Source: Macrostomum hystrix
Lineage: Eukaryota > Animalia > Platyhelminthes
Length of the DNA stretch: 64,000 nucleotides
Assembly: GCA_950097015.1 (NCBI GenBank)
Contig: CATNEN010000039.1
Coordinates: 8,370,001-8,434,000 of the forward strand
Direction of reading: 5' to 3'
In this document: positions 1 to 64,000 of the stretch, piece by piece
How positions within the stretch are numbered: the first letter of the stretch is position 1
Layout of the letters: each line of letters starts with the position of its first letter
The notes under the pieces: model-generated
The model's input: only the letters and a program-made list of their open reading frames with translations
Database searches by the model: none
What the model was told of the DNA's origin: nothing
Translations under genes and position numbers: made by a program

Positions 1-395
1 CTCCTGCACACCTGGATGCTTGTACACACCTAGTCATGCTAGTAAACACCTGGTTATACTCCTGCACACCTGGATGCTTGTACACACCTAGTCATGCTTG
101 TAAACACCTGGTTATACTCCCGCACACCTGGATGCTTGTACACACCTAGTCATGCTAGTAAACAACTGGTTATACTCCTGCACATCTGGATGCTTGTACA
201 CACCTAGTCATGCTAGTAAACACCTGGTTATACTCCTGCACGCCTGGATGCTTGTACACACCTAGTCATGCTTGTACACACCTAGTCATGCTTGTACACA
301 CCTAGTCATGCTTGTACACACCTAGTCATGCTTGTACACACCTAGTCATGCTAGTGAACACCTGGTTATACTCCTGCACGCCTGGATGCTTGTAT
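1..395. repeat. Minisatellite, ~58-bp unit built from ~20-bp subunits (truncated by window edge)
   Basis: Repeats of CTCCTGCACACCTGGATGCTTGTACACACCTAGTCATGCTAGTAAACACCTGGTTATA. The 20-bp subunit CTTGTACACACCTAGTCATG is separately amplified at ~250-350. Confidence 0.95.
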
Positions 396-754
396 GCTTT
401 ATGCGATATGGGTATCAAATCTTGCTGCACGCATTATAAGTAAAATAATTGGAAATTAAACTGGAACCGATGCATTTAAAGTCAAACAATTTAATATTTT
501 TATGATAGACAGGCATCATATTTTCTGCACCATGTAGCTATTTTAATAATTTCAGGAAAATATGAAACAATGAGCTGGCCGCATCATAATGACTCTCTTT
601 ATCTATTGGGTCTTGGGTCTGCCTACTGCCTGGTGAAAGAACCAAAGAACAGCAAAAAACTTTTTTAGGTGACAGAGACTGTCGTAGCGTTGTTGCGGGT
701 GATAAACTCTGAAAATCTAACTTGCAATATCCTTCTTTACAAATGTAGTAAGCA

Positions 755-755
<1 letters not shown>

Positions 756-792
<37 letters not shown>

Positions 793-853
793 CGAGTAAG
801 TAAGTAAGCAAGCAAGTAAGTAAGTAAGTAAGTAGGTAAGTAAGTAAGTAAGC

Positions 854-888
<35 letters not shown>

Positions 889-997
889 CAAGTAAGTAAG
901 TAAGTAAGTAAGCAAGTAAGCAAGCAAGTAAGTAAGTAAGTAAGTAAGTAAGCAAGTAAGCAAGCAAGTAAGTAAGTAAGTGAGTAAGTAAGTAAGC

Positions 998-1076
<79 letters not shown>
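756..1076. repeat. (TAAG)n microsatellite with CAAG variants
   Basis: Directly visible; explains the spurious LTYL ORFs. Confidence 0.98.
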
Positions 1077-2007
1077 CGAGTATGTAAGTGTCTTAGGTAG
1101 ATACAAGGCTTGTTTATTGCTTGGAAGTTCACGGGGGTATATTAATTTAACTGAATTTCAACTCACAGCGTACCATAATGCATGCCTGCAGCGAAGCAAA
1201 ACTGAATTCTTATTTTAAGAACCTCTGTCGCGCTGTTGAATCGGTCTATGTTGATGCGTGATACAAAACTACATTCAGCCTACTTACATCAGTAGACAAG
1301 AAGCATATAATGGCTTGTTATTGTTAGTTATTTATAATATTGATCTTAAATTAAAATTTAAGATTTAATTTTTTTAATTTCATTAGTTCATTTTTTTGTT
1401 TTAACGGCTTTGCTTGCAATCTTCAAATATTTTATTCACCTAAAATTAATCTTATGCATGCTACTGTTTTTCTATCGCCGTTTTTATCAAATCGTTCAGC
1501 CTTGTTACCAACATCAAATAAACAAAAAATCAGCGCCCAATGGGCGTGCTCACTTCAATAAATAAATTAATAAATAAAATAATAGTAATAATCTTGCTCC
1601 AACTACTCCAACAAGTTATTGGCCATCATTGGGCATGTCAGGAAGCCTGAATTCGTTGTCTATTTTTTAATTAGCTTCAATTTTGGCACCAATCGTTGTG
1701 TACAATCGTTAGCATCGCAAACAATGTCACGTATCTCAGCAACCAGTGAGCACAATAGCTTGATCCGGAAACATTAGACCTTCGCTCAACTTACACACCT
1801 AAATTGATGCCTAACTATCATATACAATTGTCAATTTTGATGTTTGCAGTTCACAAACTTAGAACCCGAGGGTGAAATGTGTTTGCGAAGAGCGAAAGCT
1901 GCCTACAATGTCCCAGCCTGCGATGTCTGCGCAAATATAACCAGATGGTCACCGGGAAACTTGCTAGCGAAATTCGGCAACAGCTGCAACTGCATCATCC
2001 CAACGCC

Positions 2008-3306
2008 ATGGCCCAAAAACAGTGGTTCTGTTGGATTCTAGTCATGCTAGTCTGGCATTTTGGCCCAGTCACTAGCCAGGTGGACCACCTGTCAAACCTG
2101 ATCAAGTATCTAAAGAACACCACAGGCAATTTTCACGCGTTGATCACGCCAAAACTGAACCCGGTGGACAAAATCACCGTCAGGATGGACGCCGTGCTGA
2201 GCCAGATAGCCGCTGTTAACACGGTCAAGCAGACGATCCGAATCTCGGCCCTGCTTCAGGCACAGTGGGATGAGGAACGCCTGGTGTGGGATGAGAAAGC
2301 CTTCGGTAATGTCTCAGTTGTCAAATGGGAGGCTTCGCAGATTTGGATCCCAACAATAATGATCTACAATGGTATGGGAGACAACCAAGTTCTAACCCAG
2401 CAGGATCCAGTGAGTTTGAGGTCTTCAACACCCAACACGACGGTTGTGACAGCTCTCTGGCGCAGGGAGTTTGAGTTCTCCTGCAACTTTCCAGCCACCC
2501 ACTTTCCCATTGACGCGCACACATGCGAAATTTCTTTCTACTTCATAGACCCGGATCGCGGAAACGAGAAGATGCACCCCGAACTGAACTTGGTTAATCC
2601 TTACTACTCTCTGGCGGTCTATCAGAACAACAGCGAATGGAAGCTGGTCAATTTTTCCAAGTTCGCAGAGTATCGGTATTATCCAATGATTGAAGGCCTA
2701 GCACCCATCCGTATTCCGACTTTCGGACTGAAGCTGACCATCTGTCGACTGTCAAACTACTACTTCGCCAACATTATCGCGCCCCTGATTCTACTGACTA
2801 TACTGCAGGTGCTTGTGTACTTCGTACCGGTTGAGTCTGGGGAGAAGCTGGGCTTCGGCGTCACCATCATGCTCAGCTACATTGTGTTTCTGCTGTTGCT
2901 GGACGGAATTTTGCCAAAGTCGCAAGCACAGCCAGCCGTGGCGCTTTTCATCACATCGGTCATGATTATGTCGACGGTGTCGCTGCTTCTGACATCGCTG
3001 GTCATGCGCTTTCACTACACACCGCAGGACACTCCAATGCCAGCCTGGATCCAACTGGTTCTCGTTCGCTGCCTTGGTCGAATGCTCTGTGTGAGTGGCG
3101 CCGATGTACAGACTGCTCAAACATGTCCCGAGACCAGCCACTCCTGTGTCAGGAAGTCAGATGGGACAGCCCCGATCAGGTCTGACTGGATGGTGGCAGC
3201 CAAAGTCATCGAGAGACTCTTGGTAACAATAGGGGTGGCGGCCACTGCTGCAATCCTTGTGGCGTTCATTATTGTGCCCTACTGGCATTCTAATCGGCAC
3301 TGTTGA
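2008..3306 (+). CDS. Intronless Cys-loop ligand-gated ion channel subunit, divergent nAChR/5-HT3-like (copy 1)
   Basis: ATG 2008 gives signal peptide MAQKQWFCWILVMLVWHF. Shows W..ERL.W, WIPTIMIYN, Cys-loop CNFPATHFPIDAHTC and M1-M4 with M2 GEKLGFGVTIMLSYIVFLLLLDGILP. Confidence 0.93.
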   Translation: MAQKQWFCWILVMLVWHFGPVTSQVDHLSNLIKYLKNTTGNFHALITPKLNPVDKITVRMDAVLSQIAAVNTVKQTIRISALLQAQWDEERLVWDEKAFGNVSVVKWEASQIWIPTIMIYNGMGDNQVLTQQDPVSLRSSTPNTTVVTALWRREFEFSCNFPATHFPIDAHTCEISFYFIDPDRGNEKMHPELNLVNPYYSLAVYQNNSEWKLVNFSKFAEYRYYPMIEGLAPIRIPTFGLKLTICRLSNYYFANIIAPLILLTILQVLVYFVPVESGEKLGFGVTIMLSYIVFLLLLDGILPKSQAQPAVALFITSVMIMSTVSLLLTSLVMRFHYTPQDTPMPAWIQLVLVRCLGRMLCVSGADVQTAQTCPETSHSCVRKSDGTAPIRSDWMVAAKVIERLLVTIGVAATAAILVAFIIVPYWHSNRHC

Positions 3307-4249
3307 CCTAGCGAAAATCTAAATATTGGAATATTGGAACGTCTCTCGAAGCTGCTTGTCAATGATCATTGATGCAAATGATTTTGGAACTGACAATTCA
3401 CATTTGGAGAAAATGCTCGAAATTATCTACGAGTAGTAATCTCTTTAAAAAGAAAGTAGAAATGTAAAATAAACATACGAGCATATATAATACAGAAAAT
3501 AAAAGCCATTAAAATTCAAAAAAATTTTCTGAAGGATAATTAAGAAAGGCTAAATGACAACTTTATAGCCCCGATCGCTATTCCATTCCCACTGAAAGAC
3601 CCCCGCTGGCTGCAGAGCGGCCATAGACAATGTCGAACCCAGTTAGACTATTTTTTTACTCGTATGCACCCCGATTCGTATAAGATGTCTATGGCTCATG
3701 GTAGAGAGTGGCAAACGATTTGTACAGAGAGAGTGACACAGAGCATACAGGCCAAGTCAATAGTCTATTGCCACTCGCCGTGTCTTATTTTGTTTTACTC
3801 TTTTAATGGATACCTGAGGCAAGCAAAACCCAGACCAGAGAAAAAGAGCTGCTGTCGAAGCAACGTCAGCGTCTTGGACTGGAAAGCGAATCTGATTTCA
3901 GCTTATCTTTGCTAGCTTAGCATAGAGGAGTCAGGATGATTGGGAGGAAACCCAGTCCCCAGCAAGACGTCCGTCCAGAGCCCACACCATTCCAAACTCT
4001 TGGCTTGAGGTTCCTGACCCAGTTGGTTACGAATCGCATAGGATTGTGCAAATGAATGAATGCTGAAGCTATATATACTCGTAGAAGTCCACGCTCTGCC
4101 GGCATCGAGTATTCTCAGAGTGATTTGAAATCCGGCCATAGACGACAGAGTGCGAAAATCCGGGGTGCGGTTGAGTAGACCAGTAAAATAGTCAGCTAGA
4201 GGTTCAAATGTTGCGTCTCGACAGCAATGGGGCCAGGCTTCGAACCGTT

Positions 4250-4621
4250 AATAATAAAAAAATAATAATTGCAGGAGGGCTCCGGGCAATGGCACATCAT
4301 TTAGTGACACTAGACCCGCAGCCAGCGAGGAGGCAATTATTCCCATTTCGCTGACTCCTGAGCACACACGCACACAGATACTGTACGCAGGCATACACTG
4401 ATCACACAGATTTGTACATCTGCCCTAACTTTCTCATCGTCAGGCAGTGCACACTCTCACTGTGCCTTGGAGGTTGGCCCTCAAGGGCGTCAATTGCACG
4501 ACAAGCCCCCAAGCCTTCTCTCCGCGACTGCGCCCCAATAAATGTGGCCTCGCCGTGGAATCGAACTTAGGGACCGTGGTGCGAGAGGCAAACGCGATAA
4601 CCGCTCAGCCACCGACCCCCC
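4250..4621 (-). mobile_element. tRNA-derived SINE family A, full-length copy
   Basis: Minus strand begins GGGGTCGGTGGCTGAGCGG (A box) ... GTTCGATTCC (B box) and ends in an (ATT)n-like tail. About 10 related copies occur in the window. Confidence 0.85.
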
Positions 4622-5927
4622 TGGCGTCGAATCGTTTGCTCCGGTCGGCATATTTCAGAACCTTCCGGGGTCTGCTTGGTCGGCTGCAGAAAAAGCGCAC
4701 AAACTTTGCGCAGGTACGAATGAAGATCGCCTCTGATGAGTGTCTTACATGTAGTACTGCAACAATTGACTTCTATACTTCCTGTACCTAAGAATCACTC
4801 AAAACTTCCAGATTCCTCGCAGGTTCCTCCTCTTGGAGACTTCTTGTTCTTCTATTCGTGCTCTATCGACTCACCTCTCTTTGATGCCCTGTGAAGAGTC
4901 GATTTCTCAAAAAGTCTCTTGTATTTATAGTTTTTTGACGGAACCACCTGTCAAGATCCTTTTCTTTGATGAGTCTTGATGAGTCTGACAGGTCTGATAA
5001 GTCCATGATGTCAAGGTTGTCACTTGTACTTAGTGACTCTTTATTCTTGCAAGGGAAGGTGACGGATGATGGACGATTTAACATAATGGATGACATGTCT
5101 ATAATTGTGTCTTGCCACTCTCATTGTCGGCGGGTTCCTTTGATCTATCTTATCATGACTGATTGACAATTGATTAGTTAAATTAAAAATATGATTGACA
5201 ATTGAAGATTGGTTTATACCGTAATCTTTGCTTTATGCGCATGATGTACTACTATATACTCTTAAGAGTAGAATAGTATGGAATTTTGATGCTATTTTAC
5301 GTTACTCTACAGTTCCACAGGCCAACAGCTAGACCTGCTCGAAGGCTGCCGCGATTCAAGTGCTGGGACGAGGAACCGCTGGGTTTGAGCACAGAGTTGC
5401 TTCGCGTCCCACACAAATATTTTCTTCCGAATGGAGCTTATAATCTCGATTGTGCTGTTGTTAGTTGTAAACAATTGGCATGCCTTGGAGATCGTTGATT
5501 TGTGAAAGCAAATCGCATTCACCTGATCTACCACACGTTTTGACCGTCTCCGGATTATTTTTATGGTACTTGAGGTAATAGCTCACAAAGCAAACTTAAT
5601 TTAGGACCTAAACAGTGTTGGTTCCGAATTAGTATTCTAAAAGCACACGGCACTTCCAACAAACTCAATTATCTGCTCTCATAATTCAACTCAATCATAA
5701 TTATTCGCTTAGCTCGGCTGGTTATGACAGTATGACAGAATGACCGGCGATGACAGAAGTGTTTGCACTTCGGGAACTGCTCAGAGTCAGTGAGAGGCTT
5801 TCATCAATCAGAGCCTGTACTCTGTTGGCCAAGCAAACAATCAGGTCCAACATAATGAAGCACAACTCAATCCAATTTGCTGCCTAGAAACCAATCTCGA
5901 CAATAGAGTCTCTAATTAGTTACGGTC

Positions 5928-5962
5928 TATTTAAAGTGCCGCGGATCTTTGCAGAATCACTC
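5928..5962 (+). promoter_or_regulatory. Candidate TATA box and initiator of channel copy 2
   Basis: TATTTAAA at 5928 and TCACTC about 29 bp downstream, ahead of ATG 5989. A similar TATTTAAG lies at ~11510 before copy 4. Confidence 0.45.
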
Positions 5963-5988
5963 ATGCGGGGGCGCAGCAGTGGCTGAAA

Positions 5989-7302
5989 ATGAAGCCCGTT
6001 GTCTTCATAGTTTGCTTTATTTTTCTCTGTGCGACTGTCATTTGCAATTGTCAAGACTATGAAAGTGACTTGAATTTCTACCTGAAGAACAACATTAGTA
6101 ACTTTAGTCCCAATCTGCTGCCGAGGACTAACAAGGACAAGGCAATCTACGTCGACATGGAGGCGATGCTAGGTCAGATTGTGGCAGTGGACACGGCAAA
6201 GCAAAGCGTAAAGATCTCCGCATTCCTTCAAGCCACCTGGGAGGAGGAAAGGCTTGTGTGGGATCCGGCGCGTTTCGGCGGTGTCTTCGTGCTTAACTGG
6301 GACTCGTCGAACATCTGGTTTCCGATAATAATAGTCTACAATGGCGTTGGGGACAGTCAAATTTTGTCATCGCAGCTACCTGTAAATCTGATCTCGCTTT
6401 CGCCAAATAAGACGCTGGTCACAGCAAACTGGCGACGTGAGCTTGAGTTCTCATGCAGTTTCGATATGTCGAGATTTCCCACAGATGAGCACACGTGCGA
6501 GTTGGAGTTTTTCTTCAGTGATCAAGGACGAGGAAACTTCATGGTAATGCCACGAACGAAAGCTAATTTCTCAATGAATGTGACCGCACTTTATAGACAA
6601 AATAGCGAGTGGACATTGCTAAATGTATCCTCTTTTGCGGTGGTGAAAAAATACTACCTCGTGCGAGGAGTGCCAGACCAGCAGTCGTTACCAATGTACA
6701 TCATTCACCTGGAATTTCGGCGACTTTCCAAGTACTATATGCTCAACGTCATCACTCCGCTACTGCTGTTGACCCTCCTGCAAGTGCTCGTGTACTTTGT
6801 GCCCTTGGAGTGCGGCGAGAAGCTGGGATTCGGCATCACCATCATGCTGAGCTACACGGTGTTTCTGCTGCTGCTGGACGGGATATTGCCCAAATCACAA
6901 TCGATGCCTGCGATCGCTTCATTTATCGTGGCGGCAATGATTTTGTCAACAGTGTCGCTGCTTCTGACGTCGCTGATCATGCGCTTCCATTTCGCCCCCG
7001 ATGGGACCCAGATGCCCGACTGCGCGCGCGCCGTCTTCGTGAGATTTCTTGGCCGGCTTTTCTGCGTCAGAGGAGCTGCCGCAGTCCACGTCAACCCGGT
7101 AGAAGCGGACGCCGCGGTGAGCGAAAGGAGCATCAGGAAGCTGGATGATAAGAAAGAGCCGGCTGAGCCTAAGAGATCAGACTGGGTGGTGGCAGCGCAC
7201 GCAGTTGAGAGGCTCATGGTGGCACTGGGTGTTGTCGCCACTGCTGCCATAATCGGGGTGTTTGTATTGAAGCCGATTGCAGAGCAGCCACAAAACTACT
7301 GA
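5989..7302 (+). CDS. Intronless Cys-loop ligand-gated ion channel subunit (copy 2)
   Basis: Signal peptide, Cys-loop CSFDMSRFPTDEHTC, M2 GEKLGFGITIMLSYTVFLLLLDGILP, four TM segments. Confidence 0.95.
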   Translation: MKPVVFIVCFIFLCATVICNCQDYESDLNFYLKNNISNFSPNLLPRTNKDKAIYVDMEAMLGQIVAVDTAKQSVKISAFLQATWEEERLVWDPARFGGVFVLNWDSSNIWFPIIIVYNGVGDSQILSSQLPVNLISLSPNKTLVTANWRRELEFSCSFDMSRFPTDEHTCELEFFFSDQGRGNFMVMPRTKANFSMNVTALYRQNSEWTLLNVSSFAVVKKYYLVRGVPDQQSLPMYIIHLEFRRLSKYYMLNVITPLLLLTLLQVLVYFVPLECGEKLGFGITIMLSYTVFLLLLDGILPKSQSMPAIASFIVAAMILSTVSLLLTSLIMRFHFAPDGTQMPDCARAVFVRFLGRLFCVRGAAAVHVNPVEADAAVSERSIRKLDDKKEPAEPKRSDWVVAAHAVERLMVALGVVATAAIIGVFVLKPIAEQPQNY

Positions 7303-8259
7303 CTGAAATCGCTGATGGCCAACAGTTAAATTTTAGCTTACTGAGCAGTCATATTCCATCGTCTGGCTTTTCATATCCCAGTCGGTATGCAAAAATGCAT
7401 ATATGGTTGGTAGCACTATCAAATCGACCTTGAAAAATCTCTACTTTTAAGGAAGGAATTAAAGGAGTTTATATTTTTCGTCTACCTTAAAAAAAGCACA
7501 ATTTTAAAACCGTAGTTAATGCACAATTTGTTTAAACGCTACTTAAATGCCGCTTGTTCTATTGGTAATATTTAAGAAATGGTTCTGCCGTTCTACAAAG
7601 CTTGCGTTTAAATTTCCGAGATAGGAGCGAGGCAAAACTTTTCCTGCAAAAGCTTTGTAGTACAACCCCTGGATTTTTTCTCTACTGGTTCTAATTAATC
7701 TACATATTGTTCTGCGATATTATAAGACTTATAAAACATTTATAAAAATGCGCTAAATAATTCACTGAATAAAAGAAATTTTTTGCTCGACCGATATTTT
7801 ATATTATCCTGTTTGTGATACTCGGTTGAACACAGAATAAATGAAAGTTATATAAATCATCTCAGATTCAGCAGTTTAGAACTTGTATCCTAACCGCTAA
7901 ATTTACTATTGATGTAGCTATCTATTAAATTTATTGAATAAACAAACTCTGATTCAATTTAATTAGAATGGATTTCTTCCTGAAGCAAAAATCCATTTCC
8001 ACCAAAGGTTTCTCGAATCAATCTTTTTCGATGAGCAAATCGATGAGTTTCTGCCTTGCATGAGAAGGCGACTGTATCCGAACACCGTCCCCTTTATCTT
8101 CTCATTGTTGAGAAGAAGGGCTAACGTCGGCGGGCAAAAGGCACCCCTTGTGCCGTTCTCGAATCAGACTGGATGTTGGCGTTTCGATTTATCGAGAGAT
8201 TTTCTCGCAATCTCTGGTACTGCTGCTGCGTGTTGATTATTGGCGAATTTATTGTGCGG

Positions 8260-8460
8260 AGGGGTTGTAGCCTTGTAGTTAGAGCGTCAGACTCATTACT
8301 TAAAGGTCCGAGGTTCGATTCCCGGACTCCGCTGGAACAATTTGTGTCCTTTAGCAAGACACTGAACTCTGCATTGCTTCAGTTCACCCAGCTGTTTAAA
8401 GAGTACCTGCATTAGCTGGGGTAATTGAGGGTGCGTGGCGTCCCCTCAGTCCATGGACCG
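8260..8460 (+). mobile_element. tRNA-derived SINE family B (CORE-like middle)
   Basis: GGGGTTGTAGCC..AGTTAGAGCG (A box) and GGTTCGATTCCC (B box), then TGTGTCCTTTAGCAAGACACTGAACTC. Homologous copies at ~36.5, 41.7 and 52.5 kb. Confidence 0.8.
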
Positions 8461-9014
8461 GCCATCGATTTCAATCGACGATCGGCATTACATGCGCACT
8501 GTGGAAAAAGACGATCATGCATGTCACAAATGCAATCTACACAGCCCATTTACTGATATAATTTATACTAGCTACCCCATTCCGCAGATTCATTTGCGGA
8601 TTGTCAATAGCAGCGAAACTAAATACTGCACGCTTCGTTGCTGGGCATACATAATTGATTACTGAGCTAACAGAAGCCGGCTCAACATGAGCAGGTGCGC
8701 CAATAGCTTAGAGAGAGCCATTGTGTAATGAGAAAATTTAACGAAAAAGAAGCCAGAGAATCAGCGGAAGCTGTTATCGGAAAAAAATTAGAAAGTTCTC
8801 AGGTTGCTTAGATACTAATATAATCAACTTCGCAAGTGACCCTGAGGGTGACCGGAGAATGCCTTGGATTGGCTGTCGCTTTTTAATTAGTTAGATGAAA
8901 TGAGTGGTGAAGCGGTGCATCCGACCCTTACACTGAGCTCCATGAGTTCGATTACGAGGCGAGACCACATTGATTAGGGACCCAAACGCGCATAGAAGGC
9001 TTTGGGCTCATTGT

Positions 9015-9176
9015 ACAATTGCCTTGGAGGTTGGCCCTCAAGGGCGTAAATTGCACGACAAGCCCCGAGCCTTCTCTCCGCGGCTGCGCCCCAAATGAAT
9101 GCAGCCACATTTTGGAATCGGGCTCAGGGACCTTGTGCGAGAGGCAAACGCGATAGACCGCTCTGCCACTCACCCT
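9015..9176 (-). mobile_element. SINE family A, 5' half
   Basis: Homologous to 4460-4620. Confidence 0.8.
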
Positions 9177-9790
9177 CACCTCAGTGACAATCAGGTCCGA
9201 AGCGATCCGCTGTGACCATTAGTGGCTCGGTATTGGGCAGTGCCTCGCCACCATCTGTACATGGGTCGATGCCATGGTCGATGCCATGACAAAGGCATGG
9301 TTTGATTTGAAATCAAAGGCACTATTTCAAAATAATTTATGCACTGTAATTTTTCACAGCTGCTTTACTATGTCACTTCAATTATGATTTAGATCGCGTT
9401 AACTTCCATTAACTTCCCGTTAACTTTCCAACGAGGGCTGGGAAATTAAAATGGTTTACCCAAAACCAAACAAAAGGCTAGCCGGAATGCAAACAAATTT
9501 GCTCTGCTCAACGGGTCCAGAATTTCTCTGCGATAAGCAGATAAGCAGACTGAGATAAGCAAATGGAAAACCTCACCTGCTCTCAACGAAGTCATCCATT
9601 TCCGTGCTGCTAGAGGTATTTATTTTTTTCACACTAGTGGCTAATGTCATGTCAAACCATGCAGCTATTCAGGGCCTGGTGGATCAATTAACATGGCAAA
9701 TATAGCTAGAAAGAATTAAAATGGGCTGATACAATAAACGCAGTAAAATTAACTCCAAAACTGCGGCCACGAGAAGACACAGAATTGAAA

Positions 9791-11077
9791 ATGTTCGCCT
9801 TTGCACTGCCGTTAACGCTGATTCTGCTGTCTGTTCCGACAAACGCATCGACAGTTGACTTCGATGCCAAACTCCTGCAACACCTGAGAGGCATCGCCGA
9901 GCACAGTCCCCTGCTGCTACCAAAGCTAAACAGGACGGAGACAGTCAACATAACCATGGACGCCTTGGTGAGTCACATAGTCTCAGTTGACACAGCCAAG
10001 CAAAGCTTGAAAATCTCAGCCTACATCGAAGCCAAATGGGAGGAAGAGCGCCTCGTGTGGAGACGAAGCGACTTTGACAACATCACTTCGACTCGGTGGG
10101 AGGCAGCGCAGATTTGGTACCCAATCATTATGGTGTACAATGGAAACGGCGATAACCAGGTCCTAGTGCCGCAATCGCATGTCGTGTTAGCGTCCCAGAA
10201 TGAAAAACTGTCAGTTGTCGTAGCGTTCTGGCGCCGAGAGTTTGAGTTCTTTTGCAATTTTGATATGGCAGATTTTCCTTACGATCGACACTTCTGCGAA
10301 CTCCAATTCTTCTTCTATGATGAGGGCTATGTTACACAATTACAACCTGTGATCAGCGCCAATCACTTCGATTTGCTCGCAGTTTACCAGGCGAGTAACG
10401 AGTGGATCCTTGAAAATGCGAAGCCAGACGTTCTAAGGAAAAATTACACAATTTTTCTTGGCAGCGATACGACGGAAGCTCGGATCTACAGAATTAAGTT
10501 GGAAATCAGGCGGGTCTCAACTTATTATTTAATCAACATTATAATTCCCCTGCTGCTGCTGACTCTGTTGCAACTGCTCATGTATATCGTGCCCCTGGGG
10601 TCTGGAGAGAGACTGGGTTTCGGCATCACAATCATGCTCAGCTACACCGTGTTCCTTCTGCTGCTGGATGGTATCCTGCCAAAGTCGAAAAAATTGCCGG
10701 CCATTGCGCTGTTTATCACTTCGGCTATGATTGTATCAACGGTCTCGCTGTTGTTGACGTCTCTCACAATGCGCTTTCATTACATGCCGGCTGGAGCCCA
10801 AATGCCGGCGTTCGTTAGAGTGGTCATCGTTCGCTTCTTGGGTCGACTGTTTTGTGCCAGCGGAGGCTCATCATTGCGGGTGGGTCGGGCTCCAGATGAC
10901 GGGGTGTTGAAGGTCAGGGAAGCCGGAGCGCCAGAAGCTGAGGGAGAAGTCCTGCGCCCGAATGTCGAGTCAGACTGGATAGTGGCAACCCGCGTCATCG
11001 AGCGTTTTCTGGCCCTGTTTGGAGTTGTCGCTACTGCCACTATAATCGGCGTTTTCTTACTGAAGCCTTACGCCTAA
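9791..11077 (+). CDS. Intronless Cys-loop ligand-gated ion channel subunit (copy 3)
   Basis: ATG 9791 gives signal peptide MFAFALPLTLILLS. Cys-loop CNFDMADFPYDRHFC; M2 GERLGFGITIMLSYTVFLLLLDGILP. Confidence 0.94.
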   Translation: MFAFALPLTLILLSVPTNASTVDFDAKLLQHLRGIAEHSPLLLPKLNRTETVNITMDALVSHIVSVDTAKQSLKISAYIEAKWEEERLVWRRSDFDNITSTRWEAAQIWYPIIMVYNGNGDNQVLVPQSHVVLASQNEKLSVVVAFWRREFEFFCNFDMADFPYDRHFCELQFFFYDEGYVTQLQPVISANHFDLLAVYQASNEWILENAKPDVLRKNYTIFLGSDTTEARIYRIKLEIRRVSTYYLINIIIPLLLLTLLQLLMYIVPLGSGERLGFGITIMLSYTVFLLLLDGILPKSKKLPAIALFITSAMIVSTVSLLLTSLTMRFHYMPAGAQMPAFVRVVIVRFLGRLFCASGGSSLRVGRAPDDGVLKVREAGAPEAEGEVLRPNVESDWIVATRVIERFLALFGVVATATIIGVFLLKPYA

Positions 11078-11604
11078 ATGACGAGATATTTGCCTATTCA
11101 AGTTTCTTAACTATTAACTATTTTGGGGTCCAAAGTCGTACATCACGTCTTATTGGATAACCTTCTTATCTTATACAATCTATACAACAGAATTGAAATA
11201 TGTGAAACACGCAAAGTTATTAAGTGCAAACTACGAGCTAGATCTGATAGCAGCTCGTACGATCTCAATCTTCGAATGTGTTTTAGAATATTCTGAATAT
11301 TTTTCTGACTGTCTGACATTGGAATAAAATACGTTTTTAACCAAATTGTGTGAGTAGCAGTAGCAGTAGCAATGGTACTATTAGTCAAGAAGCTCAAATA
11401 GTTGTCCAACGACTCGCAGGCTTGAACTATTTTGGACTATAACCAACAGAAAACCACTAGACTTGCCATTGGCCCACTGCAGCAAGGATAGCAGAGCAGA
11501 CGGAGAGCTTATTTAAGGGAGAGAACTAAATCTGACGCTGAGCAAAACTGAAAAGTGCCGCAGCTGCAACTTTATTGAATTTGTTCATCGACTCGCTGAA
11601 AACA

Positions 11605-12903
11605 ATGACGTTGCGGGTTTTTCTGGCCTCAATAATCATCATTATCGCCTGCGGCTGCGTCTGTGCACAAAGACGAGATCTGGAATTCGAACTGTTGCAA
11701 TACTTAAAGAACAACATCAGCAACTTTAGTCCGCTGCTGCGACCCTCCCTGGACTTGAATTCGCCAACCTACATATTCATGGACACCGCCATGTCTCAGC
11801 TGGTGTCCGTTGACAGCGCCAAGCAGAGCGTCAAAATTGGCGCCTTCATGCAGGCCAGCTGGACTGAGGAGCGGCTGGTATGGGATCCTGCCAAGTTTGG
11901 AAACCTTTCTGTGATCAACTGGGACACCTCGAACATCTGGTTTCCTGTGATACTCATCTACAATGGCATCGGTGACAATCAGGTACTGAGCCCACAGCTA
12001 CCAGTGTTTCTGGTGTCTTTGAGTCCGAACTTGACCAGAGTAGCGGCTGGATGGCGTCGAGAGTTCGAATTCTCCTGCCGATTCGACATGACGAAATTCC
12101 CAGTGGATAGGCACATATGCGAGCTGGAGTTTTTCTTCAGCGATCAAGGTCGCAACAATAAACTCTTGATTCCCATCCAGAACCCGTTTATGTCCTTTCA
12201 ATTCACGGGCTTGTACCGAGAAAACAGCGAATGGCGTCTGCTCAGCGCCACGACCAAGGCTGAAAGGAAGCCGTACAGGCTCATCCAGGGATTAGATGAC
12301 GTGCTTCTTCCAACTTATGTGATTCGTCTAGAAATTCAGCGCGTTTCGGAGTACTACTTTATGAACATCATAACTCCGCTGCTGCTGCTGACTCTGCTTC
12401 AAGTGCTCGTGTACTTTGTGCCCCTGGAATCCGGAGAGAAGCTGGGCTTCGGCATCACCATCATGCTCAGCTACACCGTGTTTCTGCTCCTACTGGACGG
12501 CATTGTGCCCAAGTCGCAGTCGACGCCAGCCATAGCTTCGTTCATCACCTCGGCTATGATTTTGTCGACCATCTCGCTACTGCTGACATCACTGGTGATG
12601 CGCTTCCACTTCGCTCCGGACGGCACCCACATGCCAGCCTGCATCCGAGCTGTGTTCGTTGGCTTTCTGGGCCGAATGTTCTGCGTCACCGGCGCCTCCA
12701 AGCCCAAGGTGAGCCAGGCTCCGCCGGCTGATGATGTTGTCAGCGAGTTCAGTGCGCAAAAGAGCGCCGAAGTAGGTCCGCCTGTCCGCTCTGATTGGGT
12801 GGTGGCAGCCTATGCGATTGAGAGGCTCATGGTGGCTCTGGGAGTGGCTGCCACAGCTGTCATTATCGGAGTCTTTGTCATCAAGCCGTACGCAGGCTCA
12901 TAG
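11605..12903 (+). CDS. Intronless Cys-loop ligand-gated ion channel subunit (copy 4, closest to copy 2)
   Basis: ATG 11605 gives signal peptide MTLRVFLASIIIIIACGCVCA. Cys-loop CRFDMTKFPVDRHIC; M2 GEKLGFGITIMLSYTVFLLLLDGIVP. Confidence 0.94.
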   Translation: MTLRVFLASIIIIIACGCVCAQRRDLEFELLQYLKNNISNFSPLLRPSLDLNSPTYIFMDTAMSQLVSVDSAKQSVKIGAFMQASWTEERLVWDPAKFGNLSVINWDTSNIWFPVILIYNGIGDNQVLSPQLPVFLVSLSPNLTRVAAGWRREFEFSCRFDMTKFPVDRHICELEFFFSDQGRNNKLLIPIQNPFMSFQFTGLYRENSEWRLLSATTKAERKPYRLIQGLDDVLLPTYVIRLEIQRVSEYYFMNIITPLLLLTLLQVLVYFVPLESGEKLGFGITIMLSYTVFLLLLDGIVPKSQSTPAIASFITSAMILSTISLLLTSLVMRFHFAPDGTHMPACIRAVFVGFLGRMFCVTGASKPKVSQAPPADDVVSEFSAQKSAEVGPPVRSDWVVAAYAIERLMVALGVAATAVIIGVFVIKPYAGS

Positions 12904-14139
12904 CCTGTGAACTCAGAATTTCTACTGGTTTCAAATTTTTGTAGACGAAACTGATTAATGAAGCTAATGACGATTTCCATGAGCTGACGACTGAATATCT
13001 CGAAATCTCAAAAGAGCACTGACACGTTAATTAACCGATGAACCAGCGCTACGCTAAAAGTAAAATAATTCTCTAAAAAATATACCTGCTAGAAAATGTA
13101 GACTCCAAACCAATAATTGATTTGCACTCGGCATTGAAAGTACTCTAACTTTCTGCTGTGAGCCTAAAACAACAAAAGCAGTTTGTTCAAGAATAAATCT
13201 CTTAGGCTAACAAAAAGTTCTGGCTAGGAAAAACATATGTTTTGTGTTTGCTGCGTTTCCATATCAACGATAGGTGCTTCGACCACCGCAATAGCACTGG
13301 TTGCAGACCAAACACAGAAAATTACTGGCTGACACGATCTGCAATGCCACAAACCCTGTAAAAAATTCGGCTGCTTCTTCGGCGGGTTTTTTGTACAAAA
13401 TACGAGTGGAATCTACCGAAATCCCCCCTATCTCGCAAGAGTTAAAGAAACCACCCAGGAAGCAGCCGATGTAACCGTAAATTGTGCGGAAACCGCCGAA
13501 GAATCACCCGAACCAGTGGCCCATGGGACAACCAGAGAATTATTTACGGGCGATTCCTCGGCGGTTTCTGAGCATGGAATCTTCCGAACTGGAGGATTCT
13601 TTGGGTGATTCCATTTCGCCACCAAGAAGCACCGAGAAAACGCCCAGTTGGTTAGATTCTAAGCATGGAATCATCCGATTGGTATGTTTCCAGCGTTCGG
13701 CTGTTTCTTTTTCTGGAAACAGCGCAGATTCCAACTGGAATCACCCAAAGAAACATCCCTATTTTTTAGCGGGAAGTGATTAATAAAAAGCCCGATCTAA
13801 AGTGTCTGACCGTTTCTCTGCAATTCTGCAATAATCCCATTGATTAACCAGTGCTGCTAATGAAATTATAGAAGAACAATCGGGACACACCATTTGAGCA
13901 CACAATTCGGTGTGCTCAAACAATATAACGGAGTAGCGTGGGCTGCATTCAAGTGGACTGTTTGCAGTGAAAACAGTGAGTCCCCAGTTGTATCCACAGT
14001 TGGGGAGAGGCTTTGTATAGCCAACCAAAGGCAAACACTGTGACAGAAACAAGCATGTCCCTGTTTGCAAGCGACATTGCCACGAAAAATCCTTGGATAG
14101 TTGTCGAGATAAATTGATTAATGAAGTATTATAGATAGA

Positions 14140-14455
14140 GCTATGCTTAGCTAGACATCTGCTAGCCAGTGCTAGGCTTAGCTAGACATCTGCTAGCCAG
14201 TGCTAGGCTTAGCTAGACATCTGCTAGCCAGTGCTAGGCTTAGCTAGACATCTGCTAGCCAGTGCTAGGCTTAGCTAGACATCTGCTAGCCAGTGCTATG
14301 CTTAGCTAGACATCTGCTAGCCAGTGCTAGGCTTAGCTAGACATCTGCTAGCCAGTGCTAGGCTTAGCTAGACATCTGCTAGCCAGTGCTAGGCTTAGCT
14401 AGACATCTGCTAGCCAGTGCTATGCTTAGCTAGCCAGTGCTAGGCTTAGCTAGAC
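14140..14455. repeat. 31-bp minisatellite (CTAG-rich)
   Basis: About 9 copies of GCTAGCCAGTGCTAGGCTTAGCTAGACATCT. Confidence 0.95.
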
Positions 14456-14740
14456 TAATGCTATAAAAGAGAAAAAAACCCTTAAATTTCATAACGAGCT
14501 ACAAAATTGCAAGAAGAAATCTGTAAAATTTTCAATAATGCGCAGTTCAGAAACTGAAATCGATCGGTATATTTCAATAGTGATAAATTCGATCAGGTTG
14601 GAATGAAGCGGAATCAATGCAAGCAACGTCCACGATTAATCTTCCATCAGTAATCTTCCAGCACAACAGAAACTAATCTGAAGACAGAAACAATCGATAA
14701 TCGATAAAAATCAATTCTAATTGCCGATAGAATGCGCCAA

Positions 14741-17700
14741 TCACAGGTTTGGGCTGGCAGCTCCTGCAGACTTCAGCGCGTCTTCGAAAGCGACGAGTAC
14801 TCGATCAACCACGGCATCGGTTGCGTTCACTCCCATGAGACCAATGCGCCACACCTGACCCACCGTGGGACCCAGGCCACCTGAGATCTCCACCGAGTGC
14901 CTGCGGGGATCAGAAATGGGGATTTGATGATAGGGATGTGAGAAATGGGGATTTGATGATACGGATATGAGAAATGGGGATTTGATGATACGGATATGAG
15001 AAATGGGGATTTGATGATAGCGATGTGGGAATGGGGATTTGATAATAGGGATATGAGAAATGGGATTTGATGATAGGGATATGAGAAATGGGGATTTGAT
15101 GATAGGGATGTGAGAAATGGGGATTTGATGATACGGATATGAGAAATGGGGATTTGATGATAGCGATGTGGGAATGGGGATTTGATAATAGGGATATGAG
15201 AAATGGGGATTTGATGATAGGGATATGAGAAATGGGATTTGATGATAGGGATATGAGAAATGGGGATTTGATGATAGGGATGTGAGAAATGGGGATTTGA
15301 TGATACGGATATGAGAAATGGGGATTTGATAATAGGGATATGAGAAATGGGATTTGATAATAGGGATATGAGAAATGGGATTTGATGATAGGGATATGAG
15401 AAATGGGGATTTGATGATAGCGATGTGGGAATGGGGATTTGATAATAGGGATATGAGAAATGGGGATTTGATGATAGGGATATGAGAAATGGGATTTGAT
15501 AATAGGGATATGAGAAATGGGATTTGATGATAGGGATGTGGGAATGGGGATTTGATGATAGCGATGTAGGAATGGGGATTTGATGATAGGGATGTGAGAA
15601 ATGGGGATTTGATGATACGGATATGAGAAATGGGGATTTGATGATAGGGATGTGAGAAATGGGGATTTGATGATAGGGATGTGAGAAATGGGGATTTGAT
15701 AATAGGGATATGAGAAATGGGATTTGATGATAGGGATGTGGGAATGGGGATTTGATGATAGCGATGTGGGAATGGAGATTTGATAATAGGGATATGAGAA
15801 ATGGGGATTTGATGATAGGGATATGAGAAATGGGATTTGATGATAGGGATGTGAGAAATGGGGATTTGATAATAGGGATATGAGAAATGGGATTTGATGA
15901 TAGGGATGTGGGAATGGGGATTTGATGATAGGGATGTGAGAAATGGGGATTTGATGATACGGATATGAGAAATGGGGATTTGATGATAGGGATGTGAGAA
16001 ATGGGGATTTGATGATACGGATATGAGAAATGGGGATTTGATAATAGCGATGTGGGAATGGAGATTTGATAATAGGGATATAAGAAATGGGGATTTGATG
16101 ATAGGGATATGAGAAATGGGATTTGATGATAGGGATGTGAGAAATGGGGATTTGATAATAGGGATATGAGAAATGGGATTTGATGATAGGGATGTGGGAA
16201 TGGGGATTTGATGATAGCGATGTGAGAATGGGGATTTGATGATAGCGATGTAGGAATGGGGATTTGATGATAGCGATGTGGGAATGGGGATTCGATGATA
16301 GGATGTGAGAAATGTGGGAATGGGGAACAGACGGTGAGGATGTGGGAGTCGGGGACTGTTGCTAAGCTCACTTAGCCATGGCGTGCTGCGCCACATCTCG
16401 CCAGGCCAGGCCGTCAGGCACAGCTACAGTGGTGACAGTGGGCGCCCGGTCCTGCGGCCTCGGCACAAACAGCCGGAAGCCCAGCCGGCCCTCGAGTCCG
16501 GTCCGCAGCTTCTCGGCGGCTGCCGCGTGGCGCTCCCATGCCGCCTGGAGACCCTCGACAGCCGTCAGGCGCAGGGCTTCGCGCACGGCGAAGATCAGGC
16601 TGACGGGCGCCGTGTGGTGGTAGCGCCTTGGCGACACGGGCTGGTCCGGCGGCTCGTCGGTTCGGCAGCCCCAGTAGTTGGCCAGCTGCACGGCGTCCAG
16701 GTACCAGGAGGGCGGCGGTGAGCGACGGTTCAGAATCTGCGGGACGAGGTTCACAATGCGATTCACTGTTCAAATGTCCCGCTACGATATCAGATCCTCA
16801 AATCCCAGCACCCAGATCCTCATATCCTAGCAACCAGATCCTCAAATCCCAGCACCCAGATCCTCAAATCCTAGCAACCAGATCCTCAAATCCCAGCACC
16901 CAGATCCTCAAATCCCAACAGCTGGATCCTCAAATCCTAGCAACCAGATCCTTAAATCCCAGCACCCAGATACTCAAATCCCAGCACCAGGGACAACTAA
17001 AACCCTCGGGACGCGAAACGAGCCAATTCATGGCAAAAAATCTGAGGGGCTCGCTTAAAAGTATTGTTCTATGGCTTTTTCAAGTTTTCTCTGCTATCAG
17101 GCATTAACGGTTAGATTAAATAGTATAGCGAGGCAATGTCGAGTATTTAATTTAAATAATAGGAACCAGTGATATAGTTACATTGTATTTACAATAAAGT
17201 AACCGCCATATCAACAGAAAAACTCCAACGGCAAGAAGATAAAAGATGAAAGCAAAGATATAACTCCAACGGCAAGAAGATAAAGGATGAAAGCGAAGAT
17301 GAAACTCCAACGGCAAGAAAAAAGAAGCAAATACGGAACTCCAAGGACAAGACGACACAAACAGTCAGTAGCTCGTGCATAAAGGAAACGCTGGAACTTC
17401 ACCTACTGAGCATCTAACTTCCGAAGCTTTCTATCATGGGATGTCGTCGGTATTGGTGGGAGTTTTGACGAGCGTCTTACTAGTCCTTTGAAAAAAACGT
17501 TGGCTAGCGGACGGGACACACTGTCCATGCTGAACTGTGTCTTAGTTGGAAAATAAAAGTCCTTAATAACATAAAACAGCTTCTCCACGCGAGTTGCGCA
17601 CGTAGGAGAGTGCAGAATAAAACTGCTGTAGCAGAGACAGGATAAGTCTAATGCTTTACGCACACGCCCATGCTGTCAGTCACTCTCTAAAAGAATAAAT

Positions 17701-19581
17701 TTTGGGTTTCAAGTGGTTTGGACGAGACTGGAAGGCAGAATTGAAGCGGAATTATGCAGCTCAGTAATGACAGCAAATGATCTGGTTTCTTACCTGGAGA
17801 ATATTTGGCAGCGCCTTTCTCCATCGCTCCCGCTCCTGTGGATCTCTGGGAAACGCAAATATCCGTGTTCGAACGGCTTCAGAGTTGTAATTTGACGAGC
17901 ACGGAAATGCGCTGCACTTTCTTGGCATTTCATCAAGTGAATAAAAAATGCTTCTCTTGATATAGTTCAGCTTAGCTTCACTGCTGGCCGCAGCTAAAGC
18001 AATTTTAATTTGCCTGATAGCAGAGAAGACTCGAAAAAGCCATAGAACAATACTTTTAAGCGAGCCCCTCAGATTTCTTGCCATGAATTGGCTCGTTTCG
18101 CGTCCCGAGGGTTTTAGTTGTCCCTGCCCAGCACCGAGATCCTCAAATCCCAGCACCCAGATCCTCGAATCCTAGCAACCAGATCCCTAAATCCTAGCAC
18201 CCAGATCCTCAAATCCCAGCACCCAGATCCTCAAATCCCAGCACCCAGATCCTCAAATCCCAGCACCAAGATCCTCAAATCCCAGCACCATGATCCTCAA
18301 ACGGCCCACCTTCTGCCTGGCTGCCTCGGAGAAGGAGATCAGGCCGAGGCCCGGGGTACAGCTGAGGCATTTCTGGCTGCCGGTGTAGACACAGTCGATC
18401 AGCCAGTCGTCGGTGAACAGCGGGACGCCGCCAGCCGCGGCCACGGAGTCCACCAGGAGGAGGCAGCCGTGACTGCGGCAGACTTTGCCAAGCTCGGCTA
18501 GCGGCTGTAGAGCTCCGGTGCTGCTCTCGCCGTGTACAACAAACACCACGCTGGGCTTGTGCTGCCGAAGTGCAGCGTCCAGCTGCTGTGGCGAGAACAC
18601 ACCGCCTGGCTGCTCAGTCAGCAGCACTGGCTTCAGTGACAGCCGGCGGGACAGCTCGGCGAAGCGGTCGCCCCAGATGCCGTTGCGGCAAACCAGGACA
18701 GTCTCGCCAGGCTCCAGCAGGTTCATGCAGGCCGCCTCCATGGCGCAGTGGCCTGCGGAGTGAGTTCAGCTTCATCGATTATTAACTTATGAAGGCCAGA
18801 TGGCAGCTCAGGACGACCATAAAACTCATGGATGCTCACCAGTGCCCGAGATTGCGAAGCTCCAGTCGTTTTCAGTTTGAAAGAAATATCGAATGCCGTC
18901 TTTGACGTCATCCATGATCTGATTGACGGGAAAACTGCTTTGAATCATTTTTGATCATGCATATGCACATGCATGCGGATGCATACTACTAATGAGTAGG
19001 TTATCAGCTTGAAAAATAGAAAAAAATGAATAAACTGAAGCTAATTTAAAATGCCCAAGAATCGTCTGAAAGACCTGAAGCTTGTCTAAAAGAACTGAAG
19101 CTTGTCTGAAATACCTGAAGATCCTCTGAAACACCTGAAGTTCATCTGAAATACCTGAAGCTCATCTGAAATACCTGAAGCTCATCTGAAATGCCTGAAT
19201 ATCATGAAATACTTTAAGCTAATATAAAAGACCTGAAGGCTGAAGCTTGTCTAAAAGAACTGAAGTTTTCTTAAAGACCTGAAGATCCTCTGAAATAACT
19301 GAAGTTCATCTGAAAGACCTGAAGCTCATCTGAAATACCTGAAGCTTGTCTGAAAGACCTGAAGCTTGTCTGAAAGACAAATGAGGTAGCAGAGGTGACA
19401 TCAGGGGTACCTTAATGAATTCCGGGTGCAGATGGCCGAGCAGAGGGGAGGCCAGGGCGGCCGCCACCTCCGGGTGCTGATTGGACGGACCGGGTCCGGT
19501 GAGTAGTTTTCCAGGAATGCTCAAAGGTCTGAGCAGGGTGGAGGCAGCTCTAACGGCGATGATAGGAAGGCTGGCTGTCAT
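14741..19581 (-). CDS. AGXT: Alanine--glyoxylate / serine--pyruvate aminotransferase (class V PLP enzyme), 5 exons
   Basis: Exons 19581-19411, 18918-18840, 18752-18310, 16736-16372, 14900-14741; all GT-AG and in phase. Motifs [36 protein letters not shown] (PLP lysine), [14 protein letters not shown]...WRIGLMG. Confidence 0.95.
14912..16320. repeat. 28-29-bp minisatellite filling AGXT intron 4
   Basis: About 48 copies of GAGAAATGGGGATTTGATGATAGGGATAT and variants. Confidence 0.97.
16790..18300. repeat. 21-bp minisatellite in AGXT intron 3, split by a transposon (16790-16987 and 18127-18300)
   Basis: CAGATCCTCAAATCCCAGCAC units on both sides of the insertion. Confidence 0.93.
16988..18126 (-). 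mobile_element. Non-autonomous P-superfamily-like DNA transposon (THAP remnant, ~115-bp TIRs, 8-bp TSD)
   Basis: TIRs CAGGGACAACTAAAACCCTCGGG... at 16988-17104 and 18011-18126. CCCAGCAC on both flanks. Internal ATG 17928 encodes [10 protein letters not shown]...[15 protein letters not shown]...ICCHY (C2CH THAP), ending in a premature stop. Confidence 0.88.
19070..19377. repeat. 21-bp minisatellite in AGXT intron 1
   Basis: CTGAAGCTTGTCTGAAATAC-type units. Confidence 0.9.
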
Positions 19582-20111
19582 TGTGCTCAAGGTTTGAGTA
19601 GACTTGCTGGAAAAAAATTGAAGAGAGGCACACTCTTAGTCGTGTCACAGTGCATTGGCCCCTTCATGTGTGGCGCCGTCTCAATTTGACCTGGCCTCGC
19701 CAGGATTCGAACTTATGACCATTAAAATTAACGATTTTTAAATATTAGAAAGTCACTTAATTATTGTAATAAAAATAATAACAGAGTCACACATCGAATG
19801 GATAAGTTACAAGTCAATTTATTTTTACTTGGTTAAGTACATTTAACATAATTTAGACTGCTTAGACTATTGTGATTTTTTGCGGATGTTCATTAAGAAA
19901 ACGAATGGATAAATTACAGACGGGAGAAATGCGTTAAAATGCACGCACAGTGCAAAATGCTTTTAGAAAACATGGAAATTAATTTTATATATACAATCCT
20001 ATAATTATAAAATTAAAAATAACGACTCGATACACAATTGACACTTTAATTGCAGTTTAGCACGTTATAACAAAAATTGAAATGATAAAGTTATCATTTT
20101 CAGCTACGACC

Positions 20112-20445
20112 AAAACCCGGAAAATTTACGTAGAAAGTAAGAAAGTGAATTAAACCCGGAAAATTTACGTAAGTTTGATTAAAAATGTAAGGTAACGTTG
20201 TTACACGTTGTTAAAATACGCAAATTTACTAAAAACTGAACTCACGTGAACAACGTAGGTTAGGAGTAAAACCCGGAAAATTTACGTAGAAAGTAAGAAA
20301 GTGAATTAAACCCGGAAAATTTACGTAAGTTTGATTAAAAATGTAAGGTAACGTTGTTACACGTTGTTAAAATACGCAAATTTACTAAAAACTGAACTCA
20401 CGTGAACAACGTAGGTTAGGAGTAAAACCTGGAAAATTTACGTAA
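20112..20445. repeat. 156-bp tandem duplication (2 copies plus a partial)
   Basis: Near-identical blocks starting AAAACCCGGAAAATTTACGTAG at ~20112 and ~20268; partial copy at ~20425. Confidence 0.9.
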
Positions 20446-20564
20446 AAAAGAGTTATTTCAAAAGAAAAAGACGTTTTTACGTAATTTTACGTAGTTATGA
20501 AATTTTACGCAAAACCCAAAATTGGTACTCGGACTTTTTCGGCAGGCACAAAGTCGCAGTTCAC

Positions 20565-23489
20565 TCAGCCTTGAAGCCTATATCGCAGTCGAACTGGTAA
20601 ATGTTTGCGCACAATGTCTGCGTACAGCTGCCTACCAACCAGTCCATAGCCGGTGACTAGAAGGCCTTCGATAAGGTCGTCATAGCAACCGATGGCGCTG
20701 GGGACGCTGAGCAGATCCAGGCCGAGCTCCAGACCCATGCCCGGATCGCCTTCGTCGTTGGCGAACTGAACCAGAGTGACCAGCTCGTCAACCGGCTCCA
20801 GCAGGGCCAGCCGGGCCTGCCTGTCCGGCTCCGCGTCGCATTTGGCGGCCACTTTGGCCAGCAGGCGCCGGAGGCTGGCGTCTGACTCAGGCAGCTCGCG
20901 ATAGCCGACACCGTCTGAGTTCAGCGGCACGCAGAGGCCGAGGCCGTTGAGGGTGCGCGCCACCACAGGCGGGCTGGTCTTATCGGGCCGCCTGATGGCC
21001 GCCTTGGTGCCGCTGGCCGGCTGCTGAGCACTGGCAGTGTCCAGCGTGCTCAGCGGCTGGTAGCAGAACTTGGCCAGCCTCTGGAGCAGCTGGCGCTGCT
21101 GCTTATCAACTGATGAGCTGGGCAGGGACCTGGCGCGGCGCTGGGCGTGCACCCTGAGAGAGTAGGAAACAGGGACATGAGCACTGCATCTGCCATATGA
21201 GCTCTTATATAGTGTTTCCACCTTGAGAGTAATAATTTGGTGATACTAAACCCGCAGCCTGCGAGGAAGCGATTCTCCCTGCTTTGCTGACTCCTGAGAA
21301 CACACTCACATAGGATGTGTGTACATCTGCTCTGACTTTCTAATCGTCAGGCAGTGTACACTTTCACTGTGCCTCCGAGGTTGGCCCTCATGGGCGTAAA
21401 TTGCATGACAAGCCTCGATGCCTTCTCTCCGCAGCTTCGCCACAATTTAATGTGGCCTCGCCATAGATTCGAGCTCGGAGACCTTGGTGCGAGAGGAAAA
21501 CGCGTTCACAGCTCTGCCACTTACACCCCCACTCTACACGATATGATCAGGTATTTGAGCTGTTATACTCGTATTTATAAGCAGGGGATTTTTGGTGTTG
21601 TAATGTGGTAAGTTGTATGAGCAGCTAGTGTGGATCATGAGCAGGTGAGTATGAGCAGCTAGTGTGGATCATGAGCAGGTGAGTATGAGCAGCTAGTGTG
21701 GATCATGAGCAGGTGAGCATGAGCAGCTAGTGTGGATCATGAGCAGGTGAGCATAAGCAGCTAGTGTGGATCATGAGCAGGTGAGCATAAGCAGCTAGTG
21801 TGGATCATGAGCAGGTGAGTATGAGCAGCTAGTGTGTATCATGAGCAGAACGGCCCACTCACGCCAAGCTCTGCAGAATATTGTCGCCGAGCCTGACAAA
21901 GGTGCCATCAACGCTGGAGTCGTTGCAGGCTAGAAAAGCCGGCTGCAGCTCGGGCGCGTCCCGCACGTAGCCAATGTGCAGCTCCGACGTGGCATCGTCG
22001 CCTGGACGGTCGCCGACGGCAACAAACAGGGTGAGAAATTCTGGCGGGTCGTGCGCGTAGCGACAATGAGTCAGCCAGTCAAAGTCGCTATTGGCAATGT
22101 TCTGGCCATAGCAGAGCAGAAAATCAAACGGGCCGCATGGCTGCAAGCCGAGCGGTGCCAGTGAGGATTTGAAGGCGTCCACCAGCGTCAGGACTTCAGA
22201 TTCAGCTCTGTGATGGATCGGGTTGACGGACGATATTAATTGTGTATTTGTAATATCGATTGTTTATTAGCGATATTGATTGTTTATTTGTGATATCGAT
22301 TGTTTATTCGGGATATCGATTGTTTATTTGCAATATCGATTGTTTATTCGGGATATCGATTGTTTATTTGCGATATCGATTGTTTATTTGCGATATCGCT
22401 TGTTTATTTGTGATATCGATTGTTTACTTGCGATGTCGATTGTTTATTTGTGATATCGATTGTTTATTTGTGATATCGATTGTTTATTTGTGATATCGAT
22501 TGTTTATTTGTGATATCGATTGTTTATTTGTAATATCGATTGTTTATTTGTGATATCGATTGTTTATTTGTGATAACGATTGTTTATTTGCGATATCGAT
22601 TGTTTATTTGTGATATCGATTGCCTATTTGCGATATCGATTGTTTATTTGCGATATCGATTGCTTATTTGCGATGTCGATTGTTTATTTGTGATATCGAT
22701 TGTTTATATGAGATATCGATTGCTTATTTGCGATATCGATTGTTTATTTGCGATTTCGATTGCTTATTTGCGATATCGATTGTTTATTTGTGATATCGAT
22801 TGTTTTTCGGGATATCGATTGTTTTTTGCGATATCGATTGTTTATATGAGATATCAATTGTTCATTTGTGATATCGATTGCTTAGTTATATTGATTTATA
22901 AAATTTATATTGAGTTTTACTGATAGTATGGATTGCATTTTTATTGTATCGAAAACCTATTGACAATATCGATTGCCAAGACCACAAGTTCAAAAGTACA
23001 CGGATACTGTATGCAAGAACACACTCACATAGGTGAGTACATTTAACCTGACTTTCTCATCGTACTATAACGGTGCTTTGGTGGGTTCGGCCATTTAATT
23101 AGCGTAAATTGCGTGACAATTCTGATTCGCCGTGGACTCGAGCTCAGGAACTTCGATGAGAAAGTTGGACACGTTAACTACTCCACACAGTTTATATTGG
23201 TCATGTTTAACTGTCCATATTCTGCTTACCCTTTAGCAGCAGCAGCAACAGCAACAGAGGCTCCAGAAAGGCAGAACTCGAAAACTCTCAGCAGCTCATC
23301 GGGGAAGCTGACACCGCCGTAGGCGGACTGCAGAGCACGCGAAGCCTCCGAGTCGATCACAGGCAGGACGCGGATGTCAGCAGGCAGGGGAAACTGAGGC
23401 GCAGCCTGCGAGCCAATTAGAAGACGCTTGCTTGAAGGGGCCGAATCTGAGGGCCGGGCTGTCGATTGGCGTTTCTTGGCGCGAGGCAT
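20565..23489 (-). CDS. HPF1: Histone PARylation factor 1, 3 exons
   Basis: Exons 23489-23230, 22207-21863, 21153-20565 (phases 2, 2). Motifs GPFDFL, RYAHDPPEFLT, HIGYVRDAPE, GVGYRELP and VQFANDEGDPGMGLELGLDL, with the catalytic NDE glutamate retained. Confidence 0.93.
21235..21530 (-). mobile_element. SINE family A copy in HPF1 intron 2
   Basis: Homologous to 4290-4620. Confidence 0.85.
21618..21848. repeat. 34-bp minisatellite in HPF1 intron 2
   Basis: About 6.5 copies of ATGAGCAGCTAGTGTGGATCATGAGCAGGTGAGT. Confidence 0.95.
22250..22880. repeat. 20-bp minisatellite in HPF1 intron 1
   Basis: About 31 copies of ATATCGATTGTTTATTTGTG. Confidence 0.97.
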
Positions 23490-23553
23490 CTTGGCTGGGG
23501 TCTGGAAGATCCTCTATCGAATATAAACGGCCATTACACATCTACGTACATTA

Positions 23554-23784
23554 CGAAAAGTGTCGACTCTGGCGCAGCTCGCTGATTGGCTGGCTGGGTG
23601 GGGTTGGTGTCGGGGTCGGAGGACGGGGTGGGACGGGTCAGAGGTAGGGTACATGGAGGGGATGGGTTGCGTCTGTAGGCCTACCCATTAACTACACTAA
23701 CACGTCCCACCCCGTCCTCCGACCCCGACACCAACCCCACCCAGCCAGCCAATCAGCGTGCTGCGCCAGAGTCGACACTTTTCC
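23554..23784. mobile_element. MITE with ~82-bp TIRs and TA flanks (Tc1/mariner-type)
   Basis: GAAAAGTGTCGACTCTGGCGCAG...GGGACG (23555-23636) is the inverse of 23703-23783. TA on both sides. Confidence 0.8.
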
Positions 23785-24762
23785 TACTGCTATTAGAAAT
23801 TCCATAAAAACAACAATAGAAAACGCTGAGTCAGTTTGTAAGGAAAGATGCAAATCAGTAATAATCAGGCTTCGTTATTTTATTTGTTAAATAAAATTCA
23901 GCTCACTTTGGATAGTAGATAGACAGTACATTTACACAAGTTAATATTCAATGTGGCTACTGATGAACAACAAATACGTCATTTCAAATTCATGATTTCT
24001 TTAGCTCGTATTGTACCAGAAAATATAAGAACAAGCACTACAATTAGAAAACTGTAGGCCACAACTGTACAGACAAGGTGGCTGCCAAAAGCATTGCGGA
24101 GAGAGATAAAGGAAATTACGGATCCGGATCTGGAAAACACACGTTGTAGCTTCTAGTTTTAGAAATCGAATGGTCACACACCACCGCCACAACTATCGGC
24201 TAGCAGTCCAAAATCGGATAGATTAGCAATCCAAAATGGGGATAAGCTAGCAATCCATTTAACAGGTTTTTAAGCAGTAGACTAAAATACGAGTAAGATT
24301 CGCAATCCTAAATTTAGAAAGACAACAACGGGGGTGTTTCAAATACTCAAGTTTTCATTTTTCCGATGCTGACTCGGATGGCTTTGAAAGTTAGTTCATC
24401 GTAAGGGCGGAAAATGTTGATCCATTTGGTGGAATTTCACGAAAGTCGGTCATTCGGTTTGGGAGCAATAGTGAAGTGGGCAGTGCGTGTTTGAAAGATC
24501 CCCGTGGTCTCTCCCCCATAGGGAAAATATCGTGGTCTAACGTTAAGCAGTAATGTAGCTTTTGTCTCGATTTCAAACATTGTTCTTGCTTCGATTATTA
24601 AAAATGAGAACAATTAAATAACTATTCGTATAAGGCTTGGCCAGCCTAACACTATGGTAATAGAGTTAATAAATTTACAATCGGTTAAATTTGCAAGCAG
24701 GTAAAATTTCATGAAGCACAGAAACAACTTATTATCAGTAAATTTGATTGATTTCACAGTGA

Positions 24763-24808
24763 CAAACAAACAAACAAACAAACAAACAAACAAACAAACA
24801 AACAAACA
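24763..24808. repeat. (CAAA)n microsatellite
   Basis: Directly visible. Confidence 0.95.
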
Positions 24809-25005
24809 GTAAGTGCGAACACAGGGTCAGACAGAAAATAAATTTATCATCATTGTTTGTGAGCACTGGGTCATCACTTCTAATAAAATTATCACAAAAC
24901 TTCTCACTGGCTGTTGATTAACCTGCTAGTTGACCGCACAGCTCATACTGAGCTGAGCACAGTGCACATTGCTGTACAGAGTTAAAATAGCAGTCACCAT
25001 GGCAA

Positions 25006-28000
25006 TCAAGCCCTATAGATATAGACACTCATATCTGCCTCGTCTCGTCTCAGATAGTCGTTCTGGATCATCCAGTCAATTTGCTCCTTGATCATCTTCC
25101 TGCTGGGCACAAACTGTCTGGCTAGCAGGCGAATCAGCTCGCTGCAGAGCTCCGCATTGTGCATGCGCTTGCGGGACTTCATGATTGTCACGATGGCCTC
25201 CTATTGGTTGGGCAGATTTCAGTGAATTTTAAGGCATGGAAATTAATACCTGTGGGTGATGATCTACCGCTAAACGAGAATTGTGGTTGGTATGATAAAA
25301 GAGAGTCGTGATTGGCTGCGATAAAAGAGGACTGTGATTGGCTATGATAAAATAGAGTCGTGATTGGCTGTGATAAAATAGAGTCGTGATTGCCTGTGAT
25401 AAAATAGAGTCGTGATTGGCTGTGATAAAAGAGGGCGGTGATTGACTGTGATAAAAGAGAGCCGTGATTGGCTGCGATAAAAGAGGACTGTGATTGGCTG
25501 TGATAAAATAGAGTCGTGATTGGCTGTGAAAAAAGAGGGCGGTGATTGACTGTGATAAAAGAGAGCCGTGATTGGCTGCGATAAAAGAGGACTGTGATTG
25601 GCTGTGATAAAAGAGGACTGTGATTGGCTGTGATAAAAGAGGGCTGTGATTGGCTGTGATAAAAGAGAGTCGTGATTGGCTGCGATAAAAGAGGGCTGTG
25701 ATTGGCTGTGATAATAGAGAGTCGTGATTGGCTGTAATAAAAGAGAGTCGTGATTGGCTGTGATAAAAGAGGGCGGTGATTGACTGTGATAAAAGAGAGC
25801 CGTGATTGGCTGCGATAAAAGAGGACTGTGATTGGCTGCGATAAAAGAGGGCTGTGATTGGCTGTGATAATAGAGAGTCGTGATTGGCTGTAATAAAAGA
25901 GAGTCTGATTGGCTGCGATAAAAGAGGACTGAGATTGGCTGGGATAAAATAGAGTCGTGATTGGCTGCGATAAAAGAGGACTGTGATTGGCTGTGATAAA
26001 AGAGGACTGTGATTGGCTGTGATAAAAGAGGGCTGTGATTGGCTGGGATAAAATAGGGTCATAATTTTGCCGAAAGACACTAGTGATTAGATATAACAAA
26101 TTAAAGGAAAATGGCCTTCTGTTTACTGCTGAGCATTAAAACCCATACCTGCACACGGAGCACACGCAGGTGAACAATTTCTTCGTTTTCTTCTTCGCGT
26201 ACTTTCTCAGTCTGCAGCTGCAGCCGGCCAATCAGATTGAGCTTGCCGCGCTTCTGCACCTTCTTGTTTTTGCTGCGTTATTGAAAAGCAAAAGCTATTT
26301 AGCATGCAATTGATTGCAACAAGTGTCTGATGCATGATCTCTGGCTCTAGACAGATCGATAAAACTGATAGCTAAGCCAGTTGTGAACAAGGGGGTTTGT
26401 TAGGAGAGAAGGCTCGGGGGCTTGTCGTGCAATTTACGCCCTTGAGGGCCAACCTCCAAGGCACAGTGAAGTGCACACTGTCTAACAATGAGAAAGTCAG
26501 CGCAGATGTACCTGTGTGTGCGTGCGTGTGTGCTCAGGAGTCAGCGAAATTGGCTGCATGGCCTCCTCGCTGGCTGCAGGTCTAGTGTCACCAAATGATG
26601 TGCCATTTTAAGTAATTACTATTGTTATAAAAAACCTGGTACCCATTTTACTGCTTGATTGGTAAAGTGTTACGAGTACTGTAATTGGGATTCCATCGGA
26701 CTGCTTAACAGTAGGACTACCAAGCCATTTTGCCGCCCGTTTTTATACCAAGGGGATGGGGGAACTTTTCCAAAACACGGTGGAAATTCCCCCCCCCCTG
26801 ACAATTTTTTTGCTGCACCCGAACGGAACAATGCAAGCAAGCACACGAAACTCAAGAACACGGGCCAACTTTTTGTTGCGCATCTTCTGAAACAAGAAAC
26901 AAGTCGCCAGCTCTTCAGACCGTCGAGATATTCAATGTTTCTGGCCGAAGGTCCGATATTTCCCATAAGCGCTAGTGTATTTCATACACCCCTATACACG
27001 AATTAGCACTGCGCCTCAGTGCGGCCTTGCCAGGCCTTCAAACTTTATCAGAATGCCCCCGAATGTGCTTGCATCATCTCCGACTTCGGCGGTCACCGAC
27101 CTTTATCTAGACGGAGCTGCTGGACCTTCAACAAGTGGCACCAGCCGACTATGGAGTCCCTAAAGCGAATTTCTCTACTTTCGGTGATCAAGCCTCGACA
27201 TTGGGCAACACTCAACTACTTTACATGCTCCTCTAGTCCGTCAACCAATCAGTCACCACCCCGACGCCGTCAGCATCGTCAGCAATGTGCCTCCAGCTGG
27301 CAATGGAGTCCCTGAAGCGAATTTTTCTACTTTCTCTAATAAAGCCTCGATATTGGCCTAAACTCAACTATTACTTGTTTAAGGTCCAGCTGCTCCGTCT
27401 AGATAAAGGTAGGTGACCACCGAAGACGGAGATGGTGCAAGCACATTCGGGTGACATGCTGATCAATTTTGAAGGCCTGGCAAGGCCGCACTGAGGCGCA
27501 GTGCTAATTCGTGTATAGGGGTGTATGAAATACACTAGCTCTTATGGGAAAAATCGGACCTTCAGACCTTCTGAAACATCGAATATCTCGACGGTCTGAA
27601 GAGCTGGCGACTTGTTTCTTGTTTCAGCAGATGCGCAACAAAAAGTTGGCCCGTGTTCCTTGTAGTTCTACTGTTAACGATGCGAATTGTTCTGCTGTGG
27701 GTTGAGATTTTAGCTCTAGACCTCCTAGGTTGTTCAGAGCTTAAAACTACAAGAATGTCAGAAAATTTTCACCGGAATGTAAAAGCAGATTTTTTCAAAG
27801 AAGGAATTGCTGGCCAAAGCAAGCTCACACAATGCAGAAGCTGTTATTGAGCCAAAACACGGTGGCCGAGCTGAAATCTCTGGCAGAAGCCACATCGGGA
27901 GAGTAGCACAGCAGCTGGTGGGCCAGCTTGGGGTAGGCCACCAGCGACCAGAGGGTGCGGCGCAGCTCACCGTCGGGCAGCTCCGTGGCCAATCGGAGGC

Positions 28001-31000
28001 TCTCGAAGCTGATCCGATCATGCCTGCGCGGATTCCAGGCGTACAGCACCGCCATCTGGAAGGTGGTGACGTCGATGTCGTAGCGGCCAACATCGCTATC
28101 GAAGCAGACGGTGCCGTTGGACATGAGGTGATTCCAGTGCAGCCGCCTGCCCAGGTGCTTCTGCTTGTAGAATTCTTCCACCCTGGGCACAAAATCCTCC
28201 AGCTCCCTGGGCAGCGTGACCGCAATCCGCTCCGACGGCCGCAGCCAGGAGCCCATGTTCAGAATCTTGATGCTGACTGTCTCGGCCATGGCCTCCTGGC
28301 TATTGTTGCGCAGTTGCTCCTTGAACTCCAAGTTGAGATCGCCGGACACTTTCACGTCCTGGAACATTCTGGCCAGCTTATTGACATACTCGGCTGGCAT
28401 GCCGCCCTCCCGGAGCCAGTCAACCATGGCCTCCTCCTTCTCGGTGTCGGCTGAACTGTCCAGAATCAGGCGCCGCGTCAGGTGGGCCTTGTGGTACTTC
28501 ATGAACACGTCTTTATTCTGCACGTACTTCAGCACCAGCAGAACATCTTTGAGGCGCTTCTCAACCTGAAATAGATTATGTCAGGACATAAGCCAATGCA
28601 CCAAGATGATGTCAGGAGATGAGCCAATGCACCAAGCTGATGTCAGGACATAAGCAAATGCACCGAGCTGATGTCACGACATAAGCCAATGCACCAAGCT
28701 GATGTCAGGACATCAGTCGGTGCAGCAAGCTGATGTCAGGACATAAGCCAATGCACCAAGCTGATGTCAGGACATAAGCCAATGCACCAAGCTGATGTCA
28801 GGACATCAGTCGGTGCAGCAAGCTGATGTCAGGACATGAGCCAATGCACCAAGCTGATGTCAGGACATGAGCCAATGCAGCAAGCTGATGTCAGGACATC
28901 AGTTTGTGCAGCAAGCTGATGTCAGGACATCAGTCAGTGCAGCAAGCTGATGTCAGGACATGAGCCAATGCACCAAGCTGATGTCAGGACATGAGCCAAT
29001 GCAGCAAGCTGATGTCAGGACATGAGCCAATGCAGCAAGCTGATGTCAGGACATCAGTTTGTGCAGCAAGCTGATGTCAGGACATGAGCCAATGCACCAA
29101 GCTGATGTCAGGACATGAGCCAATGCAGCAAGCTGATGTCAGGACATGAGCCAATGCAGCAAGCTGATGTCAGGACATCAGTTTGTGCAGCAAGCTGATG
29201 TCAGGACATGATTCAGTAAGCTAACTCTACCTCATCAGACGTTAGCCGCTTGCTAAGCGGAGTCTTGCGCAGCAGCATGTCGCAGTAGTTGGCGAGCTGC
29301 TCCGGGCAGCGTGACTCCGGTAAGGTTTTCCCTCCGGCAGCCTTCTTGGTTGGCAGGTCCAGCCGAAAGACAGACGTGTCGTTCACGATGGCTTCGTAGG
29401 CGATGTCGCGGGAAGTTAAAAATCGCGGATCGTTGCCAAACGCCCGATCCACCAAGCTGCTAAACTGCTCAAACAGATCGAGTAGTTTCTCCACGTACTG
29501 CTCTGAGTCTGACAGGATCAGCTGAGCGCTGGCGACCATGTTCTCGAGGCCTTTCTGCCGAATGTGCCGCTCTAGGAACACACGCATCGGCTGTACACCG
29601 TCGGTGACGCGGTCGAGAAGGCTGAACATCAAACGCAGCCGCTCCGTTTGGCCCTCGTTAATCATTGGCTCGCACTCCTGGAGAATGGCCTCTTTAAAGG
29701 CGCTGACCTGAGTTCAGCGGAGCGCAGTGAAGCCACTATTAGCTGCGATTCCAGCTGCGATTCCAGCTGCGATTCTAGCTACGGATCTTGCAGCGATTCT
29801 AGCTACGGATCTTGCAGCGATTCTAGCTACGGATCTTGCAGCGATTCTAGCTACGGATCTTGCTGCGATTCTAGCTGCGATTCTAGATGCGACTTTAGCT
29901 ACGGATCTTGCAGCGATTCTAGCTGCGATTCTAGATGCGACTTTAGCTATGGATCTTGCTGTGATTCTAGCTACGGATCTTGCAGCGATTCTAGCTACGG
30001 ATCTTGCTGCGATTCTAGCTGCGATTCTAGATGCGACTTTAGCTACGGATCTTGCTGCGATTCTAGCTACGGGTCTTGCTGCGATTCTAGCTGCGATTCT
30101 AGATGCGACTTTAGCTACGGATCTTGCTGTGATTCTAGCTACGGATCCTGCTGCGATTCTAGATGTTGTTGCTGTCATCGCAGATGCTACTGCCTTTTAA
30201 TACGACAGGCAGTAGTATATGTGACGAATCAAATGAAGACGCTAAACTTACGAGAACTTCCACGCATCTTGCCACCAGCTTAGCAACAGAGCTGCAGCCA
30301 GGCTTGGTTTCCAAATAGCGCTTGGCCCGCTCCTCTTCTTCTTTCAGCTTCTTGTCCGCGTACTCCATGTACTCTTGAACACCCCGCTCGCTCAGGTGCT
30401 GATTAGCCTGGGCCCGGTAGAAAGTCTCCGTGCTATCCAGGTAGGAGCGCTCGAAATTCTCCTCATAGATTCGAAGTCGCTCATCTGAGGTTGGACTGAG
30501 ATTTACGTAGCTCTCGCGAACACCAATCACAAGGCTGGCATCGATCAGCTCGCCGCGGCGCTCCTGCTCCACTAGCTTCATGGCCGAGGCCTGGCGTGCC
30601 GGTTTCAAGGAGACGGGTTTGAGTGGCATGGAGTCTTCAGATGCAGTCTTAGGTGATTCAGTGTGCTCATTAGCTACCCTCAGGTGATTCAGTATGCTTA
30701 TTAGCTACCCTCAGGTGATTCAGTGTGCTCATTAGCTACCCTCAGGTGATTCAGTATGCTTATTAGCTACCCTCAGGTGATTCAGTGTGCTCATTAACTA
30801 CCCTCAGGTGATTCAGTGTGCTCATTAGCTACCCTCAGGTGATTCAGTATGCTTATTAGCTACCCTCAGGTGATTCAGTGTGCTCATTAGCTACCCTCAG
30901 GTGATTCAGTGTGCTTATTAGCTACCCTCAGGTGATTCAGTGTGCTCATTAGCTACCCTCAGGTGATTCAGTGTGCTCATTAGCTACCCTCAGGTGATTC

Positions 31001-31739
31001 AGTATGCTTATTAGCTACCCTCAGGTGATTCAGTGTGCTCATTAGCTACCCTCAGGTGATTCAGTATGCTTATTAGCTACCCTCAGGTGATTCAGTGTGC
31101 TTATTAGCTACCCTCAGGTGATTCAGTGTGCTTATTAGCTACTCTCAGGTGATTCAGTGTGCTTATTAGCTACTCTCAGGTGATTCAGTGTGCTTATTAG
31201 CTACCCTCAGGTGATTCAGTGTGTTTCTGCTAACCTCAGGTAAAAATCGAGGCTAAAAGTAGAACCTGTTATATATATTAGTCACCAACCTGAAGTCTAT
31301 GCTTTATATCCATAAAGATATTTTGATTCCAAGCTTTCAGCATAATTTTCGTCACATATCGACTCTCTTTAGACGCCTTCTTAGAAGTGGAGGTGTGTTG
31401 CTTGACGCCCAGTGTACTCTCCACCTGGCTGAAAGGCTTGGGCAGATATTCGCACAGGGTGAAGAACTTCTTCCATTCGACAATGTAAGCTTTGAGGAGG
31501 GCGCTGTCCTCCTGGTGCTGCATAACGCGCCTCTCCGCATTCTTCACATAGCCAGTGATGACCTCGTCAAGGGCTGCAATGAGTTTCTGAGGCCCACTCT
31601 CGTCCCAGACGCTGATGTTATGCACAGCAGCAAATAGGTCGTGCCATTCAGCTTTGCTGACATTCTGCTGGTATAACAGCTTCTGCAGTGTCACATGCAC
31701 AGCTGGCCACTTGCTTTCAAATGTGTCCGTTTTCTGCAT
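25006..31739 (-). CDS. CUL5: Cullin-5, 6 coding exons
   Basis: Exons 31739-31290, 30590-30252, 29707-29231, 28565-27829, 26272-26149, 25200-25006; all GT-AG and in phase. CUL5-specific motifs FESKWP, PESRCPEQLANYCDMLLRKTPLSKRLTS, LKYVQNKDVFMKYHKAHLTRRLIL, KVQKRGKLNLIGRLQL, EAIVTIMK (NEDD8 lysine). Confidence 0.96.
25295..26055. repeat. 26-bp minisatellite in CUL5 intron 5
   Basis: Variants of GTGATTGGCTGTGATAAAAGAGGACT, about 29 copies. Confidence 0.96.
26405..26607 (+). mobile_element. SINE family A, 5'-truncated copy
   Basis: Homologous to the SINE A body and 3' end. Confidence 0.8.
26709..27673. mobile_element. Foldback-type non-autonomous DNA element with ~270-bp inner inverted repeats, flanked by TTAA
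   Basis: 26857-27128 is the inverse of 27381-27657. Termini are TTAA|CAGTAGGACTAC ... GTAGTTCTACTG|TTAA. Confidence 0.82.
28575..29212. repeat. 31-bp minisatellite filling CUL5 intron 3
   Basis: About 20 copies of GCTGATGTCAGGACATGAGCCAATGCACCAA. Confidence 0.96.
29740..30165. repeat. 12/24-bp minisatellite in CUL5 intron 2
   Basis: Alternating GCGATTCTAGCT / ACGGATCTTGCA units. Confidence 0.95.
30648..31240. repeat. 31-bp minisatellite filling CUL5 intron 1
   Basis: About 18 copies of CAGGTGATTCAGTRTGCTYATTAGCTACCCT. Confidence 0.97.
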
Positions 31740-32419
31740 TGTTTGCTTTTTTATTGTAGCTTAGTAATAATTGTAAACTGATAATTAGTAACTGCTTTAG
31801 CTAGTCGAGAACTGAAAATCAGAAGTATTTTGTTAGAGAAAAAAGAAAAATCAAAGCTTAAAAATATTCTGTTGGATTACGTATAAACTTCATATTTTAC
31901 CACAATACCTACTTATAGCCTAGAGTTGGATTTTCTAAGCTTAGGATTGAATTTGCATTTGAGATAATATTTTTTACATTTTTAATACTTAAATGTTTTA
32001 ATAACCTTTACTATGTGTCTAATTATAAAAACCTAATATTTAGGATTGATCATACATGCGCAACACCCGGCCGAGCCGGCCGAACCGGCCGGGTGAAACG
32101 AGGGCCAAGCAAGGTAAGTCGCAAAAACCAATCGACCAAGCGCAAAAAAATCAAAGGGGGGACCAAGGGACAAAAAAGGAAGGCGTGAAGAAAAGGAAAA
32201 AGGGGAGAGAAAAAGAGAGCAAATGAGAGCAAACTAAGTCGTAAATAGAGCAATGAAACGAACTAAGTCGCAAATGAGAGCAAAAACTAAGTCGCAAGGC
32301 CGGCTAAGATTTGGGTGGTTGCGCATGTATGGGATTGATCAGTGAAATTAGAGAAATTAGCACCAGTGTCCATAGTGGCCAATTTCCACCTGTTGTAGCC
32401 CTTGAAAGTCTAGCAAATC

Positions 32420-32730
32420 CTTCTAGATAAAGGTAGGTGACCACCAAATATGGAGATGATGCAGGCACATTTGGCACTGATGCATGGATTACTAAGGCTA
32501 TTTCAAGCATAGGGGTGTATGAAAAACACTAGTTCTTATGGGAAAAATCTGACCTTTTAAAAGAACCATCAAATATCTTGATAGTCAGAAAAGCTAGTGA
32601 CTTGAAGTATGTTTCAGAAGATGGGCAACAAAAATTTGGTCCATGCTTGTGAGTTTTGAGTGCTTGAGTTGCTCCATTTGGGTGTAGCACAAAACATTGT
32701 CAGCCCATAGAATTCCCTTGGTAGTTCTAT
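32420..32730 (+). mobile_element. Old, CpG-decayed arm of the foldback element family at 26709-27673
   Basis: Colinear with 27397-27670 (TCTAGATAAAGGTAGGTGACCACC, ATAGGGGTGTATGAAA, TCTTATGGGAAAAATC). Confidence 0.8.
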
Positions 32731-33480
32731 ATTTAGGAATTTAAGCACTCTATATTTGTTGGTCTTTCTGACTTATTCTTTAGGGCTATGATAAAAGCAA
32801 GCTGGGTCAATAAGTTTTAAGTTGTAAAACTAGTAATATATAAGTGGCAACACATTGCAAAATTTCTAAATACATATTAATAGGGGCTTTTAATATCAGT
32901 ACGAGTAAAGCTTGGAGCAATAGACCTGATGGAATAAATAAAGATAGTAGGTACAACTCCAAAAAAGCCGTAGGTAGCTGTAATTAGCAATATAAACAAC
33001 ACGGACTATAACTAAGATATCTATTTGAAAAATAACTAATTTAATATTGTTTTCACTTCTTATTTTCATTCAATATACACAACTTTTGCAACATATTTTA
33101 ACATATTTTATGTCATGGTTTATTCATTTATGCAACATACATAGGTAATTGTAGCTCATATGTAAATGTTATCAGAAACTATTTCTCAAGTTTTTGGATA
33201 GAAAATTTTGGAAGCAAAAATGCTATGCCAAGGTTGACTGCCAAGTGCCAAGTATAGTTGGAGTCTTTAAACATCATAGTTGCTCTTTGGCTTCTTTGAC
33301 TTTACTCTGTGAGTTTATTGATTAAATTAAAACTAGATACCAATTAGTTAAAATTTAAATTAAATACATTAAATCTATTAATCTGTGAGATGTACATTAC
33401 ACTGAAATGTGCATCAAATTGCCACATTTAAATGTTTGAGAAACATGTAAGAAAAAAACTATGTGATATATTAATATTCC

Positions 33481-34105
33481 GGGTGTCCGGAAAGTCATGA
33501 GAAAACTACAAAAGGTTAATTATAAAAATGCACAGAACAGTGAAACTTTACTAATCAGTAATGTAATTTCCCCTGAAGTCAATCACAGCTTGGCAGTGCT
33601 TCACGAGCCGTAGAACCTCGTGTTTCAAGCAGTTTGCATCCAGACCCCTCGTCCACTGCAACGCGGCCTCACGGACCTCATCGTGGCTGCTGAACTCCCG
33701 CAGTGGGTACGACTCGTCATGGAACCTTGTGTACCATCGGTACACTGACGACAGACCAGGCGCCACATCTCCATGCACTTTCAGCAGTTCTCCATGGCAA
33801 TCAGGAGCAGATATACCAAGCTTATACCTGGTATAAGCATAAGCTTGAAACTCGTCTACATCTCAAAGCAGCAGCAAGGATCAATGAAGAAAAAAGTAAC
33901 GATAGATGCTTGCTTTGCCTCTGCGTTGCAGTGGCCTAGACTTCTAAGTTATAACCATCAGCCTTACCCCCAAATTTGAAGCTAGAATCTAGCTCTTTCA
34001 GCTATAGACATATATTAAGTCAAGTGTTAGAATGGTACAGTATCTTGTCAATAGCTTGTGTCTAAGTAGTTAGAATAACATATTCTCATGACTTTCCGGA
34101 CACCC
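33481..34105 (-). mobile_element. Internally deleted mariner element
   Basis: 23-bp TIRs GGGTGTCCGGAAAGTCATGAGAA. Internal ORF 33551-33778 joins a mariner N-terminal HTH piece (HGDVAPGLSSVYRWYTRF) to the C-terminus (FSSHDEVREAALQW...LVKHCQAVIDFRGNYI) with the DDD domain missing. Confidence 0.85.
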
Positions 34106-36454
34106 AATATCTATATTTAGTACTTTTTATTTATTACTTTGTTTGCTATCCAATTTATTCATACAGTGAAGTCAAAGAAGCCAAACAGCAACAAAGATGA
34201 AGTTGAGAAATAGTTTCTGATGATATACACTTGAGCTAAAAGCCTAAAATTACCTATGTTTCATAACATGACAAAAGCACAATAGATAATATATTTAAAA
34301 TACATACAAAATCATATACATAGGCCAGCAAGTACAAAAAGGCCAAATTATAATAATAAGATTATTATAATAAGATTGTACAACTTATAATAATAATATT
34401 TATTTTTACACATTTTAGTTACATAAAATAAATCAAATTATTGCAGATGTGTTCATCACATTTTTTCATCAAGCCTGTCACACTTTGGGGATCACATCAG
34501 AATTTTTCACATTTATTGTTTTTTATTTGTTTCTTTCATGCCCATTTTTTACTTAATACTAGTCACCCATCTTGGTAAAACTAAGGGGGCACGTCACACA
34601 TTTGAGACCAGCCCTGTCAAGCATCTGCACAGTTTTGGCAGATAATCTAATAAGGCTATAAAGTTGTACATAGCATAGAGTTTAAAATGAGCTGTCTAAT
34701 GTGAGCAAGAAAAATAAATAGGCCTACATAGGCCTAATTTTAAACATGTAATCTGCCCTTACAAAAACTGGTATTTACTTAAGAGACAAAGCTTTTTCTT
34801 AAAAATTAATTTATCAATAAATAATGAAACTGATGTGTATCAATGTGATACAATATTTTTATTTTATGAATTATCCTTATAGATCTTACCAAAGCCTAGC
34901 CCCTAGTTACAGAGTTTAAATGCTGAAGTTTAAATTTTGAAATACATAGGCCTATGATCAAATCTACTAAAAAGAATATGTGCCAACTTTGTGTGTCAAA
35001 GTTTTATGTCAGAGACCTAATAAAAAACTAGACTAAGCTTCAGTAGAGTATTTCACGACTCAACAGCAAGCCAATGATATGATAATGAATAGCTATAATG
35101 GTTACATAACATAACTTTGGGTCTTTAGTCTGACGAGTTGCAAGATTTTATGAGTAGGGGCCTAGAATTTAGATTTTGAAGTTTTTATTAGAAGGCAGAC
35201 CAGAATTTTTGTAATAATAATTAATTTGTGAAGCTTAGCATATTTTTATCGATTTTGACAGGCCCTTCACTATTTCTTGACTTTTTTTATTGTCTTGACA
35301 AGACACAGTGACACACGATAAGATTAAGGTTTTCTAAGAAAAAGTTCAAAATGATTTTTTGTATTTCAATAAAAATTCGTAGTTTGACGACTTTTTGACG
35401 AAAACCTAACTATTAAAAAGCTGTACGGATAACAGATTTCATATTCTTTAGAGAAAAAATTCTTTCCACACGACAGATTATACGGCAGCTTTTCAAGCTG
35501 TCTATAAAGTACATGTATTTGGTAACTGTCACTCACCAAACCAACAAGCAGATGAGAAAACAATCCAATTGTTATAAATTCGAAGCCAAAGCTTTTATTT
35601 TAGCATAAAAATGTGACTGTGTGATATTTAAGTGTCTGTGTGAAATTATCATGGTTAAATAAAATAATATGGATGCAACAGTAGAATTTTATGCTGAAAT
35701 TATAATATATATTTCTAATTTGCAATGATGCTGGCTTATATTACCACAAGTCGCACATTTACACCTTGCACTTTAATGATTTAATGTGAATTTTCATCAT
35801 AGAAAGATATTTTCTATCTGTTTAATTGTACACTAACAGCTTCTAACGTCTAAGGGATAATAAATTGAGTTTTTATTTCTCGTTTATTACAAATTTATAC
35901 AGGCTCTATGTGTATTTAAAAATATTTTAATCAGATTTTCAAGCTTTGGTGGATATTAATGCCCTATTTTGCTCTCATCTGCTTTTCGCAGACCAAAAGC
36001 AGCTGCAGTAAGAGTCCGCAGATGCATCTGTTTACAATACAGCTAGCTGGCTCCACTTGCAATACCCCACCAAAACCGGAGATGATATATTTGCATGGCT
36101 CACTCTACTGCCAGCAAATGATACAGCCACTTATTGGTTTTCACGTTCTGGGAGACAGCTGCTAGACTGCTGCTGTTGGTGCTCTTGCCGGGGTGAGAAG
36201 GCTGGGTTGAGCATTTCACCAGGCTCACGCACGCGACAAACTATTAGGTCCCATTGGGTTCTGCTGGGTACATTGTCCTTTAACTGAGCCATCAGCTGCA
36301 CAGCAATATATGCGTGCTTGCCGGTTTAGCGATTTCAGAGAGGAGTACAGCCGGTTCCGTCATCTGAATTTTTCATTTTCTCATTGTTTTGGATTAATTA
36401 ATTTCAAATTCTCAATGCTTTAATTGAGATCATATTTATTACCGCTTGCAGTGT

Positions 36455-36786
36455 ACACCTGCCTGATTGGGTCGGATGTGCAATAGCACAGCCACAGCTA
36501 TTCCACGGCGCATAAATATAAGTTACTTTTTGTGAAATTGATTTACTCTAACTTGGGCAGGCCGTCTCGCGGACGAAATCGAAGTTACTAATCGGGTACA
36601 CGAGCACCCCCCTCCCCGCCGGTGAAATTGAAGTTACTAAGTAGTTTGAAATAAAAGTTGAAAACCAATAAAGCAATACAGAAGTGTCTTGCTAAGGGGC
36701 AAAGTTTTCTCCAGTGGAGTCGGGAATCGAACCCCCGACCTTCAAGTTCGTGAGTCCAATGCTCTTACTAGTAGGCTACAACCCCT
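36455..36786 (-). mobile_element. SINE family B, degenerate or interrupted copy
   Basis: tRNA-like head at 36710-36786 and tail fragment at 36455-36515 match 52505-52781. Confidence 0.65.
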
Positions 36787-37163
36787 ATTGTGCATAAACT
36801 GAGTGCACGGTGCAACGTACAGGGTACATTGTGGCTGACTCTAGCGCACTAGATGCAATTTGAAGCTATGCCTACATGGGAAAATGTTTTATTGCTCATC
36901 TGGCAGGCGCCGTGAGTACAAAAAAGCTGGGCAAACCAGACAGATCTGGATGCCATGCGATTCCGCCTGTTCCTATTAATCATTTCCACCTCATGCGCCA
37001 GCCAATCAAGCTTTAGCGGAGTCTGAACTCAATTCCATAAACCCGCATACATAAACGAACAGAGAATGTCTAAACAGCTTAAACTGCCAGCAATTTCCAT
37101 TTAGATTGGTATATTCTTATAAAACTTCACATATTAGTTTTATACTTCACAGAACCCAGTGAC

Positions 37164-37803
37164 ATGGGACAGCATCTGAGCTGCGAAAGCTACTGCGTAT
37201 CTACAATGCAGCGACTAGCTGCCGAACTAAACACTACGGACAGTCAGGTGAAATGCGCATAAATTGGCTAAGTCCGACCCTTCTGCGAAGGATTAATGAA
37301 CCACCCGACCCGTTAAATGGCTCTTGCAGGTCAGCGAGTGCCAGGTTGTCTCCAGCAACTGTCCAAGTGGAGGCAGCAGCAACTTGAAGCTGCAGTTCTC
37401 ATGGCGCGAATGGCAGCGAGTTAGCGGCTACCTCGAGCGCGTCCTTCCGTCAGCTGAACAACGTCGCCTGCTCGACCATCTCTTGCTCGACGTCACTGGG
37501 CTGCGAACCATTGACCTTGGGGCCATCTGGGAGGCGGTTGTTGGAGTTGTCGACCCCGAATTCGAGGCAAACGGCTATGATGATGACGTGTTTCATTCAT
37601 CGGTGACTAACTTGCCAGAGACGAGTAGCAGTTTGAATCTGAACGCCGCTGCCGAGTGGACGGTTCACCCGGACTGGGCAGACGGCACCTGCAATAATCC
37701 GCTTCTTTATCGCGACTTTGCTAAAATTCACCTGCAACTGACGCCTGTCTTCTCAGCATTCAACCTCGACCTGTCCACAACAATTGGGTCGGGTGAAGAA
37801 AAT

Positions 37804-37849
<46 letters not shown>

Positions 37850-38331
37850 TAAGCCAAGTGGAAGTGGAGCATCCATCATCGGTTTCTGTTTATGGCTACA
37901 GAGCTAATAGACGGGTGAGTAATGCCAGCGTAAATGATCTGCGTAGTTACGTCACGGCCTTCGCTGACCGGGTGGCAGAGGTGGTGCGGTCTCGTTGCGC
38001 AAGGCTCGGTGTGAGCTTCCTTACGACAGCCACGCATTACCACGCCTGTCACAACTGCTTGGTGATTAGTGGGACAGTAGACGTTCAATCGCTGCTGCGC
38101 CAGAGTGGCGGAATCGAGCTTCGGTCGTGGGTTAACATGGAGGCCGAAGGTCAGGAGCTCGCTGACCAGTTGCAACGCTCCATCGGACGCAGCTTTGATG
38201 GTCTGATGGAAACACAGCCGCAGCCGGCTGGAGGCAAGTACTTTCCAATGCTGATGTACTACTGCGACAATCGCAAGCTCGTGACCATTATCTATGGCCT
38301 GGAGTCGAAGCGCCTGACTGACCAGATCTGA
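37164..38331 (+). CDS. Uncharacterised ~361-aa protein with N-myristoylation-like start and polyQ, 2 exons
   Basis: Exon 37164-37247 (MGQHLSCESY...DSQ|GT) joins in phase 0 to 37330-38331 (TTGCAG| acceptor). Long clean ORF with a (CAG)15 tract. Confidence 0.75.
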
Positions 38332-38616
38332 CCAACTGAGTGCCGAGCTGTTCGATTCGGTCTTGCTTGAAAAATATCCGACACTCACTTCATAATAAAG
38401 AACTCTTCATATATAGATGCAGTTTCGTTTGACCTAAAAATGTACCGCAGTAAAGCTTGGACATGTTCATGCATGCAGCTGGTGACCACTTTTAAATTTA
38501 CTGTGCTTTGCTCGTTTTATCTTACATTTATATAAAACGAGCAGACGGAAGTGCTTAGCTCTGTCTCACAGCTGAACCGGCTAGTGCAGTAGATTCAGGT
38601 AGCATTCACTGGGATT

Positions 38617-39170
38617 TGTCAGCTGCCAGTCGTCTCAGTTGTCAGTTGCTGGTTGGCAGTTGTCTCAGCTGGCAGTTGTCTCAGCTGGCAGTTGTCTCAG
38701 CTGGCAGTTGTCTCAGCTGGCAGTTGTCTCAGCTGGCAGTTGTCTCAGCTGGCAGTTGTCTCAGCTGGCAGTTGTCTCAGTTGTCAGTTGCTGGTTGGCA
38801 GTTGTCTCAGCTGGCAGTTGTCTCAGTTGTCAGTTGCTGGTTGGCAGTTGTCTGAGCTGGCAGTTGTCTCAGCTGGCAGTTGTCTCAGTTGTCAGTTGCT
38901 GGTTGGCAGTTGTCTCAGCTGGCAGTTGTCTCAGTTGTCAGTTGCTGGTTGGCAGTTGTCTGAGCTGGCAGTTGTCTCAGCTGGCAGTTGTCTCAGCTGG
39001 CAGTTGTCTCAGCTGGCAGTTGTCTCAGCTGGCAGTTGTCTCAGCTGGCAGTTGTCTCAGCTGGCAGTTGTCTCAGCTGGCAGTTGTCTCAGCTGGCAGT
39101 TGTCTCAGCTGGCAGTTGTCTCAGCTGGCAGTTGTCTCAGCTGGCAGTTGTCTCAGCTGGCAATTGTCAG
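38617..39170. repeat. 16-bp minisatellite
   Basis: About 30 copies of GTTGTCTCAGCTGGCA with interspersed variant units. Confidence 0.97.
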
Positions 39171-39883
39171 ATGACACTTCGGGTGGACCCATCTATTTAT
39201 AATTGCGCGTGTAAAGTTTCTTTCTTGAGGAAAAATATTTTGAACTCGCACACTGTACACTTTGCTGTCGTACTGTCTTAGCAAATGAATTTAAACTAGT
39301 AACAGCTTCATTGTTTAAAAGTTAATTTTTCATCATCGAAACGGGTTATTGTTTTCCGACACGTTAATTAAAAAAGGATGTTTTTTTATGGCGTATAACC
39401 TGGTCCCAATGATCTAGCTTGTTTCAACTGCTTGTGAAGCTGGCGGCGGAGTCTAGACAAGCTGTGATGGGGCAGTGATGGCGTACGCCTGAAGTGTGGC
39501 CTGATTTCCCTCCTGATTAGTTCCTAGATCGCTGCTGTCACAGAGCGGGGGATATTGTGCCTAAATAATGCACGGAATTTCCACCTCACTACTATATCCA
39601 TAACGACGATGCGTAAATAGAAGGTGCGCTCAGACGAGGTCAATATAACTAATGCTCATCGGTGCAATGAAAGCCACTGCAATCAAATTTAACTACGAGC
39701 CTAAAACCCGTTGGGAGCGATTGCGTTCCAAATAGATGCGTTTTCCTAAGCCCTAATTCAATTAATTCTTTTTTAACTTGCTTTTGCAACCTGCAAGACT
39801 GAAATTGCAATTCGGAAAAAATGATAGTTTTGAGTTCTGCTATTTTGTTTAAATATCCTTTCTTGACAGATTATGTTTTGTTA

Positions 39884-40165
39884 AGGTCCCTGAGTTCGAT
39901 TCCTCGGCGAGGCCACATTTATTTAGGAGCCGCGGAGAAGCTGGGGGGCTTGTCGTGCAATTCACGCCATTGAGGGCCAACCTCAAAAGACACAGGGAGA
40001 GTGTACACTGCCTGACGATGTGAAAGTCAAGGCAGATGAAAACAAACGCGTGCGCGGGTGTGCTCAGGAGTCAGCGGAATGAGCAGAATTGCCTCCTCAC
40101 TGGCTGCGGGTCTATACTGTCACCAAGTGATTTCTTATTGCTTTGAGCCCTGCGGCAATTATTAA
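39884..40165 (+). mobile_element. SINE family A copy
   Basis: B box GAGTTCGATTCC, SINE A body and AATTATT tail. Confidence 0.82.
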
Positions 40166-41125
40166 TATTTTTGCAGGTGTCCTCGGTTGACAGTGATGTG
40201 AATGTGATAATGTACAAGTGTACATTATTTCCTGCCCTGCATATTTCTGGTTATCTGCTGAGAAATCCTGTCTGGGTATAAATATTAATTGCCGAGGATT
40301 AGACTAGGAAGGGTTGAGCAGATAGATCGCAGCGTTGCACAGTCGCTCCTGCTTAGGCCTATTATAGGCGACGAAAAGGCCGTTAGCATGCATAAATTTT
40401 GCAGTGGCCTTTTCGGAGGAAAGTGGCTGTTGGGAAAATGCGCCGAGAACTGCTTCCCAGAGCCGTCATTCTATAATCCCCTCGCTTGAGCTGTTGAAAA
40501 GCCCACTTATTCCAATTCCCAGTAGCGCTCAAAACACACATTAGTGCTCAAACAACCTCGCTGGCTACTCTCGATCGGGTTATTTGATCGGCCATTAAGC
40601 TGACACAGGATTATCCATCCGCTCAGCCAGCCAGTGTTCAGTTTCCCCCAAGAGATTATCGACATCCGCAAACTGTCATGCTGAAATGTAGAGCCTTGAA
40701 TCAAGTGGAGCTACATTGTTAGACAGTTAAATAGAATGGACGTTTAGAGTTTTTATTTGAAAAAATCTAAAAATAAATTGTCTTGGTAGTAAAATAACTT
40801 TACTTTGTAGGAAAATTTTCACTTGCTTTTTTGAGAGTTAAAAAATATTTTTTCCTAATTAGTGAGTTATGTACTACTTTAAGTACGACATTAAGAATCG
40901 TTTCAGAACATTTTAGTCGAACAGTTTACGTCACTGTATCCGCGAATCACTGCTATTGGTTGATTTGTGCGGAATCACGAACTCTCGCTGAAAGTACACT
41001 AGAGACTGAGCTGCAGTAGCTTGAAGCAGGTTCAAAAGCTAAATATTGTTGAAGTGGCTGTGTCAGCCCCTTTCAATGACTTACTTCCTCATCGCAGCAC
41101 GAAAGCTGATTTCAAGCCGATACCC

Positions 41126-43599
41126 ATGCGCTTAACAGTGAATGTTGCTCTATCACTGATAATATGTTTGGGAGGCCGACTCACAGACGGATGCACTTAC
41201 TCCTACAGCGAAGATCGCCGAGCGGTTTGCAGATTTCCCTCGGTGGGCAACCCGAAGGATGGCAGCGACGTGATTCGCGAGTGCCTCGGCCCAGATGCGG
41301 ACCGGCTATGGTGCCCGACAACGGCCGACTACTGCGGCGAAGGTCGCTTCGCCTGGTGTCCTGCCACGGAGGACACTTTCGGTGGCAACGACCCAGGGCG
41401 TCAGTGCCAGTTTCCCTTCTGTTACAAGGGCGTCGAGCACCTTTACTGTACTACAGCAGATACTGGAAGAGTGCCGCAAACCATTATTGATAAGCTTTTT
41501 GGGACTCGACGTTACGAAAAGTCAGGTAAGAATTATTGCAAATTTTAGCAGCGTCTGAAGGATACGTTGAAACAACATTCGAATTGCATTGCATAATTAT
41601 CAGATGCTGCCTTAAGTATGTTTAAAGTTAAATGGACAAAGTTTCTTAACCCAGAGGATAAGCAATAAACAATAATAATAACAATAAATGACTACACTTG
41701 CCCCAATAGAGACAGATGTGCAGCTGACAGCACAGTCGCAGCTGTACGGCTGTTCTGTCCATGGACTGGGGAGCGCCAAACATTCCATGAATTGCTTCTG
41801 TGCGTGCTGTTAGCGATTAAATTAAATTACAGCTGGTTTAGTTTAATCAAAGAAGAGAGTTAAGTGTCTTACTATATAGGACACAGATAGTTCTGTTGGA
41901 GTCGGGAATCGAACCCCCGACCTAAATTGTGTTTCGATTTTTTGGGCAAGTTTTCTATCCCAGAGGATCGCTAGAAAGATCAGAAAGATAAAACTAACAA
42001 TTGACAAAATCATAACAACTTCCAATTAATCTGCTTATGTAAAGTTCAGAACGTAACGTTGATTCGTAGATACGAAGGACTGAGAGACTGCTACAACACT
42101 AGTTGCAAGTTCCTCTGGATCAGCTAGTCGGATCTTCACTGATCTAATTGAGTCGGCTGTCAATGAGTACGGCTCAAAAGACAATGTCAATTAACGAGAA
42201 ATATCCCCAAATTCTGATGAATGCTTGAGCAACAAGCCCAATTAAGCTCGCTGTATGCCCACACATCAGGCAGAGATCATGTTACTTTCCATCACATCAG
42301 GAGCTTTAGTTAGCCCCATCAGATGATTCAGCTCCAGTGCACACTGTCAGTTTACGAATCAGTAGTGCATGAGCGAACGGGAGCACTTTTGCTATCGTCG
42401 TTTTTAAATTGTAGCGTAGAAAAGCATCTGCAAGCATCTCGGAAACTAAATGAAGAGGGGTATACTCGTAGTTTCACGTTTTCACTGATTTTACCAGGTA
42501 TATGATGTCTAATGGTTAATCGGAATTAGTTAAAAAAAGAGACAGGTAATTTGACAAGAGAGAAATGGGTTTAAGTTGTACGAAGTGTCTGGCTATCACA
42601 CCAATGTTCCTGAGCTCGATTCCGTGGCGAGGCCACATTTATTTGGGGCGCAGCCGCGGAGAGAAGGCTGGGGGCTTGACGTGCAATTTACGCCCTTGGG
42701 GGCCAACCTCAAAAGACACAGTGAGAGTGTACACTGCCTGATGATGAGAAAGTCAAAGCAGATGAAAACACCTGTGCTCAGGAGTCAGCGGAATGAGCAG
42801 AATTGCCTCCTCGCTGGCTGCGGGTCAAATGATGTGCCATTGCCCACAGACCTCCTGCAAATATTAATATTATTATCAACATTTATTCATCGGTGCAGAA
42901 GTCTACTACTGGTGCTCGACAACTGCCGGAAACTACACAGGCCGGTGGACAAAGTGTCGCACAGACCGGCCGCACCTGCTGCCCTGCACTTTCCAGGAAG
43001 GAGGAAGCGGCGAGTGCCGCCGGCGACCGCCACTCCGGGGCTGGTTCTGCCTCACAGCTGGAGGTCATTATCGAGCCTGCCCTGAAACTGACGCCACCGA
43101 GGCCGGAAACGACCCCGGTCGACGGTGCAGCTTCCCGTTCAAGTACCGGGGAGTGCGTCATCACCAGTGCTTGAGACACTCGCCAAACAGCGCTGGCTTC
43201 AACCAGCATCGTCAGCAGTTGACGCCTTACCTGTGGTGCGGCACAACGCCAAATTATGATCGTGACAAGCGTTGGACTCGTTGCAAGCCACCTCCAGAAC
43301 CCCTGCGCCTCGAAGGACCATTGCTCCTGGCTGTGGTTCTAGGTTGTGTACTTACCGGAGCATGCGGCCTCGCCTGCCTCATGTACTGCCTGTGCGACCG
43401 CGCGCGTCTTCTCTGCGCCTGGCTCCGCAGGCGGCTTCCGCTGAGACGCCGGCAGAAACGGGTCGCCAAGTCGACTTCCGCCACGGATTTCAAGCATGAC
43501 TCGATGCCGTTGACGCCGACGGCACCGTCGCCACCGTCGCCACCTCCGCCAAGCTATGTGGAGGCCATGCTGAACTCGGTAGTAAACAACGACGTCTGA
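41126..43599 (+). CDS. Type I membrane protein with tandem fibronectin type II-like domains and a cytoplasmic PPxY motif, 2 exons
   Basis: Exons 41126-41525 and 42899-43599 (phase 1). Signal peptide; CRFP...WCPTTADY, GGNDPGRQCQFPFCYKG...C...WCSTT, GNDPGRRCSFPFKYRG...WCGTTPNYDRDKRWTRC; TM LLLAVVLGCVLTGACGLACLMYCLC; tail PPPPSY. Confidence 0.85.
41690..41925 (-). mobile_element. SINE family B, degenerate copy in FN2-gene intron
   Basis: GGGAATCGAACCCCCGACC (B box reverse complement), GAGTTAAGTGTCTT core and GTCCATGGACTGGGG tail. Confidence 0.65.
42590..42875 (+). mobile_element. SINE family A copy just upstream of FN2-gene exon 2
   Basis: Homologous to the SINE A consensus. Confidence 0.82.
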
Positions 43600-43764
43600 G
43601 CTTACTGAAGGCGATCAGCTGTAGAGTTGTGAATAGATGCGACTTTCCAAGAATACGAGTAGCTAGTTGACATCGCGCATTTTAAGAGCAATACGATAAT
43701 AACCTTTAGATCTAAGGAATACCCTCTTGATAATGTATTAATAATATTAGCATGAGGACTTTGT

Positions 43765-44097
43765 CCAATGGCACATCATTTGGTGACACTTGATCCGCAG
43801 ACAGCGTGGAGATAATTCAGCCCATTTCACAGACTCCTGAGCACACACATACACAGATACTGTACGCAGACAAACGCTCGCATGGGTATGTAAATCTGCC
43901 CTGACTTTCTCATTGTCAGGCAGTGTACACTTTAAATGTGCCTTGGAGGCTGGCCCTCAAGGGCGTAAATTGCACGTCAAGCCCCAAGCCTTCTCTCCGC
44001 GGCTGCGCCCCAAATAAATGTGGCCTCGCCGTAGAATCGAGCTCGGGGACCTTGGTGCGAGAGGCAAACGCGTTAAGCGCTCTGCCACACAGCCCCT
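43765..44097 (-). mobile_element. SINE family A, full-length copy
   Basis: Homologous over its whole length to 4285-4620. Confidence 0.87.
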
Positions 44098-44819
44098 AAG
44101 CATATCCCTCTTACAGTTGAGTAAATCCTAGGCAAGCCTTTAAAAGCATCCAACTCAAACTCCATCAGACACAGCAGTAGCTGAATATGCATTTCAACAT
44201 AATCCTCAAAATCTGCTAGTCGGATAAAGACAGATTTTGTAAATATCTTTCTGCTCTAAAAGTATTTTTGCAAAGTGATGCATGGGTATTACTGTGCATC
44301 TGTGCTGTGTAATTGGTACATCATTTAGCGACAGTAGACATACAGCCAACTCAGAAACACTAGCACACATCTGACCTGAATTTCTTTTCGTCGGAGGCCC
44401 TCACGGACGAATTTTACGACAACTCCCTTGTAAAATTAGTAAAAATAAGCAAGTACATCTACAAGTAGCGTTTTTTCGCTTAATGCCGAGCCCCAGGGTC
44501 TATACTGTGAGAGAAATGAATTTGTAGCAGGGCAAGTGGGCCCGGGCATTCCGTATCAGTCCTGTCATCGAGGCTCTGTCTTGCTACTCGACAATGCACT
44601 AATTTCAGATCAGCCATGCGTTTCATAAGAGATGACTGCATGGCTGACAGCTTTTGCCAAGGTCAGAAGCTCTCCCCACATCGATCGACGATATTCATCA
44701 GTGAAGCCACAGTCTTGCTTCAGTATTTTTTCTTGAAAAAAAATTGTTGCAAATCCCTAAACGAGTATTTTTAAAGCCACCTTGCTACTTACTTTGTTTA
44801 TATGCTATTCTCTCTTCCA

Positions 44820-45700
44820 CGCCTCTTCTCTCTCGTATCTCATCTCTCCCATGCTTCATCTATTTCCTGTTTTATCTCTCCTCTGCCTCATCTCTCCCCG
44901 ATCTCATTTCTCCCGTCTCATCTCTCCCGTGTCTCATCTATCCCGTGTCTCCTCTCTCCCCTGTCTCATCTCTCCCGTGTCTCATCTCTCACCTGTCTTA
45001 TCTCTCACCATCCTCATCTCTCACCTGTCTCATCTCTTCCCTGTCTCATCTCTCCCGTGTCTCATCTATCCCCTGTCTCATCTATCCCCTGTCTCATCTA
45101 TCCCCTGTCTCATCTATCCCGTGTCTCATCTCACCTGTCTCATCTCTCCCATGCTTCATCTATTTCCTGTTTTATCTCTCCTCTGCCTCATCTCTCCCCG
45201 ATCTCATTTCTCCCGTCTCATCTCTCCCGTGTCTCATCTATCCCGTGTCTCCTCTCTCCCCTGTCTCATCTCTCCCGTGTCTCATCTCTCACCTGTCTTA
45301 TCTCTCACCATCCTCATCTCTCACCTGTCTCATCTCTTCCCTGTCTCATCTCTCCCGTGTCTCATCTATCCCCTGTCTCATCTATCCCCTGTCTCATCTA
45401 TCCCCTGTCTCATCTATCCCGTGTCTCATCTCACCTGTCTCATCTCTCCCATGCTTCATCTATTTCCTGTTTTATCTCTCCTCTGCCTCATCTCTCCCAT
45501 GTCTTATCTCTCCCGTCTCACATCTCTCCTGTGTCTCATCTCTCCCCTGCCTCATCTATCCCCTGTCTCTAGTCTCCCATGTTTTATCTCTTCCCTGCCT
45601 CATATATCCTAAGTCGCATCTTTCCTTTGTCTCACTTGTAACCTGTCTGATCTCTCTCCTGCATCATCCATACCCTGCCTCATCTCTAGAATGTCTCCTG
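44820..45700. repeat. CT-rich ~15-17-bp degenerate minisatellite with exact 300-bp higher-order duplication
   Basis: Sequence at 44881-45180 is repeated at 45181-45480. Confidence 0.93.
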
Positions 45701-47609
45701 TAATATTTTCGTTTTCCTTCAGGATCTCTAGAGATAAGAGATATTTTGCATGCCTCACAAAACGTACCCATTGTAAAATTAGTATTGAATAAACAGCTCA
45801 GAACAGATTGAGCTGCAGAATTCGAGTTCTTCTGAGTTGAGGAGTTGCAATGGCTGTGTCAGTTGTTCTTTTTGCGGATCGTGCCCAGGCTGTCCCAGGC
45901 TAACAGGAGACGCTCATGAAGCTTATTTTTCGGAGCGGCCAGAACTAGAAATAATTGAAGTGTCTCTCGCACGAAATCTCATTTGTTTCTTTCATTAGGA
46001 AAGAAGCAGGGCTGTGCCTCGGAGATTGGGAGGCCGTAGATAGCTGGGACTAGCCATGAGCCGGGAAGTCATGCAGATCACTTTGAGGCAGCTACCAGTC
46101 CCAAATCCTGGCTGGCACGACTGCGCCTGGAAAATGTTTGATCGGCAAAAGTACAAGATCGTGTAAAATTTCACCATGTGCTGCTGCAATGAGACTTGGC
46201 TAACAAGATTTTGGAGCATATTCGCCACCAGCTGCTGTCGAGTTGATTCCGATGTTTCAGTAACCAATTGATTAGCAATCTTGACACTATTGTGGGATGA
46301 GCTCATAGACAACAGCGCCAAAACTAGAAAGTACAAAGACCATGGGATATTTCAAATGTCCACATTTATCTTTTTTTGGAACCCAAAACATCGGCATCGT
46401 CGATATATACAACGATTCTCTTCGACACGATTCTCTTTTTGTTCTTGCCACAAAAGCCACCAATATAGGCATAATTCTGCTCACAAAATGTAACATTGTA
46501 ATCGTGTCGACTATTATTGTTTTTTGTTTATTTTTGATTGTTTATAGTATGGGTTCCCATAGAGGTTTATACAGAGCAGTGCTAGTTGTCACCAGGGTCC
46601 ACGCCAAGAATCGATGAATGAAGCCGACGTCGGATGGCTTTGAAAGTTCATCGCAAGAGGCCGAAAAATGCTTGACAACCTTTTGCAGTGCCGCTCAGTA
46701 ATCAAGGTGGTCTGCTTTTTAATCTAATTGATTATTTGACGTCAATTGTCTCGTAAACAGCATGTTACTCTACCGCAACTATAAAAGTAACAGAAGGGGA
46801 ACAAGAACAAGAGTCACAGATAAATAACTTTCTCAACTTTCGCATAAGCTTACCGATAGTAGTTTGTCGCGATGTGAAGCATTATTTTGTATGACAAAAA
46901 AATTTCAATGTGATTAAAAATATGCATACTTAGCATCATGTAAGAGGCAGTCAAGGCAGTGAAACTACTAACTGTTAATTTTAGACCACATAAACCTATC
47001 CTTTGTTTTAAAGGTTTCATGAAAGCCCATGATGATGTTAGCCCAAGCGTTTCAATATGTCTTTGTGAAGACTGCAGACCATAAGATGATAACTGATCCG
47101 CTTGAATACGTCTGATTGTAGCCGGGCCCAAACAAATTTTTCGACCAAATGACTGCGATTGCAACGGCCTTCGTAATAGCTGATCGATCTGATCAGTTTA
47201 AGGCATCTAAGACACCCTGACTGTAGATGGGAAAACAATTAGCACAAGTACTTTTTCTGCGAATTAACAATAAAACATCTGAACGAGTTCAAGCAAATCG
47301 ACTCGCAATTTTAGCGCCAAAATTATGTGCCATATTTATTTGCCTCCCAAACATCACAATGAACCAATGAACAGATGAAACAGATCGCAGCAAGACGTTT
47401 GTAACGGAAGCAAAGGAAGGAAAATTCATACATTTATTGAAAAAGCAGTTTAGTGTTGCATTGCCTGATCTGTGATGGAAGCAGAATTGTGCAAAATGTA
47501 GATTCTGAGGGATAGCAACTAATTAAAAAAAGTGTTTTAAGCTAAAAATTGCTCCAATTGTCGCCTTAAAATTAGCAGCATACCGAACTGGGCCTCACAA
47601 ATGAATGTC

Positions 47610-49135
47610 TCAGAGCACAGGTGCCCCGCGAAGCAGCATTTCTCGGCAAGGCGCCAAATGGTGCAACGCCTCAGTTGGCACCTCGGCCACCTGAACGCGG
47701 CCGCTCGGGCCCGCCGCAGCTATCGCCAGCACAGTCGCCGAGTTCGAGCTAGCTGGCCTTGTCGCTGAAACTGTCGGCTTCAGTGCGCGGACCGCTCCGA
47801 GGTGCCCGCCGCGTCCAACCCGCCCGATCTCGCGTCCCTGCTCGTCTACGGCAGCGAGACAGCCGCCATCAAGGACGAATGTCAGCCAGCGCAGCGGCAT
47901 CGCCTGCAGGTGTCCCAGAGACTTCGTTCGCACAGCGTCGGCCAGCTCGCCGAGCTGGTCCGGCTGCAGGCCGGCCAGAGCGGGCGAGGCGGCTAGCGCT
48001 TCAACTAGGCGACATCGGCGACGCTGTAAGGCGGGCAGGACGATGGCTCGGAAGTCTCTCCGATCCATTGTCCACAGCGAAGCTGGGGTGAGGGCTTTGA
48101 CGCAGACCAGACGAACTATCGGAGCCCTGCCACCGCTGCGGGGAGCTGGCAGCAGGCCGGTCTCGCCGAAGCTGCCAGCGTCTCGATAGCGATGCATCAG
48201 ACGAACGGAGCCGTCGGCTGCTGAAACCTCGCAGGCTGATTGAAAGCCGCCGCTGCGTATCACCAGGAGCTGATCACCGTCTTCTCCTCGGCTGAGCACA
48301 GTCTCATCTGAGAACAAATTGTTTAAATCATTTTTTAAAATTCCTTTTGCAATTTCGATTGCTTGTCACACAATAAGCTCATAGCTAGCGCCTTAAATAT
48401 GCTTATTTTTATAGATCCATTATTCATAAAATATCCTTTCAAACTGACAGAACTCAAGCTCATCATTATGACAAGAAAATATTTCCGTATTAACCAAAGC
48501 TCCATTTTCGTGAACTTTGGAATACTTTGAAATCAAAGTAAGTAAAAAATCTGCATGATCTGCTGGAATCGAAATAGGCGAGTTCAAGAATTTTTCAATG
48601 ACATAATTTTCTAAGAGAAATAAGTTCTCAAAGTCAGGTAGACTGTTCCACTTACTCAAATTACAAATTCCATTTACCTATAAGATGGATTTATTATTTC
48701 CGCACTTTTTAGAAATGTTCTGCTCAGGATAGCAGCTTAATAATTTGAGCAGTACTCACTGGGCTGGACGACTCTCGCTCGCATCGCATCGGCCACCTGG
48801 CTGATCTCTGCGTCGGTCAGCTCGCGCAGGCAGCTCACCGACCGCAGTGCAGCCAGCAGCTGGCGCCGCTGCTCCGGTGGCAGCTGCTGTGGGATTATCG
48901 AGAGAAACATTCTCATGCCTTTGTGACTTCCTAATTTGTTTGGAATTCGGTCATGCAAAGTGAGAATAAATGATAACTGAAATAGAACGCCAAGCCTCAC
49001 CGTCTCTCCTTCCCTGATGCCTCCGCGACCGAGGCCGAGAAACTCGGCGACAGAATCGCCCGCATCTGCGACACTGCGCCGCAAACTGCAGGCGAGCTGG
49101 GCCGCCTGATCCGTTGTGGGCAGCTGGAAGGTCAT
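47610..49135 (-). CDS. Protein with two degenerate cyclic-nucleotide-binding domains (PKA-R/PKG-like), 3 exons
   Basis: Exons 49135-49001, ~48886-48760, 48307-47610. Motifs LRELTDAEISQVADAM...VLSRGEDGDQLLVIRSG...GSFGETGLL...LWTMDRRDFRAIV, and a second domain starting LQPDQLGELADAV. Confidence 0.8.
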
Positions 49136-49339
49136 GATCCCTTGTCACCCGACACTGGTTCCTGCTTGGCTGATAGGCCTTGCCTCTTTTATTTCAATGT
49201 GCTCTCTTCTCAGACGAATGCGAATTGCGAAGCCATCCAATAAGAAAAAGAGTTACCGAAAAAAAAAATCGACTCTACCACTAGTTGCTATGCATGAGTA
49301 TGCCAGGAAATTTATGTTGTCTCTCTGAGTTGGAAAATC

Positions 49340-49830
49340 TTCAGACTGCTATAGTAAGACTCATCTTCAGACTACAATAGTTGGACTCATCTTCAGACTG
49401 CTATAGTTGGACTCATCTTCAGACTGCTACAGTTAGACTCATCTTCAGACTGCTATAGTTAGACTCATCTTCAAGCTGCTACAGTTGGACTCATCATCAG
49501 ACTGCTATAGTTGGACTCATCTTCAGACTGCTATAGTTGGACTCATCTTCAGACTGCTATAGTTGGACTCATCTTCAGACTGCTACAGTTGGACTCATCT
49601 TCAGACTGCTATAGTTGGACTCATCTTCAGACTGCTATAGTTGGACTCATCTTCAGACTGCTATAGTTGGACTCATCTTCAGACTGCTATAGTAAGACTC
49701 ATCTTCAGACTGCTACAGTTAGACTCATCTTCAGACTGCTACAGTTAGACTCATCTTCAGACTGCTATAGTTGGGGTCATCTTCAGACTGCTATAGTTGG
49801 ACTCATCTTCAGACTGCTATAGTTGGACTC
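49340..49830. repeat. 26-bp minisatellite
   Basis: About 18 copies of CTTCAGACTGCTATAGTTGGACTCAT. Confidence 0.96.
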
Positions 49831-51326
49831 GGTTTGGAACTACATGAAAGTCCTGATGATATTGTAAGTATAGTATCAACAACTTAATCCAAAACCAATG
49901 GATAATTCTGATCTTCAGTTAGTCAGTTGAGTTATAGTTATGATATAGAGTGTACATTGTTGGTACTTAAGCACTTAAGTGACATAATGGTGAGTTAAGT
50001 CCTAAATTCGAAATTACGAATCATATTTGCACTCTCTGATTTCGACAATATTCGACTTTGAGGGCAGCATTTCAACTTCTCATAATGATTCACTGCTGGT
50101 TGACAAGCCAGGTTTGATTTGAAGCAGATTCTGCCAGATCGCAAATTGATAGACGCTCTGGTACATCCTGTGACAGACGGTGCCTAGATGGTCCGAGACT
50201 GTCTGGTTCGGCTGATTTCGCATTTTTTTGCACTTGTCACTGCGCCACACGTAGCAATCAAGAGTCACACACCAGCTAGATACAATAGTCTAGTAGCAAA
50301 TCCAGAGACAGTGAAACAACAAGTCCGCCTGAACCTACGATAAAAAATTTAAGCTGAAGTCTGAAATTTCAGCAGAATGGTATTGGCAGTCATTATCGAG
50401 TTCAAAGTCGAGATGCTACTCATCGTGTCGCATGAATAATGAAACTCGAATCGTATTTCATTAATTATTCAAGCGACAACAGGATCCTTTCAAATTTCTA
50501 ATCAGGCTTGACTGAATGGAACTCAGACAATCATGCCATCTACATTGATGCTGCGAGCTCTATGATTAGCTCATGCAGCAAACATATCTCAAGACCTTAA
50601 GACTCGATAGCTCTAACTACACAAGCGCTCAGTGCGCGCACCTGTGACACCAAGCAGGTGGAACCCGCGTCTGAAAGGCCCGAGCGCTGGAATGCCTGAT
50701 AAAATTATTATCCGAGATTAGTAAAATTCGATGCTCAACATTTTAATCTGCGCGATGGATTGAAATGCTATGGCCGGGGCGTGGCAGCACAGCGACTCAC
50801 CTAGTCATTTGACTCGTACACCTGGACATTAATTTTGCTATTGCATTTTCAAAGCCGCAACACCTGCAGTGCTCCAATAGTTCAGCAGCAATTTAATTTA
50901 TGCGACCGAAAAACTAGCACCCTTTAAATACCCATCAGCAAGGTCAATGTGCTCAACTTTAAACTTAAGCTAGGTGTCTGGGTGGCCATGCAATAGACGG
51001 ATGTGCAATAGCTCCGCCATTGAATTGCTAAGCAGTGAAGTAGGTTTCAAGAAATTTGAATTTCTAAAAAGTTCAAGTTAAACGTTCCCCAAACCTTTTA
51101 TAAATTTCCCTTTTGAGTTCTACGCTCACAATTAGCTTTAGCTTGCCTTACTGCTCAAAAGGTTTCGTTTTCAGATAATTCGCTTTTTGGTTGAGAATTT
51201 TACAGAACCCTTCTTTTGCAACCACAACAGCCATGGACCTCTCTAGTAGTCGTAGAAGTGCTCACACAGATGTGTCTACACAGTCAGGTGTAGTTCTCTA
51301 AATAGTCTATTGGACAAAGGCTACTT

Positions 51327-51620
51327 TGAGGCAATTCTGCCCATTTCGCTGACTCCTGAGCACACACGCACTCAGATACTGTACGCAGGCATACGCTCAC
51401 ACAGGTGTGTACATCTGCCCTGACTTTCTCATCGTCAGGCAGTGTACATTTATTTCACTGTGCCTTGGAGGTTGGCCCTCAAGGGCGTAAATTGCACGAC
51501 AAGCCCTCAAGCCTTCTCTCCGCGGCTGCGCCCCAAATAAATGTGGCCTCGCCATGGAATCGAACTTAGGGACCGTGGTGCGAGAGGAAAACGCGATAGC
51601 CGCTCTGCCACCGACCCCCA
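51327..51620 (-). mobile_element. SINE family A copy (3'-truncated)
   Basis: Intact tRNA-like head GGGGTCGGTGGCAGAGCGG...GTTCGATTCC on the minus strand. Confidence 0.87.
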
Positions 51621-52504
51621 ACCCGCTGCCCACTTCACGATAGCTTCAAAACCGAATGACCGATTTTCGTGAAAGTCCACCACATGAATCAATATTCTTC
51701 GCCCTTTGCGATGAACTAACTTCCAAAGCCGTCCGGCTCAGCATCGTCGACATATTGAGTGATTCTTATCGGAGACCCTGGTGAAAGGACATTTATAAAT
51801 GTAAAAATGAATGTTTTGGGAGAGTCAGAAAAAAATAAAATTTAGCTTTTTTCTTTCGCGTGGTCTTTCTACTGTAAGTGTCTCTTCTTTGGCTTCTGCC
51901 CAGGTAGATGGTCTAGAGCCTGATGTGGGCACAATGCGTGGCAGACAGCACGCCACACTCTTGCAGAAGGTGTCGCAGAGCAGCAACACAGATTTCTGGC
52001 GGGACCAAATTGCTTCCTGGAGGTTCAAGGCAACAAGAACCTGAAAGCTCAGATGCCAGTGTAGGAGTATGCGGAGCTTATGCGGAGGGCAATGCGCCTG
52101 ACATCGCCACCGACGTGAGGGACGAGAGGCGGCAGGAGCGGCTGATTTGCTGATTGCACGCCGACCGCTGTCCGACACTGTGGGGGAGGGCTAGGAGGGC
52201 TTCCAGGCCTCCATGCGTACGCCTGCCGTTTCTGTGGCCTCACACCACCATCGCCCGGGGGTCACAAGTCTGGACACCACGGCCGTTTTCGTTTGCTGTT
52301 CTGCTTTGTCCGTCTTCTTAGGCGTCCTCTGACAGGCGGGCGACAGCCAGAGCGCGCCCGAAAGAGAATAAGTACTGTACAGGCCCGCCCGACTATCTCT
52401 ACCTGTCGAGTGGCACAATCAGTCAGAAGGCTCTGAAGAATTAAGAGTTAATTGATGGCGAATATCAACCGAGTAGTCCTAGTTATAATTATAAAAAAAT
52501 TTAT

Positions 52505-52781
52505 AACACCTGCCCGAATTGAGCAAAATGTGCAACCGACAGCACAGCCGTAGCTATTGCGCGGCGTATCTGAAGGCTGCGTACAGCTGTTCAGTCCATG
52601 GACTGGGGGGACGCCACACCCACCCTCAATTACCCCCAGCTAATGCTGGTACCCATTAGACAGCTGTGTGAACTGAAGCAATGCAGAGTTAAGGACACAA
52701 ATTGTTCCAGTGGTGTCGGGAATCGAACCCCCGACCTTGAAGTCGTGAGTCCGACGCCCTAACCTCTAGGCTACAACCCCC
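52505..52781 (-). mobile_element. SINE family B, near full-length copy
   Basis: Reverse complement of 8260-8460 plus a 3' extension. Confidence 0.82.
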
Positions 52782-54470
52782 TAGGATATGTTTCTTCTGT
52801 CCTAGGTAGGACCTAGCCAGAAGACAGGAAGAACAAAGTCGAGGTGCTGGTCGGACCGCTGATAAAGTTACTTCCACCTGGAGGGTTTGCGATACATTTC
52901 CACAATTTGCATGAAGATTGCTACGGATACTACTAGCATCAGCAGGTTGAGGGTATTCTGAAAACATTTTAGTTGAAATCTATTGAAGGCGTTCAGGGTT
53001 CACAGATTTCAGGGTCTAAGCGTAAGATAAAGTGCGGGGAGTGAATGCAGAGCTGTTCACTCTCCTGAACGTTCTCTCACAACGTCAACAATTAACGTAT
53101 AAGCGTCATTAAAACAAACATCTGGTTTTAGTTAATTTCCGGTTTATTGTGAAATTGTGAAGTAATGCTGACATTTCGTATTTTCGACGTAGTGAAAATT
53201 CGGCGTTGCAAAAATTCTGGTTGATGAAGTGAGTGGGGAGTCACTAGGAACAGAATATTACGCTCGTATAGTAGTGCTCTAAGTACCCTGACATCAGCAA
53301 GGCCTTCCCGAACAATTTTTATCCCGAATCTTCGTCGATCTATTGTTATATTAGCTGCCCCCGCAATGGAGTAATACGCTTGCGACAGCTATTCAATAAT
53401 TTCAAGTAATATATTAGTTTCGTTGTACGAGTACTCAATTAAATTTAGCGAGTTAAATAGTCAGCTAAGCGTGACTCGGAAATACATGCATCCGGTTATC
53501 CAGAAAAGCTTGTCGTTACTGTTATATTCCTTTTTAGTTCTTGTTGATTTATTTTTAAATTGATGTTTCCATTCAGCTCTGCCGATTGTATTGCTAAAGT
53601 ACACGGCTGGCAGCGGCAGTGAAAAAAGCTAAATCACGAAGCGTGGGAATGAATGCAGCAGCAGCAAAATGGCAAAAAAGCGTTTGCAGTCAAATTGTTG
53701 TTCTATTTCAAAACTGAGTATTCGATCTCTACTTTTCTCGGCACAAGGCAGTTAGGCCCATCTGATGAGCTTGTTTGTTTTGACTGTTTAGCGCTCTTGC
53801 TCCGAGAGAATTCTCATTAGATTCTAGACGCAGGTGCGTTCTGCCAAGTCGCATACTGTTTGGACGCAAGGTATGGGGTGCTCACAGTTTCGAGTAGGGA
53901 GAGCAGCCGCAGAGATGCCGAGATTTGGAGCAGACAGCAGGGGGGCTGAAGCTGCAGACAGCCTATTTGTACGCCTTACTAGCCTCATAGTCTAGCGAGG
54001 GCCGCTATTGTCGGCTTCAATTTAGCCAGCGCCGGTCGGGAAGCCGGCCTTAACTGTACGGAGCAGACAGAGACTGGGCCGGCGGAACAAAGCGGGTAAG
54101 GCTGGCAGAAGAAACAGAGACAAAAAGAAACGGTTGGCTTGCCTAGGGCATTAGAAGGCCGGCTGCTTCACACTGGGGTCCGCGCCTACTCAGCCACTCA
54201 CTCAAGCCAAATTGATTATTTTTCACTTCGGCAGGTAATTTTTTTTCCAGGAGTGACAGAGTGTTCGAACCGATAGGTAAGCAGTGAAGCGAGTTGAAAG
54301 GGAAGCAGTGAGTGCCAGATAGCGAGGGTCTTTCAACCGAGCAAAGGTACTCAAGTCGCGACGATCGATAACGCACAGCCATTTTTCGCCCCTTGCGGGC
54401 TTGACTAGAAAATTCAGTAGCAAAACGGATTACGCTTGAACGGACAGTCGAAGCGTCACTCGCGGGAAGC

Positions 54471-56191
54471 ATGGCATCTGCGTCGATTCCCAGCCGGAGA
54501 ACGCTTAACGTTCAGCTGGGACCGTCAGCAGCGGAAGAGACTGACATTGCCGACGATAATCTCGAAGAGCTGCTGCGACGAACCCGGCGAACGCCGCGAA
54601 AGCAGATGCCATCGCGAACTCGGTGGAGCCGCATGGCCGCGCCACCAGGACAGCCACCGGCAGTGCCGCCGCCTCCTCTGGAGCCGTCACCGCCGTTGGC
54701 GCAGCTTCCGACCAACTCTGCGATCTCGGCCAGCCTCTGCCAGCTGGTGGATTTTGGCGAGACGCGTGACCTTATCAGGCGCCAGCGAGAGTTGGCGAAG
54801 CAGGTTGCTGAGGTCGACAGCATTGTCAATCACCTAAGTCTGGACAGGGATGATGACCAGGTAAGAACTTCATCCCTGAATCCCTAGGAATAGATATTCT
54901 GCGATTTTGCTGTTGATTGATTGGTCCGTTGTCTTATCCAAGACAAACGACCGACTTCGACACTTCCTATTCAATCTGATAAGCTCACTTTTTACTTTAA
55001 CCTTAGTCTCGATTTTATATTTTTTCAACTTTAAACTCAGTTCCGTTGCAAATGTAGTTCTTTCGTTTTATACTCCTGTGCACACACCGTCATTTGGTGA
55101 TGGATGAGCCACAGCCAGCGAGGAGGCAATTCCGCCCGTTCCGCTGACTCCTCAGCACACACCCACACGGATCCCGTACGCAGGCACACACGTACATTGA
55201 GGTGAACATCTGTCCTGACTTCACATCGTCAGGCAGTGTACATTCACTCTGTGCAGGTTGGTCCTCAAGCGCGTATACGAGCGTATAGCACGGCAATCCC
55301 CCAAATCTCTACGCGGCGGCTGCACCCAAAATAAGTTCTCATTATGGTCTCATTTTGGAATCGTGCTCAGGGATCTTGGTGCGAGAGGCAAACGCGTTAG
55401 ACCGCTCCGCCTCTCCCCTCGTCGACACTTCGATGATGCATTTGAAGTAGCGACAAATGCAGTACGAGGACAGTGCCCTGTAGAATTTTTACTGAAAAAT
55501 CGAAATAGCAAAGAGATTACCAAAACACGCATAATCCCCAAGTGTTTCAGTTCACCAAAATGGATACCAACATCAGTTGGGTTAGAAATTTTGTTTGACT
55601 TAATTCACGGCCTTGGGAGCGTCGCAGCCACTGGCTGTACATTGTGCAAAACTAGGATATCATAAAAAACTATATTGGATTCTTATCAGTTTCGCTGCTT
55701 CTTTAGCGATAGTTGAACTGCGGAGACAAACTGCAAAAGCTTCAAATTTTCTATTCGTTTAGCGCCGACAGACATTCGGTTGGGCGACGTTTCAACAGCA
55801 GCCGAATTCGCAGTTCAAGCAGTACGTTTTCCAATCGCCTGGCCGAATACCGGTTCTGCCAACGGCTGGCAGCGACGAGCATCAGCAGCGACACCAGCAA
55901 AGTGGTCTGCAGCGGTCAAGGACCACCCTCGGCCTGATGACTGGCCGTACAGTGGCTCGGCACAGCCGGCCGGAGCCGCTGGGTGCGGCTGCTTTGCGAC
56001 GCTCCGAGTTTCAAGCTTCTCCGCTGACCCGGGAGGCGACCCGGGCGTCGCTGGCAACGACAGCAGGTCCAGGCGTGTTCCGCGGACAGCACGGCTACAG
56101 CTCGTCGGTGGCTGCCAGTCACCAGGAATTCCCGGACTCTCTGTACGGACAGTTCGCGCACAGAAAATCGAAAAGCTTTCGACTGGGTTGA
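54471..56191 (+). CDS. Uncharacterised disordered/coiled-coil protein, 2 exons
   Basis: Exon 54471-54860 (CAG|GTAAGA) joins in phase 0 to 55763-56191 (TTTAG|), which is open to the stop. Pro-rich stretch and a short heptad segment LIRRQRELAKQVAEVDSIV. Confidence 0.65.
55090..55415 (-). mobile_element. SINE family A, diverged copy
   Basis: Homologous to SINE A. Confidence 0.75.
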
Positions 56192-56569
56192 CTGACTTAT
56201 TTGAGCCCTAAAAACCAAAACGAGCTTCGGCTCCAACCCTAGCTCACATGCCCACTTTTGTCACAGTTTCTGTTGCCTCCGACTTTGCTTATCGCAGCTT
56301 CCACTTTTACATGGTGATACAAATAATTATATTTGACCCTAAAGGGTTATATCTTGTCCATTTTTTATTGCTATTAGCAGCGTCAACTAGTAATTGAAGC
56401 TTCAGATGGCGCGCCGCAGAACCTGCGAGCGAACAAAATCCGGCCCGTTGTCCATATCGGGCGCTCCCGCGTCGCATATGATACAGTCAACGTACCTACG
56501 GGCTTGTTCCCTTCATTTTTAACAGCAGGACGTCCTGGACAGGCTCGGGACAGTAGCTCTCGGCCCGGA

Positions 56570-56935
56570 TCACGTGACCTGCCAGTTTGAGTCAGGATGG
56601 TACACAGGCCTTGCTGCTAGGCCCTCCCGTACAGGGCCTCGGATCCGATGTCCTCGTCTTGACGTTACCACCCGACTCGAACGTTGCTGATAGCGTCCAT
56701 GAATCGGAGAATTTACAGGAGTACTGTAGAATAGGACGTTCTTGACTACCGAATCCAATAGCCGAGCCCTATTGTGGTCGGGCTGCGCTTTGGACTGAGG
56801 GGGCCTACCGACCGGTATAGGCCGCCCATGCGAGTCCTCTGCGCCGCCGGATGTCCTCCTCCACGTGGGGCACCGTGCCATGAGCACTTGGGACGCTAGA
56901 GAGACATTATGAAATGTAGGCCTAAACTCAACCAA
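56570..56935 (-). mobile_element. Possible decayed RTE-type LINE fragment
   Basis: ARLLDSVVKNVLFYS resembles the post-RT motif K.RIFNSNVKSVLLYG of RTE elements; otherwise degenerate. Confidence 0.35.
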
Positions 56936-57220
56936 ATCGACAAGTTGGTTCCAGCATCAATCCCATCAATTGGCAACTTGAAGCCGAATTGCAGGCAAGC
57001 GAAAAGTAGCAAATAAAATAATGCAACACCTTGTAAGAAATAGTTTAAATAATAGTTTTTTTTCTTAAAGATATCGCCAGTTTAACACCGGAAAATCGCA
57101 TGCAAGTCTGAACAAAAGCGCGGTACTTGAAATTAAAGTAATACAAAAAGTTGCAATACTAAAGCTACATTGCTTATGGATGGCACAACACAAATATTTT
57201 GTTTTGATATGCGCATCTGT

Positions 57221-59302
57221 TCAGTACAATACCGGCGTTTTCTCATTAGCGATCCATATTGACTTCGACGACTTCCGTAACACGCCGGCATTCCGGGGTC
57301 TGCAGCTGAGCAGAAGGCAGAACTTGAGCTTCTGTGCCGGCTCTGAGTCGGCTGGTCCACGCAGCATCAGCGTCACCACCAGTTTAGTCGACTGAGATTT
57401 GGCATCGGGGCGTAGCTTCTTTACGTCGCGTAACTTCATCATCAACTGCTGATTTCTGTCGAGTCGAATGAGGATTCGGCGAGTTAGACGGCTCTGCAGG
57501 ATGATGTCCATGTGCTCGAAGGAATTCTGCAGGATGTGGCAGGTGTGAGGGACACTGTGCTCCATCGATATTGTTACTTCTCCTTTCTCTCTGTGCTTGT
57601 TAGCACACGCGCCCCCTCTTATTGTACTTCTCCTCTCTCCCTCTATATGTTTAACTTCTTAGCTAACCTTCACTTATTCTCTTTCCTCTCCCCTGTCTTT
57701 GATTGGCCAGCTGTTTGTCTCTCTTTCCTCACCCCCTCCTTTTCAACTCTTACGCTCTGGCCCGTTCTTACTCGTCTTAACCTTCTGCCCCCCTCTTATC
57801 TCTTGGTGAATATATTTGATTCTCGGCCCAAAAGGCTCGGTTGGGCCTGCCGCTTTTCGATTGGTTCAGTGCCCTAAAGACTGTCTCTTACTGCGGAGAC
57901 TCAATTTATTTTATGAAGTCGCTACAAGCTTGCTTTCACTTGCCACACAAAAAATACGTAATAATACGATTGCTCACCCGAATGAACTTGATAAATCCGA
58001 TCTGAGACTGCTCAAATATTACCCGATCCCTGTCGCAAAAGTTGGTAACAAACTTGTTGGGATTGAGACAGCCTCGTATGTAACGCTCTTTGTCCCCTTG
58101 AGCAAAGAACTCCGCAGTGATGAGCCTGGACCAGGCGAAGTAGTAATTCCACTTCTTGGCCGGGTTGCTGATGTCACTGCATTTGATCATGAAGCAGAGC
58201 AGCAGCAGGCGCTCCTGCGCCCTGATTTGGGGCGGGAACCCATTTTCAAACAGAGCCGACAGCCTAGCAATATCCTCGCCGATTGACTCGTGCACGCTCA
58301 TGTCGGTGGCCTCAATTAGGTGGCCCATTAGATTGCATAATTGCCGCTGCTGCTGTTCGGGCAGGTGAGAAATGAGATTGCTGCACAGTAGGGTAGAGAC
58401 AGCCATACTGGCCTGATGAGACTCCAGCGAGTGCAGGTAGCGCTCTGCAAAATGACCGAGGAGTTTTGGGATTTTAACACATCTTTAAAACACCGCAGCG
58501 TCCATTTTTTACACTGGGGATGACGTCCAAATCGCAGGTCAAGTCAGTGCTTCGCATCGTCAAATGACTCTGTACGAAGAAATATCTCACAAATCCTGCG
58601 TGGAATGGTTTCATCAAGCGTCAACTCTGACCCATCAATTTTCAACAATTGTGCCCTTACTGCTTGAGAGGCACATCGACTGGCGGTGGAAATGCGACAT
58701 GCGTATCGGCTCGTCTGTCAGCGGGCTCTCTTTGCTAACCATGTTCTTCGACTTGAAGAAGTTATGAATGTCCTTGTCGTAGAAGTAGTCGTAGGTGACG
58801 CCCGGATGGTCAATGTCGTGCATTATCGCGGAGAGCAGGGCAATCAATAACTCATTGCTTTCCAGGGTGAACAGGCCTGACCTCAGAGCAGTCTGTATGA
58901 GACAGCTCATTGAATGTGCCACATCCATTCCGTGAATGATGGTGTGGTAGTAGTTGGTACAGCTGTACTTTTCCGAGATAGTCCTGGCTAGGCGGACTAG
59001 ATCGATGATATCAGCAATGGGAGGCGGCTCTCCGTTGACTCTGTGATGAAGGGACCAGACATCGCAGCAGATGTGCAGACAGAAAGGCACCATTGGTGAA
59101 TCAAGAAACCGGTCCAGTGCGAAAACGTCTAGGTCGAACCAGTCCTTGCCCCATTTTTTTAACAGTAAATCGGCACTGCCGTGATAATTGGCGTCCAGAA
59201 TCCCCATCCGATCTTGGCGATGGTCATCATTTCTTGTCGGAGCCGGAAGCCGCTTGACCCTCAAGGTGTTGGTGACCGAGTCAAATGAATAATGGTTGTC
59301 CA
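57221..59302 (-). CDS. Atypical class I 3',5'-cyclic nucleotide phosphodiesterase, catalytic domain only
   Basis: Exons ~59302-58661 and 58444-57978; the 3' exon is probably within 57221-57560 (boundary uncertain). Motifs YHTIIHGMDV, AIMHDIDHPG, LESHQ, ATDM, KCSDISNPAK, EFFAQGDKE, SQIGFI. Confidence 0.8.
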
Positions 59303-59896
59303 TCAAATCGAATGTACAACTGCATGGGCAAAATATATCCAACAGACGCTAAATTAATTTTGTACATAGAAAATCTGTTTGTCGTATGAGCCTTACTTAT
59401 TCTACTCTATTTAATCTAACTGCTAGCGAAAGCAGCCGTGTGGCCATAGACGATGAAAAACCTCATAGGCTTCATGGAATCCAAGGACCACTAGAAGAAG
59501 GACGGGATACTTTCTTGGAAAATGTATTAAAGACAAATTTTTACGGAAAACGCACTAGCGAGATAGGCACTTTTCACGTTTTCACAAATATAGATAACTT
59601 TTCATTGGATGCAGATCCAATACTGTTCTTTTAATATATCTTGCAAAATATTGCTTCAACGAATTTAAGAAAGCTTCATTCATGAATAAATGATCTGTAT
59701 TTTCGTCTATTTTATTTTACTTTCCTGTAGATGCAGAAATTTTAAGTTATTCTTCAAGGAACATCGCAGAAGACACACGATGACTCAACTGAATTTTAAA
59801 GTTGCATTGATAGATTGGCTCGAACTAATTTTAGGTTAGTTAGTTGTGTTTCCACAATTTAGCTGATTGCTTCAAATTCAGTTCGTGCATCAGCTG

Positions 59897-62800
59897 TCAC
59901 AGGCGATGCTCAAGTAAGCACTTCACTCGATCATCCGCCTTGAGAACCCTCGGCATCTTGAACTGCGCCTCGCTGATGTCCTTGTTCTGCTCGATCATGC
60001 GACGTTTCAGGGCGGCAAAGGAGCCCTGGCCAACTTGAATAACTAGCATGGAGTCAATGTGGCCCTCGGATCTGAACAGCTTGTAGTTCTCGCAGCTGTC
60101 AGTTAGCGACTTGTCAAACTACAATTATAGCAAAAGTGGAAGCAAAAAATTATATTTATTACGATCAGCAAAGCCTTATTGAGGTGCAGTGCCGATTATC
60201 CTACTGAATGCATTTATGTTCATGACAAAAACTAGACCTTCTGTTAGAATGGTTAACTACCTCGACATTCTAGTAGATAGCGGGGCAAGTCGGTGGTTCG
60301 GTATTGGTTACGATATGGTCTGAAATTTCAGAAGGCTGTTAGTACAAAGTGCAATATTCTTCACTGCAAATTATCGAAAGCTCTTAAATCACCACTGATA
60401 TCCAGGTTTTTAGATCCTTTGAATGGTCTGTCTTGTCGTTTTGTATCAATTAACAGTTGAAAAACAACCGAAATTTTTCCCCAGGGGAAAGACCACGTGG
60501 GCATTTCAAATACCCACTGCATACTTGTCGGAGACTGTGGTGATAAGGACAACTAACATTGCACTGTTTAAACCTCAATGGAGAATCCCTATTGGTATAA
60601 AATGTAAAAATGGGGTTATGGAAGTTGTTTCAACGGATAGAGCGAAATATTTCAGTCCGATTGTCATGGTGATTGGTTTTAATATTTTGGTAGATCTTTC
60701 TACTGTTAAAGGTCGTAGTCAGAAACTCCCTTACCACCGATTTCTCGTCTTCTGTTAAACGCCTATCGCCATCTAGCTCAACAAAAAGAACGTAGTACTT
60801 GGTTCCACGCGACACCTCAGCTACGGGTTCGTACAGAAAGCAGTCGCAGGCAGTGAAGTCGACAACTGTGCATTCAAGTCGTTCGGCTGACAGAATGACA
60901 CCGGCTTGAAGACTCTTCTCGGTTGTCTTCTCGACGTGGACGGAGAGAATCTGTGATTTCCTGTAGAATACAAGAGCATAATGCAAGGCCGTATCTAGAA
61001 TTGAAGCCGCAATAAGCAAAAATGTCGGTACCTGTGAGACACTTCAAACACTGGAGCGCAGCCGTCAATGTCTACAACTTTCATAATATCGCCAACGCGA
61101 AGACGGTAGCAGTTGTAGGACGTGGCAACCGTTTCGTACATGCAGCCGACCTGCAGCTCGTGCGCGAGTTTCGGACCTCCCAGATCGTTTCCATTTACAT
61201 CCACAGGAATAAACTCGAAAAATGAACCAGTGAGCAGCGGATGATACCGATCGGGCTCGTCGTCACCCACTATGCTGAGGTTGATACCGACTAGACCTTC
61301 AGTGCCCAAGACGCAGGGACAATAGGCAGGCACGTTGCCCAAGTAGCTCTTCAGGTAGCGAAACGACGACTGAAATGAGCCAGAGCGAGCCAGCATAACG
61401 AATGGAATGCTCGGCCAGGCCTTCTCAAAGAAGCCGCTAAGGTCCTTTCCATTGCCAAACAGAGCCCTGAGCTGGGCAGCTCGCTCAGGCTTCGGGCTAA
61501 GACGCTGATTCAGACGACTCAACAGCTCCGGGTCAACACCCTGAACTTTCTCAGCGTTAAGACTGCCGTTCTCAATGTCTTTAAGCAGCGAGTCCCAGTT
61601 CGCGCTAACGCATCGGACGAAAGTGATGAGGTTGGTTGGGAAGAATGAGTTGGCTGTTCCAACCCTTTCGAGTGATAGAGAAAACACGGCGTGCAGGTAG
61701 AAACAGACTTCAGATTCGTGGATTTTTAGAAACACTTCGTCTGGGGTTGTGTAAAGATCGCCTGAAATGTCAAAAGTGCTAGTTAACTAAGATTTGTGTT
61801 GAATAAAATAGTGAGCATATTTCACTTATTTGACACTAGCCAGATTTGGAACGAAGGGTAATTTGTAACGTTTCTTGAACATCATCTTTAAATTTAATTT
61901 TACTGCCCAGTGTATGATGTCACAGATACTTCATGTAAAGCTTTGGGTTGTATTTCGCAATCAGCACCCCTGTAAACAAACGAGTAACGTGCGAGAGCAT
62001 ACGCAATTAGCTTCCATAGGTTTCTCTATATCCATGGCAACGAACGTAATTCAAGTTGAAAAAACACGGACTGATTGAGCCATTTTGTCTTGATAAGACT
62101 GGCTGCTTCTTTCAAGGTCACAAGCCTCTGCTAGTTTGCTGATTAGACCACCCGACTAAAAGTAAATATTGCTTACATTCAAGCATACCATGGCGTGGTT
62201 TTTGCGTGACAGCCAACATCCACATGAAACTAGCGAACTAACAAAGTTGGCTAAATGAAAATCGGCTATTCATTATTGAATAGAAGTGGGAGTCCTGATG
62301 CGCCAGATTACTCATCACTCACCGCATGAAAAGAAGTACCTTGAAACGGGACCGACTTCGATGCCAAACTCGTTTCTCTTCTCCGCTGGCAGCACCCCCA
62401 GGTACATCTGGCGCGCCATCACGCTCTTGCGACCCACCTTGGACAGAAAGTGATTGGAGCAGGCTTGGGTGGCGAAAAAGCTGAGCACCTGCTGGAAGCG
62501 AGTACGCCTGCTGATTGGGAAGGTCTTGTTCTTGCCGGTGGTTCCGCTAGTCTTCGCCAGGTAGTGTACTGAACCCTTGAAAAAAACGTCAGGCTCTCCA
62601 CTGTAGGCAAGCTGGTTGTACTTTTCGAACTCGGCGTAGTCGCGCACGGGCACCAGAGCTCGATAGTCCTCGATGCCGAGGATTTCGTCGAAACGGTGGT
62701 CTCGGCCGAACAGGGTGCTGCGGCTCTGCCGCACAAGCCGCATCAGCGTCTTCTCCTGCAAGGCCCGCATGGCACTACGAGATTTATAGGCCCGACGGTG

Positions 62801-63626
62801 AATCCAAAGCGAGTAGCGAGCTGCGGTGGCTGTGAAGAGCGCCAGCAGCAACTGCGACCGCATGCCGACCCAGCTGAAAGACTCGCAAGGCTCCAGCCAT
62901 TTCACGTACTGGCAGGCTGCGACGCCCATGGCCGACAAAGCCGAAACCAGAGCTGAATTAGTGCGTTAGATGTACAAATATTACAATTTCAGGACGGCCG
63001 AGAACTGGCACATCATTTGGCGACAGTTGACCCGCAGCCAGCGAGGAGGCAATTCTGCCCATTTCGCTGGCTCCTGAGCACACACGCACACAGATACTGT
63101 ACGCAGGCACGCACGCACACAGGTGTGTACATCTGCCCTGTCTTTTTCATCTTCAGGCAGTGTACACTCTCACTCTGCCTTAAGGGTTGACCCTCCTGGG
63201 CGCAAATTGCATGACAAGCCCTCGATGCCTTCTCTCCACGGCTTGGGGACCTTGGTTGTAGAGGCAACTACTCACCGCTCTGCCACTCATCTCACAGAAG
63301 TGCTCGCTTTAGTGATAGAAATCAGCTATGTGCTTTTGGTTCAACATGATGATAATGAAAGCACGCAAGAAAGTTCTGATAATTGTTTTTTCATACGAGT
63401 TTAAAAAATTTGGAATAAAAACTCGAAACGAGAGATTGTTGATAAAGCGATCATATTACGAGTATACCAGTTTCAGCATAGACTCACCAAGGCCAACAAA
63501 GTACAGGCTGCAACTCCATTGAATTGAGAGCAGTGTCAGCAGAGATGCAGCCAGCACAGCAACGCAGACTGCTGTTGCATTGTTGAGTATCTGCTTAGAC
63601 GTCTGTCGTCCATCGTTTGCGGCCAT
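59897..63626 (-). CDS. GH3-domain protein (GHDC-like acyl acid-amido synthetase family) with N-terminal hydrophobic segments, 5 exons
   Basis: Exons 63626-63488, 62952-62323, 61761-61032, 60960-60735, 60118-59897; all GT-AG and in phase. Motifs TLFGRDHRF, VPVRDY, TSGTTGKNK, GTEG, FFEFIP, YRLRVGD, EKTTE, QFKMPR. Confidence 0.92.
63006..63290 (-). mobile_element. SINE family A copy in GH3 intron 1
   Basis: Homologous to SINE A. Confidence 0.82.
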
Positions 63627-64000
63627 GTCGGAAATATCATCAGGCAGGTAAAAAGTACAATTTTTATACGCACCTCAATCGAGCGCCGAGTACCTGTCAT
63701 AGCCTTGTACTTATAGCCGAGGCTCGAGTCCTTTTGCCCTTTACCTGTTACACTTTAGTCCACGCGATGTCTTATCTCTGAAATGCTCATGCGGCCTCTG
63801 TATGACGGCTATCCAGTCGGCAGCCGCATGCAAGTAAAATGAGCAAGCTTTTTCTTGTACTCGCTTTCAATACGTTGCTGCAATCTCGTAGCAGGGGCTA
63901 ATGAAAATTTTTTTGTTTATTTTAATCTTTTTTACTAAATCTGATAAGCAGCTCAATTCGCTAAACTTTAAATAGTATCTGGGTGACAGCGCCTTGTTGT

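Follow-up and report, generated by a model that had tools for sequence, protein, structure and literature searches.

A tandem array of nicotinic-receptor-like genes in the flatworm Macrostomum hystrix, probably part of a Macrostomum-only subfamily of orphan cation channels

Results

The array and its neighbourhood

We analysed a window of 64,000 nucleotides from the genome of Macrostomum hystrix (contig CATNEN010000039.1, positions 8,370,001 to 8,434,000 of the forward strand), which holds four genes for Cys-loop channel subunits. Coordinates below count from the first letter of the window.

2008..3306, + strand: gene 1, single-ORF Cys-loop subunit of 432 aa with PF02931 and PF02932
5989..7302, + strand: gene 2, single-ORF Cys-loop subunit of 437 aa with PF02931 and PF02932
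9791..11077, + strand: gene 3, single-ORF Cys-loop subunit of 428 aa from the ATG at 9791, with PF02931 and PF02932 and a GER pore entry
11605..12903, + strand: gene 4, single-ORF Cys-loop subunit of 432 aa from the ATG at 11605, with PF02931 and PF02932
2716-3015 (gene 1), 6691-6990, 10481-10780 and 12310-12609, + strand: transmembrane-coding blocks, the best-conserved DNA common to the four genes
12424..12489, + strand: stretch of gene 4 encoding the pore-lining M2 helix, an exact 65-nt run of which is also found in a paralogue (L002) 1.2 Mb away
11564..13132, + strand: apparent unspliced transcript of gene 4, from zero-mismatch contigs colinear with the genome in four runs

The original prediction of four co-oriented, single-exon Cys-loop genes is borne out by the ORFs and by the presence of both channel domains, Neur_chan_LBD and Neur_chan_memb, in all four (Pfam E-values 1e-13 to 1e-27). 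The likely starts of genes 3 and 4 lie slightly inside ORFs that open at upstream TTG codons. Gene 1 shares 47-51% identity with the other array members, and the transmembrane-coding blocks are 71-79% identical to the gene 2 copy. No tRNA genes were found when the spacers between the array genes were searched for them. The neighbouring genes do have introns, as had been claimed: the cullin gene next to the array is broken into at least four ORF pieces, and partial pieces represent the aminotransferase and HPF1 genes. The intronless state is nevertheless not special to the array, given that about 30 Cys-loop genes of this genome, including anion-type genes and genes that keep the binding-site tryptophans, are complete single ORFs.

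Gene 4 appears to give an unspliced transcript. Its contigs start after an AG at 11562-11563 and stop approximately 15-20 nt beyond an AATAAT at 13112-13117; as the records do not give a type for these four runs, their RNA nature, and with it transcription, is read from coverage confined to the gene. The contigs break at the M2 stretch, where a variant contig from a paralogue overlaps. Gene 4 plus at least one paralogue appear to be transcribed. Transcript depth was low in the four runs, and no contigs were found for gene 3, the other gene examined in them.

Extent and placement of the family

A genome-wide count of paralogues, proposed as a check on the original prediction, gave a clade of 11 genes plus a sister pair (L012/L013). 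Eleven intact genes are at least 52% identical to gene 4, with the next matches at 32% or less, and paralogues within the clade share 41-69% identity. In trees rooted on the anion-type genes of the same genome (FastTree on all 125 rows, a mixture model on 47 rows), the clade is supported at 99-100%, or at 100% with L012/L013 included, and both trees place it inside the cation-type nAChR-like radiation. Gene 1 is its earliest-branching member, and three further members form a second array on another contig (C11). Gene 2 pairs with M. lignano P0001 (66% identity) and gene 3 with P0002 (53% identity), a MetaClust protein taken as M. lignano; the only close relatives found are P0001, M. lignano P0015, P0002 and P0025, the last two being unnamed MetaClust entries.

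Outside Macrostomum, the sequence searches returned no relative above approximately 29% identity. A control gene from the same genome (L014) recovered orthologues from flatworms, nemerteans and annelids at 36-47% identity, although its search returned no M. lignano match. The clade groups with short "alpha7-like" proteins of gastropods (Haliotis P0062 and P0137, Patella P0007; SH-aLRT 94), but the branches joined here are long and the grouping may be artefactual. One-to-one orthology to conserved non-alpha subunits is rejected, as searches beyond the genus yielded no orthologue. The trees recover what was originally proposed, an independent expansion of nAChR-derived subunits restricted to one lineage: the group is monophyletic and was found only in Macrostomum. 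A literature search on the clade found no paper.

Fold and pore

Both domains, the C-x13-C loop (seen in all members, as predicted) and four transmembrane helices identify the products as members of the Cys-loop pentameric ligand-gated channel superfamily. The predicted structure of gene 4 (pLDDT 90.4) is nAChR-like, with a beta-sandwich, M1-M3, an MX helix and M4; its closest structures are the alpha7, alpha4beta2 and muscle nAChRs (Z 27-31, TM-score 0.70-0.77), and the best 50 structural matches are all vertebrate nAChR or 5-HT3A. Identity to canonical nAChR subunits is 20-26%. The M3-M4 stretch is short, as had been noted, at approximately 59 residues versus approximately 135 in human alpha7.

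The M1-M2 linker is of the cation type in all 11 genes (GEK or GER, with no PAR at M2), in agreement with the original reading. The M2 helix retains -1' Glu, 6' Thr, 9' Leu and 13' Val, and carries a signature of the clade in 2' Gly and in 19' Asp, which stands in place of 20' Glu; the pore is nearly invariant across the clade. The -1' Glu, the lack of P-A-R and the position on the cationic side of the tree are the marks of the cation-selective nAChR/5-HT3 branch, and the subunits are probably cation-selective.

The ligand-binding site

The losses in the ligand site that had been read from the four array genes extend to the whole clade. The Asp of the loop A WxPD motif is replaced by V, I, L or T in the M. 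hystrix copies, the loop B Trp by S, N, I or Y, and the loop D Trp by F, L, M, H, Y or I; loop C has no vicinal Cys pair in any member, differs between copies and varies more than any other part of the extracellular domain (loop C tip 2.17 bits vs 0.15 bits in M2). Both tryptophans and the second loop C Tyr are absent from all 13 members compared. Outgroups keep each of these residues, as well as the loop A Asp and the CC pair. The losses affect the principal and complementary binding faces alike, and several of the lost polar or aromatic residues have aliphatic replacements. The clade also has a loop C that is four residues longer, a four-residue insertion in loop E bearing a glycosylation sequon, and a Cys-loop that reads FPxDxH.

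The term "acetylcholine-site-less", used in the original prediction, holds for three of the five aromatic-box residues, the loop A Asp and the CC pair, but it is slightly overstated because two box tyrosines survive: the loop A Tyr is kept in 13 of 13 members, and the first loop C position is Y or F in all of them. The full box of ACh-gated receptors (loop A Tyr, loop B Trp, two loop C Tyr, loop D Trp) is thus not present, nor is the loop C Cys pair that defines alpha subunits; the persisting tyrosines may be compatible with weak gating by choline or ACh.

Selection and gene conversion

All 11 ORFs are intact, with dN/dS of 0.16-0.31. Between the extracellular domains (ECDs) of paralogues, dS is saturated and pairwise dN/dS is 0.08-0.16. 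The pore-coding part behaves differently: three paralogues (L005, L006 and L007) have in common an exact run of 283-284 nt within it, and their pairwise dS is 0.01-0.03 in M1-M3 vs 1.3-3.2 in the ECD. Between deep subclades, 63-70% of M2 codons are identical, compared with 36% expected from codon usage. Judged by its sequence, the 65-nt run common to gene 4 and L002 is a short gene-conversion tract. These patterns indicate that the pore-coding part is homogenised by gene conversion while the ECDs diverged, an observation that is new here, although the raised synonymous identity of M2 between distant paralogues could in part reflect constraint at the nucleotide level instead of conversion.

Discussion

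We think it probable that the array is part of a Macrostomum-only subfamily of nAChR-derived orphan cation channels that are opened by something other than ACh and whose pore is homogenised by gene conversion. The binding site has lost residues that make cation-pi contacts with ACh while the pore has stayed nearly invariant, and the members are therefore most likely functional orphan ligand-gated channels; we infer both the non-ACh ligand and the cation selectivity from these residues. The family would probably have originated as an intron-free copy, likely by retroposition, and duplications, some in tandem and others dispersed, would then have multiplied it before the split between the two Macrostomum species compared. 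The ligand-binding domains have since diverged under purifying selection, with gene conversion repeatedly copying the pore module (M1 to the MX helix) among paralogues and so keeping it uniform. Such homogeneity of the pore would suit subunits that assemble together, and heteropentamers, suggested in the original prediction, are plausible; retroposition and co-assembly are likewise inferred.

The array is a new flatworm addition to a known class of orphan nAChR-like expansions. Intronless tandem expansions of nAChR genes, with embryonic, immune and stress expression, are known in molluscs (PMC6896357); the survey of Jiao et al. 2019 (PMC6896357) covered no flatworms and described intronless nAChR genes as confined to molluscs. 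The mollusc and annelid expansions reported there are, like the flatworm clade, lineage-specific, divergent, nAChR-derived, intronless and partly tandem, and many of their members lack ACh-site residues; the features that mark the lophotrochozoan genes (no introns, tandem arrangement, a lineage-specific clade) are all found in the flatworm genes. Those expansions are massive, whereas the flatworm clade is small (11 + 2) and has a signature of its own in the combined loss of the loop B and D Trp and the loop A Asp, the loop E insertion with its sequon, the FPxDxH Cys-loop and the conversion-homogenised pore. The one gastropod neighbour examined, Patella P0007, keeps both Trp residues, unlike the flatworm clade. 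Alpo4 of Alvinella pompejana is likewise a lophotrochozoan orphan that stands apart from characterised nAChRs, with no vicinal Cys pair and no known agonist; it retains the tryptophans of loops B and D as well as the tyrosines of loop C (F103, W159, Y199, Y205 and W65; PMC10338036), and at three of these five positions the flatworm clade has lost the residue. Vertebrate alpha7 and alpha4beta2 have the same fold and the same -1' Glu, 6' Thr, 9' Leu and 13' Val, but differ in possessing the three box residues (of five), the CC pair and the loop A Asp that the clade is missing.

Alternatively, one could envision the array as a flatworm parallel to the chemotactile receptors (CRs) of cephalopods, that is, as environmental chemoreceptors in peripheral sensory cells, in which divergent ligand-binding domains joined to a common, conversion-kept pore module would permit combinatorial assembly for the detection of external compounds. 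Cephalopod CRs are intronless, clustered in tandem and nAChR-derived, and are cation channels that have lost ACh binding (PMC11526382); CRT1 and its relatives resemble the flatworm genes in their derivation, lack of introns, tandem arrangement and cation-type pore, and ACh-site residues are lost here as well. The ligand-site loops are moreover the most variable parts of the ECD, the aliphatic replacements would agree with such a role, and the low transcript depth would fit a rare cell type. We nonetheless regard this reading, including its combinatorial component, as unlikely. The approximately 30 intronless Cys-loop genes of this genome have the same architecture, as do mollusc expansions whose expression is not sensory (PMC6896357), and any set of Cys-loop paralogues will typically combine variable loops C and F with a conserved M2. 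In addition, the clade is small and old, with low dN/dS and saturated dS, and genes 2 and 3 have one M. lignano partner each, which is unlike a chemoreceptor family with fast birth and death; together these observations weaken the chemosensory inference from architecture. In cephalopod CRs, expression has been shown to be sensory, agonists to be hydrophobic and pocket residues to be under positive selection (bioRxiv 10.1101/2025.03.03.641191), whereas the flatworm clade is known from sequence. Common descent of the two expansions is very unlikely, since in a tree built without a CR sequence the closest kin are from Macrostomum and then from gastropods, and neither the best 60 sequence matches nor the best 50 structural matches include a solved cephalopod receptor.

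Another explanation, which we consider improbable, is that the genes encode accessory subunits that bind no ligand themselves and co-assemble with ACh-binding alpha subunits, tuning cholinergic receptors as beta1, alpha5 and beta3 do in vertebrates. The lack of a CC pair is as in non-alpha subunits, the transmembrane core is strongly conserved, and canonical alpha-type subunits with a YPCC motif are encoded in the same genome (e.g., L022). However, an accessory role fits poorly with the loss of residues on both binding faces and with the low identity to canonical subunits, 11 to 13 such subunits would be excessive, and a pore signature of their own, kept uniform by conversion, points to assembly with one another. 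That the genes are decaying, functionless retrocopies is scarcely credible: they are intronless, gene 3 yielded no contigs, and many intron-poor mollusc copies are silent (PMC6896357), but the intact ORFs and low dN/dS on which we reject a pseudogene origin, the nearly invariant pore, the relatives retained in M. lignano and the signs that gene 4 and one or more paralogues are transcribed contradict decay for the family as a whole, although it could apply to single copies.

If the genes are, as we favour, orphan channels opened by a ligand other than ACh, this compact and well-delimited family of 11-13 genes is a practical set in which to find new ligands of the channel class. To our knowledge, molluscs and annelids have many orphan nicotinic-like receptors, yet a job is known only for the cephalopod chemotactile receptors. 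Macrostomum is transparent and amenable to RNAi, and a study of the ligands of this family would test whether the shift from neurotransmitter receptor to chemoreceptor has happened repeatedly; should the chemosensory reading prove true, descendants of nicotinic receptors would have been recruited to chemosensation a second time, independently of the cephalopods. The contrast between a uniform pore module and freely diverging ligand-binding domains offers a clear-cut case of modules evolving separately inside a single gene and bears on subunit compatibility in heteromeric channels.

Results

Organization of the array. The original observation of an array of nAChR-like genes is confirmed. Four ORFs of 430–475 aa occur in the same orientation in the ORF listing, each matching both PF02931 (ligand-binding) and PF02932 (transmembrane):

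2008-3306, + strand: gene 1, single-ORF Cys-loop subunit
5989-7302, + strand: gene 2, single-ORF Cys-loop subunit
9791-11077, + strand: gene 3, single-ORF Cys-loop subunit, probable ATG start at 9791
11605-12903, + strand: gene 4, single-ORF Cys-loop subunit, probable ATG start at 11605

The other array genes are 47–51% identical to gene 1. The ORF listing began genes 3 and 4 at an upstream TTG; in both, a signal-peptide-like stretch follows the ATG. The contrast first drawn between an intronless array and intron-bearing neighbors was borne out: the cullin gene is spread over four or more distinct ORF pieces covering successive parts of the Pfam profile, and the aminotransferase and HPF1 genes are present as partial pieces only, so that all three are split into exons.

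Several repeats accompany these genes. A long microsatellite with an 8/12-nt period (667-1100) lies upstream of gene 1, and a 31-nt minisatellite (14070-14498) adjoins the last aminotransferase exon. Both long array spacers carry a short dispersed repeat (47-nt copies at 4463-4509 and 9020-9066, 98% identical; also 8345-8430), with a contig depth of hundreds to thousands in the four sequencing runs described below. Loose ends at a neighboring repeat near 8325 resemble the 3' part of a tRNA, so that the repeats may be SINE-like; ARAGORN found no tRNA gene in the spacers.

Extent of the family. In a six-frame search of the 220-Mb assembly with gene 4 as query, we found 11 intact copies at least 52% identical to it, gene 4 itself counted. 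The window has four of these and the rest of its contig two; contig C11 carries a cluster of three genes and one further copy, and C37 a single copy. The C11 cluster comprises just three copies within 30 kb. Below these, identity to gene 4 falls sharply, to 30–32% for a tandem pair on C38 (L012/L013; G000:C38:829256-832144) and to 28% or less for all others. Like the clade, this pair has a sequon-bearing insertion in loop E and has lost the loop A Asp as well as both Trp residues; in L012 an N-terminal part is missing from within the ORF, reflecting an intron or a truncation.

The nearest database protein (P0001) is identical to a Macrostomum lignano hypothetical protein and shares 64% identity with gene 4 and 66% with gene 2. 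When 1.8 billion representative proteins were searched with a profile, a second protein, taken to be from M. lignano (P0002), scored 619 bits. Leaving aside two short fragments of clade members (P0015, P0025), single-receptor-unit proteins otherwise scored no higher than about 220 bits. The nearest named proteins are "alpha-10-like", "alpha-7-like" and "beta-3-like" entries from corals, amphioxus, sea star, tubeworm, gastropods, a brachiopod and a nemertean; the protein database searches gave no clade match outside Macrostomum above about 29% identity. These searches can detect flatworm orthologues where they exist, because a control query, an intronless receptor of the same genome that keeps the canonical Trp residues (L014), recovered clear orthologues, 36–47% identical, from parasitic flatworms, nemerteans, annelids and molluscs. 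L014 and the likewise intronless L016 (G000:C39:5224548 and C38:13087722) have an unusual M2, with an AEK entry and a Phe-/Leu-rich lining, and with clear orthologues in those same groups (36–47%) represent a conserved spiralian receptor type. Literature searches found no published description of the clade.

Phylogeny. Two trees were built without cephalopod chemotactile receptor (CR) sequences and rooted with the genome's own anion-type receptors (FastTree, 125 rows; IQ-TREE LG+C20 PMSF, 47 rows). In both, the 11 copies group with the two M. lignano proteins in a single clade (99–100% support), L012/L013 are its sister (100%), and the clade falls within the cation-type nAChR-like radiation, apart from canonical alpha/beta subunits (Xenopus alpha6), the alpha7-like group and 5-HT3A. 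It joins a short gastropod "alpha7-like" family (SH-aLRT 94), an attachment we regard as tentative, both branches being long. That each copy might be a 1:1 orthologue of a conserved non-alpha subunit, which the original prediction itself named as counting against it, does not hold in these trees for any such subunit. The four genes of the window separate deep in the clade as paralogues, gene 1 first; gene 2 groups with P0001, gene 3 with P0002, and gene 4 with the dispersed copies L002 and L004. Given these depths and the pairing of genes 2 and 3 with M. lignano proteins, the array is older than the split of the two Macrostomum species.

Ligand site. We aligned 13 clade sequences with 14 outgroups, using Xenopus alpha6 as ruler.

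Ligand-site residues in the clade and in outgroups. Tyr and Trp rows are counted against the 12 non-Macrostomum outgroups.
Loop A Asp of WxPD: lost in the clade (V/I/L/T in this genome; V and E in the M. lignano pair); kept by all outgroups but one
Loop A Tyr: present in 13/13; Y or F in 11/12 outgroups
Loop B Trp: lost in 13/13 (S/N/I/Y); present in 11/12 outgroups
First loop C Tyr: Y or F in 13/13; Y in 10/12 outgroups
Second loop C Tyr: lost in 13/13 (L/I/M/V/A); aromatic in 12/12 outgroups
Loop D Trp: lost in 13/13 (F/L/M/H/Y/I); present in 11/12 outgroups

The vicinal Cys pair is absent from every clade member in the alignment. Loop C exceeds that of canonical subunits by four residues, the loop E hairpin carries a four-residue insertion with an N-x-S/T sequon in all clade members and in L012/L013, and the Cys-loop reads FPxDxH as against FPFDxQ. 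The original description of the ligand site was right in substance, with the loop B and D Trp, second loop C Tyr, loop A Asp and Cys pair all lost. As two residues of the five-residue aromatic box persist, the site has been remodeled and not abolished.

Pore and fold. M2 is identical in nearly all members (Glu at −1', Thr at 6', Leu at 9', Val at 13'), with Gly at 2' and Asp at 19' replacing Glu at 20'; by the established charge-selectivity determinants of the superfamily, a gated cation channel is predicted. The M3-M4 stretch spans about 59 residues. AlphaFold gave a confident model of gene 4 (pLDDT 90.4), matched best in structure by vertebrate alpha7, alpha4beta2, alpha3beta4 and muscle subunits (TM-score 0.70–0.77, Z 27–31, 20–26% identity), with neither a cephalopod receptor nor Alpo4 among the matches listed.

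Between pairs of the C11 cluster, synonymous divergence is 0.01–0.03 in M1-M3 as against 1.3–3.2 (saturated) in the extracellular ligand-binding domain (ECD). The three cluster genes (L005, L006 and L007; G000:C11:3958111-3966282) have in common an exact run of 283–284 nt that starts at the end of M1 and takes in M2, M3 and the helix that follows it (MX), outside which third codon positions are 30–60% identical; two copies on other contigs (L008, L010) show 80–90% third-position identity over the same pore part. Gene 4 and L002, 1.2 Mb apart, share an exact 65-nt run over M2 (12424-12489 in the window). When only degenerate codons encoding the same residue in both genes were counted, the share of identical codons was 63–70% in M2, even between the deepest subclades, and 41–48% in the ECD, M3 and M4, with 36% expected from codon usage. 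Gene conversion limited to the pore module is the simplest explanation, with entropy as a result at 0.15 bits in M2 versus 2.17 bits at the loop C tip; nucleotide-level constraint on M2 could contribute to the raised codon identity.

Intactness and transcription. ORFs are intact in 11/11 copies, and whole-gene pairwise dN/dS is 0.16–0.31; decay of the genes was set aside. We examined contigs from four runs of one 2020 study over genes 3 and 4; as the kind of run is not on record, we infer transcription. Gene 4 is spanned in all four runs (from 11563-11576 to 13100-13132) with zero mismatches and zero gaps, and gene 3 and the 500-nt spacer have essentially no contigs in these runs. Restriction of the coverage to a single gene is more in keeping with RNA than with genomic DNA. 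The gene 4 contigs start just after an AG at 11562-11563, 41 nt 5' of the ATG, with TATTTAA about 50 nt further upstream, and stop shortly past an AATAAT. In two runs 12355-12488 is also overlapped by a further contig, with six differences relative to gene 4; it was most likely transcribed from a paralogue with the same converted M2 tract, suggesting that a paralogue is also expressed, and this shared tract would account for the breaks in gene 4 contigs at 12453-12459. Directly 3' of gene 4, 13357-13900 has a contig depth of 400–1000 in all four runs versus 6–11 over gene 4, and is either a repeat or a highly expressed element.

Discussion

We consider it likely that these genes form a family of orphan nAChR-like channels restricted to Macrostomum, probably cation-selective and non-cholinergic, whose pores have undergone module-wise concerted evolution. 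Alternatively, one could envision chemosensory channels in sensory cells, as proposed originally by analogy with cephalopod CRs. The structural and evolutionary analogy is a fair one: CRs are nAChR-derived, intronless and tandemly clustered, with diversifying selection in the pocket (PMC11526382, a review), and are reported to be enriched in sensory suckers and to have a hydrophobic pocket (preprint, bioRxiv 10.1101/2025.03.03.641191). Nevertheless, four points keep gene architecture from identifying a sensory role. First, the clade is small and old, with at least two of its lineages kept in M. lignano. Rapid turnover is typical of chemoreceptor families, and the clade differs from them in lacking it. 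Second, intronless Cys-loop genes are common here. Exon-level matches to the ligand-binding domain number at least 156 in the genome, and about 30 Cys-loop genes are complete in a single ORF, including anion-type (PAR) genes (L031, L034, L035, L037 and L040) and cation-type genes keeping both Trp residues; intron loss is therefore widespread in the superfamily in this flatworm. Loci of the wider Cys-loop repertoire include L014-L018, L021, L031 and L034-L040. Third, there are precedents in molluscs, whose intronless, tandemly arrayed, highly divergent nAChR genes Jiao et al. attributed to retroposition and tandem duplication and reported to be expressed in embryos, in a variety of organs and upon immune or stress challenge (PMC6896357). 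Fourth, the annelid Alpo4 is an orphan that is not ACh-gated (PMC10338036), and the flatworm clade would resemble it in both respects. We regard a chemosensory role as unlikely, and accessory subunits, rather than orphan channels in their own right, as less likely still.

The array is a new flatworm case of a known type of nAChR-like expansion. Jiao et al. stated that intronless nAChR genes occur in molluscs only, flatworms being outside their survey (PMC6896357); the array extends that picture beyond molluscs, and would be considerably more significant if sensory expression proved true.
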